From Tricharina praecox (Eukaryota), in the NCBI RefSeq assembly GCF_024521635.1, contig NW_026250440.1:1-64000 (forward strand): a stretch of 64,000 bases of DNA, given 5' to 3'. The translations under genes and the position numbers were made by a program. Below are positions 1-64,000 of this stretch, one piece after another (within the stretch, counting starts at the first letter, position 1; each line of letters starts with the position of its first letter). The notes beneath the pieces are model-generated. The model worked only from the letters and a program-made list of their open reading frames with translations. It was not told the DNA's origin and made no database searches.

Positions 1-797
1 CTGATCACATCGCCTTGCCTCTCCAGTTTGATCTGGTTGAGTATGACCTTGTTCAGGGCCGTGCCGATGCAGTACTCGGGGTTGCGGAGGATGTGCTCCC
101 TGAAGAGTCCCATTCCGGTAGCGTATGTGGTCGGCAGCTTGTGGTCGGCGCAGAATATGCGGTTCTAAAGTGAAGCTGTCAGCTCTCTCTCCGGGCACCC
201 ACTGACCCCCGCCGCTCGCCCCCGCCGCCCCCGGCGACACCAAACACACGCAAGTAGATGCTCACCATGTACATCAGCACATCCGTGATCATGCTCATGC
301 AGAGCTGATGATCGTTCCAGACGGCCTGCAGCTGTTCCAGAAACGTCGTTCCACCGCTGCGCTTCTCAATTGTCGCATCTCCGACCATGTTTCCTCCGGT
401 GACGATGATACTCGGAACGAGGGGCTTGACGTCACGCACGGCTACATGCTGGAGGTGCTCGGTAACCAGCTCCTTGACCTGTCGGTAAAGCCGCTCGCCG
501 TGCTTCTTCAACACCAGCTTGTACGCATTCCGGTACAGAGCTTCGAACGACAGGGTCGACGCGTTCTTGTTGTGGATCTCGTTGAGTGATTGCGATAGGA
601 TTTCCCAGACTTCGTTGAAGTCTACTTGGTCTGTAACCAGGCCCTAGTGCAAAGGTAAATGTCAGAAAGGTTGAGAAAAGGGCGGAACACAAAAAAGAGT
701 TTATGCGGGGGAGTGCGTGGGTGGTACGTGGTGGGTGAGTGGGGCAACTTACGCGGCGGGGAGGACGTATCCTGCCGCGGTTTCTGTTGGACATCAT
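1..797 (-). CDS. cul3: Cullin-3, 5' part (runs off the window start); exons 797-753, 643-266, 164-<1
   Basis: Spliced translation MMSNRNRGRIRPPRR/GLVTDQVDFNEVWEILSQSLNEIHNKNASTLSFEELYRNAYKLVLKKHGERLY...WNDHQLCMSMITDVLMYM/NRIF is the Cul3 N-terminus. Both GT-AG introns are phase 0. Confidence 0.93.
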
Positions 798-1672
798 ATT
801 GCTGGCTGGCTGCGGGATTGGGAGAGAAGTTTGTGGAGAGAGCTAAAGAATAGTGTTCACGATAAAATAAGGTGGGGAAGTACAGCGGAGATCCCGTGGG
901 TGTGGAGTGTTGTCGAGGAAGCACGGTTCAGCTGATGGTTGGAGGTGGTGCTGTAATGGGTTGTTGTGGCTGTCGAGATTGTTCTTGAGCTTTGCTCTAA
1001 GGTTGAAGCAGGGCAGCGGCGGCTGTTTTGGACAAGAAGGAGAAATGGCTAGTGCCAAGCCCGAGAAGTAGTTCTGAGTTGTCCCCCCGCCTTTAAGCTG
1101 TCCCTCCATTCAACTGCTCCAATCGACGACATTTTGTGGTCAGCGGCTCTTTCTCGAGACAACCCTACAGCATTTCGAGATCCAATGAAGCCAGGATTGA
1201 TATCTTTCGAGAATCACGGTCTGTTTGGCTCGGCGAAAGTTTGGAGTGGCACGAACACTATCGACGTGGTGACGCTATCATCTACCCTACAACAAAGAGA
1301 AACAGAGTCAAGAGGTGGCAAGCAAGAAACAGAAACAGCGAAACAGACGAGATGAGGCACGAGAGTACAGGTATGATGTAGTTCGGGCACCGGATACGTA
1401 GTCAGCATCCATGAGACCACGCACGGTCCACCAATTGCCTCTCCGTCTGCTGACATTGGCTAGACCGAGTACCTATCAGGTGCGGGGTCTACGGATCACA
1501 TCGAAATTGCACGATAGCCAATGAAGTTGCAGGAAACCATTTGTATTCAAGTCATATGTATTTCTAGCATTGAATCCCATTCGGACATGACAGAGAAGGA
1601 CAACACAGACAAAAGCAAAAGCAAAGCAATCATCTCAAATTCATACCACATTACCGGACAAACCCTCCGCAT

Positions 1673-3016
1673 TTACATCTGCGCGGCGAGATATATCAGT
1701 TGTATGTTCATCTAGGTATCTGGATGGCAGGTAGGTACTCACGCTGGTGTCCAACACATATCGGCCGGCGATCTGGTTGGCCTGCATGAGCTCGTAAATC
1801 TTGGGCAATTCCGACATCTTGACCACCTTGAAGGGTGCCGAGATCAATCCGCGAGCGAAGAAGTCGATAGCCTCCTGGGTGTCCAGTCTGTTACCGACGT
1901 AGCTGCCCTTGATGGTCAACATTCGCACGACCGTGGGGAACACGGACGCCGAGATCTTGGCGCCGGCCGGCAAGCCGACACAGACGACGGCACCTCGGCT
2001 TCGGCAGTACTGTGAGACATTATGTTAGTCATCGGGAATTCGGTGGTGGTGGTGGTGGGGGAGCGCGGGGATGAACAAACCTCAGTAGCCTGCTGGAAGG
2101 GCTTCTCGGAAACAGCCAACAGAATGACAGCGTGTGCACCCAGACCGCCAGTGTTGTTCTTGACGGACTCGACGACGTCCTCCTTCATGAAGTCGACAAA
2201 GACCTCGGCACCGAGCTGCTGAGTGCAGATCTGCTTCTTCTCATCACCCGAGTCCACAGCAATGGTTCGGAATCCCATCGCCTTTGCGTACTGCAGGGCA
2301 AGTGTTCCGAGACCTCCTCCGGCACCGGTGATGACGACGGTGTTACCGGGCTTCGCGCCAGACTCTTTCAGCGCCTTGTACACGGTGATACCACCGCAGA
2401 GAATGGGCGCCATGGCGTCGAGAGGGAGGTGCTTGGGAATGCGTGCGGCATGGCCGGCGTTGACGACGGCGTACTGCTGGAAGGTTCCGTCGCGAGTGTA
2501 GCCGGAGAGGACGGCGTCACCGCAGAGGGGCTCATCAGAGGCCATACCTGTTCACCCCCACCATATTATTAGGGATCTGCAGTCAATCGAACTTGAGGGA
2601 GGCGGAGGGTTCCGGATAAAGAAGCTGGTTGCACGTACAGAAATCACATGCGCCGCAAGAGCTGTTTAGCCACTTGATGCCGGCATGATCGCCAACCTTC
2701 AAGTCCTTGACGAGTTCTCCGACCTGGACAATCACACCGGCTCCTTCGTGGCCTCCAACGAGGGGAAGCTTGGTGTCAAGAGGCCAATCGCCCTTCCATG
2801 CGTGGAGGTCGGTATGGCACACTGTAGTAGAACCTGTCAGCTCCGTGGCTCCCTGTGAACCCAACTAGAGAAGCAATTCTAACCTCCAGTGTACTTGATG
2901 TTGATCAAAACCTCATCGGGTCCTGGGGTTGGCACGGGGATCTGCTTGAGTTCGATAGGACCGCCGCTCTTCTCGAAGACCTGCGCCCACTGCATCTTGG
3001 GGATTTCGACAGCCAT
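1673..3016 (-). CDS. adh1: Zn-dependent alcohol dehydrogenase (ADH1/AlcA type); exons 3016-2884, 2821-2639, 2547-2081, 2009-1743, 1678-1673
   Basis: Motifs GVCHTDLH, GGHEGAG, structural-Zn Cys cluster, GAGGGLG NAD-binding motif, IKGSYVGNR and [12 protein letters not shown] introns restore the frame. Confidence 0.95.
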
Positions 3017-5305
3017 TGTGTGAGGTGTTTTTGGTGGATTGTGAGAGGAAGAGGAGGAGGAAGATGTAGTTTTTGGTATTGCGGAGATTGCTGAAGCTCG
3101 GATTCTCTGATGGTCTGGATGGGGATGGCGAGATGGAGAGGAAAGATATCAGCTCATAGGGGCGAACCGAGGAGGTTCTTATACCTCTGGCCCTTTCAGA
3201 TAGCTGCGTGAGCTCGATATTTCGGAGCTGCGTCGTCATTGACCTATTTGTGGTTCCACCCCAGTTTACGCGGGGTGAAACGTCACTATTGGATGTTTTT
3301 TTCTCTCATCCTATGCTTCCGGATCTCTCGGGACCCTTCACGCCGAGCAAGCAAAGATCAGCCGGCGGTCTCTCGATCCCTTTCCACCACCACCAACAAC
3401 ACCGTTCGCCCGCATGGGAAAGGCCCAACACCGTTCGCACGACTACTTTTTTGGCTCCGCCTCGTACACGCAGCCCCTAGGACGAGATGATTGATTCCTC
3501 CGAAACATCCCCCCCCGCATCTCTTCGTGGATCCAAGCCATCTACGTTCTGGGGATCTCGTACATACGGACAGATGGAAAGATCGCATGCAAGGCACTGC
3601 GGGCGTTTGGCGGGGGGGAAGGGAGAGACAGCATGGATTGGGGGCTGCAAAGATGGCGGGGGTGGGGGATACACAGCATCTCCAGTGTCCAATGCCCACA
3701 GCACAATGGCGTGAAAGATGCGGGTAGGCTACTTTATCTCAAGCGCTCTTCCCTTCGCCCTACGAATCCGGAGTGTGGGGTGCATAAGTGTACATTTGGC
3801 GGTCCATCAGCTAGCATGGTGTAACTAGTGCCCTTCGCACGGACGGATGCAACCAACCCCCCAGTGACGTTGCACATACGAGCCGGATCCCCGATCCCCG
3901 ATGCTCAACGAGGGCGGGGGGATACAACGGATGGATGACCGGTTGTTGGGTCTGTTATTTTGTTCGAGCGTTGTTTTCTGGGAGTCGAGCGAGAGAGCTC
4001 TGGTGAGTGATAGTCTTCCGATCGTTAGCAGGGCTCGGTTTTAGCGGGCCGTGGGGGGTGGGGGGTGGAACAACCACGATACGGACACGAGACTTCTTTG
4101 GTGGCGGATTCGGCGGGACCTGGAGCTACCGACTGCGCCGAATCGACCGGCTGATTCCGGTGGTTCCGCCAAGCTTGCCGGCGTGGCGGGATCGAAGTGT
4201 GTTACCATGATAGTGCCAAGTGGGGTGCTTCTTGGGGCCAGAACCGTGGCTATCTTTCCGCAGACCTACTATGGAGTAGAGTACCGTACCGAGTTGGGTG
4301 CCTGGCATCGTACGTTGCTGAAGATTTCTGGTTTACACACCCAGCTATGAGATAGGAGCAATTAAGGATGACCGTCTCGGTAATGTCGCCGCTGCATTGA
4401 GGAACCCCCAACCAAGAGTGAGAGGGGAGATGTGAATGATGCTGGGGGTTGTGGTCTGACTTTCTTTCGATGCCGACTACTAGCCATGGGAGAAGAGATT
4501 AAGGCGAGACGTGATCGTAGCTGGGCCCCCGGTGAGCTTTTAGCTATCTGCAACTCACTGCATCTGTTATCCGCTAGAATCTGGCAAAAGCCGCGAAGCT
4601 ACTTTGTGTACATGCTAGCAATGTTTGAGGTGTTGATCTCCCCACACGTACGCGTGTATCACGGTAGTGGGCCGGTAGGTAGCTGTGTGAGTAACTAATG
4701 GATGCGCCGCGGTGAGAACGCCGAACCATTAGGTGGAATCGCATGCGAAACCGACCGAGCCGGACGGATTTCGGCCTTTCCTAAGGCCCGCCGCCGTCGT
4801 CGACGCCACCGCTCATTCTCGTTCTCGGTCCCGTTCTTAGTTCCAAACCATCAGATCGATCCTAGAGTTCGTGTGTGCGTTCTTCTCCTTCGGTGAGCGC
4901 CATTCGCGGCCTCTCGATCACCGGCGATGCGTCAGCTAGAGTACGTACCGTACATACAGACCAAGGACCTCCACCGACGACGACGCCCATAGGTACATAG
5001 TCCTCGTATCCCATTGCTTTTCCTCCTCCTTCTGAGACATATAGGTATCGCGGACGGACGGACGGACGGATAATCCAGCCCAGGCATCGACGGAGCAGCG
5101 GAATCACTAACTGCATACATACTCTACTCTACATACATGCATTCACGAATGTCGTCCGGCGGCGGAGTGACCGCGCATGCAGGTGTGTATGCACCCCACC
5201 TCCAACTACTCTAGGTAGCTCTGCGAACACTGGACGAGCCTGGCTTGACCAGTACCCAGTCGGTGCCTGGGATCTGCAGCAGATCCCTCCCTCCCCCCCA
5301 GACTC

Positions 5306-5777
5306 CTATGGTTGGGGACGCCTATACCCGATGGAAAAACACCACCAACTTTGACACCTATCTTCTTCACCAAAAAGTTTTTTTTGAACAAAAACTCTTT
5401 ATTAATCGATAGAGAATCGGATGGCCGTAATTTAAATAACGTCCGATTAATTTTAAGACGCATGGTTGTGGAGAAGAAGAATTTACAAAATAAATCATTT
5501 TGTTTGGAGGCCAACCCAATGTCCCTCCCCTGTCATCACCCAATTCACCCATGTTTGCACTGAATTTGCCCATTCTGGGCCCATGGACAGCCAAATCGGG
5601 CAAGCCAAGAACCATTTTAGGCTGAAAATTAGACGAAATAGGCATAAAATGGAATTCAAAATGCCTATTTTTGCTAAAAGAAAATCTCAAAAATCGCTAT
5701 TTATTACCCATTTTGTAATTAATTCGATTTTTCCACTAATGTCCCATCCCATCGGCTCTAGGAGTCCCCAACCATAG
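5306..5777. mobile_element. MITE-like non-autonomous DNA element, ~470 bp
   Basis: Left end ctatggttggggacgcctatacccgatgg vs reverse complement of right end ctatggttggggactcctagagccgatgg (26/29 match). The interior is sharply AT-rich relative to the flanks and has no credible ORF. Confidence 0.75.
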
Positions 5778-7988
5778 CGCTGCCGAGTTGGTTGTCAGGA
5801 CTCAGATTACTAGGCGGACGAGTGGGAGTTCGTGAGTTGCGCGCGCTGGACTTTATTTTCTGACGAATCCTCGCTACTACTCTACATACCCAGTTACGGT
5901 ACTACGGGAGAGCCCATCCCGGTATTTATTGTACAGTACAGTACAATACAAAGAATCCGGAGAGCCAATCGTACGTGCAGCTGGACAAATGTGTTTCTCC
6001 CTTTCTGCGCGCGCGGAATCGAGCCGAGTGCGAGAGACGGCGCTAAATAACTACCCCTCCGGATCGAAGCGTTAGTTGTGTATGTACGACTGGCATTCTG
6101 GCTTGCTGTTGGAGGTTGAGGCGTCAGCTTCAGGCGGGTGGAGAAGCTTGCGGAGAAGCTTGCGGAGAAGATGGGGGAGGATTGCCGAGTTGTGGAGCGG
6201 AGTGGCCGAATGCTGGAATGGATAACTACCGGTACTTATGAAGGAGTGGGCGTGAGTGATAGAAGAACGGTGGCTTCGGTATATATGACAGATGAGTTTG
6301 GGCTTATGCTGGACGGTGTACTGGTATAACTAGTATAAGTACCCTATGATTGCGCAAGCAAGCACTTAGGTATTTGACTGTGATGTCCAGTCCTCTAAAC
6401 GCGGGAATGGCCATTGACCAAGTCTGGTGAGAATCGATCCCTCCCCCTCCCCAAAACCCACGGCTCCCTCGAGTGAGTGTACGGTGCAATACGGTACCGC
6501 TTGCTGGGAACCTCCAGGCATCTCCAGCTACCTACCATACTCCGGGCCTTCTCCAGAGTCCAGGCACAAGTTACAACCCAACTCTATATTATGGAAGCGG
6601 CTGCTTATCTCTGTCTCTCTCGTGTCGACTCAGCCTGGCACGCACATGGAATTTCGCATCGCAGTTTCACGCCGGGATGGACTCTCAGATCGCACGCAAA
6701 GGAAGGGAGACGAAATTTCTATTGCGCCCGGGAAAGCATAGTGCCGGTACCTTGAGTACTCTACCTGTCAGTCGGAATCCGGTCGTGAACTAGGACATAG
6801 ATAGACAAGGAATGAAGAGTTTCGTCACCAGGGTCCGGGGCTTTTGTTTTATAGTAGTTAACTATCGTATGTAGTAGGGTGTGGACATCGCATTGGCAAA
6901 ACTCCGTGGGCACTTGGGAATCCCTTATGCACTCCTATATTACGGTCGGAGCGTGCGTTTGCCACAGTTCTGGAAGCGAAAAGAACGCTGGTGTAAGTAC
7001 TATAATGTGCAGGGCTGGTGGGGCTTTCTGGTTTTCCTATGATGGCAGGTGGGGGAGCTGGGGGGAGTTTAGGGTTGCGGTTGCGGTTGCTGGGTTTCAT
7101 AGGCGCCAGCCACATGGGTCAGTCGTCGTTTGAAGACGACCATTCTGAAACGCTCTCTGTTTTGACCCCGACGACGTCGATACATTCTTACCTAAGTACC
7201 CATCTACATACACCATCTACTTACTCCCCGTCCTTTGCCTTCACGATGGGGTTTCTCTGCAAAAAAAAAACCAACACTTATCTTGTACCTCGCACTCGGC
7301 AGAGCTGCAACGCCGCAAGCAAGCAAGCCGGTGCGTTTCAGAAGCAGTATGCTCATACCTCTCTGATACGGTATGCTGCCGTGCTACAAGCCCGGGGCCT
7401 TGGTATCTTTGCCCAATGCTACCCACAATCCTGCCAATAGTTACGCCGTGTGAGGTTCCAACTTCTCATATCAATGCAGTTATACCGCTATCCGCCCAGC
7501 AAATGCATGTGTGAGGGGATAGTCCGAAGTCGTCCTCGGATTCTGAAGCTCGCAGGCGTTTTGAAGTGCTCTTTGACGTGATGCATTTTCCCGTGGAGCT
7601 TCCCTACTTTACGCAGGCTGCCTCCTGCTCGTCCTCCTGCTCTTTCAGTTCTCCATCCTCACTTTCTGCTCGATATCTTTCTCTTCTTATAAGCAGAACA
7701 CCCGGTGTGTGTGCGTGTTTACGTTCGGTCCTTTTCGTTTCGACTGCACTTTCCATACCTTCTCTCTGTAATACTTAGGACGGGCTCCTACATTCAACAC
7801 TTCCGCAGGCCGAATAATAATACCCTTTGCTTTTCCACTACCTGACGACCGGGCCGGACTTAATATCCCCCATTCTTTGTGAGTCCTCCCTCATCCTCCT
7901 TCAAGAAGACGGAGATTAACGGTTATGGTGGTGGTGTTGGTTGTAGATACTTCACCCTCCCGGCGAGGTACACCGTACATAAACCGAA

Positions 7989-10626
7989 ATGATGCCATCA
8001 AGATATACGAAAGGATGTTCACGAACCGGGCTCCTGGCAATACTTGCACTCCACTTATTGGGCGGATTCACACATGTCCATGCGTCACCGTATGGACCAG
8101 TATACCAAGATGCTCCGGCGCCGGAACATGTCTCCTCGACAGCGGCGGCGGTGGTGGTTGAACACCCGGCTTCGACGGCGCCGATGGTACATGAGACCAC
8201 AACGGCGGCGGCGGAGATGGTGCATGATACTGTAACGACGACGGCGATGGTCCATGAGACCGCGACGGAAGCGGCGGTGTCGGTGTCGGTGGTGGTTTCG
8301 ACGGAGACGGAGACGGTCCACGCGGTGGAAACGGTCCATCAGGTCGAGACGGTACACGTGGTGGAATCAGTCCCGGTCACTGAGCGAGTAACGGAGCATG
8401 TCACGATACACATGACGGAGACGGTTCAGCAGCATGTGACGGAGCTCATGACGGTGAGGATCCTTCGAGATTGGAGTCGATGATGGGGACTAATCGGATG
8501 TACATACATAGGTGGTTGAGACGTTGCCGCCCGTCCATGTTACGATGCTCGTTACGAAGATGGTGACGGAAGTGTCGATGCACGTGGTTCCCACAACCGT
8601 TGTCGAACTGCAGACCGAGATCATGGTGGTCAGTTGTTCCGCCCCTGCGGCGTGGGATATGGCTAACGAGTGATAGCACACCGCCGTTCTCACCAGCATC
8701 GTCCCCACGACGATCGTGCACACCATGCCTCCGGTTGTCGAGACGGTGATGGAGCAAGTCACGGCCACTGAGACACTGATCCACACGCAAGTCCAGCAGG
8801 TCGTGTCGACGAAGATACAACTGTCGCATATCGTGCAGACGATGTTCCAGACGGAGACGCAGGTACAGGTACACGAAACCACTGCCACGGCGACGCAGGT
8901 TGTACACAGCGTCGCAACCGAGACAGTTCAGAACGTCCTGACCGCCACCGAAACTGCAACCGCTACGGCGACGCAAGTGGTCCACAGCATCGCGACGGAA
9001 CTCAAGACCGCTACCGAAACGGTCCAGAACGTCCTGACCGCAACGGAAACCACCGTCTCGGTGGCAACGGAAGTCGTTCACAGCATCCAGACAGAAACTA
9101 TCCATCAAGTTGTCGAAAGCGTCCGCACCGAGACGGCGACCGCAACTGCAACTCAAACTGCAGTCCATGTTTCCGTCCAGACTGAAGTGATAAACAATAT
9201 TCTCACGCAGACGCAAACCGCTGTACACGTTTCCGTCCAGACTGAAGTGGTCAATAACATCCTCACGCAGACGGCCACTGCCACTCAAACCGTCCACAAT
9301 ATCCTCACGGAGACGATTAATAATGTCCAAACGGAGGTGCTGCATAGTGTTTCCACTGCCACTGCCACTGCAACTGCAACTGCTACAGAGACAGTGCATA
9401 ACATCCTCACCGAGACTGTCAACAACGTGCAGACGGAGGTGCTTGAGAGTATTCTTACACGGACTGCCACTGCAACAGAGACAGTCCACAATATCCTCAC
9501 CGAGACCGTCAACAACGTTCAAACTGAGATACTCGAGAGCATCCTCACACAGACCGCCACAGCTACTGCCACCGAGACTGTCCACGCCATCCAAACCGAA
9601 ACGGCCACTGCCACTGCCACCGAGGTGATCCATAGCATCTCAACCCTCATCTCGACCCAGCTTCTCGCTGGTACCCCCGCCCCGCCCACATCCGCCGTAC
9701 ATGTAACCTCGACCGTGACCGTCTGTACAGTCTGCACCACCACCTCAATGGCACACACCGTGACCGTCACGCCCCCCGCCGCCGACACCTCCATGGTCCA
9801 CACCATCACTGCGGCGCCTTCAACATCCGCACCCCCCGCCGCCGCAACAACAACCCACACCGTAACCGTTGGCGGCACCTCAGGGCTAATCTACACACCC
9901 TCGTCCCTTACCGCCTCTGTGGGCGATGTAGTCCACTTTATGTTCTACTCACAGAACCACACCGTAACGCAATCGACCTTTGCCCTCCCCTGCGTCGCAG
10001 ACTCCTCCAACGTCGGCTCCGGCTTCCAGCCCAACACGGACAACGCGCTCATGCCGCCGCCAACATGGGACTACACGGTTGAGACCGCCGACGCTACATG
10101 GTGGTTCTGCGCACAGAGCACGCACTGCGGCAAGGGCATGGTATTTGCGATCAATCCGACGGCAGAGAAGACGTACGAGGCGTTCAAAAACGCTGCTGTG
10201 GCGCAGAACGGTAGTGCAGAGGCGTGGCCGAGTTACCGGCCCACCACTATGTTGACGTTGACACGGAGTGCGAGCGAGACGAGGTCCGAGGATCCGGCTA
10301 TGTCTACTTCGACGGAGGCAGCCACAGCTACACCGATAATGACAATGACAATGACCTCCGCTACCTCCGCCGCCGCCGCCGCAACAGAGGCGACGACAAC
10401 GGTCACTTCCTCTGCCACGGCTACAACTAGCACGACCGTTACCTCTCCCCCCCCCTCCCCCGTGGCTACAACTCCGGCCGAGGAGGCTGCCCCGCCGCCG
10501 CCGCTGGCAACCGCCCTCCCGGCCGTCACAGACTCAAAACCCGTACTGGACCTGGGAGACTACCCGACCTCCCTGTTGACCAACGGGCTGGTGATTCATA
10601 TACCCGCGCCTACTGCCACGGCCTAA
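7989..10626 (+). CDS. Secreted Thr/Val/His-rich repeat protein with cupredoxin domain (~843 aa); exons 7989-8453, 8512-8628, 8677-10626
   Basis: Signal-like N-terminus (GLLAILALHLLGGFTHVHA), two phase-0 GT-AG introns with branch points, long T/V/E/H repeats, then THTVTVGG...QNHTVTQSTFALPC...WWFCAQSTHCGKGMVFAINP cupredoxin motif. Confidence 0.85.
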
Positions 10627-10948
10627 GTATTTGGCTGGCAGTTGTTTACTTCCTTCTCTTTGTTGTGCGCAAAATATAATTATTATTAGTATGGGTTGAT
10701 ATGTATGACGAAATGTGGCGTGCTGCGTGCGCGCTTCTACTTGATGTATCTCCTTTTGTTTATGAGTGTGGGGTAGTTATAGGTACTATTAGCATGGGAG
10801 AGTTGGCGAATTAGAATACAGTCCATCATTCACAAGCTATCTCCTAGGTATCCGATATAGATATACCGAGCGTAGGATCACTTCCAAAATTCATTCCATT
10901 CATCCGCGAATCATCATCACACATTATAAATCCTACTCTCCCATATGT

Positions 10949-13917
10949 CTATACCACGCCCGTAATCCTCCTAACCGTCCTCCTCGCGCCATCACCATGT
11001 ACCCTGACGGCGCCCTCTGCCTCCGCGGCCCTCAGGGCCTCGGCAAACTCCATATTCTCCACGGTAACGCCACTCTGCTCCTGAATCTTGCTCAGCAGCT
11101 CATTATACCTGATGCTTCCGCCAGAGCCCATGCTCTCATCAAGGAGCTTGATGATAGCCGATTTAAGATCCGACTTCCTGCGACGCTCGGAGCCCGATAT
11201 ACCGGCAAGGAGGTCCATATCGATGCGACCCGTGACCGGATCGGTGGCGGACTCCTTGATGGCCGACTTGATGAGGCGCACGGCCTCCTTGACGTCGTCG
11301 ACAGTGACGGTTTCCGACAGGCGCATCTTAGCGTGGGCCTCCGCGAGGCGGATCATGCTCTCGAGCTGGCGGGTGGTGGCAGTGATGCGGCGCTCCGCGG
11401 CGCGCACGTCTTCGCCCAGCTTGCGCAGCGCGACGTACGCGGTCACGAGCTCGTCGCCCGCCTCGGCTGTGAGCTTCGGGTGGATGTTTTGGCGCGCGTA
11501 CGAGATGTACGCCGTGAGGGTCTCGACAGGGATCACTTCGGCTTCCGTGGCGTGCACGGGCCGGTCCTCGAGGTACATTCCGACCAGGTGCCGCGCCAGC
11601 TTGCGGTCTGTAGCTTCGTCGACGCGGTCGAGCACGAGGTATACCAGATCGAAACGGGAGAGGAGCGTGGGCGGGAGGTCGATATTCTGGGGAACCGGAA
11701 GGTTGGGGTTGTACTTGGAGCCGATGGGGTTGGCGGAGGCGAGAATGGAAGTGCGCGCGTTGAGAGTGGTGATGATACCGGCTTTGGCGATGGAGACAGT
11801 TTGCTGCTCCATCACTTCGTGAAGAACGGACCGCGTCGAATCGGACATCTTGTCGAATTCGTCGATGCAGCAGACTCCGCCGTCGGAAAGGACCAGAGCT
11901 CCGGACTCCAGGACCAGTTGACGGGTCTCGGGGTCACGAGTGACATAGGCCGTAAGACCGACCGCGGAGGATCCCTTACCGGATGTGTAGATTCCTCTAG
12001 GGGCGATCTTGTGAACGTATTGCAAGAGCTGGGATTTAGAGGTAGATGGGTCACCGCACAGCAGGACATTGATGTCACCTCTGTATCGTGGCGCTCCGCC
12101 CTTTTCGAATGTCTTGTTCGTACCGCCAAAGAGCTGCAGCAGGACACCCTTCTTCACGTCGTCAAGCTCGTAAATGCTGGGCGCCAAAGAGCGAGAAAGA
12201 AGCTCGTAAATGTCATAACGCGCACCGAGGGCCTTAATCTTGCTCACTTCATCATCTGTGAGTTTTCGGACCTCATCCACATCCGCCATGACCGCATTCG
12301 CAACCTCAGCCTCCAAGGTCGAGGTATCTTGTCCCATGCGGCGCTTGTCGACCTTCTGGATGTGTAGTACGTCGACGTACGTCTTGAACAGATTCTTGAT
12401 GGACCGCTGGCGAGGATTCACCCGCACTGGGATGGACCTGAAGATTCCCGTGACTTCGATCCGATCTCCAGCCCTGGCAACATCGCAAAGCTCATCGTAG
12501 CAGCAGAGGGAAACAGCGTGAGGTGTCTGTCCGTCTGGGATATTGTCTGGAGTCTCCTGGAGCTTTATAACCTGCTTGTCCTGGAAATCGGAGCGGTTGT
12601 GCACGATTTGCATGGAATTGGGCGTCTTGCAGACCTCTCTGGGGCACTCGGTGGGTTCCGCGATCTTGCCGCGGTCAATCTCGACGGTCACGGTATGGCC
12701 ACAGACATGACAACGGAAGAACGCTTTGGACATGTCCGGAATGATTGACGAAACTCGGATCACCAGACCCTTGATGCAGACAACCTTGTCGATATCTTAG
12801 AACTAGTCAGTTACCATTTCTCCATACATTGCGGACGGACACGACATACCAGAAGGATTGAGGTCCCTCATGTTGATGCTCTTATCGCAATTAAACGGCC
12901 TTGCCTTGTAATTTCTACCCAAGCACTTGTCGTATTCCTCATCGGTTGCTCCGATCCTCACAAGATACTCCAACATCTCATCTTTGACGGCCGTATCCAT
13001 GATGGGAATGCACTCCTGGGGGTATGCATGCAGTTGGTGATAGAACTTCTTGGTGGGCGGGAAAGCCTTCAAATTCTGCACATCCAAGTTCAAACATGTT
13101 GTCTCCAGATCTCTCATTTGCTTCATCATATCCTGATAAACCAACTCTTCGCCCTGGCCGGGGTGAATAAACTCATTCTCCTGGCGCATGCGGTACTTGC
13201 GTTTAAACTCGTGCAAGAATTTGCGGAATGCTAGGGTGCACTCCTCGACCGAGACGTTTGTACCCCAGATCAACCGTTTGGGTCCGTCCGGAAGTTCAGA
13301 GGTAGGTCCGGCGCTGTAGGTAGGGGCGTCGGAGAGTAGGTCGGCGGCCGCATCACTGCCCATCGGTACACCGTTCTCGTCGACGTACAGGAGGCGACGG
13401 TGGCTGGGGGTAGACCTCAGATCGGAAAACTGGAGATCTCCTCGGCGAGAGCGCGCGGGAGTTGTTCCGAAGGCAGCTCCTCCACGGCTGTAACAGGTCA
13501 TCAGCATCGCAATACGACACCAGTCTCTCAATGTTTCACGTACCTCGAGCGAATGGCGCTGGCACTTGAGCCCGGAAGGCCAGAAGATCTCGGGGTTCGT
13601 CCATCCCTTGGGGGAGACGAAGATGCATATCTCAGTGGCGAGGAATCTCGGAAAGCATCCGAATTTTGCGGTAAAGGGGTGGATGCCGGTGCGGCGGCCG
13701 GTGAGCTTTGCCTTCCTCGGTCTGACGACGGAACTGGCGACGATGTGAGTCCTTCGGGGAAGAGCGGAGACGTTCCCCTCACTGAAGACCCCGCCGGGGG
13801 CGCAAGAGGAGCATTCCGTCCAGTACGAGAAGCACGGGGAGTGGATTGCTGGGAGGATGGTGGCTGGTTCGAGGGCTGACGGGAACTGCGTCTTGAAGAC
13901 ATTGCTGCGGCAGACAC
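10949..13917 (-). CDS. mcm4: DNA replication licensing factor MCM4; exons 13917-13544, 13487-12850, 12795-10949
   Basis: S/P-rich N-tail, IWGTNVS motif, zinc finger, Walker A GDPSTSKS, IDEFDKM, arginine finger SRFD, winged-helix C-terminus. Confidence 0.97.
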
Positions 13918-14049
13918 GGAGCTGGGCTAGGAATTGATATTCGTATTTGGTGTCTGTGCGCGTATGAGTGTTGATGATGACAGTTTGATGGAGGGGTATC
14001 AAGTGGGTATCTCAATGGTAAAACGGAAAGGCAGCACCGACAACAAATA

Positions 14050-14185
14050 CATGCGGAGCGCGTCGCCTTGGCAAGCAAGGGACCGCGTAAAGCACAAAAA
14101 AATCGCGCCCCACGGAGCATCACTCGAGGCGTTTGCCGCAAACTCTGTGGATAAAAGGCCGGTCGCGGTGGCCACTCGCGTAATT
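14050..14185. promoter_or_regulatory. Cluster of CGCG(T) MCB-like elements in the MCM4/UTP18 divergent promoter
   Basis: agcgcgtc, accgcgtaaa, atcgcgcc and ctcgcgtaa lie within ~130 bp upstream of MCM4, consistent with MBF-type G1/S regulation (inference). Confidence 0.4.
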
Positions 14186-14362
14186 TATGATTCTTCCATG
14201 GCACCAAGTAAACTCTGGCCGTGAGTGGGGGCCATGTGCAAGGTGAGTGAGCAGCAATGAAGCAGAGCCGCTCTGTGTCTTAAAATTTTTTTTACTTTGT
14301 TAAACTGCCCAACGCCCACCACGAACATCACAATCACCGCTTCCCAACACCACACATTCACA

Positions 14363-16176
14363 ATGGCTCGGAAATCCAAAGTCAAGAAGAACCAGACCGA
14401 CGCGACTACGGCCGTCCTCGCTACGGCCGATATATTGCCCACAAACAGTGAAGATGCGCCGCCGCCAATGGACGCGGAGGAGGAAGAGCTCGAAAGGCTT
14501 GTCTTCGGCGATGTCGCAGGTTTCAAGTCTGGGTTAAAGGTGCTCGATTACGAGTCAGAGGAGGACGGTGAGCTGTTGGATGCGAACGTCCGTGGTGGAA
14601 ATTCTGCTAGTAAGGGACAGGACATTTCTGCTCTTCTGGACGATCAGGTAGGTTGTACTTCTTTCCGGGACTGGGACGGAGGCTTATGCAGATTTTATAG
14701 TTGTTTTTTGTTGATGCGGGCAACGATATGGCGCTCACGCGCCGAGACACGGACGGAGATGTGGAGATGGTATCAATAGGCAGCGGCGCACAAGCAGTTC
14801 CCGAAGAAGCCGACGAACCACCAGCATGGGAGGACAGCGACGACGAAAAGATGATGATCTCACTTGCATCGCACGCCCGCAATCGCAAGCTTCGCGATAC
14901 GGAAGCCGACGATTTCGTGACCGGCAAAGAGTACTCACAACGCCTCCGGCGGCAATTCGAGCGCATTTACCCAGTGCCAAAATGGGCCCGCCCGCCCAAG
15001 GCTGACACCAAGCGTCGTCGGCTTTCAGACAGCGAGGAGTCAGAATCAGACTTGGAAATAGATATTGATGCCGACAGCACTACCTCTCTCTCTGCGCCTC
15101 CGCTCGCGGCGCTCCTCTCCTCCTCCGCGGACCTGACCCTCTCCAAGCTGTCGCAGAAAGCACACAAGCTCCGGCCAGAGGTTATCGATATCGCCCGCCT
15201 CGTAGACGCCAATGTCGCCGCGCCCTCCAAGTCCGCGATTCAATGCCTCTCTTTCCACCCTACCCACCCGCTTCTCCTCACCTCCGGTCTCGACTCCACC
15301 ATGCGCCTTTACCACATCGACGGCAAAATCAACCCCCTCGCCTCCTCCCTTCACATCCGTCAGTCCGCTCTACAAACCGCACTGATCCACCCCTCCGGTA
15401 CCCGCATTGTCGCCGCCGGTCGCAGAAGATACTTCCACTCGTGGGACCTGGAGTCTGGAACTGTGGAACGAGTGACCCGAGTTTACGGACACGAGGGCAA
15501 CCTGCACAGCATGGAGCGCTTCAACCTCTCGCCGGATGGAAAACACATCTCGTTCATTGGCTCCAAGGGCACGGTCCAGATTCTCGATGCGGTCTCGAGC
15601 CAGTGGATAGCCACCGCCAACGTCGAGGGACTAGTCGCCGACATCTCCTGGCACCCCAGCGGTGAGACTCTTTCCATCGCCAACACTGTCGGAGAGGTCT
15701 ATGAGTACTCACTCCCCACTCGCTCGTTCTCCGCCGTCTGGCGCGACGAGGGTGGTGTTTCCACCACTTGCATCTCCAACTCCCCCCTCGGGGCCCGCTT
15801 CGTAGCAGTTGGTAGCGCCTCAGGTGTGGTGAATATCTACGACCGCCGCGTTTCCTTTGGCGGGAAGGGCCCGGGTGCGCTGGGAACAGCGACAGATCCG
15901 AAGCCTGTCAAGACGGTGGAGAGTCTAGTGACCAGTATTAGCACACTTGAGTTCTCGCGTGATGGTCAAGTGCTCTGCATTGCTAGTAAGAACAAGAAGG
16001 ATGCGCTGAGACTGGTCCATCTGCCTAGCTGCACGATCTATAAGAACTGGCCGACGTCTGCAACGCCGCTAGGGAAGGTTACTGCTGTCAAATGGAGTGG
16101 TGGGAGTGGAGGAATGGTTATGGCCGTGGGCAATGAGCAAGGCAAAGTCAGGCTATTTGAAGTTAGGGGATCATAG
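14363..16176 (+). CDS. utp18: U3 snoRNP WD40 protein UTP18; exons 14363-14647, 14701-16176
   Basis: EEEELERLVFGD, LFFVD, PAWEDSDDE, LRRQFERIYPVPKWA, WD40 repeats, LRLVHLPSCTIYKNWPT. Confidence 0.95.
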
Positions 16177-16348
16177 AAGATGTAATTGTCAATTCCATAG
16201 CCCTCTGTCCGTAGTTATATACCTGTAAATATTCCACCAAAAGCACTCCTTCTTCACCTACCTCACTAGTGTGGCACCACCCTGCATCAACATCACGCCC
16301 AAACGCGTCTCCCCAACTCACGACCACCAACCAAACCACACGCACATC

Positions 16349-17170
16349 ATGTCCTCCCCTCCACTCACGGTCCATCCATTATACAACACGACCTACACCC
16401 TACACGCCCTCACATCCCTCTACAAATTTCCCGCCCTCACCGCAGCAGCCCTAAAACCGCACTCCCGTCGCCTCCTCCAGCGCCTCCGCGGCGACTCCCT
16501 CCGCGGCGTGACCCTCCCAACGAACACCACAGACCCCTCCCTCTCGCGCGCGGGCAAGCTCCTCTCAGTCACCTGGCTGCCGCTGCACCCCGAGCCCCCG
16601 GCAACCCGCGGCGTTCACATAGAACTCACCTATGAGTCGGCCTCCTACACCGCGCTCCTAATCGGCAGCGACAGCGGCCCCGCAGAGCCCGAAGGCTTCA
16701 TGCGGCTCCCGCTGCTGATGAGCCGCATGCCCTCGCTGCTGCGCGAAACGCTGCTGTCGTATCTCACCACCACGTTCGATATCCTCGTGCTACCTGTCGC
16801 GCTGGAGGACGAGCTGCTGCGGCGCGCACTGGACATGTATGTGGACTGCCTTGAGGGCGGCGGCGGGAAGAGTGTCGTTATGGCATTTGCTCCGACGGAG
16901 GGGGAAGGGTTGAAGAGGGTGGAGATCACGATTGAGGCTGCGGATGTGGGCGGTTTTTGGCAGAGGAGGGGGGAGGGCGGGTTTTTGGAGGCGCTGGGGA
17001 GACATTGTCTCGATGCTATGGGCTTGAGGTTGGAGGAAGTTGCATTGGTGAAGGTTGCGACAGGCGGGTTTGTACTGGCAGCTGAGGGGAAAGGGAAGTT
17101 CTTTGAGGGGGAGGCGGGGAGTGAGGTTTTGGGTGTGGTGTTGGCGGCGGCAGGGAGGGAACCAAGATGA
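16349..17170 (+). CDS. fta1: Kinetochore Sim4-complex subunit Fta1 / CENP-L-like
   Basis: N-terminal LYNTTYTLHALTSLY...RRLLQRLRGDSLRGV and central LPLLMSRMPSLLRETLLSYLTTTFD resemble fungal CENP-L proteins. Confidence 0.75.
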   Translation: MSSPPLTVHPLYNTTYTLHALTSLYKFPALTAAALKPHSRRLLQRLRGDSLRGVTLPTNTTDPSLSRAGKLLSVTWLPLHPEPPATRGVHIELTYESASYTALLIGSDSGPAEPEGFMRLPLLMSRMPSLLRETLLSYLTTTFDILVLPVALEDELLRRALDMYVDCLEGGGGKSVVMAFAPTEGEGLKRVEITIEAADVGGFWQRRGEGGFLEALGRHCLDAMGLRLEEVALVKVATGGFVLAAEGKGKFFEGEAGSEVLGVVLAAAGREPR

Positions 17171-17611
17171 CGGCTAGTACTAAACTACGGACGATATATC
17201 TGGAGACAGGCGAATGGCGTTCCATGCAATACCGTTTATACAAGGCACAAAGATCGCACGAGATGATAGCGATGAAGTATTCAGTAAGTAAGCAGTATCA
17301 TTCAGCGGCCACAGGACTTTTGCCTAGAAGCCGAACAGGAAAAAGCACAAATCCGCGATACCAAGGTAACAAAGGTTCGAAGGACAGAAAAGCAGCAAGC
17401 AAAGCAATCGTAAAGATCAAACGCCGTGGAAATCACAACAAAGCCCTCCCTCCCAATGCTTCAAAGCAGTCTGAACAGGAAATGCCGAATTGCCGAATTG
17501 GTTCCAAAGAAAGAGACGAGCACGGACGAACGCAGGGCCGAAATGAAACAACGACTATGACTCGTCAAAAGGCAACGGGTCGTGCGTCGAGGGCGAAGCG
17601 GTAATAGCCGG

Positions 17612-18298
17612 TTAGTCGATACCATGCTGTCTCTTCGCCTTTTCTAGGTTCTCTTGACGTCTCTGGAGGTCACCTTCCGCGCGGGCCATCTTCTCGGGCT
17701 GGTGATATAATACTGTTCAGACGAAGAGTAGTCAGCAACCACGATCATCAACGGAGCAAAGAAGATGAGCCGAACTAACCAACGAGGTAGCGATTCTGGA
17801 AATTAAAACCGTTGAGCTTGTCGCAAGCGGTTTTTGCGTCCATTACGTCCTCATAGACGACGAATGCAGTTCCCTTAGTGTTGTTGGCTATGCCTTGGCG
17901 GATTTGTCTACGCGTGAGAGTCAGTCACGGCCCATCTTGTGGAGGAGTTTATGCGTTGCCATTCACCATCCACATCGCGGAGTGGAATGAAAGTCGGGTA
18001 CGTACCGGATAGGACCGAACTTGCCGAAGAGATCAAAGAGTTCCTCGGAAGAGACGTTGTAGCTGTAGACAATTAGCCGTGAGACTCGACGACAATGGAG
18101 GACGTGATCTGCATCGCTACTGAGGGGACGGGACACGACGACGGCAGGATGTATGTGCGACACGCGTATCATCCGAGATGACACAGTGCTTGGATGGCGG
18201 GAAGAGAAGCGCGACAGACGGACAGACGGACAAACGGACCTCAGGTTCTTGACAAAGAGAGCTCTCTGGACTTCGGGCGCAAGTTTGCCCCTGTTCAT
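17612..18298 (-). CDS. sf3b6: Pre-mRNA branch-site protein p14 (SF3B6/SF3B14); exons 18298-18240, 18062-18006, 17907-17780, 17712-17612
   Basis: Spliced [89 protein letters not shown] is the p14 RRM. Confidence 0.96.
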
Positions 18299-18867
18299 AT
18301 CTCGGCGATGCTGGTAATAGAAGGTTGCAAAGGAAAATGGTTGGAGTTGTAGTACGGGAAGTGTGTTGTGGGGATGTGGGATGTGGGGAGGAGAACCCTT
18401 GTGCGAAGGTTGTTGAGTTGGGGAAGATTGGAGCGAATGGATGGCGAAGGAGACACGGGAAGTTGATCGGAGGAATGGTGTTGCGAGTCAGTCTAGATCA
18501 AATCAGATCGATCGTCAGATAATCACGTGGCCTGATGCGGGAATTTTCAAATGTGTCAGGGCATGCGATGGCTGCTACACGGATAGTTACGTCATCGTGG
18601 GGGAGCTGCATAGCCGTCGGCAGGTCACGAAACGGACAAGATGGTTAACGAGAACGAGAGCTTAACAGGTCCTTCATAAAGCACACCAAGATCCCTTTCT
18701 TTTACATTGAAGCCACTTAACGAAACCGATCTGCTTATTCTTGCCCGTTGACCTACTCCTTTTACTAGTTATCGCCTTAGAATTAGCATCATCTATCTCA
18801 AAGTACTCTATTGGTACCTACTCTGCGCGCATTTACCAGTTGCTTCTTCCCAGATACTCGTTCAGCG

Positions 18868-20945
18868 ATGACAGATACATTACCAGAACCAGCCCCGTTG
18901 GCTTCAGCTGCGCAACAATGCTCACCCGAATCGGAGAAGGATAAGGCGGAGGAGGAGCGACGGGCCCGAGCTGCAATGAGCATACAGGTACGGCATGCTC
19001 TTGGTGAAGCTCCGGCCAGAGCTAAATGAAGGGACTAGAGACACTATCGTGGGCATAAAGAACGACGAGAGATGAATGGCATGTGTCTGACGCCAGATCA
19101 GCGTTGGACTGAGGTTATTGCTTCGCTCTCCTGATATTCCGGGACTGTTGGTAACAGCTATTCCTTGAGCAGGCAGTGGCAGATGCTCGTTGGCGGACGA
19201 CTGCAGACGTCCCTTCCCATGGCAGTGAGACCGAGCAGAAACCGGGGAAGTATGCTTGGAATAAGGCGGTGAAAGTCGCCATGAGGGTTGGTCCAGAGGT
19301 CAACAGCCTTGGGTGGTCCTAATGAGTCTCATTCCGGCAGGTTCAACACGACGACCCGGACCACGATCAGAAGAGTGGCGATGAACGGGAAGAAGAGCAT
19401 GACGGGAAGAGAATTGTCAAGCGGCGGAAGGAAGAACAAAATATGACGACAATGGACATGCAGTAAGTCCTCCTTCGGTCGTCGGCAATCCACCTACTGA
19501 GCAGTTGTCAACAGATATTTTTTGGAAATGGTTGACGGTGGGTGATCTCTACCCCAGTACCTAGTTTAGCGATAGCCTTCTAACCATTGTTCTATCATGA
19601 TTAGTGAAGGTGGGCAATATCCGGTCTTGTCGTGAGCAACCACTCATGTAGATTCAGCATCGACATGGCCATAACCTCCGGGCATATCATGAGTTCTGGA
19701 GGCAGCAAGACACCAAAGAGAATTTTTTCCGTTGGTTAGATTACGGCGAGGGCAGGAAAGTAAACCTCAATGCAGTCCCTCGAGAAACATTAGAACGTGA
19801 GAAAGTTCGTTACCTCTCACTGGAGGAAAGACAAGCATATCTAGTCAAAGTTGACGAGGTATGTTACCAACTTCCCGTCAGAGGACTCATATTGACGAAC
19901 ATGAAAGGATGGCCGTCTTTGCTGGGCCAAGAACGGCCAGAGAATCGACACCACAGCTGAATATTCTGACAGCAGACAAGGTGATTGATACTTCCTAGCC
20001 TCCTACAGAATGACCATGTTGAACAACCATAGGTATCGTTCCTTCGGATCACCCAGAAGCGTTCCACCATTATCATCCGGACAGAGATGAAGCTATGTGT
20101 CGATCATCCAGCTCTTCGTCTTCGTCTTCGATCTCGTCATCATCATCCGAGTCCGAGTTATCGGACGAGAATGATCCAGCAGATTCAAATCTAGGGAAGA
20201 ACTTCCACGTATCATCAGCGGTGATATTCAACCGGCTCCTCCGCAAGACCATAAGGAAAAATACTTGGATCTTCGTAGCCGACACCTCCCTACGACTGTA
20301 CTATCCCGATTCCGATCCCCTCAATATCTAGGTTATCAATCATCTGACCGCCCTATAGGTACGTCGGAATAAAACAATCAGGCACCTTCCAACACTCGAG
20401 CTTCCTCCATGGCGCACGAGTCCGAGCCGCGGGACTAATCAAGATCAAGGACGGCAAGGTGCGAAGCCTTAGCCCACTATCCGGTCACTACCGGCCGGCG
20501 CCCTCGCAGTTCCGAAGTTTCTTAAAGTCTCTCCAAGATACTGGAGTGGATCTGAGTGGTATTGCCATTACGAGGAGTTATGCCATTCTAGTCGGTCTGG
20601 AGGCGTACAGCAATTATAAGAAGGGCAAGAAGAAGATTAAGAGTGTGTCGAAGAAGGTGGTGGATAAGGCGACGCCGTCAAGTCATGGTCACGGCCATGG
20701 TGGAAAGGGGGAGAAGAAAAGCGGTGGGATAGTGTCTGGTGAGGAGCAAGCAATGGGAGAAGGAGAAACACAGTGTCAAGCAGATGCCTATAAACCGCCG
20801 GATGAATTGCATGGACCCAGAGAGGACGATAAACTTGTTGAGAGGCTTTTGCATGGCGTAAGTAGAGTTCCACTGAACATGGCTTTAGAACACACGTAAG
20901 CTGACATGTGAACAGTCAAGAGAGCCCAAAGTTGAACCTGCCTGA
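18868..20945 (+). CDS. IQ calmodulin-binding motif protein (IQM-like), multi-exon
   Basis: Spliced AAMSIQ/RHYRGHKERR IQ motif, YFLEMVDVKHRHGHNLRAYHEFW...FFRWLDYGEG, VRYLSLEERQAYLVKVD, WIFVADT, FQHSSFLHGA...SPLSGHYRP. The last exon (20916-20945) is inferred; unspliced, the ORF stops at 20899. Confidence 0.85.
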
Positions 20946-21281
20946 TTGATGTTGTATTTCTGCTCGATATCTGTTCTTTTTCTTTGGCTGTACTGGGGAC
21001 TGTATACTTTTTAGATCTATTGAATAGTGTATGATACGGCGATGACAATGAGTGTCCTGCCAACTCCGTTTCGATCACTGTGAATCATTCGTTGTTGTTG
21101 TTGTTTTCGGATGTCACTGGAACACGGATCACGGAACACGTGAAGGGAGCACGGTGTCTTGGAAGTTGGGGGTTGTAGCCACCGCGTTATTCGCGTCTTC
21201 CCGATCCCTGCATGACCAATCTAGCCGGACATGACCCACGACTCAACTCCCCCCGTTTCACGACCGACGACTCCACCTTAC

Positions 21282-21330
21282 ACGACTCACCACTCACGGC
21301 CGACGACTCACCACTCACGGCCGACGACTC
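21282..21330. repeat. 21-bp tandem repeat (acgactcaccactcacggccg) x2.3, with degenerate copies across 21238-21360
   Basis: Directly visible upstream of the REV1 ATG. Confidence 0.8.
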
Positions 21331-21396
21331 TACCACGTACAAATCACGGCCGGCGACTCAACCCACACTTTATGCGCCTAACGGCTTTATCCCATC

Positions 21397-24300
21397 ATGA
21401 CCTCTCGCCGGCGTGCCCCATCCACGAAGCAGCCCCCGCCCGTCACGTCCTTCTCACCGACCGGTGAAGAATACGATGCCTCTACGTTCGGTGGTATCGG
21501 CGACTACATGCGGCGGAAGCGGATCAAGCTCCAGAATCAAGACTCGCTCAGGCGCAACGACACGATCCCGCAGATCTTCACAGGCCATGTCATGGCCGTC
21601 CTTGGCTATACAAATCCGAACCCGAGTATCCTTCGGCAGATCGTCGTTATGCATGGCGGGGTCTGGCGGGATTTTAAGGATGGCGGGTTGACGATGGTTC
21701 TTGCGACTGCATTGCCGATCAAGAAGGAGGAGGAACTGATGGGGAGGTATAAATTTGCTACGCCGGATTGGGTGCTCGAGTGTGTTAAGCAGCAAAAGAT
21801 TGTGGCATGGTCGAATTATAGCCTATCAAGGAGGAGTGAGGGACAGACCACATTGGGATTTGCCCGGAAGTCGCAGACGCCGAAGGTGAACTCGAGTTCG
21901 GCCTACCGGGAGGAGCTGGTGAAGTTCGCGCTCGATATTATCAAGACGACCCCGCAGAAAGGTCCGGAGTGGGAGATTCCGGATTCAGATCATGAGGGTG
22001 GCCTCGAAAATGAGCGGGAGGGACTGGAGCACGGGAGTGCATATTCAGGTCAACTACCGGAACCATTACACGGAAAGGGAGATCGGGCGCCGCCATCTGG
22101 ACAGACGCCGGCGAAGGAGCATTCCGAGGATTTCGAGGAAGATTACTTTGATGACATCGATGAGGATACACTGTGGATGGAGGATCCGGACGGGCAAATA
22201 GCACCACCTAGCCATCAGCCGACGACGAGGCACAAACGTAACTTTTCGGAAATGGAGGAGGAGGAAGATGAAGAGGAGGCAGACGTTGTATGCCTTATAC
22301 CAATAGGAGACACTATTGGGGTTGCAGATGCACCGCTCAGCGATCCTCCTCGACCACCATCCCTTAAACCTGAGCCCGAGTCCGAGTCCGAGTCCGAGTC
22401 CGAGCTTGAATGTTCACGACCTCCGCCTGTAGATAAGATCAACGGCGCGGACGCCTACACCGTAGAAGCACTCATAGGAGAGAAGAAGACGGGCAAGAGC
22501 AAGCGCACCAGGATAAAATTCCTGGTCAAGTGGCAGGGCTACGATGAGAGCGAGGCTACATGGGAGTGGGCGGATACTCTGCGAGCTGATCTAGGTTCCG
22601 ATGTAGTAGACGAAATGCTGGAGAAATATCGACAGACGAAGACTCCCAAAAGATCTCAGTCGGCGAAGCGGAAACGGGCCAGCACCCAGAAAACGTCACA
22701 GAGATCGAAGAAGCGGGCGACATCGACGCAGAAAACTCCCACTAGATCGCAGCAGAAGATGATCTTTTCACAGATTACGAAGCCGTCAAGCCAGAGCTCG
22801 AATAAGGAGAGCATTAGAAACAAGACGGCTCCTAAGGAACCGGCGATTCAGCCCTCTCGACATACGGCGGTGCAGAAGATCGTTCAAGAGACACTGGTTC
22901 CGTCCCCTCCAAGCCCGGTGATAGAAGAGCCTCTTCAACCTCCAGCAGCGGAAGAAAAGGTGTTACCAACCGGGTTTAGCTTCATGAGTTTTTCGACCGT
23001 GTGTCTTTCGGACTCCGGAAGCAGTCAAGGTAGGCATTTACAGACTGTAGAAGATATCTCGCCAGATTTCCCATCCACGAAAGGCTATTTTTCCGATGGC
23101 AAACTGCCAGCTGTTGTCGGTGATATGGCGGACGAAGACGAGGAAGCAAGGCTTCTACTGTCCTACCAAGTCGTCGAAGCGGCAACGGCGAAAGAAGAGT
23201 CAGCAGAGTTCGCGCAACTTTCCCAGGCTACGGAGGTGACGGTGGAAGATGGAGCAGCTGATCCGCCGACGTCCTATCAAGCCCCTGCCGTTACTGAAAA
23301 TGAGGTCATCAAAGACGGCCCAACGGAGCTTCTGCAGCTTTACCAAGCTATTGAAGATGCGACGATGGACGAGGAGGAAGCCTCGAAACCTCCAGAGTCC
23401 TACCAGATGCCAGCCATCGCCGAAGAAGTGATTCCAGAAGGAGAAGCATCCAAGCTCCTATTGTCTTACCAAGAGCCCGTCCTCGGGAATGAGGTAGCGT
23501 GGGAAGGAAAGAACGAAGCAGATATTCCGCCTTCCTACCAGGTGCCTGTGATTGCTGAAGCAGCAGAGTGTTCGCTCGCTCTCGAGCGGCAAGGTACCCA
23601 AGAATTGCTGGAGATACCGGACTCCATCTCGAGAGTAAACCTTACGAGTGGCATTCTATCACAAGAAGAACAAAAAACACCTCCCTCGTCGCCTCTTTCT
23701 GCGAAGACTCCCAAACAAGCAAGCCAGAAGTGCCCAGCCCCCACCGAATCACCTCATCTGCCCTCAAAGCAGATGAAGTATGCAGATGCGGATATTTCCC
23801 CAGAAAAGACGCCGGTTCTTGCCGTTTCCCTTAAAGCCCCGTCCGGCGTAGACAGAACGGTCATGATGAGGGAAGCCAGAACCCCCGAAGAGTTCAACGA
23901 AGCCTTCCTTTCAGACCCTCGAGTCCGCAACGCGTCGGTTCTCAACCCGGATTTCCTTGCTACATTTTTCAAGGAATCTCGTCTGCATTACCTCTCGACA
24001 TCGAAAGCCGAACTTCGCTCCAGATTGCAAAAATTGGAACAGAAATTTCCCCGGCCAACGCCTCCGAAGAACAGAGCTACTAGATATGTCATGCACGTAG
24101 ATTTCGACTGCTTCTTCGCCGCAGTATCTACACGTGACCTTCCAGACCTGAAGGATAAACCGGTCGCCATATGCCACGGACGGACGGAGAAAAGTATGAC
24201 ATCGGAGATTGCATCTTGCAACTATGCGGCCAGGGCATTCGGCGTCAAGAACGGCATGTGGATGGCCAAAGCCAAGGAGTTGTGTCCGGATATCGTCACT

Positions 24301-26793
24301 CTTGGGTACGAGCTTGAGAAGTACGCGGAGGCAAGCGAGGCGTTTTATGAAGTTATTCTGTCACTCGGCGGTGAGCGGCTTCAAGCGGTTTCCGTGGACG
24401 AAGCGTTGGTGGACATCTCGAATCTCGTGTGCAATGAGGGCTTTGCCGATTTAGAAAGAGAAGAAATCAAGGCCCAAGAACTCGCCCAGAAGATCCGCGA
24501 TGAGTGTCGGAGAAGGACTAGGTGTGATGTTTCAGTCGGCATTGGCACAAACGTTCTCATGGCTCGGCTTGCCATGAGGAAGGCAAAACCTGCCGGCCAA
24601 TACATCATCCGAAATTCCGAGATTCAAGATTTCCTAGACAGCTTAGACGTTCGAGCATTCCCAGGGATAGGGCGCCATACGACTGAGAAAATCACCGAAA
24701 CATTCAAGTCGGATTCGGTACTTGAGTTGAGGAAGATCCCCAAGGACCGGTTACAACAGGCGCTGGGTTCTAAAACCGGAATCAAGGTACATGAGCTCTG
24801 TCGCGGCATCGATAATACGCTCGTTGGCGCGGCCGAGACACCGAGGGAGAGCATATCCATCGCTGTCAACTGGGGAGTTCGGTTTACGAATAAGGAACAA
24901 GCCGAAGAGTTCCTCCATCGACTTACCCGTGCCGTCGAAGAGAGGATGAAGAGTGAAGGAGTCAAGGGCCGGTCATTGACCTTCAAGGTTGCTAAAAGGG
25001 CTGCAAATGTGCCATTCGAGACCGAAAAGTTCCTTGGATGCGGACGGACCGAAGATATAAACAAGACATTTCTGTTCAGTGTTTCAACCTCCGATGCCTC
25101 GCTCATTGCCAAGAAATGCATAGAGCTCCTCCGAGGATTCTCAGTTTCTCCTGGCGATATCCGTGGATTCGCGGTGGGAATGAAAGGGCTTGAAGATGCG
25201 GCCCACGATGGCGGACAGCAGCAATTGCAATTCCTGAAGCAACACGCGATGGCAGGGGAAAGACCCAAAATTTCCGCACCACCTCTTCCAGAGTTGAAGC
25301 CTGCGGCACCCGTTACGATGAAAGCTTACGTCAGGCCGAAAGTTACGACATTATTTGATCTCTTTGGGAAAAATAGTAACAATAAGAAGCCTCAGCCGGT
25401 GATCAGGGATTCACCGATAAACCAACGAACACTGCCTGAACCAACAGTGCCTGTGCTGATGCCACCGGCCGTTTTGCGAGAACCACCACCATCACTACTA
25501 CTACTATCACCACCACCTCCACCACCACCGCGTCCATCAACGTTGCAAGACAAGGCTTGTGGGTTTTCAGGCATGGCTCCTCCTCCTTTTGTGCGACCGG
25601 CACCACTGGGTAGCATTACCAATCGCACACCTGCAACAAATACGTTGGAGGGCGAGGAGTCTCCCTTTGAAAATCCTCCAAATCCACAGCATGCCGAGGT
25701 GAGAACTCATACTAGGATGGTGCCCCAACGTAATACCACTCCCCAGGTTCCCCTCATTTCTGTAACGTCTTCGACCCAGTACGCCATTCCGAATGAATCA
25801 CAATTTGACATGTCCTGTTTTGAGCATCTTACCTCTTCAATTCAAGGGAAAATACTGGAAAAAGTCAAAGCAAAAGAACCACAAGATGCAGATCCACCAC
25901 CGGATTCACAGTGGGCTCCGGAAACCTGGAATTCCCTCTCACCGGCGACACGGAAACAAATCAGGGCGGAGGACGAAGCAGCAGAGCGGAGACGGGCACA
26001 GGTACAGGCACCGGCACGGAGAAATATAGGCTATTCCGAGGATAAGCAGCGAATCAATTCCGTCTTCAATCGTGGTCTACCAGGGCTGGAGCAAAATCCG
26101 TCGCTATCCAAGCAGGGTGTGTCGAAACTTGCCATTAATACCACTCGGATCCCTCGCAACGTCGGTAAAGGCCGAAGAAAAGCTGTTTTCAAGCGACCGC
26201 CGCCGCCGGTTAGACAGGCCCCTCCTGAAGATCATCCTGACTGGTTTTACGAATCCAAGGCGATCGGCGGCGAGGGATATCTAGAGGACTTCGCAGACAT
26301 ACCCAAGGCTGAGCGAGCTCTACACATTGCCAACGTTAAGTACGTGCGCAAAGCTGCTGAGGAAAAGGAGGCAGCCAAAGCACAGGAAGAAGTGATGGAA
26401 GCGCTGCAAAGAGAAGACAGAGTACAGGCGCGCACCCCTGCGATTGTGATCAAGACGGTGCGAAAGCCGCCAGTGCTGTCTCTCTCCGTTGGAGCGGCCG
26501 TGAGGAGCACGGATTTTGATGCGGTGCGGATGACGATCAGTGCTTGGCTACGTGCTGTAGATGAAGATCTTTTGGAAGTGGAGGCTAGAGATGAAGATCT
26601 GAAGAAGCTTTGTGTGTTTTTGGAAAAGGTGGTGGTGGAGGAACGGCAGATGGATAAGGCCGTGAGGATTGTTCGGTGGTTTCCGACCATTCGTGTGAGC
26701 GACGTATTTCAGCAGCGTTTGATTTTTGGCGTTTTGGAGGGTACGGTTCGCAAGATAGCGAAAAGTCAACGTATTCACGGTTTGCAGTTTTGA
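21397..26793 (+). CDS. rev1: DNA repair protein REV1 (Y-family dCMP transferase), 1798 aa, with inserted chromodomain
   Basis: FGGIGDYMRRKRIKLQNQD N-terminus, BRCT (GYTNP...PDWVLEC), N-digit SRLHYLS, catalytic MHVDFDCFF, SCNYAARAFGVKNGMW, SVDEALVD, VNWGVRF, C-terminal helical domain. One uninterrupted ORF. Confidence 0.96.
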   Translation: MTSRRRAPSTKQPPPVTSFSPTGEEYDASTFGGIGDYMRRKRIKLQNQDSLRRNDTIPQIFTGHVMAVLGYTNPNPSILRQIVVMHGGVWRDFKDGGLTMVLATALPIKKEEELMGRYKFATPDWVLECVKQQKIVAWSNYSLSRRSEGQTTLGFARKSQTPKVNSSSAYREELVKFALDIIKTTPQKGPEWEIPDSDHEGGLENEREGLEHGSAYSGQLPEPLHGKGDRAPPSGQTPAKEHSEDFEEDYFDDIDEDTLWMEDPDGQIAPPSHQPTTRHKRNFSEMEEEEDEEEADVVCLIPIGDTIGVADAPLSDPPRPPSLKPEPESESESESELECSRPPPVDKINGADAYTVEALIGEKKTGKSKRTRIKFLVKWQGYDESEATWEWADTLRADLGSDVVDEMLEKYRQTKTPKRSQSAKRKRASTQKTSQRSKKRATSTQKTPTRSQQKMIFSQITKPSSQSSNKESIRNKTAPKEPAIQPSRHTAVQKIVQETLVPSPPSPVIEEPLQPPAAEEKVLPTGFSFMSFSTVCLSDSGSSQGRHLQTVEDISPDFPSTKGYFSDGKLPAVVGDMADEDEEARLLLSYQVVEAATAKEESAEFAQLSQATEVTVEDGAADPPTSYQAPAVTENEVIKDGPTELLQLYQAIEDATMDEEEASKPPESYQMPAIAEEVIPEGEASKLLLSYQEPVLGNEVAWEGKNEADIPPSYQVPVIAEAAECSLALERQGTQELLEIPDSISRVNLTSGILSQEEQKTPPSSPLSAKTPKQASQKCPAPTESPHLPSKQMKYADADISPEKTPVLAVSLKAPSGVDRTVMMREARTPEEFNEAFLSDPRVRNASVLNPDFLATFFKESRLHYLSTSKAELRSRLQKLEQKFPRPTPPKNRATRYVMHVDFDCFFAAVSTRDLPDLKDKPVAICHGRTEKSMTSEIASCNYAARAFGVKNGMWMAKAKELCPDIVTLGYELEKYAEASEAFYEVILSLGGERLQAVSVDEALVDISNLVCNEGFADLEREEIKAQELAQKIRDECRRRTRCDVSVGIGTNVLMARLAMRKAKPAGQYIIRNSEIQDFLDSLDVRAFPGIGRHTTEKITETFKSDSVLELRKIPKDRLQQALGSKTGIKVHELCRGIDNTLVGAAETPRESISIAVNWGVRFTNKEQAEEFLHRLTRAVEERMKSEGVKGRSLTFKVAKRAANVPFETEKFLGCGRTEDINKTFLFSVSTSDASLIAKKCIELLRGFSVSPGDIRGFAVGMKGLEDAAHDGGQQQLQFLKQHAMAGERPKISAPPLPELKPAAPVTMKAYVRPKVTTLFDLFGKNSNNKKPQPVIRDSPINQRTLPEPTVPVLMPPAVLREPPPSLLLLSPPPPPPPRPSTLQDKACGFSGMAPPPFVRPAPLGSITNRTPATNTLEGEESPFENPPNPQHAEVRTHTRMVPQRNTTPQVPLISVTSSTQYAIPNESQFDMSCFEHLTSSIQGKILEKVKAKEPQDADPPPDSQWAPETWNSLSPATRKQIRAEDEAAERRRAQVQAPARRNIGYSEDKQRINSVFNRGLPGLEQNPSLSKQGVSKLAINTTRIPRNVGKGRRKAVFKRPPPPVRQAPPEDHPDWFYESKAIGGEGYLEDFADIPKAERALHIANVKYVRKAAEEKEAAKAQEEVMEALQREDRVQARTPAIVIKTVRKPPVLSLSVGAAVRSTDFDAVRMTISAWLRAVDEDLLEVEARDEDLKKLCVFLEKVVVEERQMDKAVRIVRWFPTIRVSDVFQQRLIFGVLEGTVRKIAKSQRIHGLQF

Positions 26794-29700
26794 TACCATA
26801 GCTGGTTTTGGGTATGGGATTGGATTAGATCTCGGTTTTGGGCTTGTTTTGGGGGCGGGGGGAGTTTTTTTGGCTTATGTTTTTGCTCGCACTTTTGTAG
26901 ATGAACTTGCTCCTGATGAGGATCACGCCCACTTATAGTATGTATTGAGTACTCTGGACGTGCTACAAGGCAGCTGTATAATTGAATGACGTTTGAGCTT
27001 CGACACTCCAATCAAGTTTCAACCCTTCCAATCCCGACTCATCTCCAGGTGTCTCCACGCAATCGACCGTCTAAATCTACCAAACACCCACAGCGCATTT
27101 TCCGGAAATTCAGACTTATACCGGTCAGCGATGCGGACAGAAAAATTCAAAGCAATAGGGATTTTATACATATGGATCAGCACTCGTGCACCATGAATAT
27201 ATCGCCGCACAGGGGGACAGCTGAGGAGGAGTAGGGAGCGGCTACGCCACGCAAGTGCCTGCACCTGCCTGCCTGCCGCGGCCGCCGGACGGTTCGAAAA
27301 GCAAACCCCGGTATTGAACAAGCCTCGCTTAGAGCTTATTCATTCTTCCGGTGGGCGATGGTGGCGGCGGGGGAGGAACCGGGGTACCAGGCTTATCCGA
27401 GATTGAACGCCGCCTTTCGAACGAGCGGGGTTGTGGGGCGGCGGCCATGGGTTCGATTCGAGGACGATTCGGGAGTTTTGAGGATGGTATGTTGGATGGT
27501 ATGTACTGCGGGCGGGAACAGAGGGATCTTATGGGAACATTATATAGGTCCGATACCGGTAGCCCACACGCTCCATGTGCATACACCCCCAGGACCGGTC
27601 CGGGGATAATCAGTATGTAGTCTATCTATTCCACCACCGCGAGTCCAGACCGATATTGATCGGCGGACCGGCAGGAACAGAAATAGAATTAGAAATAGAC
27701 GCGAGAGACCTCATCTTCCACTGTTCTACATATTCTAGTTCGGGTGGCCGAGTCCACGGCAGCCATCCTGCCCCGACCAACCATCTGCAATATCGCAATC
27801 GCAATCAGGTCATCTAAAGGCAGCAAAAGCCACGCGGCGCCAACCATTCGTGTCGTGTATATAAAATCCCCCGGCTCGTATGCGTGCCAACAGGAATTAG
27901 AGTGAACGTGCAAGTTGCTAATTTCTAATAGGCCTTAATTCGATCTGCCTGAGCTCACTTGAATTGCTTCGGACGGTATAAAACTCTACAGACCAGAAGG
28001 GAAAATTAAAAAGGAAAAAAAGACTCATTGCCTGCGCGGAATTTCAAAGACATTTCCAATCCTCTCGACCAATGAATCTGAATGGCAAACACTCCTCAAC
28101 TTTCCATTATCCAGCGGAAATGATGAAGTGTCGCTCGCTGACTGCAGTTAATACTTCGATCTGATCTGGCCCGGCAGCCAATGCATCGGGATGACATCTG
28201 CCGCGCTGTTTTTTATTTATTTTCCACGGCGATGCGCTGTCGCGAGACACTATGCGCATCTGCCTGCCTTCCGGATATTCCCTGCCTGTATCGTCCAGTC
28301 ACGATGGCGATGAAGGGATGGATAGGGGAGAGGGGGTGGGGTGCCATGTGGGCTGATGGCCCGTTTGAATTTCACCGGGGTATGTAGTGTGCAGTCCGCG
28401 CAAACCACTCCACTGCGTATGCGGAAAATGCTTCCGTCCGCATCCCGTCCCGTAGCGGCGGCCCAGTGTTTGTTCGAGAGGTATCGCTGGAAATCTCGAG
28501 ACATCGCCCGGATCCGTCTGCTGGGTTTCGTTAGAGTGTTGTGATCGTGTGGAGACGATGCTCCGATCTCCAGGCCATCCGAGGTTGACTCTAATATATA
28601 TAGTAGTAGTAGTAGTTCTCAGCAAACAATCGCTTCGTCTGGCTCTTGTCCGGACTCGGGGGTCCGAACTCCTCGGCTTTCCCAACTTCACCTAGCCTCT
28701 CCATTCCGTAACTCCTCGTAGCCAGTCGGTAGTTTGACTCGTGATGTTTGCCGCGCAGTTATGAGAGCCTGCCAGGTACTGGTAGATTTTGGAAATCGAG
28801 AGTCGTGCGCATGTCTGATCGGCAAGCGAGTGACTCTTCGCGTGAAACTACTCGTCAGCCATAGCAGCACCCACGAGGTGCCACCTCATGGTTTTTCAGA
28901 ATGAAGCCGCTGCTACCCCACAAATCATAGCAGTTTCTTCCCCCCTCACCCCTAAGGATCATATCACCCAAGGAAGCCGTGTAATCCGTTGCCCGGCAGC
29001 TTTCACCGGCGGGCAACTACCCTCTCTGTACCCTTCTCCCCGACCCAGCTTCGCGGCTGCTATCCTTGCTTTTTCTGCCTTTGTTTCCCATCTTTCCGGG
29101 AGCTCATAAATGATCTCGTCTGGGTGGCCTCGCGCTTCGAGCCCTGCATCTGCCGCCCGCTCAAGCTATGTATCGTTCGCTACGGCCTGCTCGCTCGCGT
29201 TGGAGAGCGCACTGGCAGCCTCCGCGGCCCTTTCCTCCCTGGCCACTAGATGGCCAACACCAGTGTTGCACGGGAGTTCGGGATCGCTGGGCTGCATCGT
29301 GGAGTCCGCCAATAGTCCGCCGATCCTCCTCCGGTGGTGGTGTCGCCGATGTCGTTCGTCATCAGTTGCTCAATCCTTTGGCGCGACGTCGTCTGCTCTG
29401 TCCCCTTAAAGAAAGGGATGCGGAGTTGAGGCGAGAGGAGGTGGAGGAGGGCGCTGAGGTTGAGGAGCCGGGATCTCTCCCGCTGTTCCTCCCCACACCT
29501 TCTTTCATAGCATCACCTGAAGAAGAGGCAGGGGCCGAGGCGGAGTAGCAGGGAGCAGAAGTTGCTTGGTGACAAAGGTAAACTTGCACGGCGGCGCGGG
29601 CCAAGCAGAGAAAGGTGAGTAACGAGGATGTCGTGTGGGATCATTACGCCAGAAGACCCATCGCCTGCTTTACAACAAGATTCGAGTCCCTTACGAAGAC

Positions 29701-30117
29701 TGACAGCCAGCCAAAGGTGCGGCTTGGATAGACACACGAGCATACTTTTTACAATTACAGGTAGGGATCGTTATTATCGAGTGATATCACATGTTTAAGC
29801 TGAATGGTTGAGACTGAAGCTGACTTCTATCCGTTCTATAATGGAGCGAAATCACAATTTTTCAATGCGTGTGAACATGGCCTTATTGTCAAATGGGGGT
29901 TCTTATACGCGAATGAGTAACTACAAACCCCGGCAGTACTTGCAGAGGAACATATGCTCAAGAGCTGTCACTATCTCGTGAATCACATGAAGGGAATCAA
30001 ACCTCGTAAATCGTATGAAGGTATCATTGTCGTTTCTCAAAGAGTCATGGGATTCTTTAATGTACAGAATCTCATCTCGGCTATGCAGCGTGAGTAGTGA
30101 TGCTCGAGTAATGGTGC

Positions 30118-30852
30118 TCATTTACGAGCATCAGCCTGGACAAGTCCCAAGTGCAAGACTGGAATCTCCTTCGCAACCATGACATTCCTGACCTCCTTCC
30201 AGGTACGCTGGTTGAATTTGGCTCCCCATCTTCCCATTCTCTCCGACTTCCACCAGGTCGGCCGCTTGAGCGAATCATCCATCTTGAACCCAACGACCTT
30301 CTCCAAAACTTCCAGCTCCAACGCCACGATGTTTGACTCCAACTCCACCAAGTGGGTATCCTCCTGGGCCCACAGAGGGTAAACCTTCGAAGTCGAGAAC
30401 CGCACCGAAAATCGCCTGCAAACGTATTCAAGGAGAAGTCCGGTGATCCCCTGCCTCAGGAACTCGTCGCGTACGGCACCTCAGGTCACCGGGTTCAAGA
30501 TCCACTTGAAGGAGTCCATAGTTTCCTCGTCCCACCATTGAGGCCGTTCGGTGTAGTAGACGGCGATTCCCTGCATCCAGACCGGTGGGGCGCACGCATA
30601 GTCGGTGAGAAATCTCTCCACCATGGCAAGACTAGTGCTCGCAAAGACGGTGTTCTGATAGAATGGCCTGTTTCGATGACTCAATTTATGGTTGGTGGCT
30701 GGCAGGCGCAGGGGGATCGCAAACTTCATGTCGGGAGGGGGCTTCGTCAACCTGGACTGATCGAGCTGGTACAGGGAACGCTGATCTGAGGACGCGTCTG
30801 AGTAGCCGTAAATCCACTTTTCGAAACTGTTGAGCTTGCGGTCGGGCGACAT
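30118..30852 (-). pseudogene. Hypothetical gene with in-frame TGA at 30483-30481
   Basis: ORFs 30481-31080 and 30118-30405 share a frame and are separated by a single TGA. The two halves share a RPxWW...N..T(W/*)..VR motif. Confidence 0.4.
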
Positions 30853-32018
30853 GGTGCTGGGTCGGCGATTGTTGATAGTGTCTTCGTGGTGTGCGCCGGT
30901 GGAAGTTGTGGTAATGTGAGGTGGGGAATTGAGTCCTTGTCGGGAAGGGGGGCAACAACGGGATACTGTGGGTGTGCGAAGTGAAGCGTTATGAAGGAAT
31001 CGCACATAGCGGATTGTCGAACTTGCCCTAACCAACAACTGGTGACGCTTGCTTGTGAATTCACCAAGCCCTAGCCACACTCACATTCGGGTTGCATACA
31101 TATTTAGGCCTTCACCGACATGGAAAGCAGAGTGGGATAGGTACCGTATCATACAGCGTATCGCGAGCAGATACTCTCCACTGAAAACTGCGTGAGAGCT
31201 TGCAATTCCGCACCGGAAGAGATCACTGTACCGATTATATCTCTGTCACGGTGCGCAGCGTGGTCATCTAGACTTCACGATACTAAAGGCAAAGTACTCT
31301 CCGTCGCTAGGGATTTTCCAGCGAACAGTACTCCAAAGAATGCACGCGTAAGCCCCACGGTGTGGTTTAAACATAACTGATCACTCAGGCTCCTCATCCG
31401 TGGAGGAGGAGGAGGCAAACACGGACAGCGTCGCCGGATGTCTCCGCAGGAATGCAGAGAATATGTACGCCATCACGGATGTGTACAAGCTGAATACCAG
31501 TATGATGAAACAAAACCCACAAAAGCCGCCGGATGTTAAAGTTTTGGTGGTGGATATGCGTGATGATATTCGACCGAACGATATATCTAAGATGAAGTCT
31601 AGCTAGTGGGCAGGATAAGACCCTTTTATAGGTGTCAACACAGCAGATCATTAATCGTACAGAAAAGAGAGCAATCAACTGTTATAACATGAGAAATGAG
31701 CAATCCACAAGTCGGCCGTGAGAAGAAACAAACACATGACAAACAGTGAAACAAACGCGTGACAAGGAAACCAGCAAACGAGTGATATCTGTGAAGGATG
31801 AATCAGACAAACATGAGACAATCAACACCGGATGTCTCACTCGGTTGAATGATCTGTCATGATTCATAAAGGTCGGAAACAGCATGTACCTGTGAAAATA
31901 AAACCAAAAAAAAGCCACCGGGAATCCCACCGACCAGATAAATGTACGCCAACAAGCCAAATTCCCCCCCCTCCCATGTCCTAGCTCAATGAATCATACA
32001 AACAGCTCCCTCCCACAC

Positions 32019-32529
32019 CTAATGCCTCTTAACCTCTCTCATACCTCCTGTGACAAACTCCTTAACCTCATCTGCCACTCCGCCCTCCATCAACATCCAA
32101 CCACAGAGCAGCAGGTAAAGCACAGCAGTGATGAGGAAGACCACACCACCCTCTATATCCGGCACCAGCAGACACGTCAGGAGGGACCCGTCGGCGTATA
32201 TCATCATCCCGACCACTTTGTTTCCGCGTTAGCATCTTTCCAACAAAGAAGAAACGACGGAAGGGGGGGGGGGGGGGGCTACAAGCACAAGTCCGGACAC
32301 TCCTGATCCTGTTCGTGGCGCCCCACCAGTAGAAGACGACGAGCATGTACATCGTCAGGCCGAGCCCGATCTCGTGCGAGTGCGATGGCCACGGCATCTT
32401 CAGGCCCGTGAGCTCCGCTAGCTGCGGGACCGGCGGAAGAGTGAACAGGCACACGGGGCTGAAGATCGTGAGGGTTGCGAGAACGGCATTGATTATGCAT
32501 AGGGCGTAGAGGTGCGTTGTGAAGCCCAT
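32019..32529 (-). CDS. Small multi-pass membrane protein, 2 exons (acceptor at ~32219)
   Basis: MGFTTHLYALCIINAVLATLTIFSP...GLTMYMLVVFYWWG joins through a phase-1 intron (GCTAAC branch point) to VGMMIYADGSLLTCLLV...VVFLITAVLYLLLCGWMLM; four hydrophobic segments. Confidence 0.6.
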
Positions 32530-33527
32530 TGTTGAGGTGATGATTGGTCTGTATGTATGTATGTATGTGTGATACAACGAGGAATGTTTCTGAGGTTTGG
32601 GAAACCGGCAGCTCCGGATGAGAGATGTAAAGTGGGATGGCGGCCGATAGTGGTGGGGGGATGTGGAGCGAAGAAAGGTTATATATCTCAGCCTTCGGGC
32701 AAGCTGGCCTCTACTATTTCGGTGGTGATTCGGACATACCGCAACGTCGATTAGCCCGTGTCGGTGAAATAGATGCGCCAATAAGTATCTTCCAACCTAT
32801 CCAGACAGCGGATGACTCTGCTGTGGAACAAAAAGAAGAAGAAAACATGCGTTTTCTTCGATGGTCTTCAGCCGCACGCACTTTGATTGGTTTGCTATAT
32901 ACGCACCCTGACGATGTATGTGCGTGAGGCATCTGCGGGGGAAAAGCCACCAGCTCGAGAGGCGATTGAAGCTCATTCCCGTCGTCATCCCACTTCCACC
33001 CGACGATCCGGGACCAAGGCCACAACGCTGCAGCAGCCAGCAGCAGGAGTGTTCCGGGCTATGTATAGTTACCCAAGATCTTCGCTGGGTATTCGTCTGT
33101 TTGTGAGTGGCTTGTATGTACTCGCGTATCACACGTGCAGGACATGCAGCCCGCCGCTGGGACTTCCCGGGCTGTCGCAGAAATAGAATTCTGACATGTC
33201 AAAGTGCAGCTTGGTAACTTTGGTTGGATATGTAGATACTGGATTACTCTATGTACCTAGAGTCTATATACGTACCGATTTCACACTGCACAGCCACCAT
33301 CAGCCATGAGTGATCTCTCGATATGCTGCACGGCCTAGGTGACCCAACGCACGGGCCAGCGGCAACCTCCGTCTACCGCGTAGGTACTCTACTTGAGCAT
33401 AGTAGCACGAGCTCGACCCCGCTTCATGGGCCATTTCACGCCCGCATTCCGTCTCCTCGGCCGCTACAACCTCCTCGCTCTCTCCGTACGTCGGTTGTCA
33501 CGTCCTAGTACTCGGTCCGCAGCCACT

Positions 33528-35404
33528 ATGTCTCCAGGAAACCGCAGTGCGCCGTCGATTCCCGTTTCCGCCGCGGAAGCGGTGAAGGAGGAGACGCATC
33601 TCATCGTTGGTCGATATCCCCCGCTGCTGCTGGTGCTGCTGCCGGATGGTTCGCGAGCCGGGCTGACAGCGGTGTGTGCATTCAAGGTGGCCTCAAGATC
33701 GTCGACCGTTGGTTTCAGGTTCCGGTGGATTACTCGTGCCCGGACGGCGAGAAAATCCGCGTATTCGCGCGCAGTGCTATCAACAATAAGGATAACGACG
33801 GTGGGGTGACCGGCGGGAAGCAACCTATATGTCTGTCTGCGCTCCCCGGATGAGGCGAGATGAAATTCGCATGGAACTGATCTGGGTCCGGCGCGTGTCG
33901 GGGATAGGTGTCTATCTTCAGGGTTGGTTTATCCCTCACCCCCCAGTCAGAGGTAGTTAGCCGTATTGAATGGAGATGCGAGATTAGGTGGTCCCGGATT
34001 CGAGTGCTCTCCACCGAAATCACATCCTCTCACCGAGTTCTACTTGGGAAAGGGCTACCAGATGTTGTACATCGACCAGCGGGGAACCGGGTTGAGCTCG
34101 CCGATCGATGCCGATGTCTGGATGAAAGGCTGCACGGTTGCTGAGAAGGTTCAGCGTCTGAAGATGCTGAGGGCGGATAACATTGGTATGCACCGTGTGC
34201 TTGTCCCCCTGAGTGGATCTGGCTGATGGGGGTGTAGTCCGCGACTGTGAGGCCATCAGGAAAACCATGCTGGACGACAAAGAGAAGGAGGAGGAGCGTA
34301 AGTGGACGGTGCATGGCCAGAGCTTTGGCGGATTCTGCGCGGTCACGTATCTGAGCTTCTAGTACGTTGCCCATCAAGCTGGGACGAAACTCGCTGACAC
34401 GGCCCGTTGTAGCCCAGAGGGTTTGAAGGAGGGTACGTTCTTTCCACTTGCACCCCCGTAGTCCTACCTTGTACTGACAGCTGTGCCGATGAAGTGTTCA
34501 CCACTGGTGGAATGCCACCTCTCGTCAACAACCCCGATGCTGTCTATGACCGTACCTACCGCAAGCTCCAGGAACGCAATGCAGTCTACTACAGGAAGTA
34601 TCCACAGGATGTCAAGGCAGTTCGACGGATCGTGGCCTACCTCAAGCGGGACCCAGTCGTTTTGCCCAGCGGTGGAACGCTAACGGAAGGCCGTTTCCGC
34701 GACCTGGGCCTGGCTTTCGGAGGCCATGGTGGGATTGACACGATACACCGTATGTGTCTCGATCGGATTGGTGGACCGACCGACCGACTGACTGAATAGG
34801 CATCGTCCAACGCGCCGTCAACGATCTGGATTGCTACGACGGTTTCACCTACAAGCTGAAGCAAATGATTGAATCCCAGCAGTCATTCGATGTCAACCCC
34901 ATCTACGCCCTTCTCCACGAAGCGTGTTACTGTCAAGGGTGAGTCGTCTTCCCCCCCCCCCCCCCTTCCGCGCCATCCCGCTGACGCAGTACTGTACACA
35001 GCGAGCCCTCCGGCTGGTCTGCCGCGCGCCGCCTCCCCCCATCCCTCCAATCCTCAAGCGACGAGGACCCGATCCTGTTCACGGGGGAAATGATATATCC
35101 CTACATGTTCACGGACTACTCTGAGCTCTCCAAGTTCCACGAGCTAGCCGACCCGCTCGCCTACGAGAAGGCGTGGCCCGCCCTCTACGACGTGGACCAG
35201 CTCAAGAGGAACGAGGTTCCCGTGTTCGCGGCAAACTTCATCGACGACATGTACGTCGCCTACGACCTTAGCCGCGAGACCGTCGCCACCATCCAGGGCG
35301 CCCGCAGCTTCGACACGAACGTGCTGCACCATAACGCCGTTAGGGCTAAGACTTGGGCCGTCATGGGTGAGCTGTGGAAGTTGAGGAGCGGGGAGGTCGA
35401 TTAG
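33528..35404 (+). CDS. Prolyl aminopeptidase / proline iminopeptidase (S33 alpha/beta hydrolase), many short exons
   Basis: FQVPVDYS, YLQGGPGF oxyanion motif (15-nt exon 33908-33922), DQRGTGLS, RADNIVRDCEAIR, GQSFGGF nucleophile motif, DDMYV, HNAVR. An alternative in-frame ATG lies at 33426. Confidence 0.92.
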
Positions 35405-36644
35405 AGAACGGATGAATGCAATAGTAAAGTTTTTTTTCAGGGGTTTTTTTTTCGGATGCGGCGTGACATCGTAGGATCGAGTGAAAAGCGGCGTTGGGGT
35501 GAGATATGTATCGACCTGGACTCTCGTGGGAGTCGTTAACTGACGATTTCGCAGGAAGAAGAAGAGGAAGGATCACCCGTATGTATGTAGGGTCAGGGAT
35601 AAGGCCTACCAACGGGCTCCGCCGATATTTATCTTTAGGCATAAATGTATCTGGCACCTGCTCCAAAGTCCAGAGTAGATTTCGAGATCCAGGCAACCAT
35701 GTCTGTGCATGCAGCAGCACTTTCCATGCAAGGCGTCGGGTGAATAGCAGCAGCAGCCAGCAGCAGCAGGAGACCAAGAGTGATGTATGTAGAAGGTTCG
35801 TTTCCCCGCCCGTAAGTTGACCTCGAGTGACATGTTTCCTCTACCAGTTAGCGCTGAGGTCAGAAGAACCTTCCCTTATAGTATTAGGTAACGAGACTTA
35901 GAGGTGCAGACTCCACTCACAGGGTCATAGGTGTAGTCGAATAGCCACGTGAAGCTGGAGTAGGTACGTATGTGTGTAGGTAGAGCAGGTAGAGTAGCAG
36001 AATTCTGAGAGTGAATGGGACCGATGAGAAGGGGCGCCACTGGCACCTTGTCGATGACTCAAGACTCGGGAGTCGATGGAGGATGACCGATGACATGCTC
36101 AGCTCGGGATACAAATAGTTCTCGGAGGACCCGAGCGGCAATGATGCTTTCGCGAAGACTTGAACGGTCGAACCGAGCGGCGGTAACTAAGTAGATACTA
36201 GTAAATAAGTTGTAGGGTGGAATTCAAGGCTGAGGCTTGAATGTATTTATGTATATATCTTGGTATGCACCGCCTCTTTGATCTTCTTCGGTCTACCGTA
36301 GATAGTACTAGTACTAGTAGTATGATATCTGGCACGCAAGTTCTTCGGACTTCCTCGTCGCTATCATACATAGACTCAGGACTCAAGGGCTCTAATTGCC
36401 CACTGCGAAACCGCGAAATATCAAACGAGTTCAACGAGCGCCAAATTCCAAATTCCAATGGCGCCGCAACAACCTCGCAACCTCGCAGCCTACCGGTACT
36501 ATCATAGCCGCCACGAGCCCCTACGTACGCACACAAAGGTGCTGCGTCTTTTCGGAAAGAAAAAAACATCCGTAGCCGTAGCCGCGCCGCGCAGCCGCTG
36601 CAGTCAACGGGACGCGATGCCTACACACCTGCCTACCTGCCCAG

Positions 36645-37027
36645 GTAGAGTAGAGTAGAGTGCTCTACATACCCGCACAAGCGCTCGAGCGGCCGATGAC
36701 GTCGTAACCTGGGGGCACGCTGTATGTAGATGAGGGGGAATGTGGGCGCTTGTCGGCCTCGCTGCACGAGGGCGGGTTTGGGCTGGGGTTTGGTCGCGGT
36801 TCCACTGTCCAGACTCCGCTGTCCACTATCCGCGACTCCGCGACTCCGCGACTCCACACCTTCCGTCGTCGGACGTGCAGGACCAGAGGTATCCTGAAAT
36901 AACCCCACCTTCCAAGGCTCCCCTCCCCACATCCTCACCCGGAGGCCGGAGCCGGAGCTGGCTGGACAGGGCCGCAGGGCTACATACCATAGAGTCGTAT
37001 GTAGAGTAGAGTAGAGTAGAGTAGAGT
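36645..37027. repeat. (AGTAG)n microsatellite tracts at ~36645-36661 and ~37004-37027
   Basis: Visible pentanucleotide repeats. Confidence 0.7.
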
Positions 37028-40000
37028 ACAATACATAGAGTACAAACACCGGGGGGCCGACAGGTCTCAGTCTTCAGACTCTCAGGGATGCATCCTTGGC
37101 CGTCAATGCTCAATGCTGGCCGCACAAACAGCGACTAGGTATGTACTTCCTAGGTAGTAGGTAGAGTACCTAGTAGGTAGTAGAGTACCGTAACGAACCA
37201 TGCGGGAACACGAATATCGTCTCGAGTTTTGACGGCCTGAAGAATGTCTCGGGGCCTGAATGACGGCCTGAATGTTTTTACGGCCTCCCCCGGGATGGGC
37301 TACGGAGCTATACGCTAAATTACTAGCCACCGTACCGCCACATTCAGGAACCGATGGCAGAGAGAGAGAGAGAGAGAGCACAAAAACAGACGGATTCATC
37401 ATTCGTCATTCAGCCTCCCCGGGGTCCGTGTGTATTGTGCGGGCCGGACACCAGAGAAGTGAGAAGTGAGCATGAATCGCTTCCTTTTCTATCTGCCATC
37501 CATTCGTAAAGCGGGAAATATTTCCAAGTATGTATGGCTGTTGCCCGTACCCACTACCAGCAACACCGCCACCACCACCGGTACCACTACTGCACCCTCG
37601 ACTCTCGACTCTCAACTCTCGATAACTCCTTCAACCTCCAGCTTACCCCGAACCCTTGCTGCGCGTAGTTACTACAGAGTACATACTAGTCCTCTGCCTA
37701 CCATCCTTCAGAGTCCAGACGAATAGCGAGCAGTGAGCACAACTCGTAATCCGAGCGCAGGTACTGGCAGCTGGGTCAGCAACGCATCGACTCATCAGCC
37801 ACCGTACTACCGTAGAGTACTACCGTACTAGATCGTTGCATGGGTATTCGGACAGGCTGAAATGTGGCCCCAAGACGAGGCTGAAGAGGGTCTGAGCTCA
37901 GCGTGGATTGGCCACCAAATTCTCCAGATTTCAATCCCATAAAGCGTATATGGGCTATGTTAAAAAGGATGATTCTGAGAGGAGAGGCAGTGAGAAGATT
38001 ATTATTCGTCTGATCATTTCTATTTAATGGTTGATGGTTGGAAGCTGCCGGAGCCGGAGACACCTCACAAGCAAAAGGTGCTGACAAGGCTGAACCCCTA
38101 CTTCAATACCCATGCAACGATCTAGTAGTCATCGTCTTGCTCAGTGCTGACCTAGGTATTGTTGTTCCATCACGTTTCGGCAAGGGTGTGGATAGGAAGA
38201 CGGATTTTTTGAATTGAGGGGTAACTACCATCATACCCAGTATAGTAGAAGGTAGGTGGAGTACTTGGTTATGTGATATGCTGCGTGTTGCCGGTGCTTT
38301 ATCGTAGATACCGCAGTACTCTACTGGGACCAAGTTCTGGGGGACGTGGAACGGAGAACACCACAGGTCCACAGGTCCACAGGTCCACAGGAAAAGCCAG
38401 CTAGAGCACCTAGTTTGCGCATCAATCGATCCCCTCGCCTGGCTGTTTTCTACCTATGTGTGTATCTACCCCTGATCCTGATACTGGTATACAGGTGGGT
38501 AAGGGCGCAAACCAGTTCCTGGAGAAAAGAAATCCGCCGTTTCCCAGTCCCCGCGATCGTTACTCTCGAGGTCCGTACTCTACATGTGTACCATTTCCAT
38601 GGTGAAGCTGAAATCGACAGATACGCCATGTTTGCGATATCGCAAAAAATCCTCAATCATGGAGTGGCAGGCAACCAGAAGGGAGTGAGAGCGAGGGGCG
38701 AATACCAACCCCCGCCGTTCCGAGCGGCGGGAGGCGTGTTCTCTGTTCGAGACTCCGAGACTCCGAGGTCGCGTTCGGAACACCGAGTCCGTAACGAGGA
38801 CGACGGCGAGTACGAAAAGAACTCATACATAGATCCGAGAGCTGAAGGTTATCTTGGCATTCGGCATGTAGGTATCTGATGAACTCGACACAAACCCCTA
38901 TTCCCCGCCTCAGAACGCCATGTCAGAAGCACGAGTAACTGAGGACGTGGGGTTTAGTCAAAGCGATCTCAGCTGCTCGAGTACATATGGACCTAGGATT
39001 TGGTTAATGCAATTTCGGCTCGTGGTATGGATTGCCATGATCTAGAAACCTAGGTCGCATGCGATCGATTAAACGAAAAAACAAACACATAAACATGTGC
39101 GTAGGTACCTCAATCGGCAGATTCTGTATGGCAACTCCTTTACTCGACGTTGGTCCTTCTCCCCGGGCCTGCCCATCTTCTCGGGCTCGTTCCCAACCCG
39201 TGATCAGATCCTGTTCTCCGCCACGTCGAAGGGTGAAGTCCATTCCCCTTCCTTCCTTTGAAGAATCTAGAGTCCTTAAGTACTAGAGCAGAACCGTAGA
39301 GCAGATCTTGCTTCCTTCGCATTCGCGTAGGGCATAACTAATCAAGCGATCCAACAGCCACCGTCTCGAACTAAAGAAGCACTATCAGCCGACAACGTTA
39401 ACGACCAACCATGTCTGGACTTCAGGCCCCCCACAACCAGCCACGTAAAGCGGCGAGGTCGCCCGCGTCGTTTCGGGTGCTGGTTTTTTCTTCCTTTTCT
39501 TTTGGGGAGAGGGGGACACGGAAAACAAAGGATCCGGACGGGGAAGACCGAGTCCTGTTTTTTTTCCTGCCGGGTACTCACTTCATACCGGGACCAAGGA
39601 TAGAAGCAGATCAAGCCGACAGTCACAGCAGTCGACAGTTCATTCGGGATGGCATCTTTCCCCAGAGACCAACCAGTCCCTACATACACAGGATGACGGC
39701 CGTGGCTGGCGAGTCGGGTGTGACTAGAGTCTAGACTAGGTGGTTAGCACTCTACACATTCCTGTTAATCACCCACCCTGTCAGCCCTAAGCAGCACGTC
39801 CACTGATTGGTGGCAGACGTGTCGGTTCGGCTCGGTAACCCACGTCCAAAACCGGCAGCCAGTCACCGGAAAGTCAAGTCAAGTCGGTGAGGTGGGTGGG
39901 TACATACATCCTGCTGTGCTGTGTTGTAGCCATCAACTCGCCGATGCCGCGTGCGAGGAGAACAGGTTCTTTATGTATTTTACACACGAGTGCGCGCGTG

Positions 40001-41037
40001 CGGGCGGCAAGAAGAAACTCGAGAGCGAGCTCTGGAAATCCGCACACACGCCAAGCGAGGCAATTTCGGTTCGCGATAGACTCGATACTTTGTATTCGGG
40101 CGTGCACCCTATCAGAAGGTCCACCGCATGAATCGGACTGGGATCTGATACCTGGCAGGCTGCAGCCGCCTGAAAAAACGTGTGGGACCGATAGACACCT
40201 GCTTGCCTGCCTAGGTGGAGTAAGTACTAGTGGAGTAGGTAGATCGAGCTGCCTGCCTGTATACTGGTAGGTAATCTCGAGTAGAGTAGAGTACCTGCTG
40301 CCCGCGCCGTGGGGAGAGGAAGGGAGGAGGAGAAGCAGGGGAAGGAGGGGGAAGAGGAGGATTACGGGGAGGAGGAGGAAGTGGAGGTGGAGAATGACGA
40401 GGAGGAGGAAGTGGAGGAGGAGGGGGTGACGGTTGTATGTAAGAGTAAGGGTGGCGAGGGGCGAAGCGCCCCGTCGAATAATAACAATAACATTCGGTGT
40501 GTGTGATACGGGATTGGATGGATAGAACGATGGATGGTGGATGGCTGGCCAATGTTGCGAAAAGAAAGAGAGCTGTACATACATGCATGCAAGCCACCTA
40601 GGGGCGCGGGAAGGCAGGCAGACGCTCTTCTTTCTTAAAACACAGCCTCCTCCCACACCCTTTTTCAATTCCCTTTTCTTTCCCTCCTTCCTTCCTTCCT
40701 TCCTCCCTCCGTGCAACACTATTTGCTCGCGAATTCCGCACTCGTTTTCCCCTCCTCCACAGACAACGATCTGGCTAGTCGATAACCCTCGTTCAATCCC
40801 AACACACCCCGGCCACCCCACAGAACGAACCAACCGAACGATCCGCGACTCGTGCTGTGTGTTGTAGTCGAAGATAAACAGAGGAACGACATCTTCATTT
40901 TTGGAGCGATAGGAAAAAGCGATCCGACGACTACTGAATTCTTCGCATCTTCGCGGGTGTGAATGATTTGGTGCGTGCGAGGCCGCTAGAATATTTGGAC
41001 TTTTTCGAGGGACTCAATCGACACAAGACAAGACATC

Positions 41038-42240
41038 ATGATGCTGCGTTATTTCACAATTCTAGCCGCGACGTCGGTCACCGTCGTCTTTGGCCAGTCG
41101 GAGACGCTTTCTATGACGCTTTCTACAGCGCCTACTGCGTCGGACACTGCGAGTGCCGCCGCTGCGACACACACCATTAAAGTCGGGTTCCCCGTCGGAC
41201 AGCATGCGTTTTCGCCGGAGAATACAAAGGCGGAGATCGGTGATACCATCGGTACGTAGTTCTTTGTAGGAAGCGGGGTGATGGGGGTGATTGAGCGGGA
41301 AATGATGGATTGCTAATTCCATTCAATTCAGTCTTCGAGTTCCTCCCCAAAAATCACTCCGTTGTGCTCATGGACCAACTTTCTCCCTGTATTCCATATG
41401 ATATGGCCGGACACCCGGCCAGCGATCTGTGGTGGTCTGGTTTCTGGCCGGTTGAGAAGGCGGAAGATGTAAGTTTGCCATTCGTCTGAAGAAAGAACCG
41501 ATTGTGTATCACGAACACGAGGGGCTGACTTGTATCACCAGCCTAAATATTACACCAGGGTTGTAGAGAGCAAAGACCCAATGTGGTTTTATTGCTCGGC
41601 TCCGGATTCGTGTAAGACTTATGGAATGGTCGGCGCCGTCAACGCCAAAAACCCCGCCGTGGATCTCGCCGCGGCACAGAAGGCTGCCAAAGCCGTCGAC
41701 TTCTCATTAACCCCCGGCGAGTCGATCCCTGACGAGCAGAGTACCGGCGCCAAATCCACATCGACCCCAGCAGCCTCATCCGGCAGCGGCGGCGACAGTG
41801 GTGGCGGCCTCTCCGGCGGTGCCATCGCCGGAATCGTAATCGGCGCGGTCGGTGCCTTTGCCCTCGTGGGACTCCTCTTCTTCTTCGTCGGCCGCAAGAA
41901 GAAGGCCGCCGAGCTCAAGAACAAGACCGCCGGCAGCGACGCCGAAGCCGCCGCCGCCGCCCCAACCGCCGGTGGAGAGCACCCGCCCATGTACCAGGAC
42001 CCACGATACAGCATGATGCAGCAGCCGCAGTCGCCGGGTCCCGAGCAGTGGGGCGGCATGAAGGGTGGCCACCAGAGCTACGTCCCCGAAACTGTCGACC
42101 ACTCCTACGAGGCCGGAAACCCCAACCGCATGAGCGAGCTCCCCAGCCAGAGCTACGATCCCGTCGAGATCTACACACCCGGCGTACAAGAGCAGATTGC
42201 GGGCACGCCGAGGACCCCGGTGGAGAATGCGAGGGTTTAA
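41038..42240 (+). CDS. Type I membrane protein with extracellular cupredoxin-like domain; exons 41038-41251, 41332-41468, 41542-42240
   Basis: Signal peptide, THTIKVG...GDTIVFEFLPKNHSVV...PCIPYD...WFYCSAPDSCKTYGMVGAVN, then GLSGGAIAGIVIGAVGAFALVGLLFFFVGRKKK transmembrane segment and a cytoplasmic tail with a SELP motif. Confidence 0.88.
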
Positions 42241-43825
42241 GACCCTGATGGAGGATTCGAGGCGAGACCCTGTGGATATTTCTGTTCGCCTCTTTTTTCT
42301 TACTTTTTTTGTTATGTGCGTACTTCTCACAACACAACCACAACACCCCCCATGCGGGGGAAAACCTTCAATTCTTATTTCTGTGTTAATTCCATGAATT
42401 TCTTGTTTGATTTCTTTTGTAAATACCAAACTTTATTTTGATATTTTGCGCGCGCGGGGGTCGGGTGGGGTGGGCGTGGGATGGTTGTTTGTTGCGATGT
42501 TTGGTTGGGGCCTGCTTGATGTTGGGACTTTGCTGCGAGTGTGCGAGGGAGCGAGTGAGATACGGGGATAGGGAGTTGAAAGTAAGATGTGAATTGACGT
42601 TTTTTTGTCGGTGCATACGCAGCAACGGGGGGCAGTAATAGATACACGTCCCACGGGATTCCGGACATGCTCTACACACATATTCAAAGTTCAGCCCGTG
42701 CGGACGTGTTCGTATGCATAACTGGAGGCTGGCGCTGAGGAGGGAAGCACACGCACTGGGGTGGAGGAGTGGGAAGTGCACTTGATCGCAAACCGGATCT
42801 GACCAAGCCCTTCCAGTACTCCACGGTTCCAACTTCCAGTCACCAAGCCCCTCCATGGTTCCAGCTTCCAGTCACATGTCATTTTCACATTCACTTTGAG
42901 GGGTAAGGCTTTTTGGTGGAAAATGCGATTCAACTTTCAAGGATCTCATAGAGCGGCGAGCCGGTTGGAGATGCGGGAAGCCGCGGTTTGTGGCCTGCGG
43001 ACGCCGGGCGGTTGGACCACGGCGGCTAGATCACGGGTGACGGCGGGAGAGCCAGGGATGGATCGATGGGTGGATGAATGGATTGGATGGATGAATGGTC
43101 GTACTGGTCGTGCTGGGTGCTGGTCGTGGTAGTCGTGCTGGTCGTGGTAGTCATGCTGGTCGGGTCGTGCTGACTCCGTGTGATTCGTCCCGTTCAAGAA
43201 TCACGAGGAGGCCGGGCCATCGACGGGGCCGAAATGTGGGGATCGTCGGGTCGGCGACCTACCGGTATGGTACTAGTAGTGTACGGTACCTATCCGTCCG
43301 GCTCTCGGGAATCCCAGCTTTCGGCCTACATACCTACACTCTGTTAAAGTTTGGACGCCCAGAGATGTTGGCGCGAATAAAGTTCCGCGGCGGACGGTCG
43401 ACCGAGTGTTGCCTGGGTCGAGTAACCTTCGGACCAACAAGTCTGAAGTTTGTATATAAAGAGAAACCTCGCTGCTGATGTTGCTGTATCGAACTGATCA
43501 TCTTTACCCTTCTACTTGAATATTCCAACACATACAAAATTCCGGAACGGCTACGTGATGGCAGCGGGATGTGTAAGTACTAATAGTGTTTCCGTTTTAA
43601 AACGGTGAACAAGAAGAAACTTGAGACTTGAGTGGACATTTGATTGACTCCCAACTCGAGTAAACCGACTTCGCCCAAAAAAGCACACTCCCCCCTGCCA
43701 ACGGGCTGAAACCGTAAAACCCGCGCCTCCTCACCCGCAGGCCGCAGGCAGCAGCTGACCGATATACCGTACACACTATGCCACCTAAAAAGCTTACTAC
43801 TACTGCTGTACAATGTACATGAAAA

Positions 43826-45433
43826 TCAACGATACCTTAATATAACAACTACGAAAAGCACCCAAGTCCCAAACCACGACCAGTACGTGGTTTTGTACGC
43901 ATACACTATTGCGCCGATGACTCCGCACACAACCGCAAGAACACAGAGCGCCAGCATGCACCAGAGGAAGATACTGCGGCCCCGAGACCATCTCTCGGCT
44001 CTGGCTCGCGATTTGTGCGCCGCTTCGAGCGTGGGGCCGGCGGCCCAGCTGATGCTGCTGATGGGGTTGTTGGGGCTGGGGTTGGGGGTGGGGGTGCGCC
44101 ACCAGTGATACCACTTTGCGGGGCTGGGGGTCGGAGGCGGCGGTGCGGGAGTGGGCTTGTGGACGGGCTTGCGAACAGGCTGGGGAGCGGGCTTGGGGAC
44201 GGTGGTGGGGGGGTTGCAGGAGAGTGTAGCCGCACATGAGGGCTCGGGTGCGAAGGTGCCGTAGAAGCTGGCGTTGGGGTTGCGAGAGAATGGAGTGCTG
44301 GCTGTATTCGTGAGATTATATGTGCTGCCGCCGGCGGTGGCGGCGTTGGTAGGACACTCTGGGCGTGTGGGCGGGACGGAGCCGTGGTTTTTTGTTGTTA
44401 TTGTTGTCGGTCGGTCCCTCTGCCGCCATAAATTGGTGCGCATCCATTCCTCTGAATACGGACCAGAACGCGTCAGTTACTCTAAAGACCGTGCCGCCGC
44501 GGCCGTCCCAGCGCCCACCACGCCAGCCCAACTGTCGCTATCACCGTGACAGCTATCGCCGTCCCCGAAACCACGGTGCCAGTTAGGAACGCACCTAGCA
44601 AGCGCTCTGTGTAGGATGACTCCGCCGCTACTACTACCCCCTCCTCTTCCGAATTGCCCCAACCGTCCCCATACGCCTCCTCGTACTCCTTCATCCTCCG
44701 CACGGACCACAACCCGCTTGCTACCATTCTGCGCCCGTAATCCCTCGGATGTCCGTAATCCCTCGGATGCGCTGTAGCCGGTGCGGCCGGCGGCGTCGGC
44801 GGCGTCAACAGCGGCTGCTGTAACAGCGGCGGCGGCCTTCGCGACTTCGGCTCCTCCTCGGCATAGACGACGACGCCTGGAAACCTCTTCCTTAAGTGGG
44901 TGAGCACGATGCGAAACGCATCTGGCGACAATTTTGCCGTGCCGTTCGGAAAGCCGGCCAGGTTCTCGCGAGCAACCAGCATTGGCGGTTGCAGCCTGAC
45001 ATAGCTCTGTTTTATCTGCGTGGCGGTCGGCTTGCCGGTGATGCGCACTTCGAGGAGGATCCCGTTGTCCGGGTGCGGCTCCGGTGGGCTCCGCTTCAAA
45101 GGCAGGAAGCCTTTGCGCTTTTTTTGGCTGGTAAACTTTTTGGACAGCAGGGTGTTGCCCAGGCTTGTGATCTGCCGGCGGGGGAAATGTCAATTCGGCC
45201 CGTGGTTCTTCCCCGCCGGAAAGAGTTGTGTGCGGAGCGGACGGACGACTCACGATCAGGATCTGGATATTGACCCTCCCGGGCTGCGAGCTGTCCTGCT
45301 TTGCGTCCGGATTCGACAGGACCAGGATCGGGTGCCCGAGGGCTCCATGTTCAGCTTTCGCAATGACCGCACGCGTGTCCTTGTTGTCGGGCAGCCAAAG
45401 GATCGATGCCGGCGCGACTGCGACGTTCTTCAT
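43826..45433 (-). CDS. Fungal hypothetical protein (HPILVLS...ITSLG...PHPDNGILL...SYV family) with C-terminal membrane anchor; exons 45433-45254, 45171-44595, 44451-43826 (or stop at 44482 if the second intron is retained)
   Basis: A phase-0 intron joins ORFs 44477-45433 and 44482-45099. A GTGCGT donor, CTGAC branch point and CAG acceptor join in frame to ORF 43826-44443. Confidence 0.6.
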
Positions 45434-46630
45434 GTTCGAAATATTCCAATGCCCGTCAGGTCAGGTCAGCCGTGACACACCTTCACGACGGGAAGGAGGG
45501 GGGGTGACGAACTTCCTCTTCGTTTGTGCGGAATACGCATCCACTTAAATACTATCTATGCCCAACGCATCCGCCGCGGGCGGTGCTGCGCAACCCAACC
45601 CAACCCAGCCCAACCCAACATGCACGCACTGCCTACATATGCAGCATGCACTGCACTTGTGACGAGCCCTGCCTGAGTGCTCGGCCCACTGCCCGCGCGG
45701 GAAGCAGCGGGCGCCGGGAGCTGCGCATGATGATTGGCTAGTCTGAAACAGTCTGTGGGGCGGGTGGGCGGGGGGCTCAAATCTTGGGGGTGGGACCGTG
45801 GGCCACGACCACTGGGTTAATTCCCCTCCAGAGTATGGTTATTGTTTTGTTTTGTTGCTGCCATAAAACGGCGGAGCACAATATCCCCACATCGGTGGGG
45901 TGATGGTGATGGCGGGATCGGCTTCAAGCGCACATGCGTGTATGCGTGCGCACATCCGTCTGCACAGTGCGCTGGAATGCTGCTGCAGCGCTGCTTGCAT
46001 CCCACCGTCCACGCGAAACACACTCCCAGAGTCCCAGGCAGCCATCTTTCCACGACCGCCAACCAGCCCCGCCTTGGCTCTAATCGCCGGGAAGGGCTCG
46101 AGCAAATCATTCATTCACAATTTCACAAGATATAATATTGTTGGAAGTGGGGTGCTAACTATGGGATCCGGCTCCGGAGCCTGGAAAAAAGCCCAGAGAA
46201 GCCTGCGCGCGATACATACCTACGGTGATATCTCACAGCTATGGTTTGAACTGGTACCAACTGATGCCGCCGCACCCGCCTTTCGCGGGGAGCTACAAAT
46301 CCGTCCAGAGCTCGACTATTGATGGCTATCGTTCGGAATGCCAACTTGCCAATCGGATACCGGAATGTATTTAGCTGAACGAGTCACGAATTATCCTGAT
46401 TGCGGATGCAACTTGCGTCCCGGCATATTCAGCCTTACCACCTGCCCTCCCCGTCGTCGGTCGAGCAAGGTTTTCCGCCGCTTGTATGGTATGGTATATA
46501 ATCCCTCCTATCCCTCTCGTCAGGTCCATCTGACTCTATCCTGCCCCTTCAGACACCATTCACGATCCCAACTCACGTCTACTACAAACACCTCACTCCC
46601 ACCTACCATTACATACCATATATACCAACA

Positions 46631-46936
46631 ATGAAGCTCTCCCTCGTCCCCCTCCTCGCTCTCCTCGCCACCAGCGCCTCTGCGGGTCCCGCCGCCTACG
46701 GCGTATGCCAGGCCGGCTGTGCGTGCGTCGTCATGGCCTGCTACGCGGCCGGCGGAGCCACTTGGGGTATGTACATACCCTACATCCGCGATGCTGCTTG
46801 AAGCCTAATCGTTGTGTGTACCTATGTAGGCGCTACACTAGCACTTACCGCTCCCGCTACCATCATTGGCTGTAACGGGGCCTACGCTACTTGCCAGTCG
46901 GCTTGTGCGCTGGTCGTGTTCGCTCCGACTCTTTGA
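46631..46936 (+). CDS. Small secreted cysteine-rich protein (80 aa); exons 46631-46766, 46830-46936
   Basis: MKLSLVPLLALLATSASA-GPAAYGVCQAGCACVVMACYAAGGATWGATLALTAPATIIGCNGAYATCQSACALVVFAPTL*. Intron GTATGT...CTAAT...TAG. Absent from the ORF track. Confidence 0.88.
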
Positions 46937-48861
46937 GGTGAGAATGGGCCTGGGTACATCTGTGTTTTTTGGTGCTGTGTTGAGGTTTATCACTACCACC
47001 GCTCACCGACTACTTGCGGATGGGTGCGCAAGGGGACGATGGTTAGCTGTATGTACATATGTGGGTGCCAGTGTTGTAGTTGTATGTACATATCTGCCAG
47101 TGTTTGCGGGATGTTTTGGGTTTGCTAGGTAGCATTTCTGTCTATGGATTTGTCAGGAATTGGAATGGCCAAGGGGTCGGCGGGAATCGATATTGTCTTT
47201 TTCAAAAGCATGAAGTAGAGTAAAGCTGGGACAGCATGTAATTACATGGCCTATGTGTGGGCAAAAACGGAGCTGGCGGTTCGATTCGAACCTGAATCCT
47301 CACTCGACACCGGTAGATCCAAGTGCTACTTGTATGTACCACCAAGCAGCAACTATTAGACATCCATCACCAGCCACGAGCAACCGACCTGACTACGGTG
47401 GGTATCACCATATCAAGCCCAGCCAGGCGCAGAAATCGGCCCGGGGCGGAGGCGTTCAAGCGGGGCATCAAGCGGGCCATCCAGCAGGCGCCGGAGGAAG
47501 ACGCAGACCCTGCGCACATCTGAGACTCGATTATAGGTAGGTAGTTGGCAGCGAAGGAATGAGACAAAAATCCGGTGGGCATAGAAGGAACCCCCAAAGA
47601 AACAGCCGGGAGCGGGGGACGATGAGTCAAGCAAGAAGGTGGGTGGATGATTGGAACATGGAACTTGAAATGACGAGTCACGAACCGACCTGGCCTATCG
47701 CACGGCCGGGAATGGGATGGGTACCACCCCGCTCCCCGCATGTGGCTCCACCTAGGTAAAAAGGGAAAGAGAATGACGGTCGGTACCCCGAACCCGAGCC
47801 TGAGCCTGAGCCCGAGCCCGGCGGCGAAGCGCACAGTCGGCACGGGAGAACTTCAAGAAGTACCGGGACGGAGGATACCGGCAGAATGGCCACGGAGCTT
47901 GGGAGTCTGCAGCGGAGACCGCCCCGGAAAAGTCGGCTTGATTAGAGGCTTCCCCACACCACGCTGTGCTCCCATCCAAATCGCTAACCAATGAGCTGGT
48001 CGACTGCAGAACGGACTTAGAGGTGGGAAAGATGTGAAAATAGAGAGGAGAAGGCGAGAAAGAGAGCGAAAGAAGAGGAGGGAAGAGGCGGATATGGAAG
48101 CAACCCATCATCGCTGACGGCGATGTGCTCATGGCCTGCTACAACGGGAGCATACAACTATATACAGTTTTTTGACATTTGACCGGACCCCCGTAGACGC
48201 CGAGTGAGAAGAATGATAATATCAGTTGAAACCGACCCGGTGAGAGGATTTGCATCCACCATGTACTGAGTACGTACCTAACGATTGACCGCCTCCCTGC
48301 ATTGGCGTTTTAGCTGCGTGCGGTATCCGACACTCCTTCCTGCACGGCCGCTGTCGCACGCCTTTCAGCATTCGCGTCTGCATCCCCATCACCACTGACT
48401 CACAGCTGAAATAACCGCCACGGCGGGGGCACGCATGGACCACAGCGTATGCAGAATCAACAGCGGACGAGCCGACGAGGGTAGGTACTAGGCACAGTGA
48501 CAACCGGGTGGAAAAGGATATGCAATCTGTCATGATCCATCAAGGTCGAATGCAATGATGTAACGGGGGAAAAGGATAGGCAGTGAGACAAGCCGTCACG
48601 ACATGATTGGTTCCAACTCCGGTGATACCTATCACTTCGATGCGAATGCTATCACATGCACTCCTAAGTTCCCAACGAGCCGTAACCCTCGGCTATCTGT
48701 TGCAATTGCTTGCTCAATTCTTCGCTCATAAGCGATTGATACGGTCATATTTACAATAATTGACATCACACACACGCGTACAAGAGCCGACAGCTCAACA
48801 TCTTTCCTCGCCCTCTCGCATACAGCCAGAGCAACAATGAAAGACGCAGCCATAGCTTTAT

Positions 48862-49111
48862 TCGCATCAACCGGAGGCAGTGTAATACCGGTGACACAGT
48901 GGGAGTCGACATGCGCAAGCACAGCGGCCAGCTCCCGAACTTCAAAAATAAGATTAATATTAGAACCGATATATTATCGGATTTCAGATATTAAACTGAA
49001 AAGAACAGATACTACACTTGATCTAAGCCAAAAGGCTGTAGAGGGAATATTATTAGTTGATATTCGGGAATGTTGATAGTTAGGGGTGGGGAAGACGTAC
49101 CAAAGAGAGCT
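48862..49111 (-). ncRNA. U2: U2 snRNA gene containing a spliceosomal intron (exon 1 49111-49101, intron 49100-49036, exon 2 49035-~48862)
   Basis: Spliced minus strand AGCTCTCTTTG|CCTTTTGGCTTAGATCAAGTGTAGTATCTGTTCTTTTCAGTTTAATATCTGAAA matches the conserved U2 5' domain, including the GUAGUA branch-pairing site. Stems IIa, IIb and IIc, the Sm site ATTTTTG and stems III/IV are present. Spliced length ~185 nt. Confidence 0.96.
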
Positions 49112-49145
49112 AAAGAGAAAAGAAGAAGAGGGGAGGGAGAAGAGA

Positions 49146-49217
49146 TTTTATAGTTGTTGCAGCAGCACTAGTGAGGACGAAAATTTGGCCGATACGAGGG
49201 CCTAGGGCTTAGGGCTT
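49146..49217 (-). promoter_or_regulatory. U2 promoter: TATAAAA box (49152-49146) and tandem AGCCCTA(A) Tbf1-like sites (49217-49201)
   Basis: TATA box ~35 nt upstream of the inferred U2 5' end; minus strand reads AAGCCCTAAGCCCTAGG. Confidence 0.55.
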
Positions 49218-49704
49218 GATGCCGGTGCAGCAAACCAGAGTGATATCTGTGATGGGTCCCCGTATCTCACCGCAGTCTGCAACACACTTCGCGACCTCTC
49301 ATAATCTATAAACTAATGTACACATCAAAACGAAGCAACTATCAATGACGGGTTAGGGATATGACAGTCGGAAAACGTCTGGTTTTCGCCAACGGCGACG
49401 AAGTTAACGCGCGTGAAGTGTGTGCACTGTAAACCAAAGCTCACTCCGAGTGAAACCAGCGCCGTGCTCGATTCGGTATGTACTCGAAGCCCGCAATCCT
49501 GAGTCTCCTACGTAAACACTGTAGAATACACGCCGCCCGTCACGTATATACGCAGATATCACTCTTCAAGTCCATACCACACTGGCGGGTGGTACTTACC
49601 CTACCAGGACGCTACGCTACGTCACCCCGGCACCGCGTCGCCTGCAACCTCGGCAACCTCCGTCCTCCCGTCCCCGTCCACGTCCACGCCCGACACGACA
49701 CACC

Positions 49705-50168
49705 ATGTTTCCCACGGCCCGCTGTCTCGCGTCCCACCCGCGGAACACACTCCTCAAGAAGCCCTCTCTCGGTTCCTCTCTCTTCCCCCTCCGTGGCCCA
49801 ATTCTACTCTACTAACCCACCCGCCGCCAGCGCTCCTCCCTCCGCTCCAGCTCTACCGCCGGCTCCTCCGAACGCACCGCAAAAAGCTCCCGGCGGACAT
49901 GCGCGTGCTCGGCGACGAGTACGTGCGCGCCGAGTTCCGGCTGCACCGCGATGTCGAGAATCCAGTGCACATCGTCGGGTTCCTGACCGAGTGGCAGCTA
50001 TACGCACAGGCGCTCGAGGGAGATACGTGGAGGGGCGTCAAGTTGGAGAAGGACAAGATCGAGAAGATGAGTGATGAGCAGGTGGGACAGCTCTATGAGC
50101 TCATGAGGAATATACGCGGGTTGGATGAGGGCAGTGGCGAGGGCGGAAAGGGGAGTAGTGGGTTGTAA
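49705..50168 (+). CDS. sdh7: Succinate dehydrogenase assembly factor 3 (SDH7/ACN9, LYR protein); exons 49705-49771, 49831-50168
   Basis: Spliced ...[60 protein letters not shown]...[13 protein letters not shown]. Confidence 0.93.
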
Positions 50169-50313
50169 GTAAGATGGCGGTACTGGGAGGTGCATGATAG
50201 CTTATTGGTGGTGGTGGTGGTGGTGGTGGTGGTGGATTGTTCTTGTAGATATAGAGTCCGTACGATGTCAGGTGTCTAATAGGCATCTACTTACAGCATA
50301 TCCATAACCCATA

Positions 50314-52419
50314 CTATCGCCTCCTGCCCACACCACCGCCGCCTCCGCCGCCAGACTTATCCGCCAGACTGACCACCTCTCCAATGCCAGCTTCTTCCTG
50401 CTCATCCTCCAGCGCCCGAATCTCTTCCCTGCAATCCCACCATTTCTCTTCGGCGATCGCGAACGCGTCCTTCTTCAACTCCTTGACCGTCTTCATCGTG
50501 TTTTTGCCTTCGGCCTCGGCCTGCTCGATGAGCAGCTGTTGCCACTCGTTCGATGTGCGGGCATAGAACTCGCGCAATGACTCGAAGGGTCGCGGGTGAG
50601 GTGCCGGGTCCTCAGCTGCTGGGTGCTCAGGCTCCTCTTGATCCTCTGCTGTAGGAGATTCTGCCGGTACTTCAATCGCCGGGGCGGTTCTGGCCTTCTT
50701 CTGTGTGGTGTCAGCGAGCTGAAATGGAAGGGAGAGATCTGAACCACGAGCCTTTGCCTTCTCGGCACGCCTCTCTTCCAGCTCTGCTTCACTGATCTTG
50801 GGCTTCTTCTCATTCACTTCCTCCTCTTCCTCCTCTTCTTCCTCGCTGTCCTCCTCGTCGTCCTCGTCGTCCTCGTCGTCTTCACTCTCCGAATCGACCC
50901 ATTCGGTCTCTGTCTGCCTGCTGAAGACGGTCCTTACTCCGTCCAGCTTCCCCAGGTCAATCGCAAATAGCTCGTCGTAGGCGATCTCGCGGTCCTCCTT
51001 CTCGAATGTACCACCGTAGATGTACAATACGTCGTCCTGGACGGCGAGTGCACAGTGCATCCTTGGGGTTGGAAGATTTAGGGTCAGTTCGCTCTGTTGC
51101 AGGATCGCAAGCCTTTCCTTCTCCTCATCCGCCTTCTTCCGCTCTTCCTCCTCACGCATTTCTTCCGCCGACTTCCCCGCCTGCTCCGCCTCCAGTCGTG
51201 CAAGATTCTTGAACAGCTCCTCTTCCGCTTCCCTTCCACGGTCTCGCCGGCCGCCTCTTTGCTCCACCATTCTCTTCTGCTGTCTGGCTTTGCGGAGAGC
51301 TAGGGGGAAGAAGCGATTCCGCTCGACACTCCACGCGTACAGCTCGTTGAAGAATATACTATCCAAGCCCTCATCGGTCTCGGCCTTATCGTGGACACCA
51401 CCAAACATTATCCCTCGGCCCTTGTGCGGGGCCATCGTGACACCGACTCTCTTGGGGTTCGGGGCATTCCCGGGCTTCTTCCTCCGTTCCCAGCGGATCT
51501 TTCCCATATCCTCCTGGTCCAGCCTCAGCAGCCAACTATCCTCATGGACATTCCCTATCTCGCTGACGGCCATCTTCCCGCCGCCCTTCTTCTGTGCACT
51601 CGCCACCTTCGTCTTCGAGTACCCACCGAACAGCACAGCGCCCTGCTCATGCGGCAGCAGCGAAAACGAGCTCCTCGCATCGGGGCGCTGCCCATGTGCC
51701 GGCAGCACCACCTGCGTCCACGTATACGACACGACGTTGAACACCCACAAGTCGCCGAGATACTTTGTGCTCGCACTAGTATCCTGGAAGCCGCCCCACA
51801 GTACGACCAGGTTCTTCCAGCCGACCATGCGGTGTCCGCTGCGCGCCGGCGGCGCCTTCCCTTTCACCTCCACTCGCGCCCACTCCCGCGTCTTGCACTC
51901 GAACGACCAGAAGTCGTTGTAGTGGTAGAACGTGTTCTGCTTCGGACTGCTGAACTCCCCGCCAAACAGCCACAGCGTTCCGCCCGCGTGCTGCGTCGCG
52001 CAGACCCAATGCCCGCTGCGCGGCAGCGGCGAGTTCGGGCTGGTGATACACCGCCACGAGCCCGTGGCCGTATTGTAGATGTTGAGATCGTTGAAGAACG
52101 CCGCGAGCGAGCCATTGAAAGTCTCGCCGCCGAAAAGGAACAGCTCGCTGGCGCTGGCGGGCGACGCGGTGAGCGTGGGCCCTGAGCGCAGCGGCGGCGG
52201 CCCGTCGAGGACAGTCTCGGTCACTTTCAGGAACTGCGCTTGCTTGCGCGCGTATTCCTCGAGCACCGCGTCGATGTCTTGGTCCGTCGCATCGATGATC
52301 ACGTCTTTGCCGCCGGCCTTCTTCGAGGACTTCTTCTCCTTCGTCGCCGACTTACGCGCGGTCTTTTCTGCCACCCGCGCTTTCTTGTCGACGGTTTTCT
52401 TCTTGTCTTTTTTCGCCAT
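50314..52419 (-). CDS. kel3: Kelch repeat protein Kel3/KLHDC4 with DUF4110-type C-terminus
   Basis: MAKKDKKK N-terminus, kelch repeats (LFGGEFSSPKQNTFYHYNDFW, PPARSGHRM), C-terminal PHPRPFESLREFYART...WWDCREEIRALEDEQEEAGIGEVV. Confidence 0.92.
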   Translation of the reverse strand: MAKKDKKKTVDKKARVAEKTARKSATKEKKSSKKAGGKDVIIDATDQDIDAVLEEYARKQAQFLKVTETVLDGPPPLRSGPTLTASPASASELFLFGGETFNGSLAAFFNDLNIYNTATGSWRCITSPNSPLPRSGHWVCATQHAGGTLWLFGGEFSSPKQNTFYHYNDFWSFECKTREWARVEVKGKAPPARSGHRMVGWKNLVVLWGGFQDTSASTKYLGDLWVFNVVSYTWTQVVLPAHGQRPDARSSFSLLPHEQGAVLFGGYSKTKVASAQKKGGGKMAVSEIGNVHEDSWLLRLDQEDMGKIRWERRKKPGNAPNPKRVGVTMAPHKGRGIMFGGVHDKAETDEGLDSIFFNELYAWSVERNRFFPLALRKARQQKRMVEQRGGRRDRGREAEEELFKNLARLEAEQAGKSAEEMREEEERKKADEEKERLAILQQSELTLNLPTPRMHCALAVQDDVLYIYGGTFEKEDREIAYDELFAIDLGKLDGVRTVFSRQTETEWVDSESEDDEDDEDDEEDSEEEEEEEEEVNEKKPKISEAELEERRAEKAKARGSDLSLPFQLADTTQKKARTAPAIEVPAESPTAEDQEEPEHPAAEDPAPHPRPFESLREFYARTSNEWQQLLIEQAEAEGKNTMKTVKELKKDAFAIAEEKWWDCREEIRALEDEQEEAGIGEVVSLADKSGGGGGGGVGRRR

Positions 52420-53128
52420 TGTAGGTGGTGGTGGGTGGGTGGGTGGGTAGGTGGTGATGCGCGCTGGCCGTTCGTTGGTGGGGCGGCCCGCCGAAGTGGA
52501 CTTTGGGGGGTAAAAAAATGTGGGGGTGGCAGACGCGGGTAGGCTAGAGCACGTTGGGGAAGGCGCTGTGATCCTTGTTGGCGAGGGGGATGCGTCTTCT
52601 CAGCTCGCACCCGTTCCGGTGCAGGCCTCGATGTCTTTGGGGACGTTCGTATGTAGGTACGGTAGGTATATCTCATCGGTTTATCTGGAGTACACTGCAT
52701 CAAATCATCGTACACTCAAAACTAATTACATAACCGCCACTGCCAGACGAGCCCTGGTCGCTAAGAATACATGAGCTGTCAAGAACATTGTGTCCCCCAG
52801 CACCTACATAGCACCTTCCTACGCTCCCTTCCCCCCCCCCCCCCCCCCCTCCTTCCCAGTCGCCTAGACTTTCCCTGTGCCTGACCAGTCCCTATCCCAT
52901 GTATCTACAATCCCGATTCCTGACGCTGAAGACGGTCGCGGAGTGCGAAATGGATGTGAAAGCCGGAGCCAAGGTCCAAGGTCCACAAAGTTGACACCCT
53001 CCTGTGCCCCTCCACCTCGCAGCGCCCAGCGGTGCACGAACGGCCCGCAGCCCGCTGGTTCGCCGAGTCGGTACCCTCGCTCATATCCGTAACCTCGTAA
53101 AAAGAAAACCCTAAGCCGGCCTCGCTCT

Positions 53129-54377
53129 TCACTGATGGTGGTGCAACTGGTGGTGGTGGTGTTCCGAAGGAGGACACAATCCGGTATCACTGCCGACCTC
53201 GAGCCCGATATCGTCCTCCCAGTAGCTCTCATCATCAGAGCCATACAGTGTCGGGGCACGCACGAGCGCGGGCTGCGGACTGCGCAGGTGACCGCCCTTA
53301 TACTCCAGCGACGTGGCGCGGTACTGCTTCTTCTCCTTCTTCTCGCGGACGAAGACGCGCATGGCCGGGAGGCACGCGGCGATGAATGCGGTCGTCACCT
53401 CGATCTGCGACGCGAGATATAGGATCTCCTTGAACCGCTGGTCGTCCTGCGGGTTGCGGTCCTTGATCGCAGGCCGCAAAGCGAGGATCACGATTATTAG
53501 ACGGAGGATCGCGGCGAGCACGGGGATTGCGCTGATGGTTAGGAAGATTACGACGCCGCAGCGCTCGCGCCGGCCGAGGTGGAGCGTGCGAAGGATCGCG
53601 AGGAATAGGCCGATTACTGGAGGTGTTAGCATTCGAGTGTAAAGGATCGAGATGGATAGGACTTACGGAAGAGATCGGTGGCTATGTTTGCGGCGGCGGT
53701 CTTGGAATGGTTCCATATCTTCTGCTGAGGCGAGCAGTAATCGGTACCCAAAGACCTGCTTTCAATCAGCACAGTTCATGGTTGCAATCGATTCAAGAGA
53801 GTCCCCTTACCATGCACGTTCAATAGGCAGACAGGTCACGAACATCATCAGAGTGATGACCAGGAACGTGACCACCACCAGCGCCGTCAGAACATAGAGC
53901 GCGATCTTGCAGGCGCGGGTCATCTTCTGGCGAAAGTGGAAATATATCGAGAGGAAAGCCGCCTTTATCAGCCACACGATGACGAAATACACAAAACTCT
54001 GCGCATAGAGGAACTATGATTATTGCCAGTCAGCAACCTGCATGCGGGCGGGGACTTATGCACATACAACATACCTTCAGCGTCATGATTTTTGCCTGTG
54101 CCTCTGGGGATGTATTAACGGCAGACGTAGACCGCAATCCCACCGTGTTCTTGAAACTCCTATCGCGGATGAGCTGGGAGTTTTTGACGGTATTCGCAAT
54201 CACGGCGGCCGTCGCAGTGGCCAGCGCAAGACAGAGGAAGAACTCGGTATCGAAGTGGGAGCGAATCTTCTTGCGACTGCGGGTGCAAATGACTATCAAG
54301 CGCAGTCCGCACACCAGATATGTGAGAACCAGACACAGCCAGTCCACCACGATGGTGGTTTCTGGTGATACTGCCAT
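53129..54377 (-). CDS. PTH11-like (fungal rhodopsin-domain) integral membrane protein, 4 exons, no CFEM domain
   Basis: Multiple TM segments, VWLIKAAFLSIYFHF, CLPIERAWS...C, NIATDLF, EVTTAFIAACLPAMR motifs. GT-AG introns near 54074-54015, 53810-53756 and 53666-53617. Confidence 0.85.
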
Positions 54378-57300
54378 TCCGCCGTGGTTCGTTGGGCTTC
54401 GGGGTGAATATATAGCTTGTTTTTGTTTGTTTTTTCGGAGGAGGAGGAGGAAGGGAACCAGTGGCGCCCGGGAAGGTTATATGTCCGAGAAGATGAGTGA
54501 AAGCGCCGGTGATACACTCGGGTACTCGACTGTCGTGCGAAGTCTGTCAGTTATTCGGCTCTTGACACTTCCACCTAATACCGGACGACGACAGGAAGTG
54601 TGTAGTACTATGCAAATGGATAACATACCTAAACGGCTGGGGGGAGCCAAACAAACAAATGAAGATGCGAACACAAAGAATAGACCGGAGAGCGCGAGCT
54701 GATCTTTAGTTAAGTAGAAGCGGGTGGGGGGAGGGGATAAGAGTCCGCGTAGATATCTGTCAGTCACGTCCGGCATCCTGCCGTTACCGATTCTGCATAG
54801 CCCCTCGCTGACACTATACAACCTCATCAGTACATACTATAGAATTCTTGCGTCCAGGTACAGATGTCCATGTACATACCCTCACTCAGACCTATGGGAC
54901 CGTAGGAGCAGGGTTTTTTATTTCAGGACAGTGCAGTGGTGTACATTGGAGCAATGTACCGCCGAAGTAAGTGTGTATCTACGATGTCCAGCAGTTTTCG
55001 TAGCACACAGATGTCCACCATCCTGGTGGTACGGCGTACATCTGTGTGTGCGGAAAAGGTTGCGCAGGTCAGCTCTGAGTCTTGAGTCCTGACTGGTGCG
55101 TCGTGTAGCCCTCTTCCCAGGTGTCAGCTCAGCAGGGATCTCGAACAGCAAAACGATTGGATTGGAGGCTGTCTTCTTTTCTTTTTTCCCTTTTTGTTTG
55201 TTTGTTTTGCAAGAGGGGATAAATACAGTAGCAGCGAGACGAAGGGTGGCCCCGGAGTGGCGGTCTCGGTAGTTACCTATGATAGTTAATCGATATTAAG
55301 GACTAGGGCACCTGTATCTTGAATCTTCCGAATCCCACGGACGGACTGACTGACTGACTGACTGGACGGGGCGGTTGAGATTCATCCAACGAACCATACA
55401 ATGTGCGAGGCGTGGAGGGGGGATGGTGGGTTATTGTTCTGGTTTGCCCAACATTGGCGCGCAAGGCGTTCTCTGCTTGCATGGCCTTGGGGATGTTCGG
55501 ATGGTTATCCAGTCTCGTCCGAGTTCTCCAGGTTCTTCGCCTGGCCCATCGCAGCTTACCCGGGCACTCTAGGGAAGAACTCATGCAATGATGGATGTGT
55601 AGATAGATACTTACTTGCGCTGCCAGACTTACCGTACCGTAGCTCTCAAGTAAGTGGGGCTCGGTATATACTAGTAGTAACTAGTGTGCTGTGGGGAGAG
55701 GGCTTTACGGGGCCCACCTGTCAGCAGGTAGCGCAGCGCTCGTTCGCGGGCCATCGCAGGTGACGATGTGCAGCGATTGGATCTCAGCCCTAACCATAGG
55801 TGAAGACCGTGACCATACCGCCGGGAGTAGGCTAATACTTACCTGACTGTATACCTGGTCGGATCACTCTGGGGCCAGGTCGTCGATGCGCATCACTGGT
55901 CGGAAACATAGCCACCGATAACCCAGGGAAACCGCCGAGATTATGCCGATGCTGCAGTTTATTCCAGGTAGGGAGGTACTTAAGTAAGTAAGAATATGTA
56001 GCCTGTAGGTATGTAGTCGCTCAACGCCTGTCGAGTGTCGAGTGTCGATTCTCGAGCAAAGTTCTGTTAGGTCAGCCCGCACCTTCTCTTCCAACCGCAG
56101 TGTGATGGCCCCAGCATACCAGTAGTTAGTTGGTTAGGTGCAACAATCGTACAACGACAACACGTTGACGCAGGCGCCAAAGCACAGCCATCAACGGGCC
56201 CGACGTCACGATCGAGCAAATACCTCAATGTTGACCGAAGAATTTACTTGGTCAACCATCTGGCACCGCATCAGCCACAGAATTCGAATCGTACGAGCAT
56301 TTTTGACTGCAGCGAAAACCCGCCTATGTACATACATAATATCAGCCCCGACTTTCTGGTGTTGATGGCTTCGGATTGCCCCGAGAGACCTGGTCGGTGC
56401 TGAGCAGCGACATGGTGGTTTCCAACGCCTCGTCTGCATAGCCGACCAGATATGTATCGGGGGAGAGATGCGGCCTTCGCTCAAGGGTTTCAGTGCCTAT
56501 ATAGAGAGTAAGTACTTGGTCAGGCCGATTGCAAAGGCTGAGAAGTTGAGTATGCGCAACACTACTTACATCTAGATACCATGTCGGTGATTAACTTTCC
56601 GGATTCACTGGTAATAATATCTATTGAAAATTTGAATTATCTTGGTGGTGTAGCCCGGGAAGGGAAACGGCGAAAATGAAGGATGATGGAGAAGTTGAGG
56701 TTCGATTCAACTTCGAAGAGCCAGGCTCTACTATACTCGAGGACTCCGCTGCCTGCAACGTTCGGTGCCACCCGATCTGGCTAGCGCAAAGTTCAAACGC
56801 TGCTGCGGTTCTTCAATATCGCTGACAAACTCCCAGAGTTTGTAGGAGAGGCTTGGAAAAGCTGACAGATCTGTCTGGGACTCTACTAGCTTGTACCGCG
56901 TGTCACCGTTAATTCTATGGTCCTGTGGGGTCGGTGCACCAGCGGAGCTTGTCACTCGGTACTGGGACTGCTGCTGCTGTGGTGCGTGCACTGATTGGCG
57001 TCTTCGCTCTGGACTCTGGAGGGGGTCCACGCCGGGTTGGACCTGTGCGTAGATCTTTGATGCTTACACTGTTCACGTTCACGTTCGTCTCCTACCCTCC
57101 ATTACGTCGTGTCGGTCTTCCTCCGTGTGTTCGGCAAGTGTCTCTCCTCTCCTCCCTCCCGCCAGCGGCCAGACGGTCTCAATACGCTACCTACGGTGCG
57201 TTGCGGATGACATGATCGGCTATGATTCCGATGCGCTGCGGTATTACATCAGCTTGCCTCCCAACCGCGTGCTGGTGGCTATGAGAGCACGCCGCCACCA

Positions 57301-58938
57301 CGAAGCGCTGTGACAGTTGGCAATCCTTACTTTACAAAACCATGGCAGATCTCACGACTTGTGTCCAGTGTCCACCCCAATGGCAATCTGATGGGGTTTG
57401 CCCATGTAGCAAGCCCGCTTCACAACCACACGTTCAGCCGCAACGGCGGAAGGAAATACAAAACCAAGAAAACGCATGTTACTGCTAGTATCCATGGTGA
57501 TTGATTCTTTATCTACCTAGCAGAAGTTACATCAGCCGCTGCCAGCGAAACCGGAATGCGATAGGGATGAGGATGTGGTCCACCCGTCCCGTGTATATGA
57601 TAGTAGAAGCCGGCGCCGACTGCAGCCAGATCCCGCTAGATCAACCTATGGGCCCGATGCTTGTATTTTCGTCAATTCGATCGGGAACCACCCGGGCCGG
57701 GAGGTATGGTACCTCTTGGTCAAGTACTCGCCCAAGTACTCACGCAAGTACTCACACAACCACAACCATTCCACCATCCACGGACGGCCTGCAGCCTAAT
57801 TATACAGTATTCCACGAATGCACTTTACGCCGATCAGGTGCGTGCTGGAGGAGGAGGAGGAGGAGTGCATGCCAGCAGCCACATGGCCCTGCTCTGTATC
57901 CAACCACGCATCATCTGATTCCTAGTGCACAGTTTCATCCTTCCGAAGGGTTTCACGTTGCCCCTCAGCCCTGCCATAGGTAGGTAACTCACCGCCCCAT
58001 CCATCCATCGTGGTCTACCTAGTTGTTCCCAAACACCATAGCAGCGGCGGAGACGCGGCACTGCCAATAGCCAAGCACCATATACATCGCCGTGACTCTG
58101 TTTTCTAACCCTTCGTCCAGCCGCGAATCGCGATGACCCTTCTGCCATCTGGGCGCCGTGTGCAGTCAATAGGTAGCTCCGTGACTCCGTGACTCCCGTC
58201 CGTCGCTGCGAACGCATCCGCTCGCGCGCACTCATCATGCATCGTTCGTTCTTTCAACACTGATGGATTGCTATCATACCCACGAGTAAAGTTTAAACTC
58301 GAGAGCATACATACTCTACATAGGAGTGAAGATCATTCCGAATGCCCTACATACATATTTAGGGACCCGGGGGAGGGGGATTCGTGGAAGGGCCGCTTGG
58401 CATCTGGACGATCGATCCACAGTTTCAAAGTTCCAAACATAAAGCTCCCGGGATTCTGAATCTCTGATAGTGAGTGATCCACGGCCTAAAAAAAGGCTCG
58501 GATAATGGTACATATCATTGGTATGGCCCCGACGCCCCGTATGGGGGCCGGAGAGGGGGCAGACTGTGGGGCACAACTTACAGGTTGCTAGTTACACAAG
58601 ACCAGTCTGTCTGGAGTTACATATATGTGTGGAACCAAGAGCGTACGTGGCGTGGAGTTCGAGTTTGAAACTTTGTCGGCAGTGGGCGGTGGGCACACCG
58701 ACCAGGAACGCAGACCTGAGACGACGAGTAGATACTCGATCCGGGTAACCATCCCGAGTAAGCACCCAATCCGAAGACGTGCACCGTGACTAACTTACTT
58801 GGTTAGTAGCAGGTGGACCGCAACAAGCCTCCATCGATCGCGGGGCGGGGAGGGAGGCGGGGACCCAGCAATGTGAGTACACGGCGACGACAACCAGTGG
58901 TCAACAGTCTGCAGACAGAGTGTACGTCCTCCATCCTA

Positions 58939-59005
58939 TGAGTCCACATGCATACGGTATGATAGTAGTGAGTCCACATGCATATGGTATGATAGTAGTG
59001 AGTCC
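58939..59005. repeat. 30-bp tandem repeat x2.2
   Basis: tgagtccacatgcata(c/t)ggtatgatagtag repeated. Confidence 0.85.
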
Positions 59006-60605
59006 CTCGCTGCCTAGTATCATAACTAGCAGTTCGCCAGCTGGGCATGGCGAACAACAAGGCTCACACAGTCGCAACCAGCTGCCAGGATCGATCGTTC
59101 CGTGCGGACAAACGGCCGCCCGCTCTCGGTAGTCGCGCGGGGAGGGACCAATCCGAGCCCGACGCCGAGCACGGTTGGCTTCCGTCGATTGGGGATGCTG
59201 GCACCCATCAGGCAGCAGCCTGAGCGCAGATTCGGGGTTCCCCGATAGGTACACTGGTCTGTACTTGCTCTCCCTCTCTCTCTATCTCTCGCTCGCCCGC
59301 TCGCTCTCTGGTAACGCGGCGCAGAGCATACAGTGCAGATGCACAAGCGACTCATTGGTCTACGGGAGATGCATCATCCCATCCACCTAACCGTCGATCG
59401 GGACAGACGAGAAGTTTCGTTGAAGTATATTCTCCATGAAGCCTTTCGAACCGATCGAAACTGTACTCGAAGGTTGCCTGGTAGTGGTGATGGATGTGCA
59501 CATATGAAGGGCACCGCGGGGTCCCGTGTCCAGTTACATACCGGTATGTACCTACCTGCATCGGATCCGCTTGCCAACCTTTGAGCGAAACGGGGGCTCC
59601 GCCCGACGATAGTGTATCTGGCCCAGAGAAGCCCATCGGGATTTGATTTCTGCAGGCACCGGTAGATTTTAGCGGACTTCCCCGGCCTCAGCCCTACGTA
59701 TACGATGCATGCGGAGCCGCGTCCGATGCAGCGTGCTATGTGTGTACATAAGCACCTGTAATCGCTGAATTGGCAGGTGCCTTCTTGATCTGGGTTCCAC
59801 TTTCGCCGTGTCGGCGGGTTTCTGCTCGGTCATGCTGTTCTACACTCTGCGGAACTGAAGCCTCCCGTTCTGAGCGGTCCGGGGTGAAGTGGACTGCTGT
59901 ACCCTACTATTGGTATGTAGAAACGGACCTCAGAGAAGCTGCCAGAAAGGTTACATACCTTCTCCCGAAGAATGGCGTGAAGCGCCGTGAACAGGTGGTA
60001 TTCGCTTTTAGTAACACTTTGTCGGGTAGCTGCACGACTTACAAGTACATGAGAAATGATTTATAACAAGGCAGCGAGTAGTACCAGGGGTCGGGTATGA
60101 TGCCAATCTCGATCGATGCATAAGTAATCAGGGCATGCTACGGATAAGGGATGTCGTTGGAGAACGGATCGGACAGTCGGAGAGCCGAGGCTGGTCTGGC
60201 TGGGTTGAAATCACGCACGAGCGGGCAAAATAAGACTGATGGTCGTGAAAACGAGTGATAATAGTGACGGGGTCGAGTGAGATGTCGTGTCTCGTTGGAG
60301 GGGGAGAGGTATCTCAGAATGCATCGAACGAGCTGGGGATCCTGAGAGGTCCTCCGAATATCATCAGCGCTTTTCTCTGCGGGAAGATGGTGGTCACGGA
60401 TTTTACTTTATCGGGTTGAGGGACTGATCGGGAGCTAACTAGAGCTAGACGGCCTACGCCAGGTAACAGCGCCAAGCTTCTCCTGCGAACCACCTCACGA
60501 ACTACTGCTTCGCTGTCTCTCAATTGCTTCACGCGACAAACCCAACGACATCTCGAAGCGAAGCCAAACATCCCCTAGCTTCGAATCCCCCACACAACCG
60601 TCATA

Positions 60606-61177
60606 ATGAAGTTGGTCAGGTAGGAGCCGGCATGCATAACCGTCGTGCTGGAACTTCTCGCTCACCACTCCCCCAGGTTTTTGATGAAATGTCAGAACGA
60701 GACTGTGACCGTCGAGCTCAAGAACGGTTAGTGCATCTCCGAGCCCATTCCGCGCTGCGATCCCCCATCGTCCCGCACCTTATCCCGGAGCATTGAAGGC
60801 TGATACGAGGTGTTCGTTTACGTTCCCCAGGCACCATCGTTCACGGCACTATCCTCAGCGTCGACGTCAAGATGAACACCGCCCTGCGCACCGTTAAGAT
60901 GACGATCCGCAACCGCGACCCAATCGCCCTCGACACAATCAACATCCGTGGCTCCACCATCCGCTACTTCATCCTGCCGGACTCGCTGCCGCTCGATACC
61001 TTACTGATCGACGACGCACCCAAGCCCAAGAACAAGGCGCGCAAGGAGACCGACCGAGGACGCGGTGGGCGTGGTGGTGGTGGCGGTGACCGTGGTGGAC
61101 GCGGTGGAAGAGGGCGGGGTGGTGGAGGTGGCGGCGGTGGTGGCCGGGGCGGTGGAAGAGGAAGGGGTGGTAGGTAG
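60606..61177 (+). CDS. smd1: Small nuclear ribonucleoprotein Sm D1; exons 60606-60619, 60677-60726, 60831-61177
   Basis: [46 protein letters not shown]...[24 protein letters not shown] followed by an RG-rich tail. Confidence 0.97.
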
Positions 61178-61494
61178 CTTCATACACGATACTGAGTTGT
61201 GGAGTGTATATCACCATTGCCGGAAGCGCTGTTTACTTGCATACCTTTTTTTTCTTCTTCGATGGTAGCGGATGGCTTTTACGAGATTGCAATAAATTAG
61301 AGATCTATGAGGTCCGATAGCTTCCGATAGTACTCGTACAATGACATTTTTTCCCCACCGTATTGTTTCAAACTAGAAACTTCAAAGTGAAACCCAAACA
61401 CCGTTGCCGTTCTATTTTTGCTCATTATCGCCGGTCCCTTGAGGGTGCACGTACAATTTACATCCGTCCCCCATCGTCAAATATAGCCTCCCCC

Positions 61495-61833
61495 CTATTG
61501 CTCCTTCTTACTCCCCTCCTCCTCCTCCTCCTCCGCGGACTCTTCCGACGCCTCCGCACCCTCCTCACTAGCCTTCTTCAACTTCCGTAGCCGCTCTGCC
61601 TCCGCCTCCACCCTCTTAACCTCCTCGAGCTCACTGACGAACCATACGATGGCGCCCCAGAGACAGCCGCAGATGACATTGAGAAACACAAAGTGCCAGC
61701 TCAATGTCGCGATGAGCAGCGCTATGAGCGTGGCTTGTAGCGCCGCGAATGATGCATACGTCGCGATGATAACGGAGCGGTTGGTGCCCGGCTGGAAGAC
61801 GGACTCCCAGATGTCGGTGATGAACTGGGACAT
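61495..61833 (-). CDS. pkr1: V-ATPase assembly factor Pkr1
   Basis: MSQFITDIWESVFQPGT...ATYASFAALQATL...SWHFVFLNVICGCLWGAIVWFVSEL: two TM segments and a charged tail. Confidence 0.88.
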   Translation of the reverse strand: MSQFITDIWESVFQPGTNRSVIIATYASFAALQATLIALLIATLSWHFVFLNVICGCLWGAIVWFVSELEEVKRVEAEAERLRKLKKASEEGAEASEESAEEEEEEGSKKEQ

Positions 61834-62193
61834 TGCGGTGATGGTATTGCTTGCGCGTCGAATTGGAGGGAGGTGTGGAGTGCGATGGGTATAAGCTTCG
61901 TGGCCGGTGGTTGAATGGCAGTTTCAAGCTGGTATGATATGGTGTTGTTGGCGTCAAGGTTAGAAGGGCGTTGGAAGAAAGGAAAAACGCGCCGGGCGGC
62001 GATGATGTCAAGCCCCCCCTTCCGGACTCGGATGAAACCACGGTTCCCTTAAACCAACGACAAAGCATCCCGGCATGTTCCCTCGTTAAAGCTTAACACC
62101 AAGAAATAAAAATAAAAATAAAAAAGCCATGCACCAACACCGTCCCGCACCCACCACCACCGGCGCCCCACCTCCCCCACCTCACCCGCCCAG

Positions 62194-62892
62194 ATGCTGC
62201 CCACGCCCGACACGGATCACATAGATCCCAACACGACGTACTCTCCAGCGGAGGACTCGTACCTGGTGCTAGACACACTCACGTCGGACGCTGGCTTCCT
62301 CCATTCACACTTCGCACCGCCCTCCTCGCCCCCCCTAATCCTCGAGCTCGGCACGGGCAGCGGCATAATCTCTGCCTTTATCTCCACCAATACCACCGCG
62401 CTCTTCGGTCGGGCGGACGTCCACCTCCTCGGCACCGACGCGAACTCCATCGCGTGCGCAGCGACGGCGCAAACCCTCTCTCTCACGCCCGCGCCATCGC
62501 ACTTCCTTGGCGCGCTGGTGGCGGACCTCGCGGCGCCGCTGCGCGATCACGTCGTCGACATGCTCGTGTTCAATCCTCCGTACGTACCGACGCCAGAGCT
62601 GCCCAGCTTGCGTGCGGAGCACGGAGCGACAGAGTTTGAGGAGGAGTCCAGGCTCCTGGCGCTGACGTATGCGGGCGGCGAGGATGGGATGGAGGTCACG
62701 AGGCGTGTGCTGATGGGGCTGGGGAGCGTGCTGAGTCAACGTGGTGTGGCGTATATTCTGCTTTGTCGCAGTAATAGGCCTGGTGAGGTGGTTGAGGGGT
62801 TGAGAGGCCAGGGCTGGAGGTGTGAGAAGGCTGGTGGCAGTGGGAGGAGGGGCGGGATTGAGAGGTTGGAGATCTGGAGGATCTGGAGGTAA
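62194..62892 (+). CDS. mtq2: eRF1 glutamine methyltransferase catalytic subunit (Mtq2/HemK2/N6AMT1)
   Basis: MLPTPDT..., YSPAEDSYLVLD, LELGTGSG SAM-binding motif, FNPPYVPT, YAGGEDGMEVT. Confidence 0.94.
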   Translation: MLPTPDTDHIDPNTTYSPAEDSYLVLDTLTSDAGFLHSHFAPPSSPPLILELGTGSGIISAFISTNTTALFGRADVHLLGTDANSIACAATAQTLSLTPAPSHFLGALVADLAAPLRDHVVDMLVFNPPYVPTPELPSLRAEHGATEFEEESRLLALTYAGGEDGMEVTRRVLMGLGSVLSQRGVAYILLCRSNRPGEVVEGLRGQGWRCEKAGGSGRRGGIERLEIWRIWR

Positions 62893-64000
62893 CGAATGAT
62901 CGAACGAAACAATCGTACCGTGAGGCCAATCGTCTGAGTAGGAAACAACCCGCAAAGGCACACGGACATGGCGCCGTACCAGTGCTGGTGATAGTTGGTG
63001 GAGCACTGTAATGGCATTGGTACACACAAGACGCCGGGGCTTATCCCCTATGCATGTGTAGAGCGCCCTTTCGTCTTCCGTCTACTGCTATGCGATTCCA
63101 GTATTCCAACGTAAGTTCCCTCTCGGGAAGCACGTAGGTACGGCAAGCCCCAAAAAACTCCAGATACCTAGTCTACGGTACGTTCCTAAGGGCCATCGGC
63201 CGCAGTCAATCGTCTGCATAATGTGGTCTCGCCAGATAGAACCGGGTCGATTCCATAAAAGCCGAAATAAAGTCCTGAGCTCCATAGGAAGTGGAAGTGG
63301 AAATGTTCCGTTTGCAGGAGGATACGTCACGTGATACATACTCTACGGGGAGGTGATCACTCGCGATCACTCGTGATTCCTCGCGAGGCGGAAATCATAT
63401 ATAGCCCCTCCGGTTCGGGGCCACCTCGTTGTGACCACGGTGTCGATGATTGCGGTGAAGCGGTGCAAGGAAACACACCAGACAGGACTGCTCGCAGGAA
63501 ATTAGCCCAGTCGGTGTGGAGAAGTTAGAACATGGGTGAGCCAGTCTGGCATATATCATAAGTTCATAACTCGATATCGCGGCGCAGGAAGATCCCCCGG
63601 CAGATGAGCTATCCCGCACATCTATTGTGTTTCGGTGGACCTATAGTAGCCTCGAAGGTTCACAACATAACAAATAATAAATCAACACTTCGGCCAAGTC
63701 CCGATCACAGGTTATCACGCGAGAATATCCGACCACATCTGTTTTGATTCTCGTTCAAAAGTCACATCATCAAGCCATATCGTCACTCGTCAAAGATATT
63801 ACACATTGGTCATATTGGTCATATTGTATTGGTAGTATTTGCATGCCTCGAGAATCCGGTTTATTTTTCACACTTGCTTATGCTTCTGTCTGGTAAAAGT
63901 ATGTCTAGCTGGTCAGAATTAATTCGAAGAAATGAGCTCACCAACATTGCTCGTGCTTCTCAACAACATCGACTCGAACACTGCGTTTCCCGTTTCCCGC

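Follow-up and report, generated by a model that had tools for sequence, protein, structure and literature searches.

A probable spliceosomal intron near the 5' end of a U2 snRNA gene in the ascomycete Tricharina praecox

The U2 small nuclear RNA (snRNA) gene on the minus strand of contig NW_026250440.1 of Tricharina praecox (RefSeq assembly GCF_024521635.1) appears to be interrupted by a real spliceosomal intron of the GT-AG type, a reading to which we assign a probability of about 0.85, splicing itself being deduced from the arrangement of the DNA. The predicted intron (49100-49036; coordinates refer to the window, the whole stretch of 64,000 nucleotides that was analyzed) separates an 11-nt block, the probable 5' end of U2, from the remainder of the gene. 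A canonical spliceosomal intron at this place had been proposed from the letters of the DNA alone, and that proposal is now supported by a related organism in which both junctions, the donor, the branch motif and the terminal CAG are kept while the interior of the insert has diverged as a spacer would. We regard the comparison with this relative as the deciding evidence, as the window by itself cannot settle whether the gene is interrupted or intronless.

The U2 locus and its two readable 5' ends

RF00004, the sole Rfam family matched in the 64-kb window, aligned over its entire length (model positions 1-192 of 192) to minus-strand positions 49048-48856 with a score of 152.9 bits (gathering score 46; E-value 1.2e-32). 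This alignment includes, at high posterior probability, the branch-site-recognition box, the Sm site and stem-loops I, IIa, IIb, III and IV; Table 1 collects their locations with those of the flanking elements described below. The U2 gene is complete and its functional elements are all intact, in agreement with the sequence-only reading, which had described IIa, IIb, the IIc partner, the Sm site, III and IV as such. The extent proposed in that reading needs one adjustment: the 3' end, set at 48862, shifts to approximately 48860, where conservation with the relative stops and where the end of mature U2 is probably better placed than at either 48862 or 48856.

No open reading frame of at least 120 amino acids overlaps positions 48139-49453, which makes the U2 locus intergenic; the insert accordingly does not belong to a coding gene. 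The G+C content at the locus is 46-47%, compared with 52-64% in the other 500-nt bins of positions 44000-53999. On the promoter side of U2, the nearest large frame is an open frame of 761 codons on the minus strand (50317-52599), whose product resembles a Kelch-repeat/DUF4110 protein; most of its closest Atlas clusters come from Ascomycota.

Table 1. Elements of the U2 locus and its flanks, in the direction of transcription; positions are those of the window
Feature	Position	Strand	Evidence or remark
Telomere-repeat-like block AGCCCTAAGCCCTAGGCCCT (units AGCCCTAA / GCCCTAG type)	49197..49216	-	Conserved; L002 about 217-246
GGCCAAA	49190-49184	-	Conserved block, window versus relative
CACTAG	49173-49168	-	Conserved block, window versus relative
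Putative TATA box TATAAAA	49146..49152	-	41 nt upstream of the predicted start A49111
Predicted exon 1 AGCTCTCTTTG, 11 nt	49101..49111	-	11/11 identical in L002, L004 and L005; donor directly after
Predicted GT-AG intron, 65 nt	49036..49100	-	Fungal signals; same junctions in relative
Donor GTACGT	49100-49095	-	Sequence
Branch motif ACTAAT	49057-49052	-	Putative branch A at 49053, 17 nt before last intron base
Acceptor CAG	49038-49036	-	Intron end CTACAG 49041-49036; pyrimidine-rich tract precedes
Exon 2 (rest of U2)	48860..49035	-	Rfam, 152.9 bits; conservation with relative stops at 48860
Remainder of stem I	start of exon 2	-	Part of U2 body
Branch-site-recognition box	49015-49010	-	Rfam alignment
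Stem-loop IIa	49001-48982	-	Rfam alignment
Stem-loop IIb	48981-48965	-	Rfam alignment
IIc partner	48962-48954	-	Rfam alignment
Sm site ATTTTTG	48949-48943	-	Rfam alignment
Stem-loop III	48936-48901	-	Rfam alignment
Stem-loop IV	48898-48863	-	Rfam alignment
TTGCTCTGG	48826..48834	-	Invariant; about 26 nt downstream of the U2 3' end; L002 about 627-635

The 11-nt block, the 65-nt insert, its donor GTACGT, its branch motif ACTAAT, its end CTACAG and the upstream TATA box were all recovered at the coordinates that the sequence-only reading had given. As a yardstick for the intron signals we used the fungal consensus in section 3.2 of PMC5832005 (branch RCTRAY, acceptor YAG, branch-to-acceptor spacing of 6-36 nt, donor GTRWGT); the insert conforms to the branch, acceptor and spacing rules, and its donor is off at a single position (C for W). 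The terminal CAG is the first AG downstream of the branch motif. At 65 nt, the insert has a length typical of fungal introns. Elsewhere in the window, too, intron-like segments start with GTACGT, and one of these links two open frames; only 7 of the 56 intron-like segments in the window join two open stretches of at least 60 codons, too few for a consensus specific to this genome.

Exon 1 would represent the 5' end of mature U2, comprising the helix II strand, which pairs with the 3' part of U6, and the first base of upper stem I. The intron would accordingly fall between nucleotides 11 and 12 of the mature RNA, inside stem I, between a G and the first C. A start at A49111 puts 10 nt ahead of the stem I GCC, where the Rfam consensus has 11, and the spliced 5' end finishes in a CUCUUUG-type run, which we take to be like that preceding stem I in the U2 of budding and fission yeast. 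Counted against an interrupted gene is the very short first exon, of 11 nt.

The principal competing explanation, which we consider improbable, dispenses with the intron: transcription would start near 49048, the RNA would begin with ATTCCCTCTA and CAG, and positions 49127-49091 would be a promoter element that happens to mimic a U2 5' end followed by a donor. Within the window this explanation is well served by the Rfam model, whose alignment to the unspliced DNA begins at 49048, contains no gap and includes a regular stem I of standard form. The model thereby reads the last 13 nt of the insert, ATTCCCTCTA plus CAG (49048-49036), as the U2 5' end at model positions 1-12, and by our own count these nucleotides agree at 9 of 12 positions with the 5' consensus of Rfam, surpassing exon 1. 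That likeness to a pyrimidine-rich consensus is explained by the typical composition of an intron 3' end, a pyrimidine tract followed by CAG. The unspliced hairpin is also stable, at -8.5 kcal/mol, versus -7.7 kcal/mol for stem I of the spliced 27-nt 5' end, the fold of which is yeast-like. The sequence-only reading had emphasized that removal of the insert restores stem I; this is true, but because the unspliced DNA folds a stem I as well, we rejected stem I as a discriminator. A comparison with RF00004, suggested in the same place, proved no more selective, in that the unspliced DNA already matches the model end to end and shows no preference for an intron.

Comparison with a metagenomic relative

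Metagenome contigs were scanned with a 23-letter string taken from the U2 body, a pattern neutral with respect to the intron. Five loci were retrieved, three of which (L002, L004 and L005) are U2 genes scoring 137.9 bits with the Rfam model, and all three of these carry the predicted intron. The other two, L001 and L003, were rejected as U2 candidates, having no Rfam match, and L001 is AT-rich, coding-like DNA. The same pattern retrieved no loci from genome contigs and none from viral contigs. L002 and L005 are identical at 1022 of 1023 positions, and L002, L004 and L005 do not differ in the intron or in exon 2; these loci represent one lineage and are counted here as a single comparison, referred to as the relative.

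In the relative, an identical 11-nt exon 1 is followed by GTACGTCTTC and by an insert of 83 nt, compared with 65 nt in the window. This longer insert has GCTAAT 24 nt before its CAG, and the CAG adjoins exon 2 at the same base as in the window. Alignment of the window with L002 gave the following identities by region: 57% in the upstream flank, 11/11 in exon 1, 10/10 in the first 10 intron nucleotides, 39 of 70 columns (56%) with 18 gap columns in the intron interior, 98/100 in nucleotides 1-100 of exon 2, 86% in the rest of exon 2 and 48% in the downstream flank. Similarity detected by BLAST extends from 49127/49129 to 48860, beginning 16-18 nt before exon 1 and not at 49048. On this alignment the interior of the insert diverges like a spacer, and exon 1 forms a conserved island on a par with the U2 body. 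The window and its relative share one and the same spliced 27-nt 5' end; the unspliced 5' ends differ, measuring 29 nt in the window and 35 nt in the relative, and the unspliced stem I of the relative carries a 7-nt insertion or bulge and is weaker, at -5.5 kcal/mol. Junctions and signals that are kept, an interior that drifts and a spliced 5' end that is identical together form the pattern expected of a real intron that was present before the two organisms separated. Alignment of related U2 loci, proposed in the sequence-only reading as a means of dating the intron, thus places the same predicted intron in one related lineage and would make it older than the split between the organism of the window and its metagenomic relative.

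Two further stretches are shared. The first 17-18 bases of the intron are nearly identical in the window and the relative, and GAATATC (49066-49060, minus strand), which precedes the branch motif by a few bases, is present in both introns. Conservation of these stretches may be functional or may merely reflect close relatedness; with one relative, and a close one that also retains the intron start and GAATATC, the conservation of the splicing signals is the outcome of a single comparison.

The flanks add to the comparison. The promoter blocks listed in Table 1 stand out, in the alignment with the related loci, from an upstream flank that is otherwise 57% identical; the telomere-repeat-like run among them, at a distance of about 90-105 nt on the upstream side of exon 1, presumably resembles the Tbf1/Teb1-type sites of snoRNA and ribosomal-protein promoters. 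In the relative, TTAAAAG lies 51 nt upstream of exon 1. Beyond the gene, TTGCTCTGG is invariant despite the low overall identity of the downstream flank (48%), and it may be a signal for 3'-end formation or termination.

Pairing was assessed on the Rfam structure for the window and the relative, where standard pairs occupy 72 of 78 cells (92.3%), compared with 28-50% when the partners were slid. Between these two distinct sequences no pair has changed on both sides, and three of the pairs that differ still pair by virtue of one-sided changes. The fold that RNAalifold itself derives from the two U2 sequences is not the canonical U2 fold.

It is this comparison that tells most heavily against an intronless gene. 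The relative does receive the same kind of Rfam alignment, at 137.9 bits, a point in favor of an intronless gene. However, a 5' end of 29 nt in one organism and 35 nt in the other, with seven nucleotides inserted in stem I, would be unconserved although the next 100 or so nucleotides are identical at 98 of 100 positions. A start near 49048 would also leave the TATA-type element 104 nt upstream in the window and 126 nt upstream in the relative (TTAAAAG), and would leave unexplained why a donor, a branch motif (at 17 and 24 nt, respectively) and a CAG persist when the insert aligns with 18 gap columns. Nor is the arrangement readily produced by chance, for it arose in none of the 200,000 shuffles described below.

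A second explanation, which we rate marginally lower still, accepts the intron signals as real and supposes that the gene is a silent, poorly spliced or decaying copy, mature U2 being supplied by an intronless gene elsewhere. Such an arrangement has a basis in the multiplicity of U2 in some fungi, two loci being predicted in Aspergillus fumigatus (PMC2377427, Table 3). Yet the functional elements of this U2 are all intact, its architecture is kept in a relative with flanks at 48-57% identity and its promoter blocks are conserved, along with 98% of the first part of exon 2 and 86% of the rest. The RNA structure is likewise retained in both organisms, with 92.3% of cells paired and three of the differing pairs maintained by one-sided changes, and a dead gene would not retain conservation of this kind.

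Coincidence, in which random upstream DNA happens to present intron-like signals beside a U2-like 11-mer, has a negligible claim, given that segments of the form GTRNGT..RCTRAY(6-36)..YAG and 40-150 nt in length end at only 43 of 128,000 positions on both strands of the window, and that the configuration recurs at an independent, diverged locus (L002, L004, L005). When the 250 nt that precede exon 2 were shuffled 200,000 times, an intron-like segment ended exactly at the junction in 19 cases, and in none was such a segment also preceded by the 7-mer found there. A second exact copy of AGCTCTCTTTG does occur in the window, on the minus strand at 18253-18263, and is the one observation in favor of chance; it lies in an unrelated, palindromic context (AGAGAGCTCTCT) with no donor after it and no U2 nearby, and is taken as a coincidence.

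Introns in other small RNA genes

The predicted intron belongs with the mRNA-type introns of spliceosomal snRNA genes, a class containing those of Schizosaccharomyces pombe U6 and of Rhodotorula hasegawae U2, U1 and U5. The mRNA-type intron of R. hasegawae U2 (Takahashi et al. 1993, Mol Cell Biol 13:5613) is cited in PMC5855946 and PMC2396436, and in the passages of the former review that list such introns it is the only spliceosomal intron of a U2 gene, alongside those of U6, U5 and U1. Both that gene and the one described here would carry a spliceosomal GT-AG intron within U2, so that production of U2 needs spliceosomes that contain U2; the hosts differ, R. hasegawae being a basidiomycete yeast and the present host an ascomycete. 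The intron of R. hasegawae U2 reportedly lies further downstream, adjoining the branch-site-recognition region, whereas the intron predicted here follows nucleotide 11, in the 5' strand of stem I. Given the different phylum and this reported difference in position, the two are very probably independent insertions. Full-text literature searches, their coverage exclusive of Takahashi et al. 1993 and Canzler et al. 2016, revealed no U2 intron outside R. hasegawae and none in ascomycetes, which agrees, within that coverage, with the earlier statement that no report of an intron at this position is known for a filamentous ascomycete.

Fungal U6 introns (Tani and Ohshima 1989, 1991; Canzler et al. 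2016), as summarized under 'Splicing of U6 snRNA' in PMC5855946, offer a parallel in several respects. As described there, they have canonical donor, branch and acceptor motifs in a core spliceosomal RNA gene and otherwise unconserved sequence, they cluster near parts of the RNA that are close to the active site, and the hypothesis of an origin by reverse splicing applies to them; the predicted U2 intron shares these features. They differ in their setting, in that U6 is a polymerase III transcript with neither an Sm site nor a trimethylguanosine (TMG) cap, whereas the gene considered here is a TATA-driven U2 with an intron 11 nt from the predicted cap.

A closer structural analogy is provided by the introns of fungal U3 snoRNA genes (Myslinski et al. 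1990; Canzler et al. 2017, PMC5832005), which, according to section 3.2 of the latter, interrupt the 5'-most stem-loop of the RNA in the great majority of the Pezizomycotina analyzed. U3 is, like U2, a small, independently transcribed and TMG-capped RNA with a snRNA-type promoter, and its spliceosomal intron is similarly located in the 5'-most stem-loop. For a first exon that is capped and very short, U3 introns represent the best precedent, even though U3 belongs to another RNA family and functions in the processing of pre-rRNA.

Predicted maturation and its consequences

The pathway we envisage begins with a working U2 gene whose transcript would start at or next to A49111 (to within 1-2 nt), about 41 nt below the TATA box. 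RNA polymerase II would produce a capped precursor of roughly 250 nt, from which existing spliceosomes would remove the 65-nt intron, joining the 11-nt exon 1 to exon 2 within the 5' strand of upper stem I. The spliced RNA, about 187 nt long, would then follow the normal course of U2, with assembly of the Sm core on AUUUUUG, hypermethylation of the cap and 3' trimming near 48860, and the locus would thereby serve as a supplier of U2 to the cell. A search for sequencing runs gave 20 entries, none of which contained half of the sampled words, the best fraction being 0.28. If this pathway is true, new U2 can be made only by spliceosomes that already contain U2, and splicing must still act on a capped exon 1 of about 11 nt. 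The same dependence on spliceosomes is known for U6 in fission yeast. A requirement of U2 for its own production would constitute positive feedback, not homeostatic feedback, and autoregulation, raised in the sequence-only reading, is for this reason only a possibility.

Introns in the RNAs that remove introns are rare, and they are the main natural evidence for reverse splicing into RNAs near the spliceosome's active site. The junction predicted here presumably lies no more than about ten nucleotides from the U2 bases paired with the catalytic triad of U6, a position compatible with an origin by reverse splicing, on which we can only speculate. A second, independent U2 case from an ascomycete, at a different place, where the U6-pairing 5' end meets stem I, would add a data point to that argument.

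The locus also bears on how such genes are annotated. In both organisms the Rfam model yields a full-length, seemingly intronless U2 with what would be a wrong 5' end (49048-49036 in the window; 409-427 in L002). The standard model would thus hide introns at this position of U2, and other fungal genomes may contain cases masked in their annotation. In A. fumigatus, U2-1 and U2-2 are predicted at 276 and 277 nt (PMC2377427, Table 3), exceeding the length of a typical U2 by about 85 nt, and the account of these loci in that paper gives a partial alignment only and a size on northern blots that differs from the predicted one. Hidden introns could explain these oversized predictions, a lead that we regard as weak. 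That an intron after nucleotide 11 is an old feature, widespread across a large group of filamentous ascomycetes and overlooked by annotation based on covariance models, is a tentative extension of these findings and on present indications a doubtful one. The interest of the U2 intron would rise if it were found to be widespread in filamentous ascomycetes and masked by model-based annotation: the supply of U2 throughout that group would depend on the activity of the spliceosome, and the exon of about 11 nt would rank among the shortest functional first exons.
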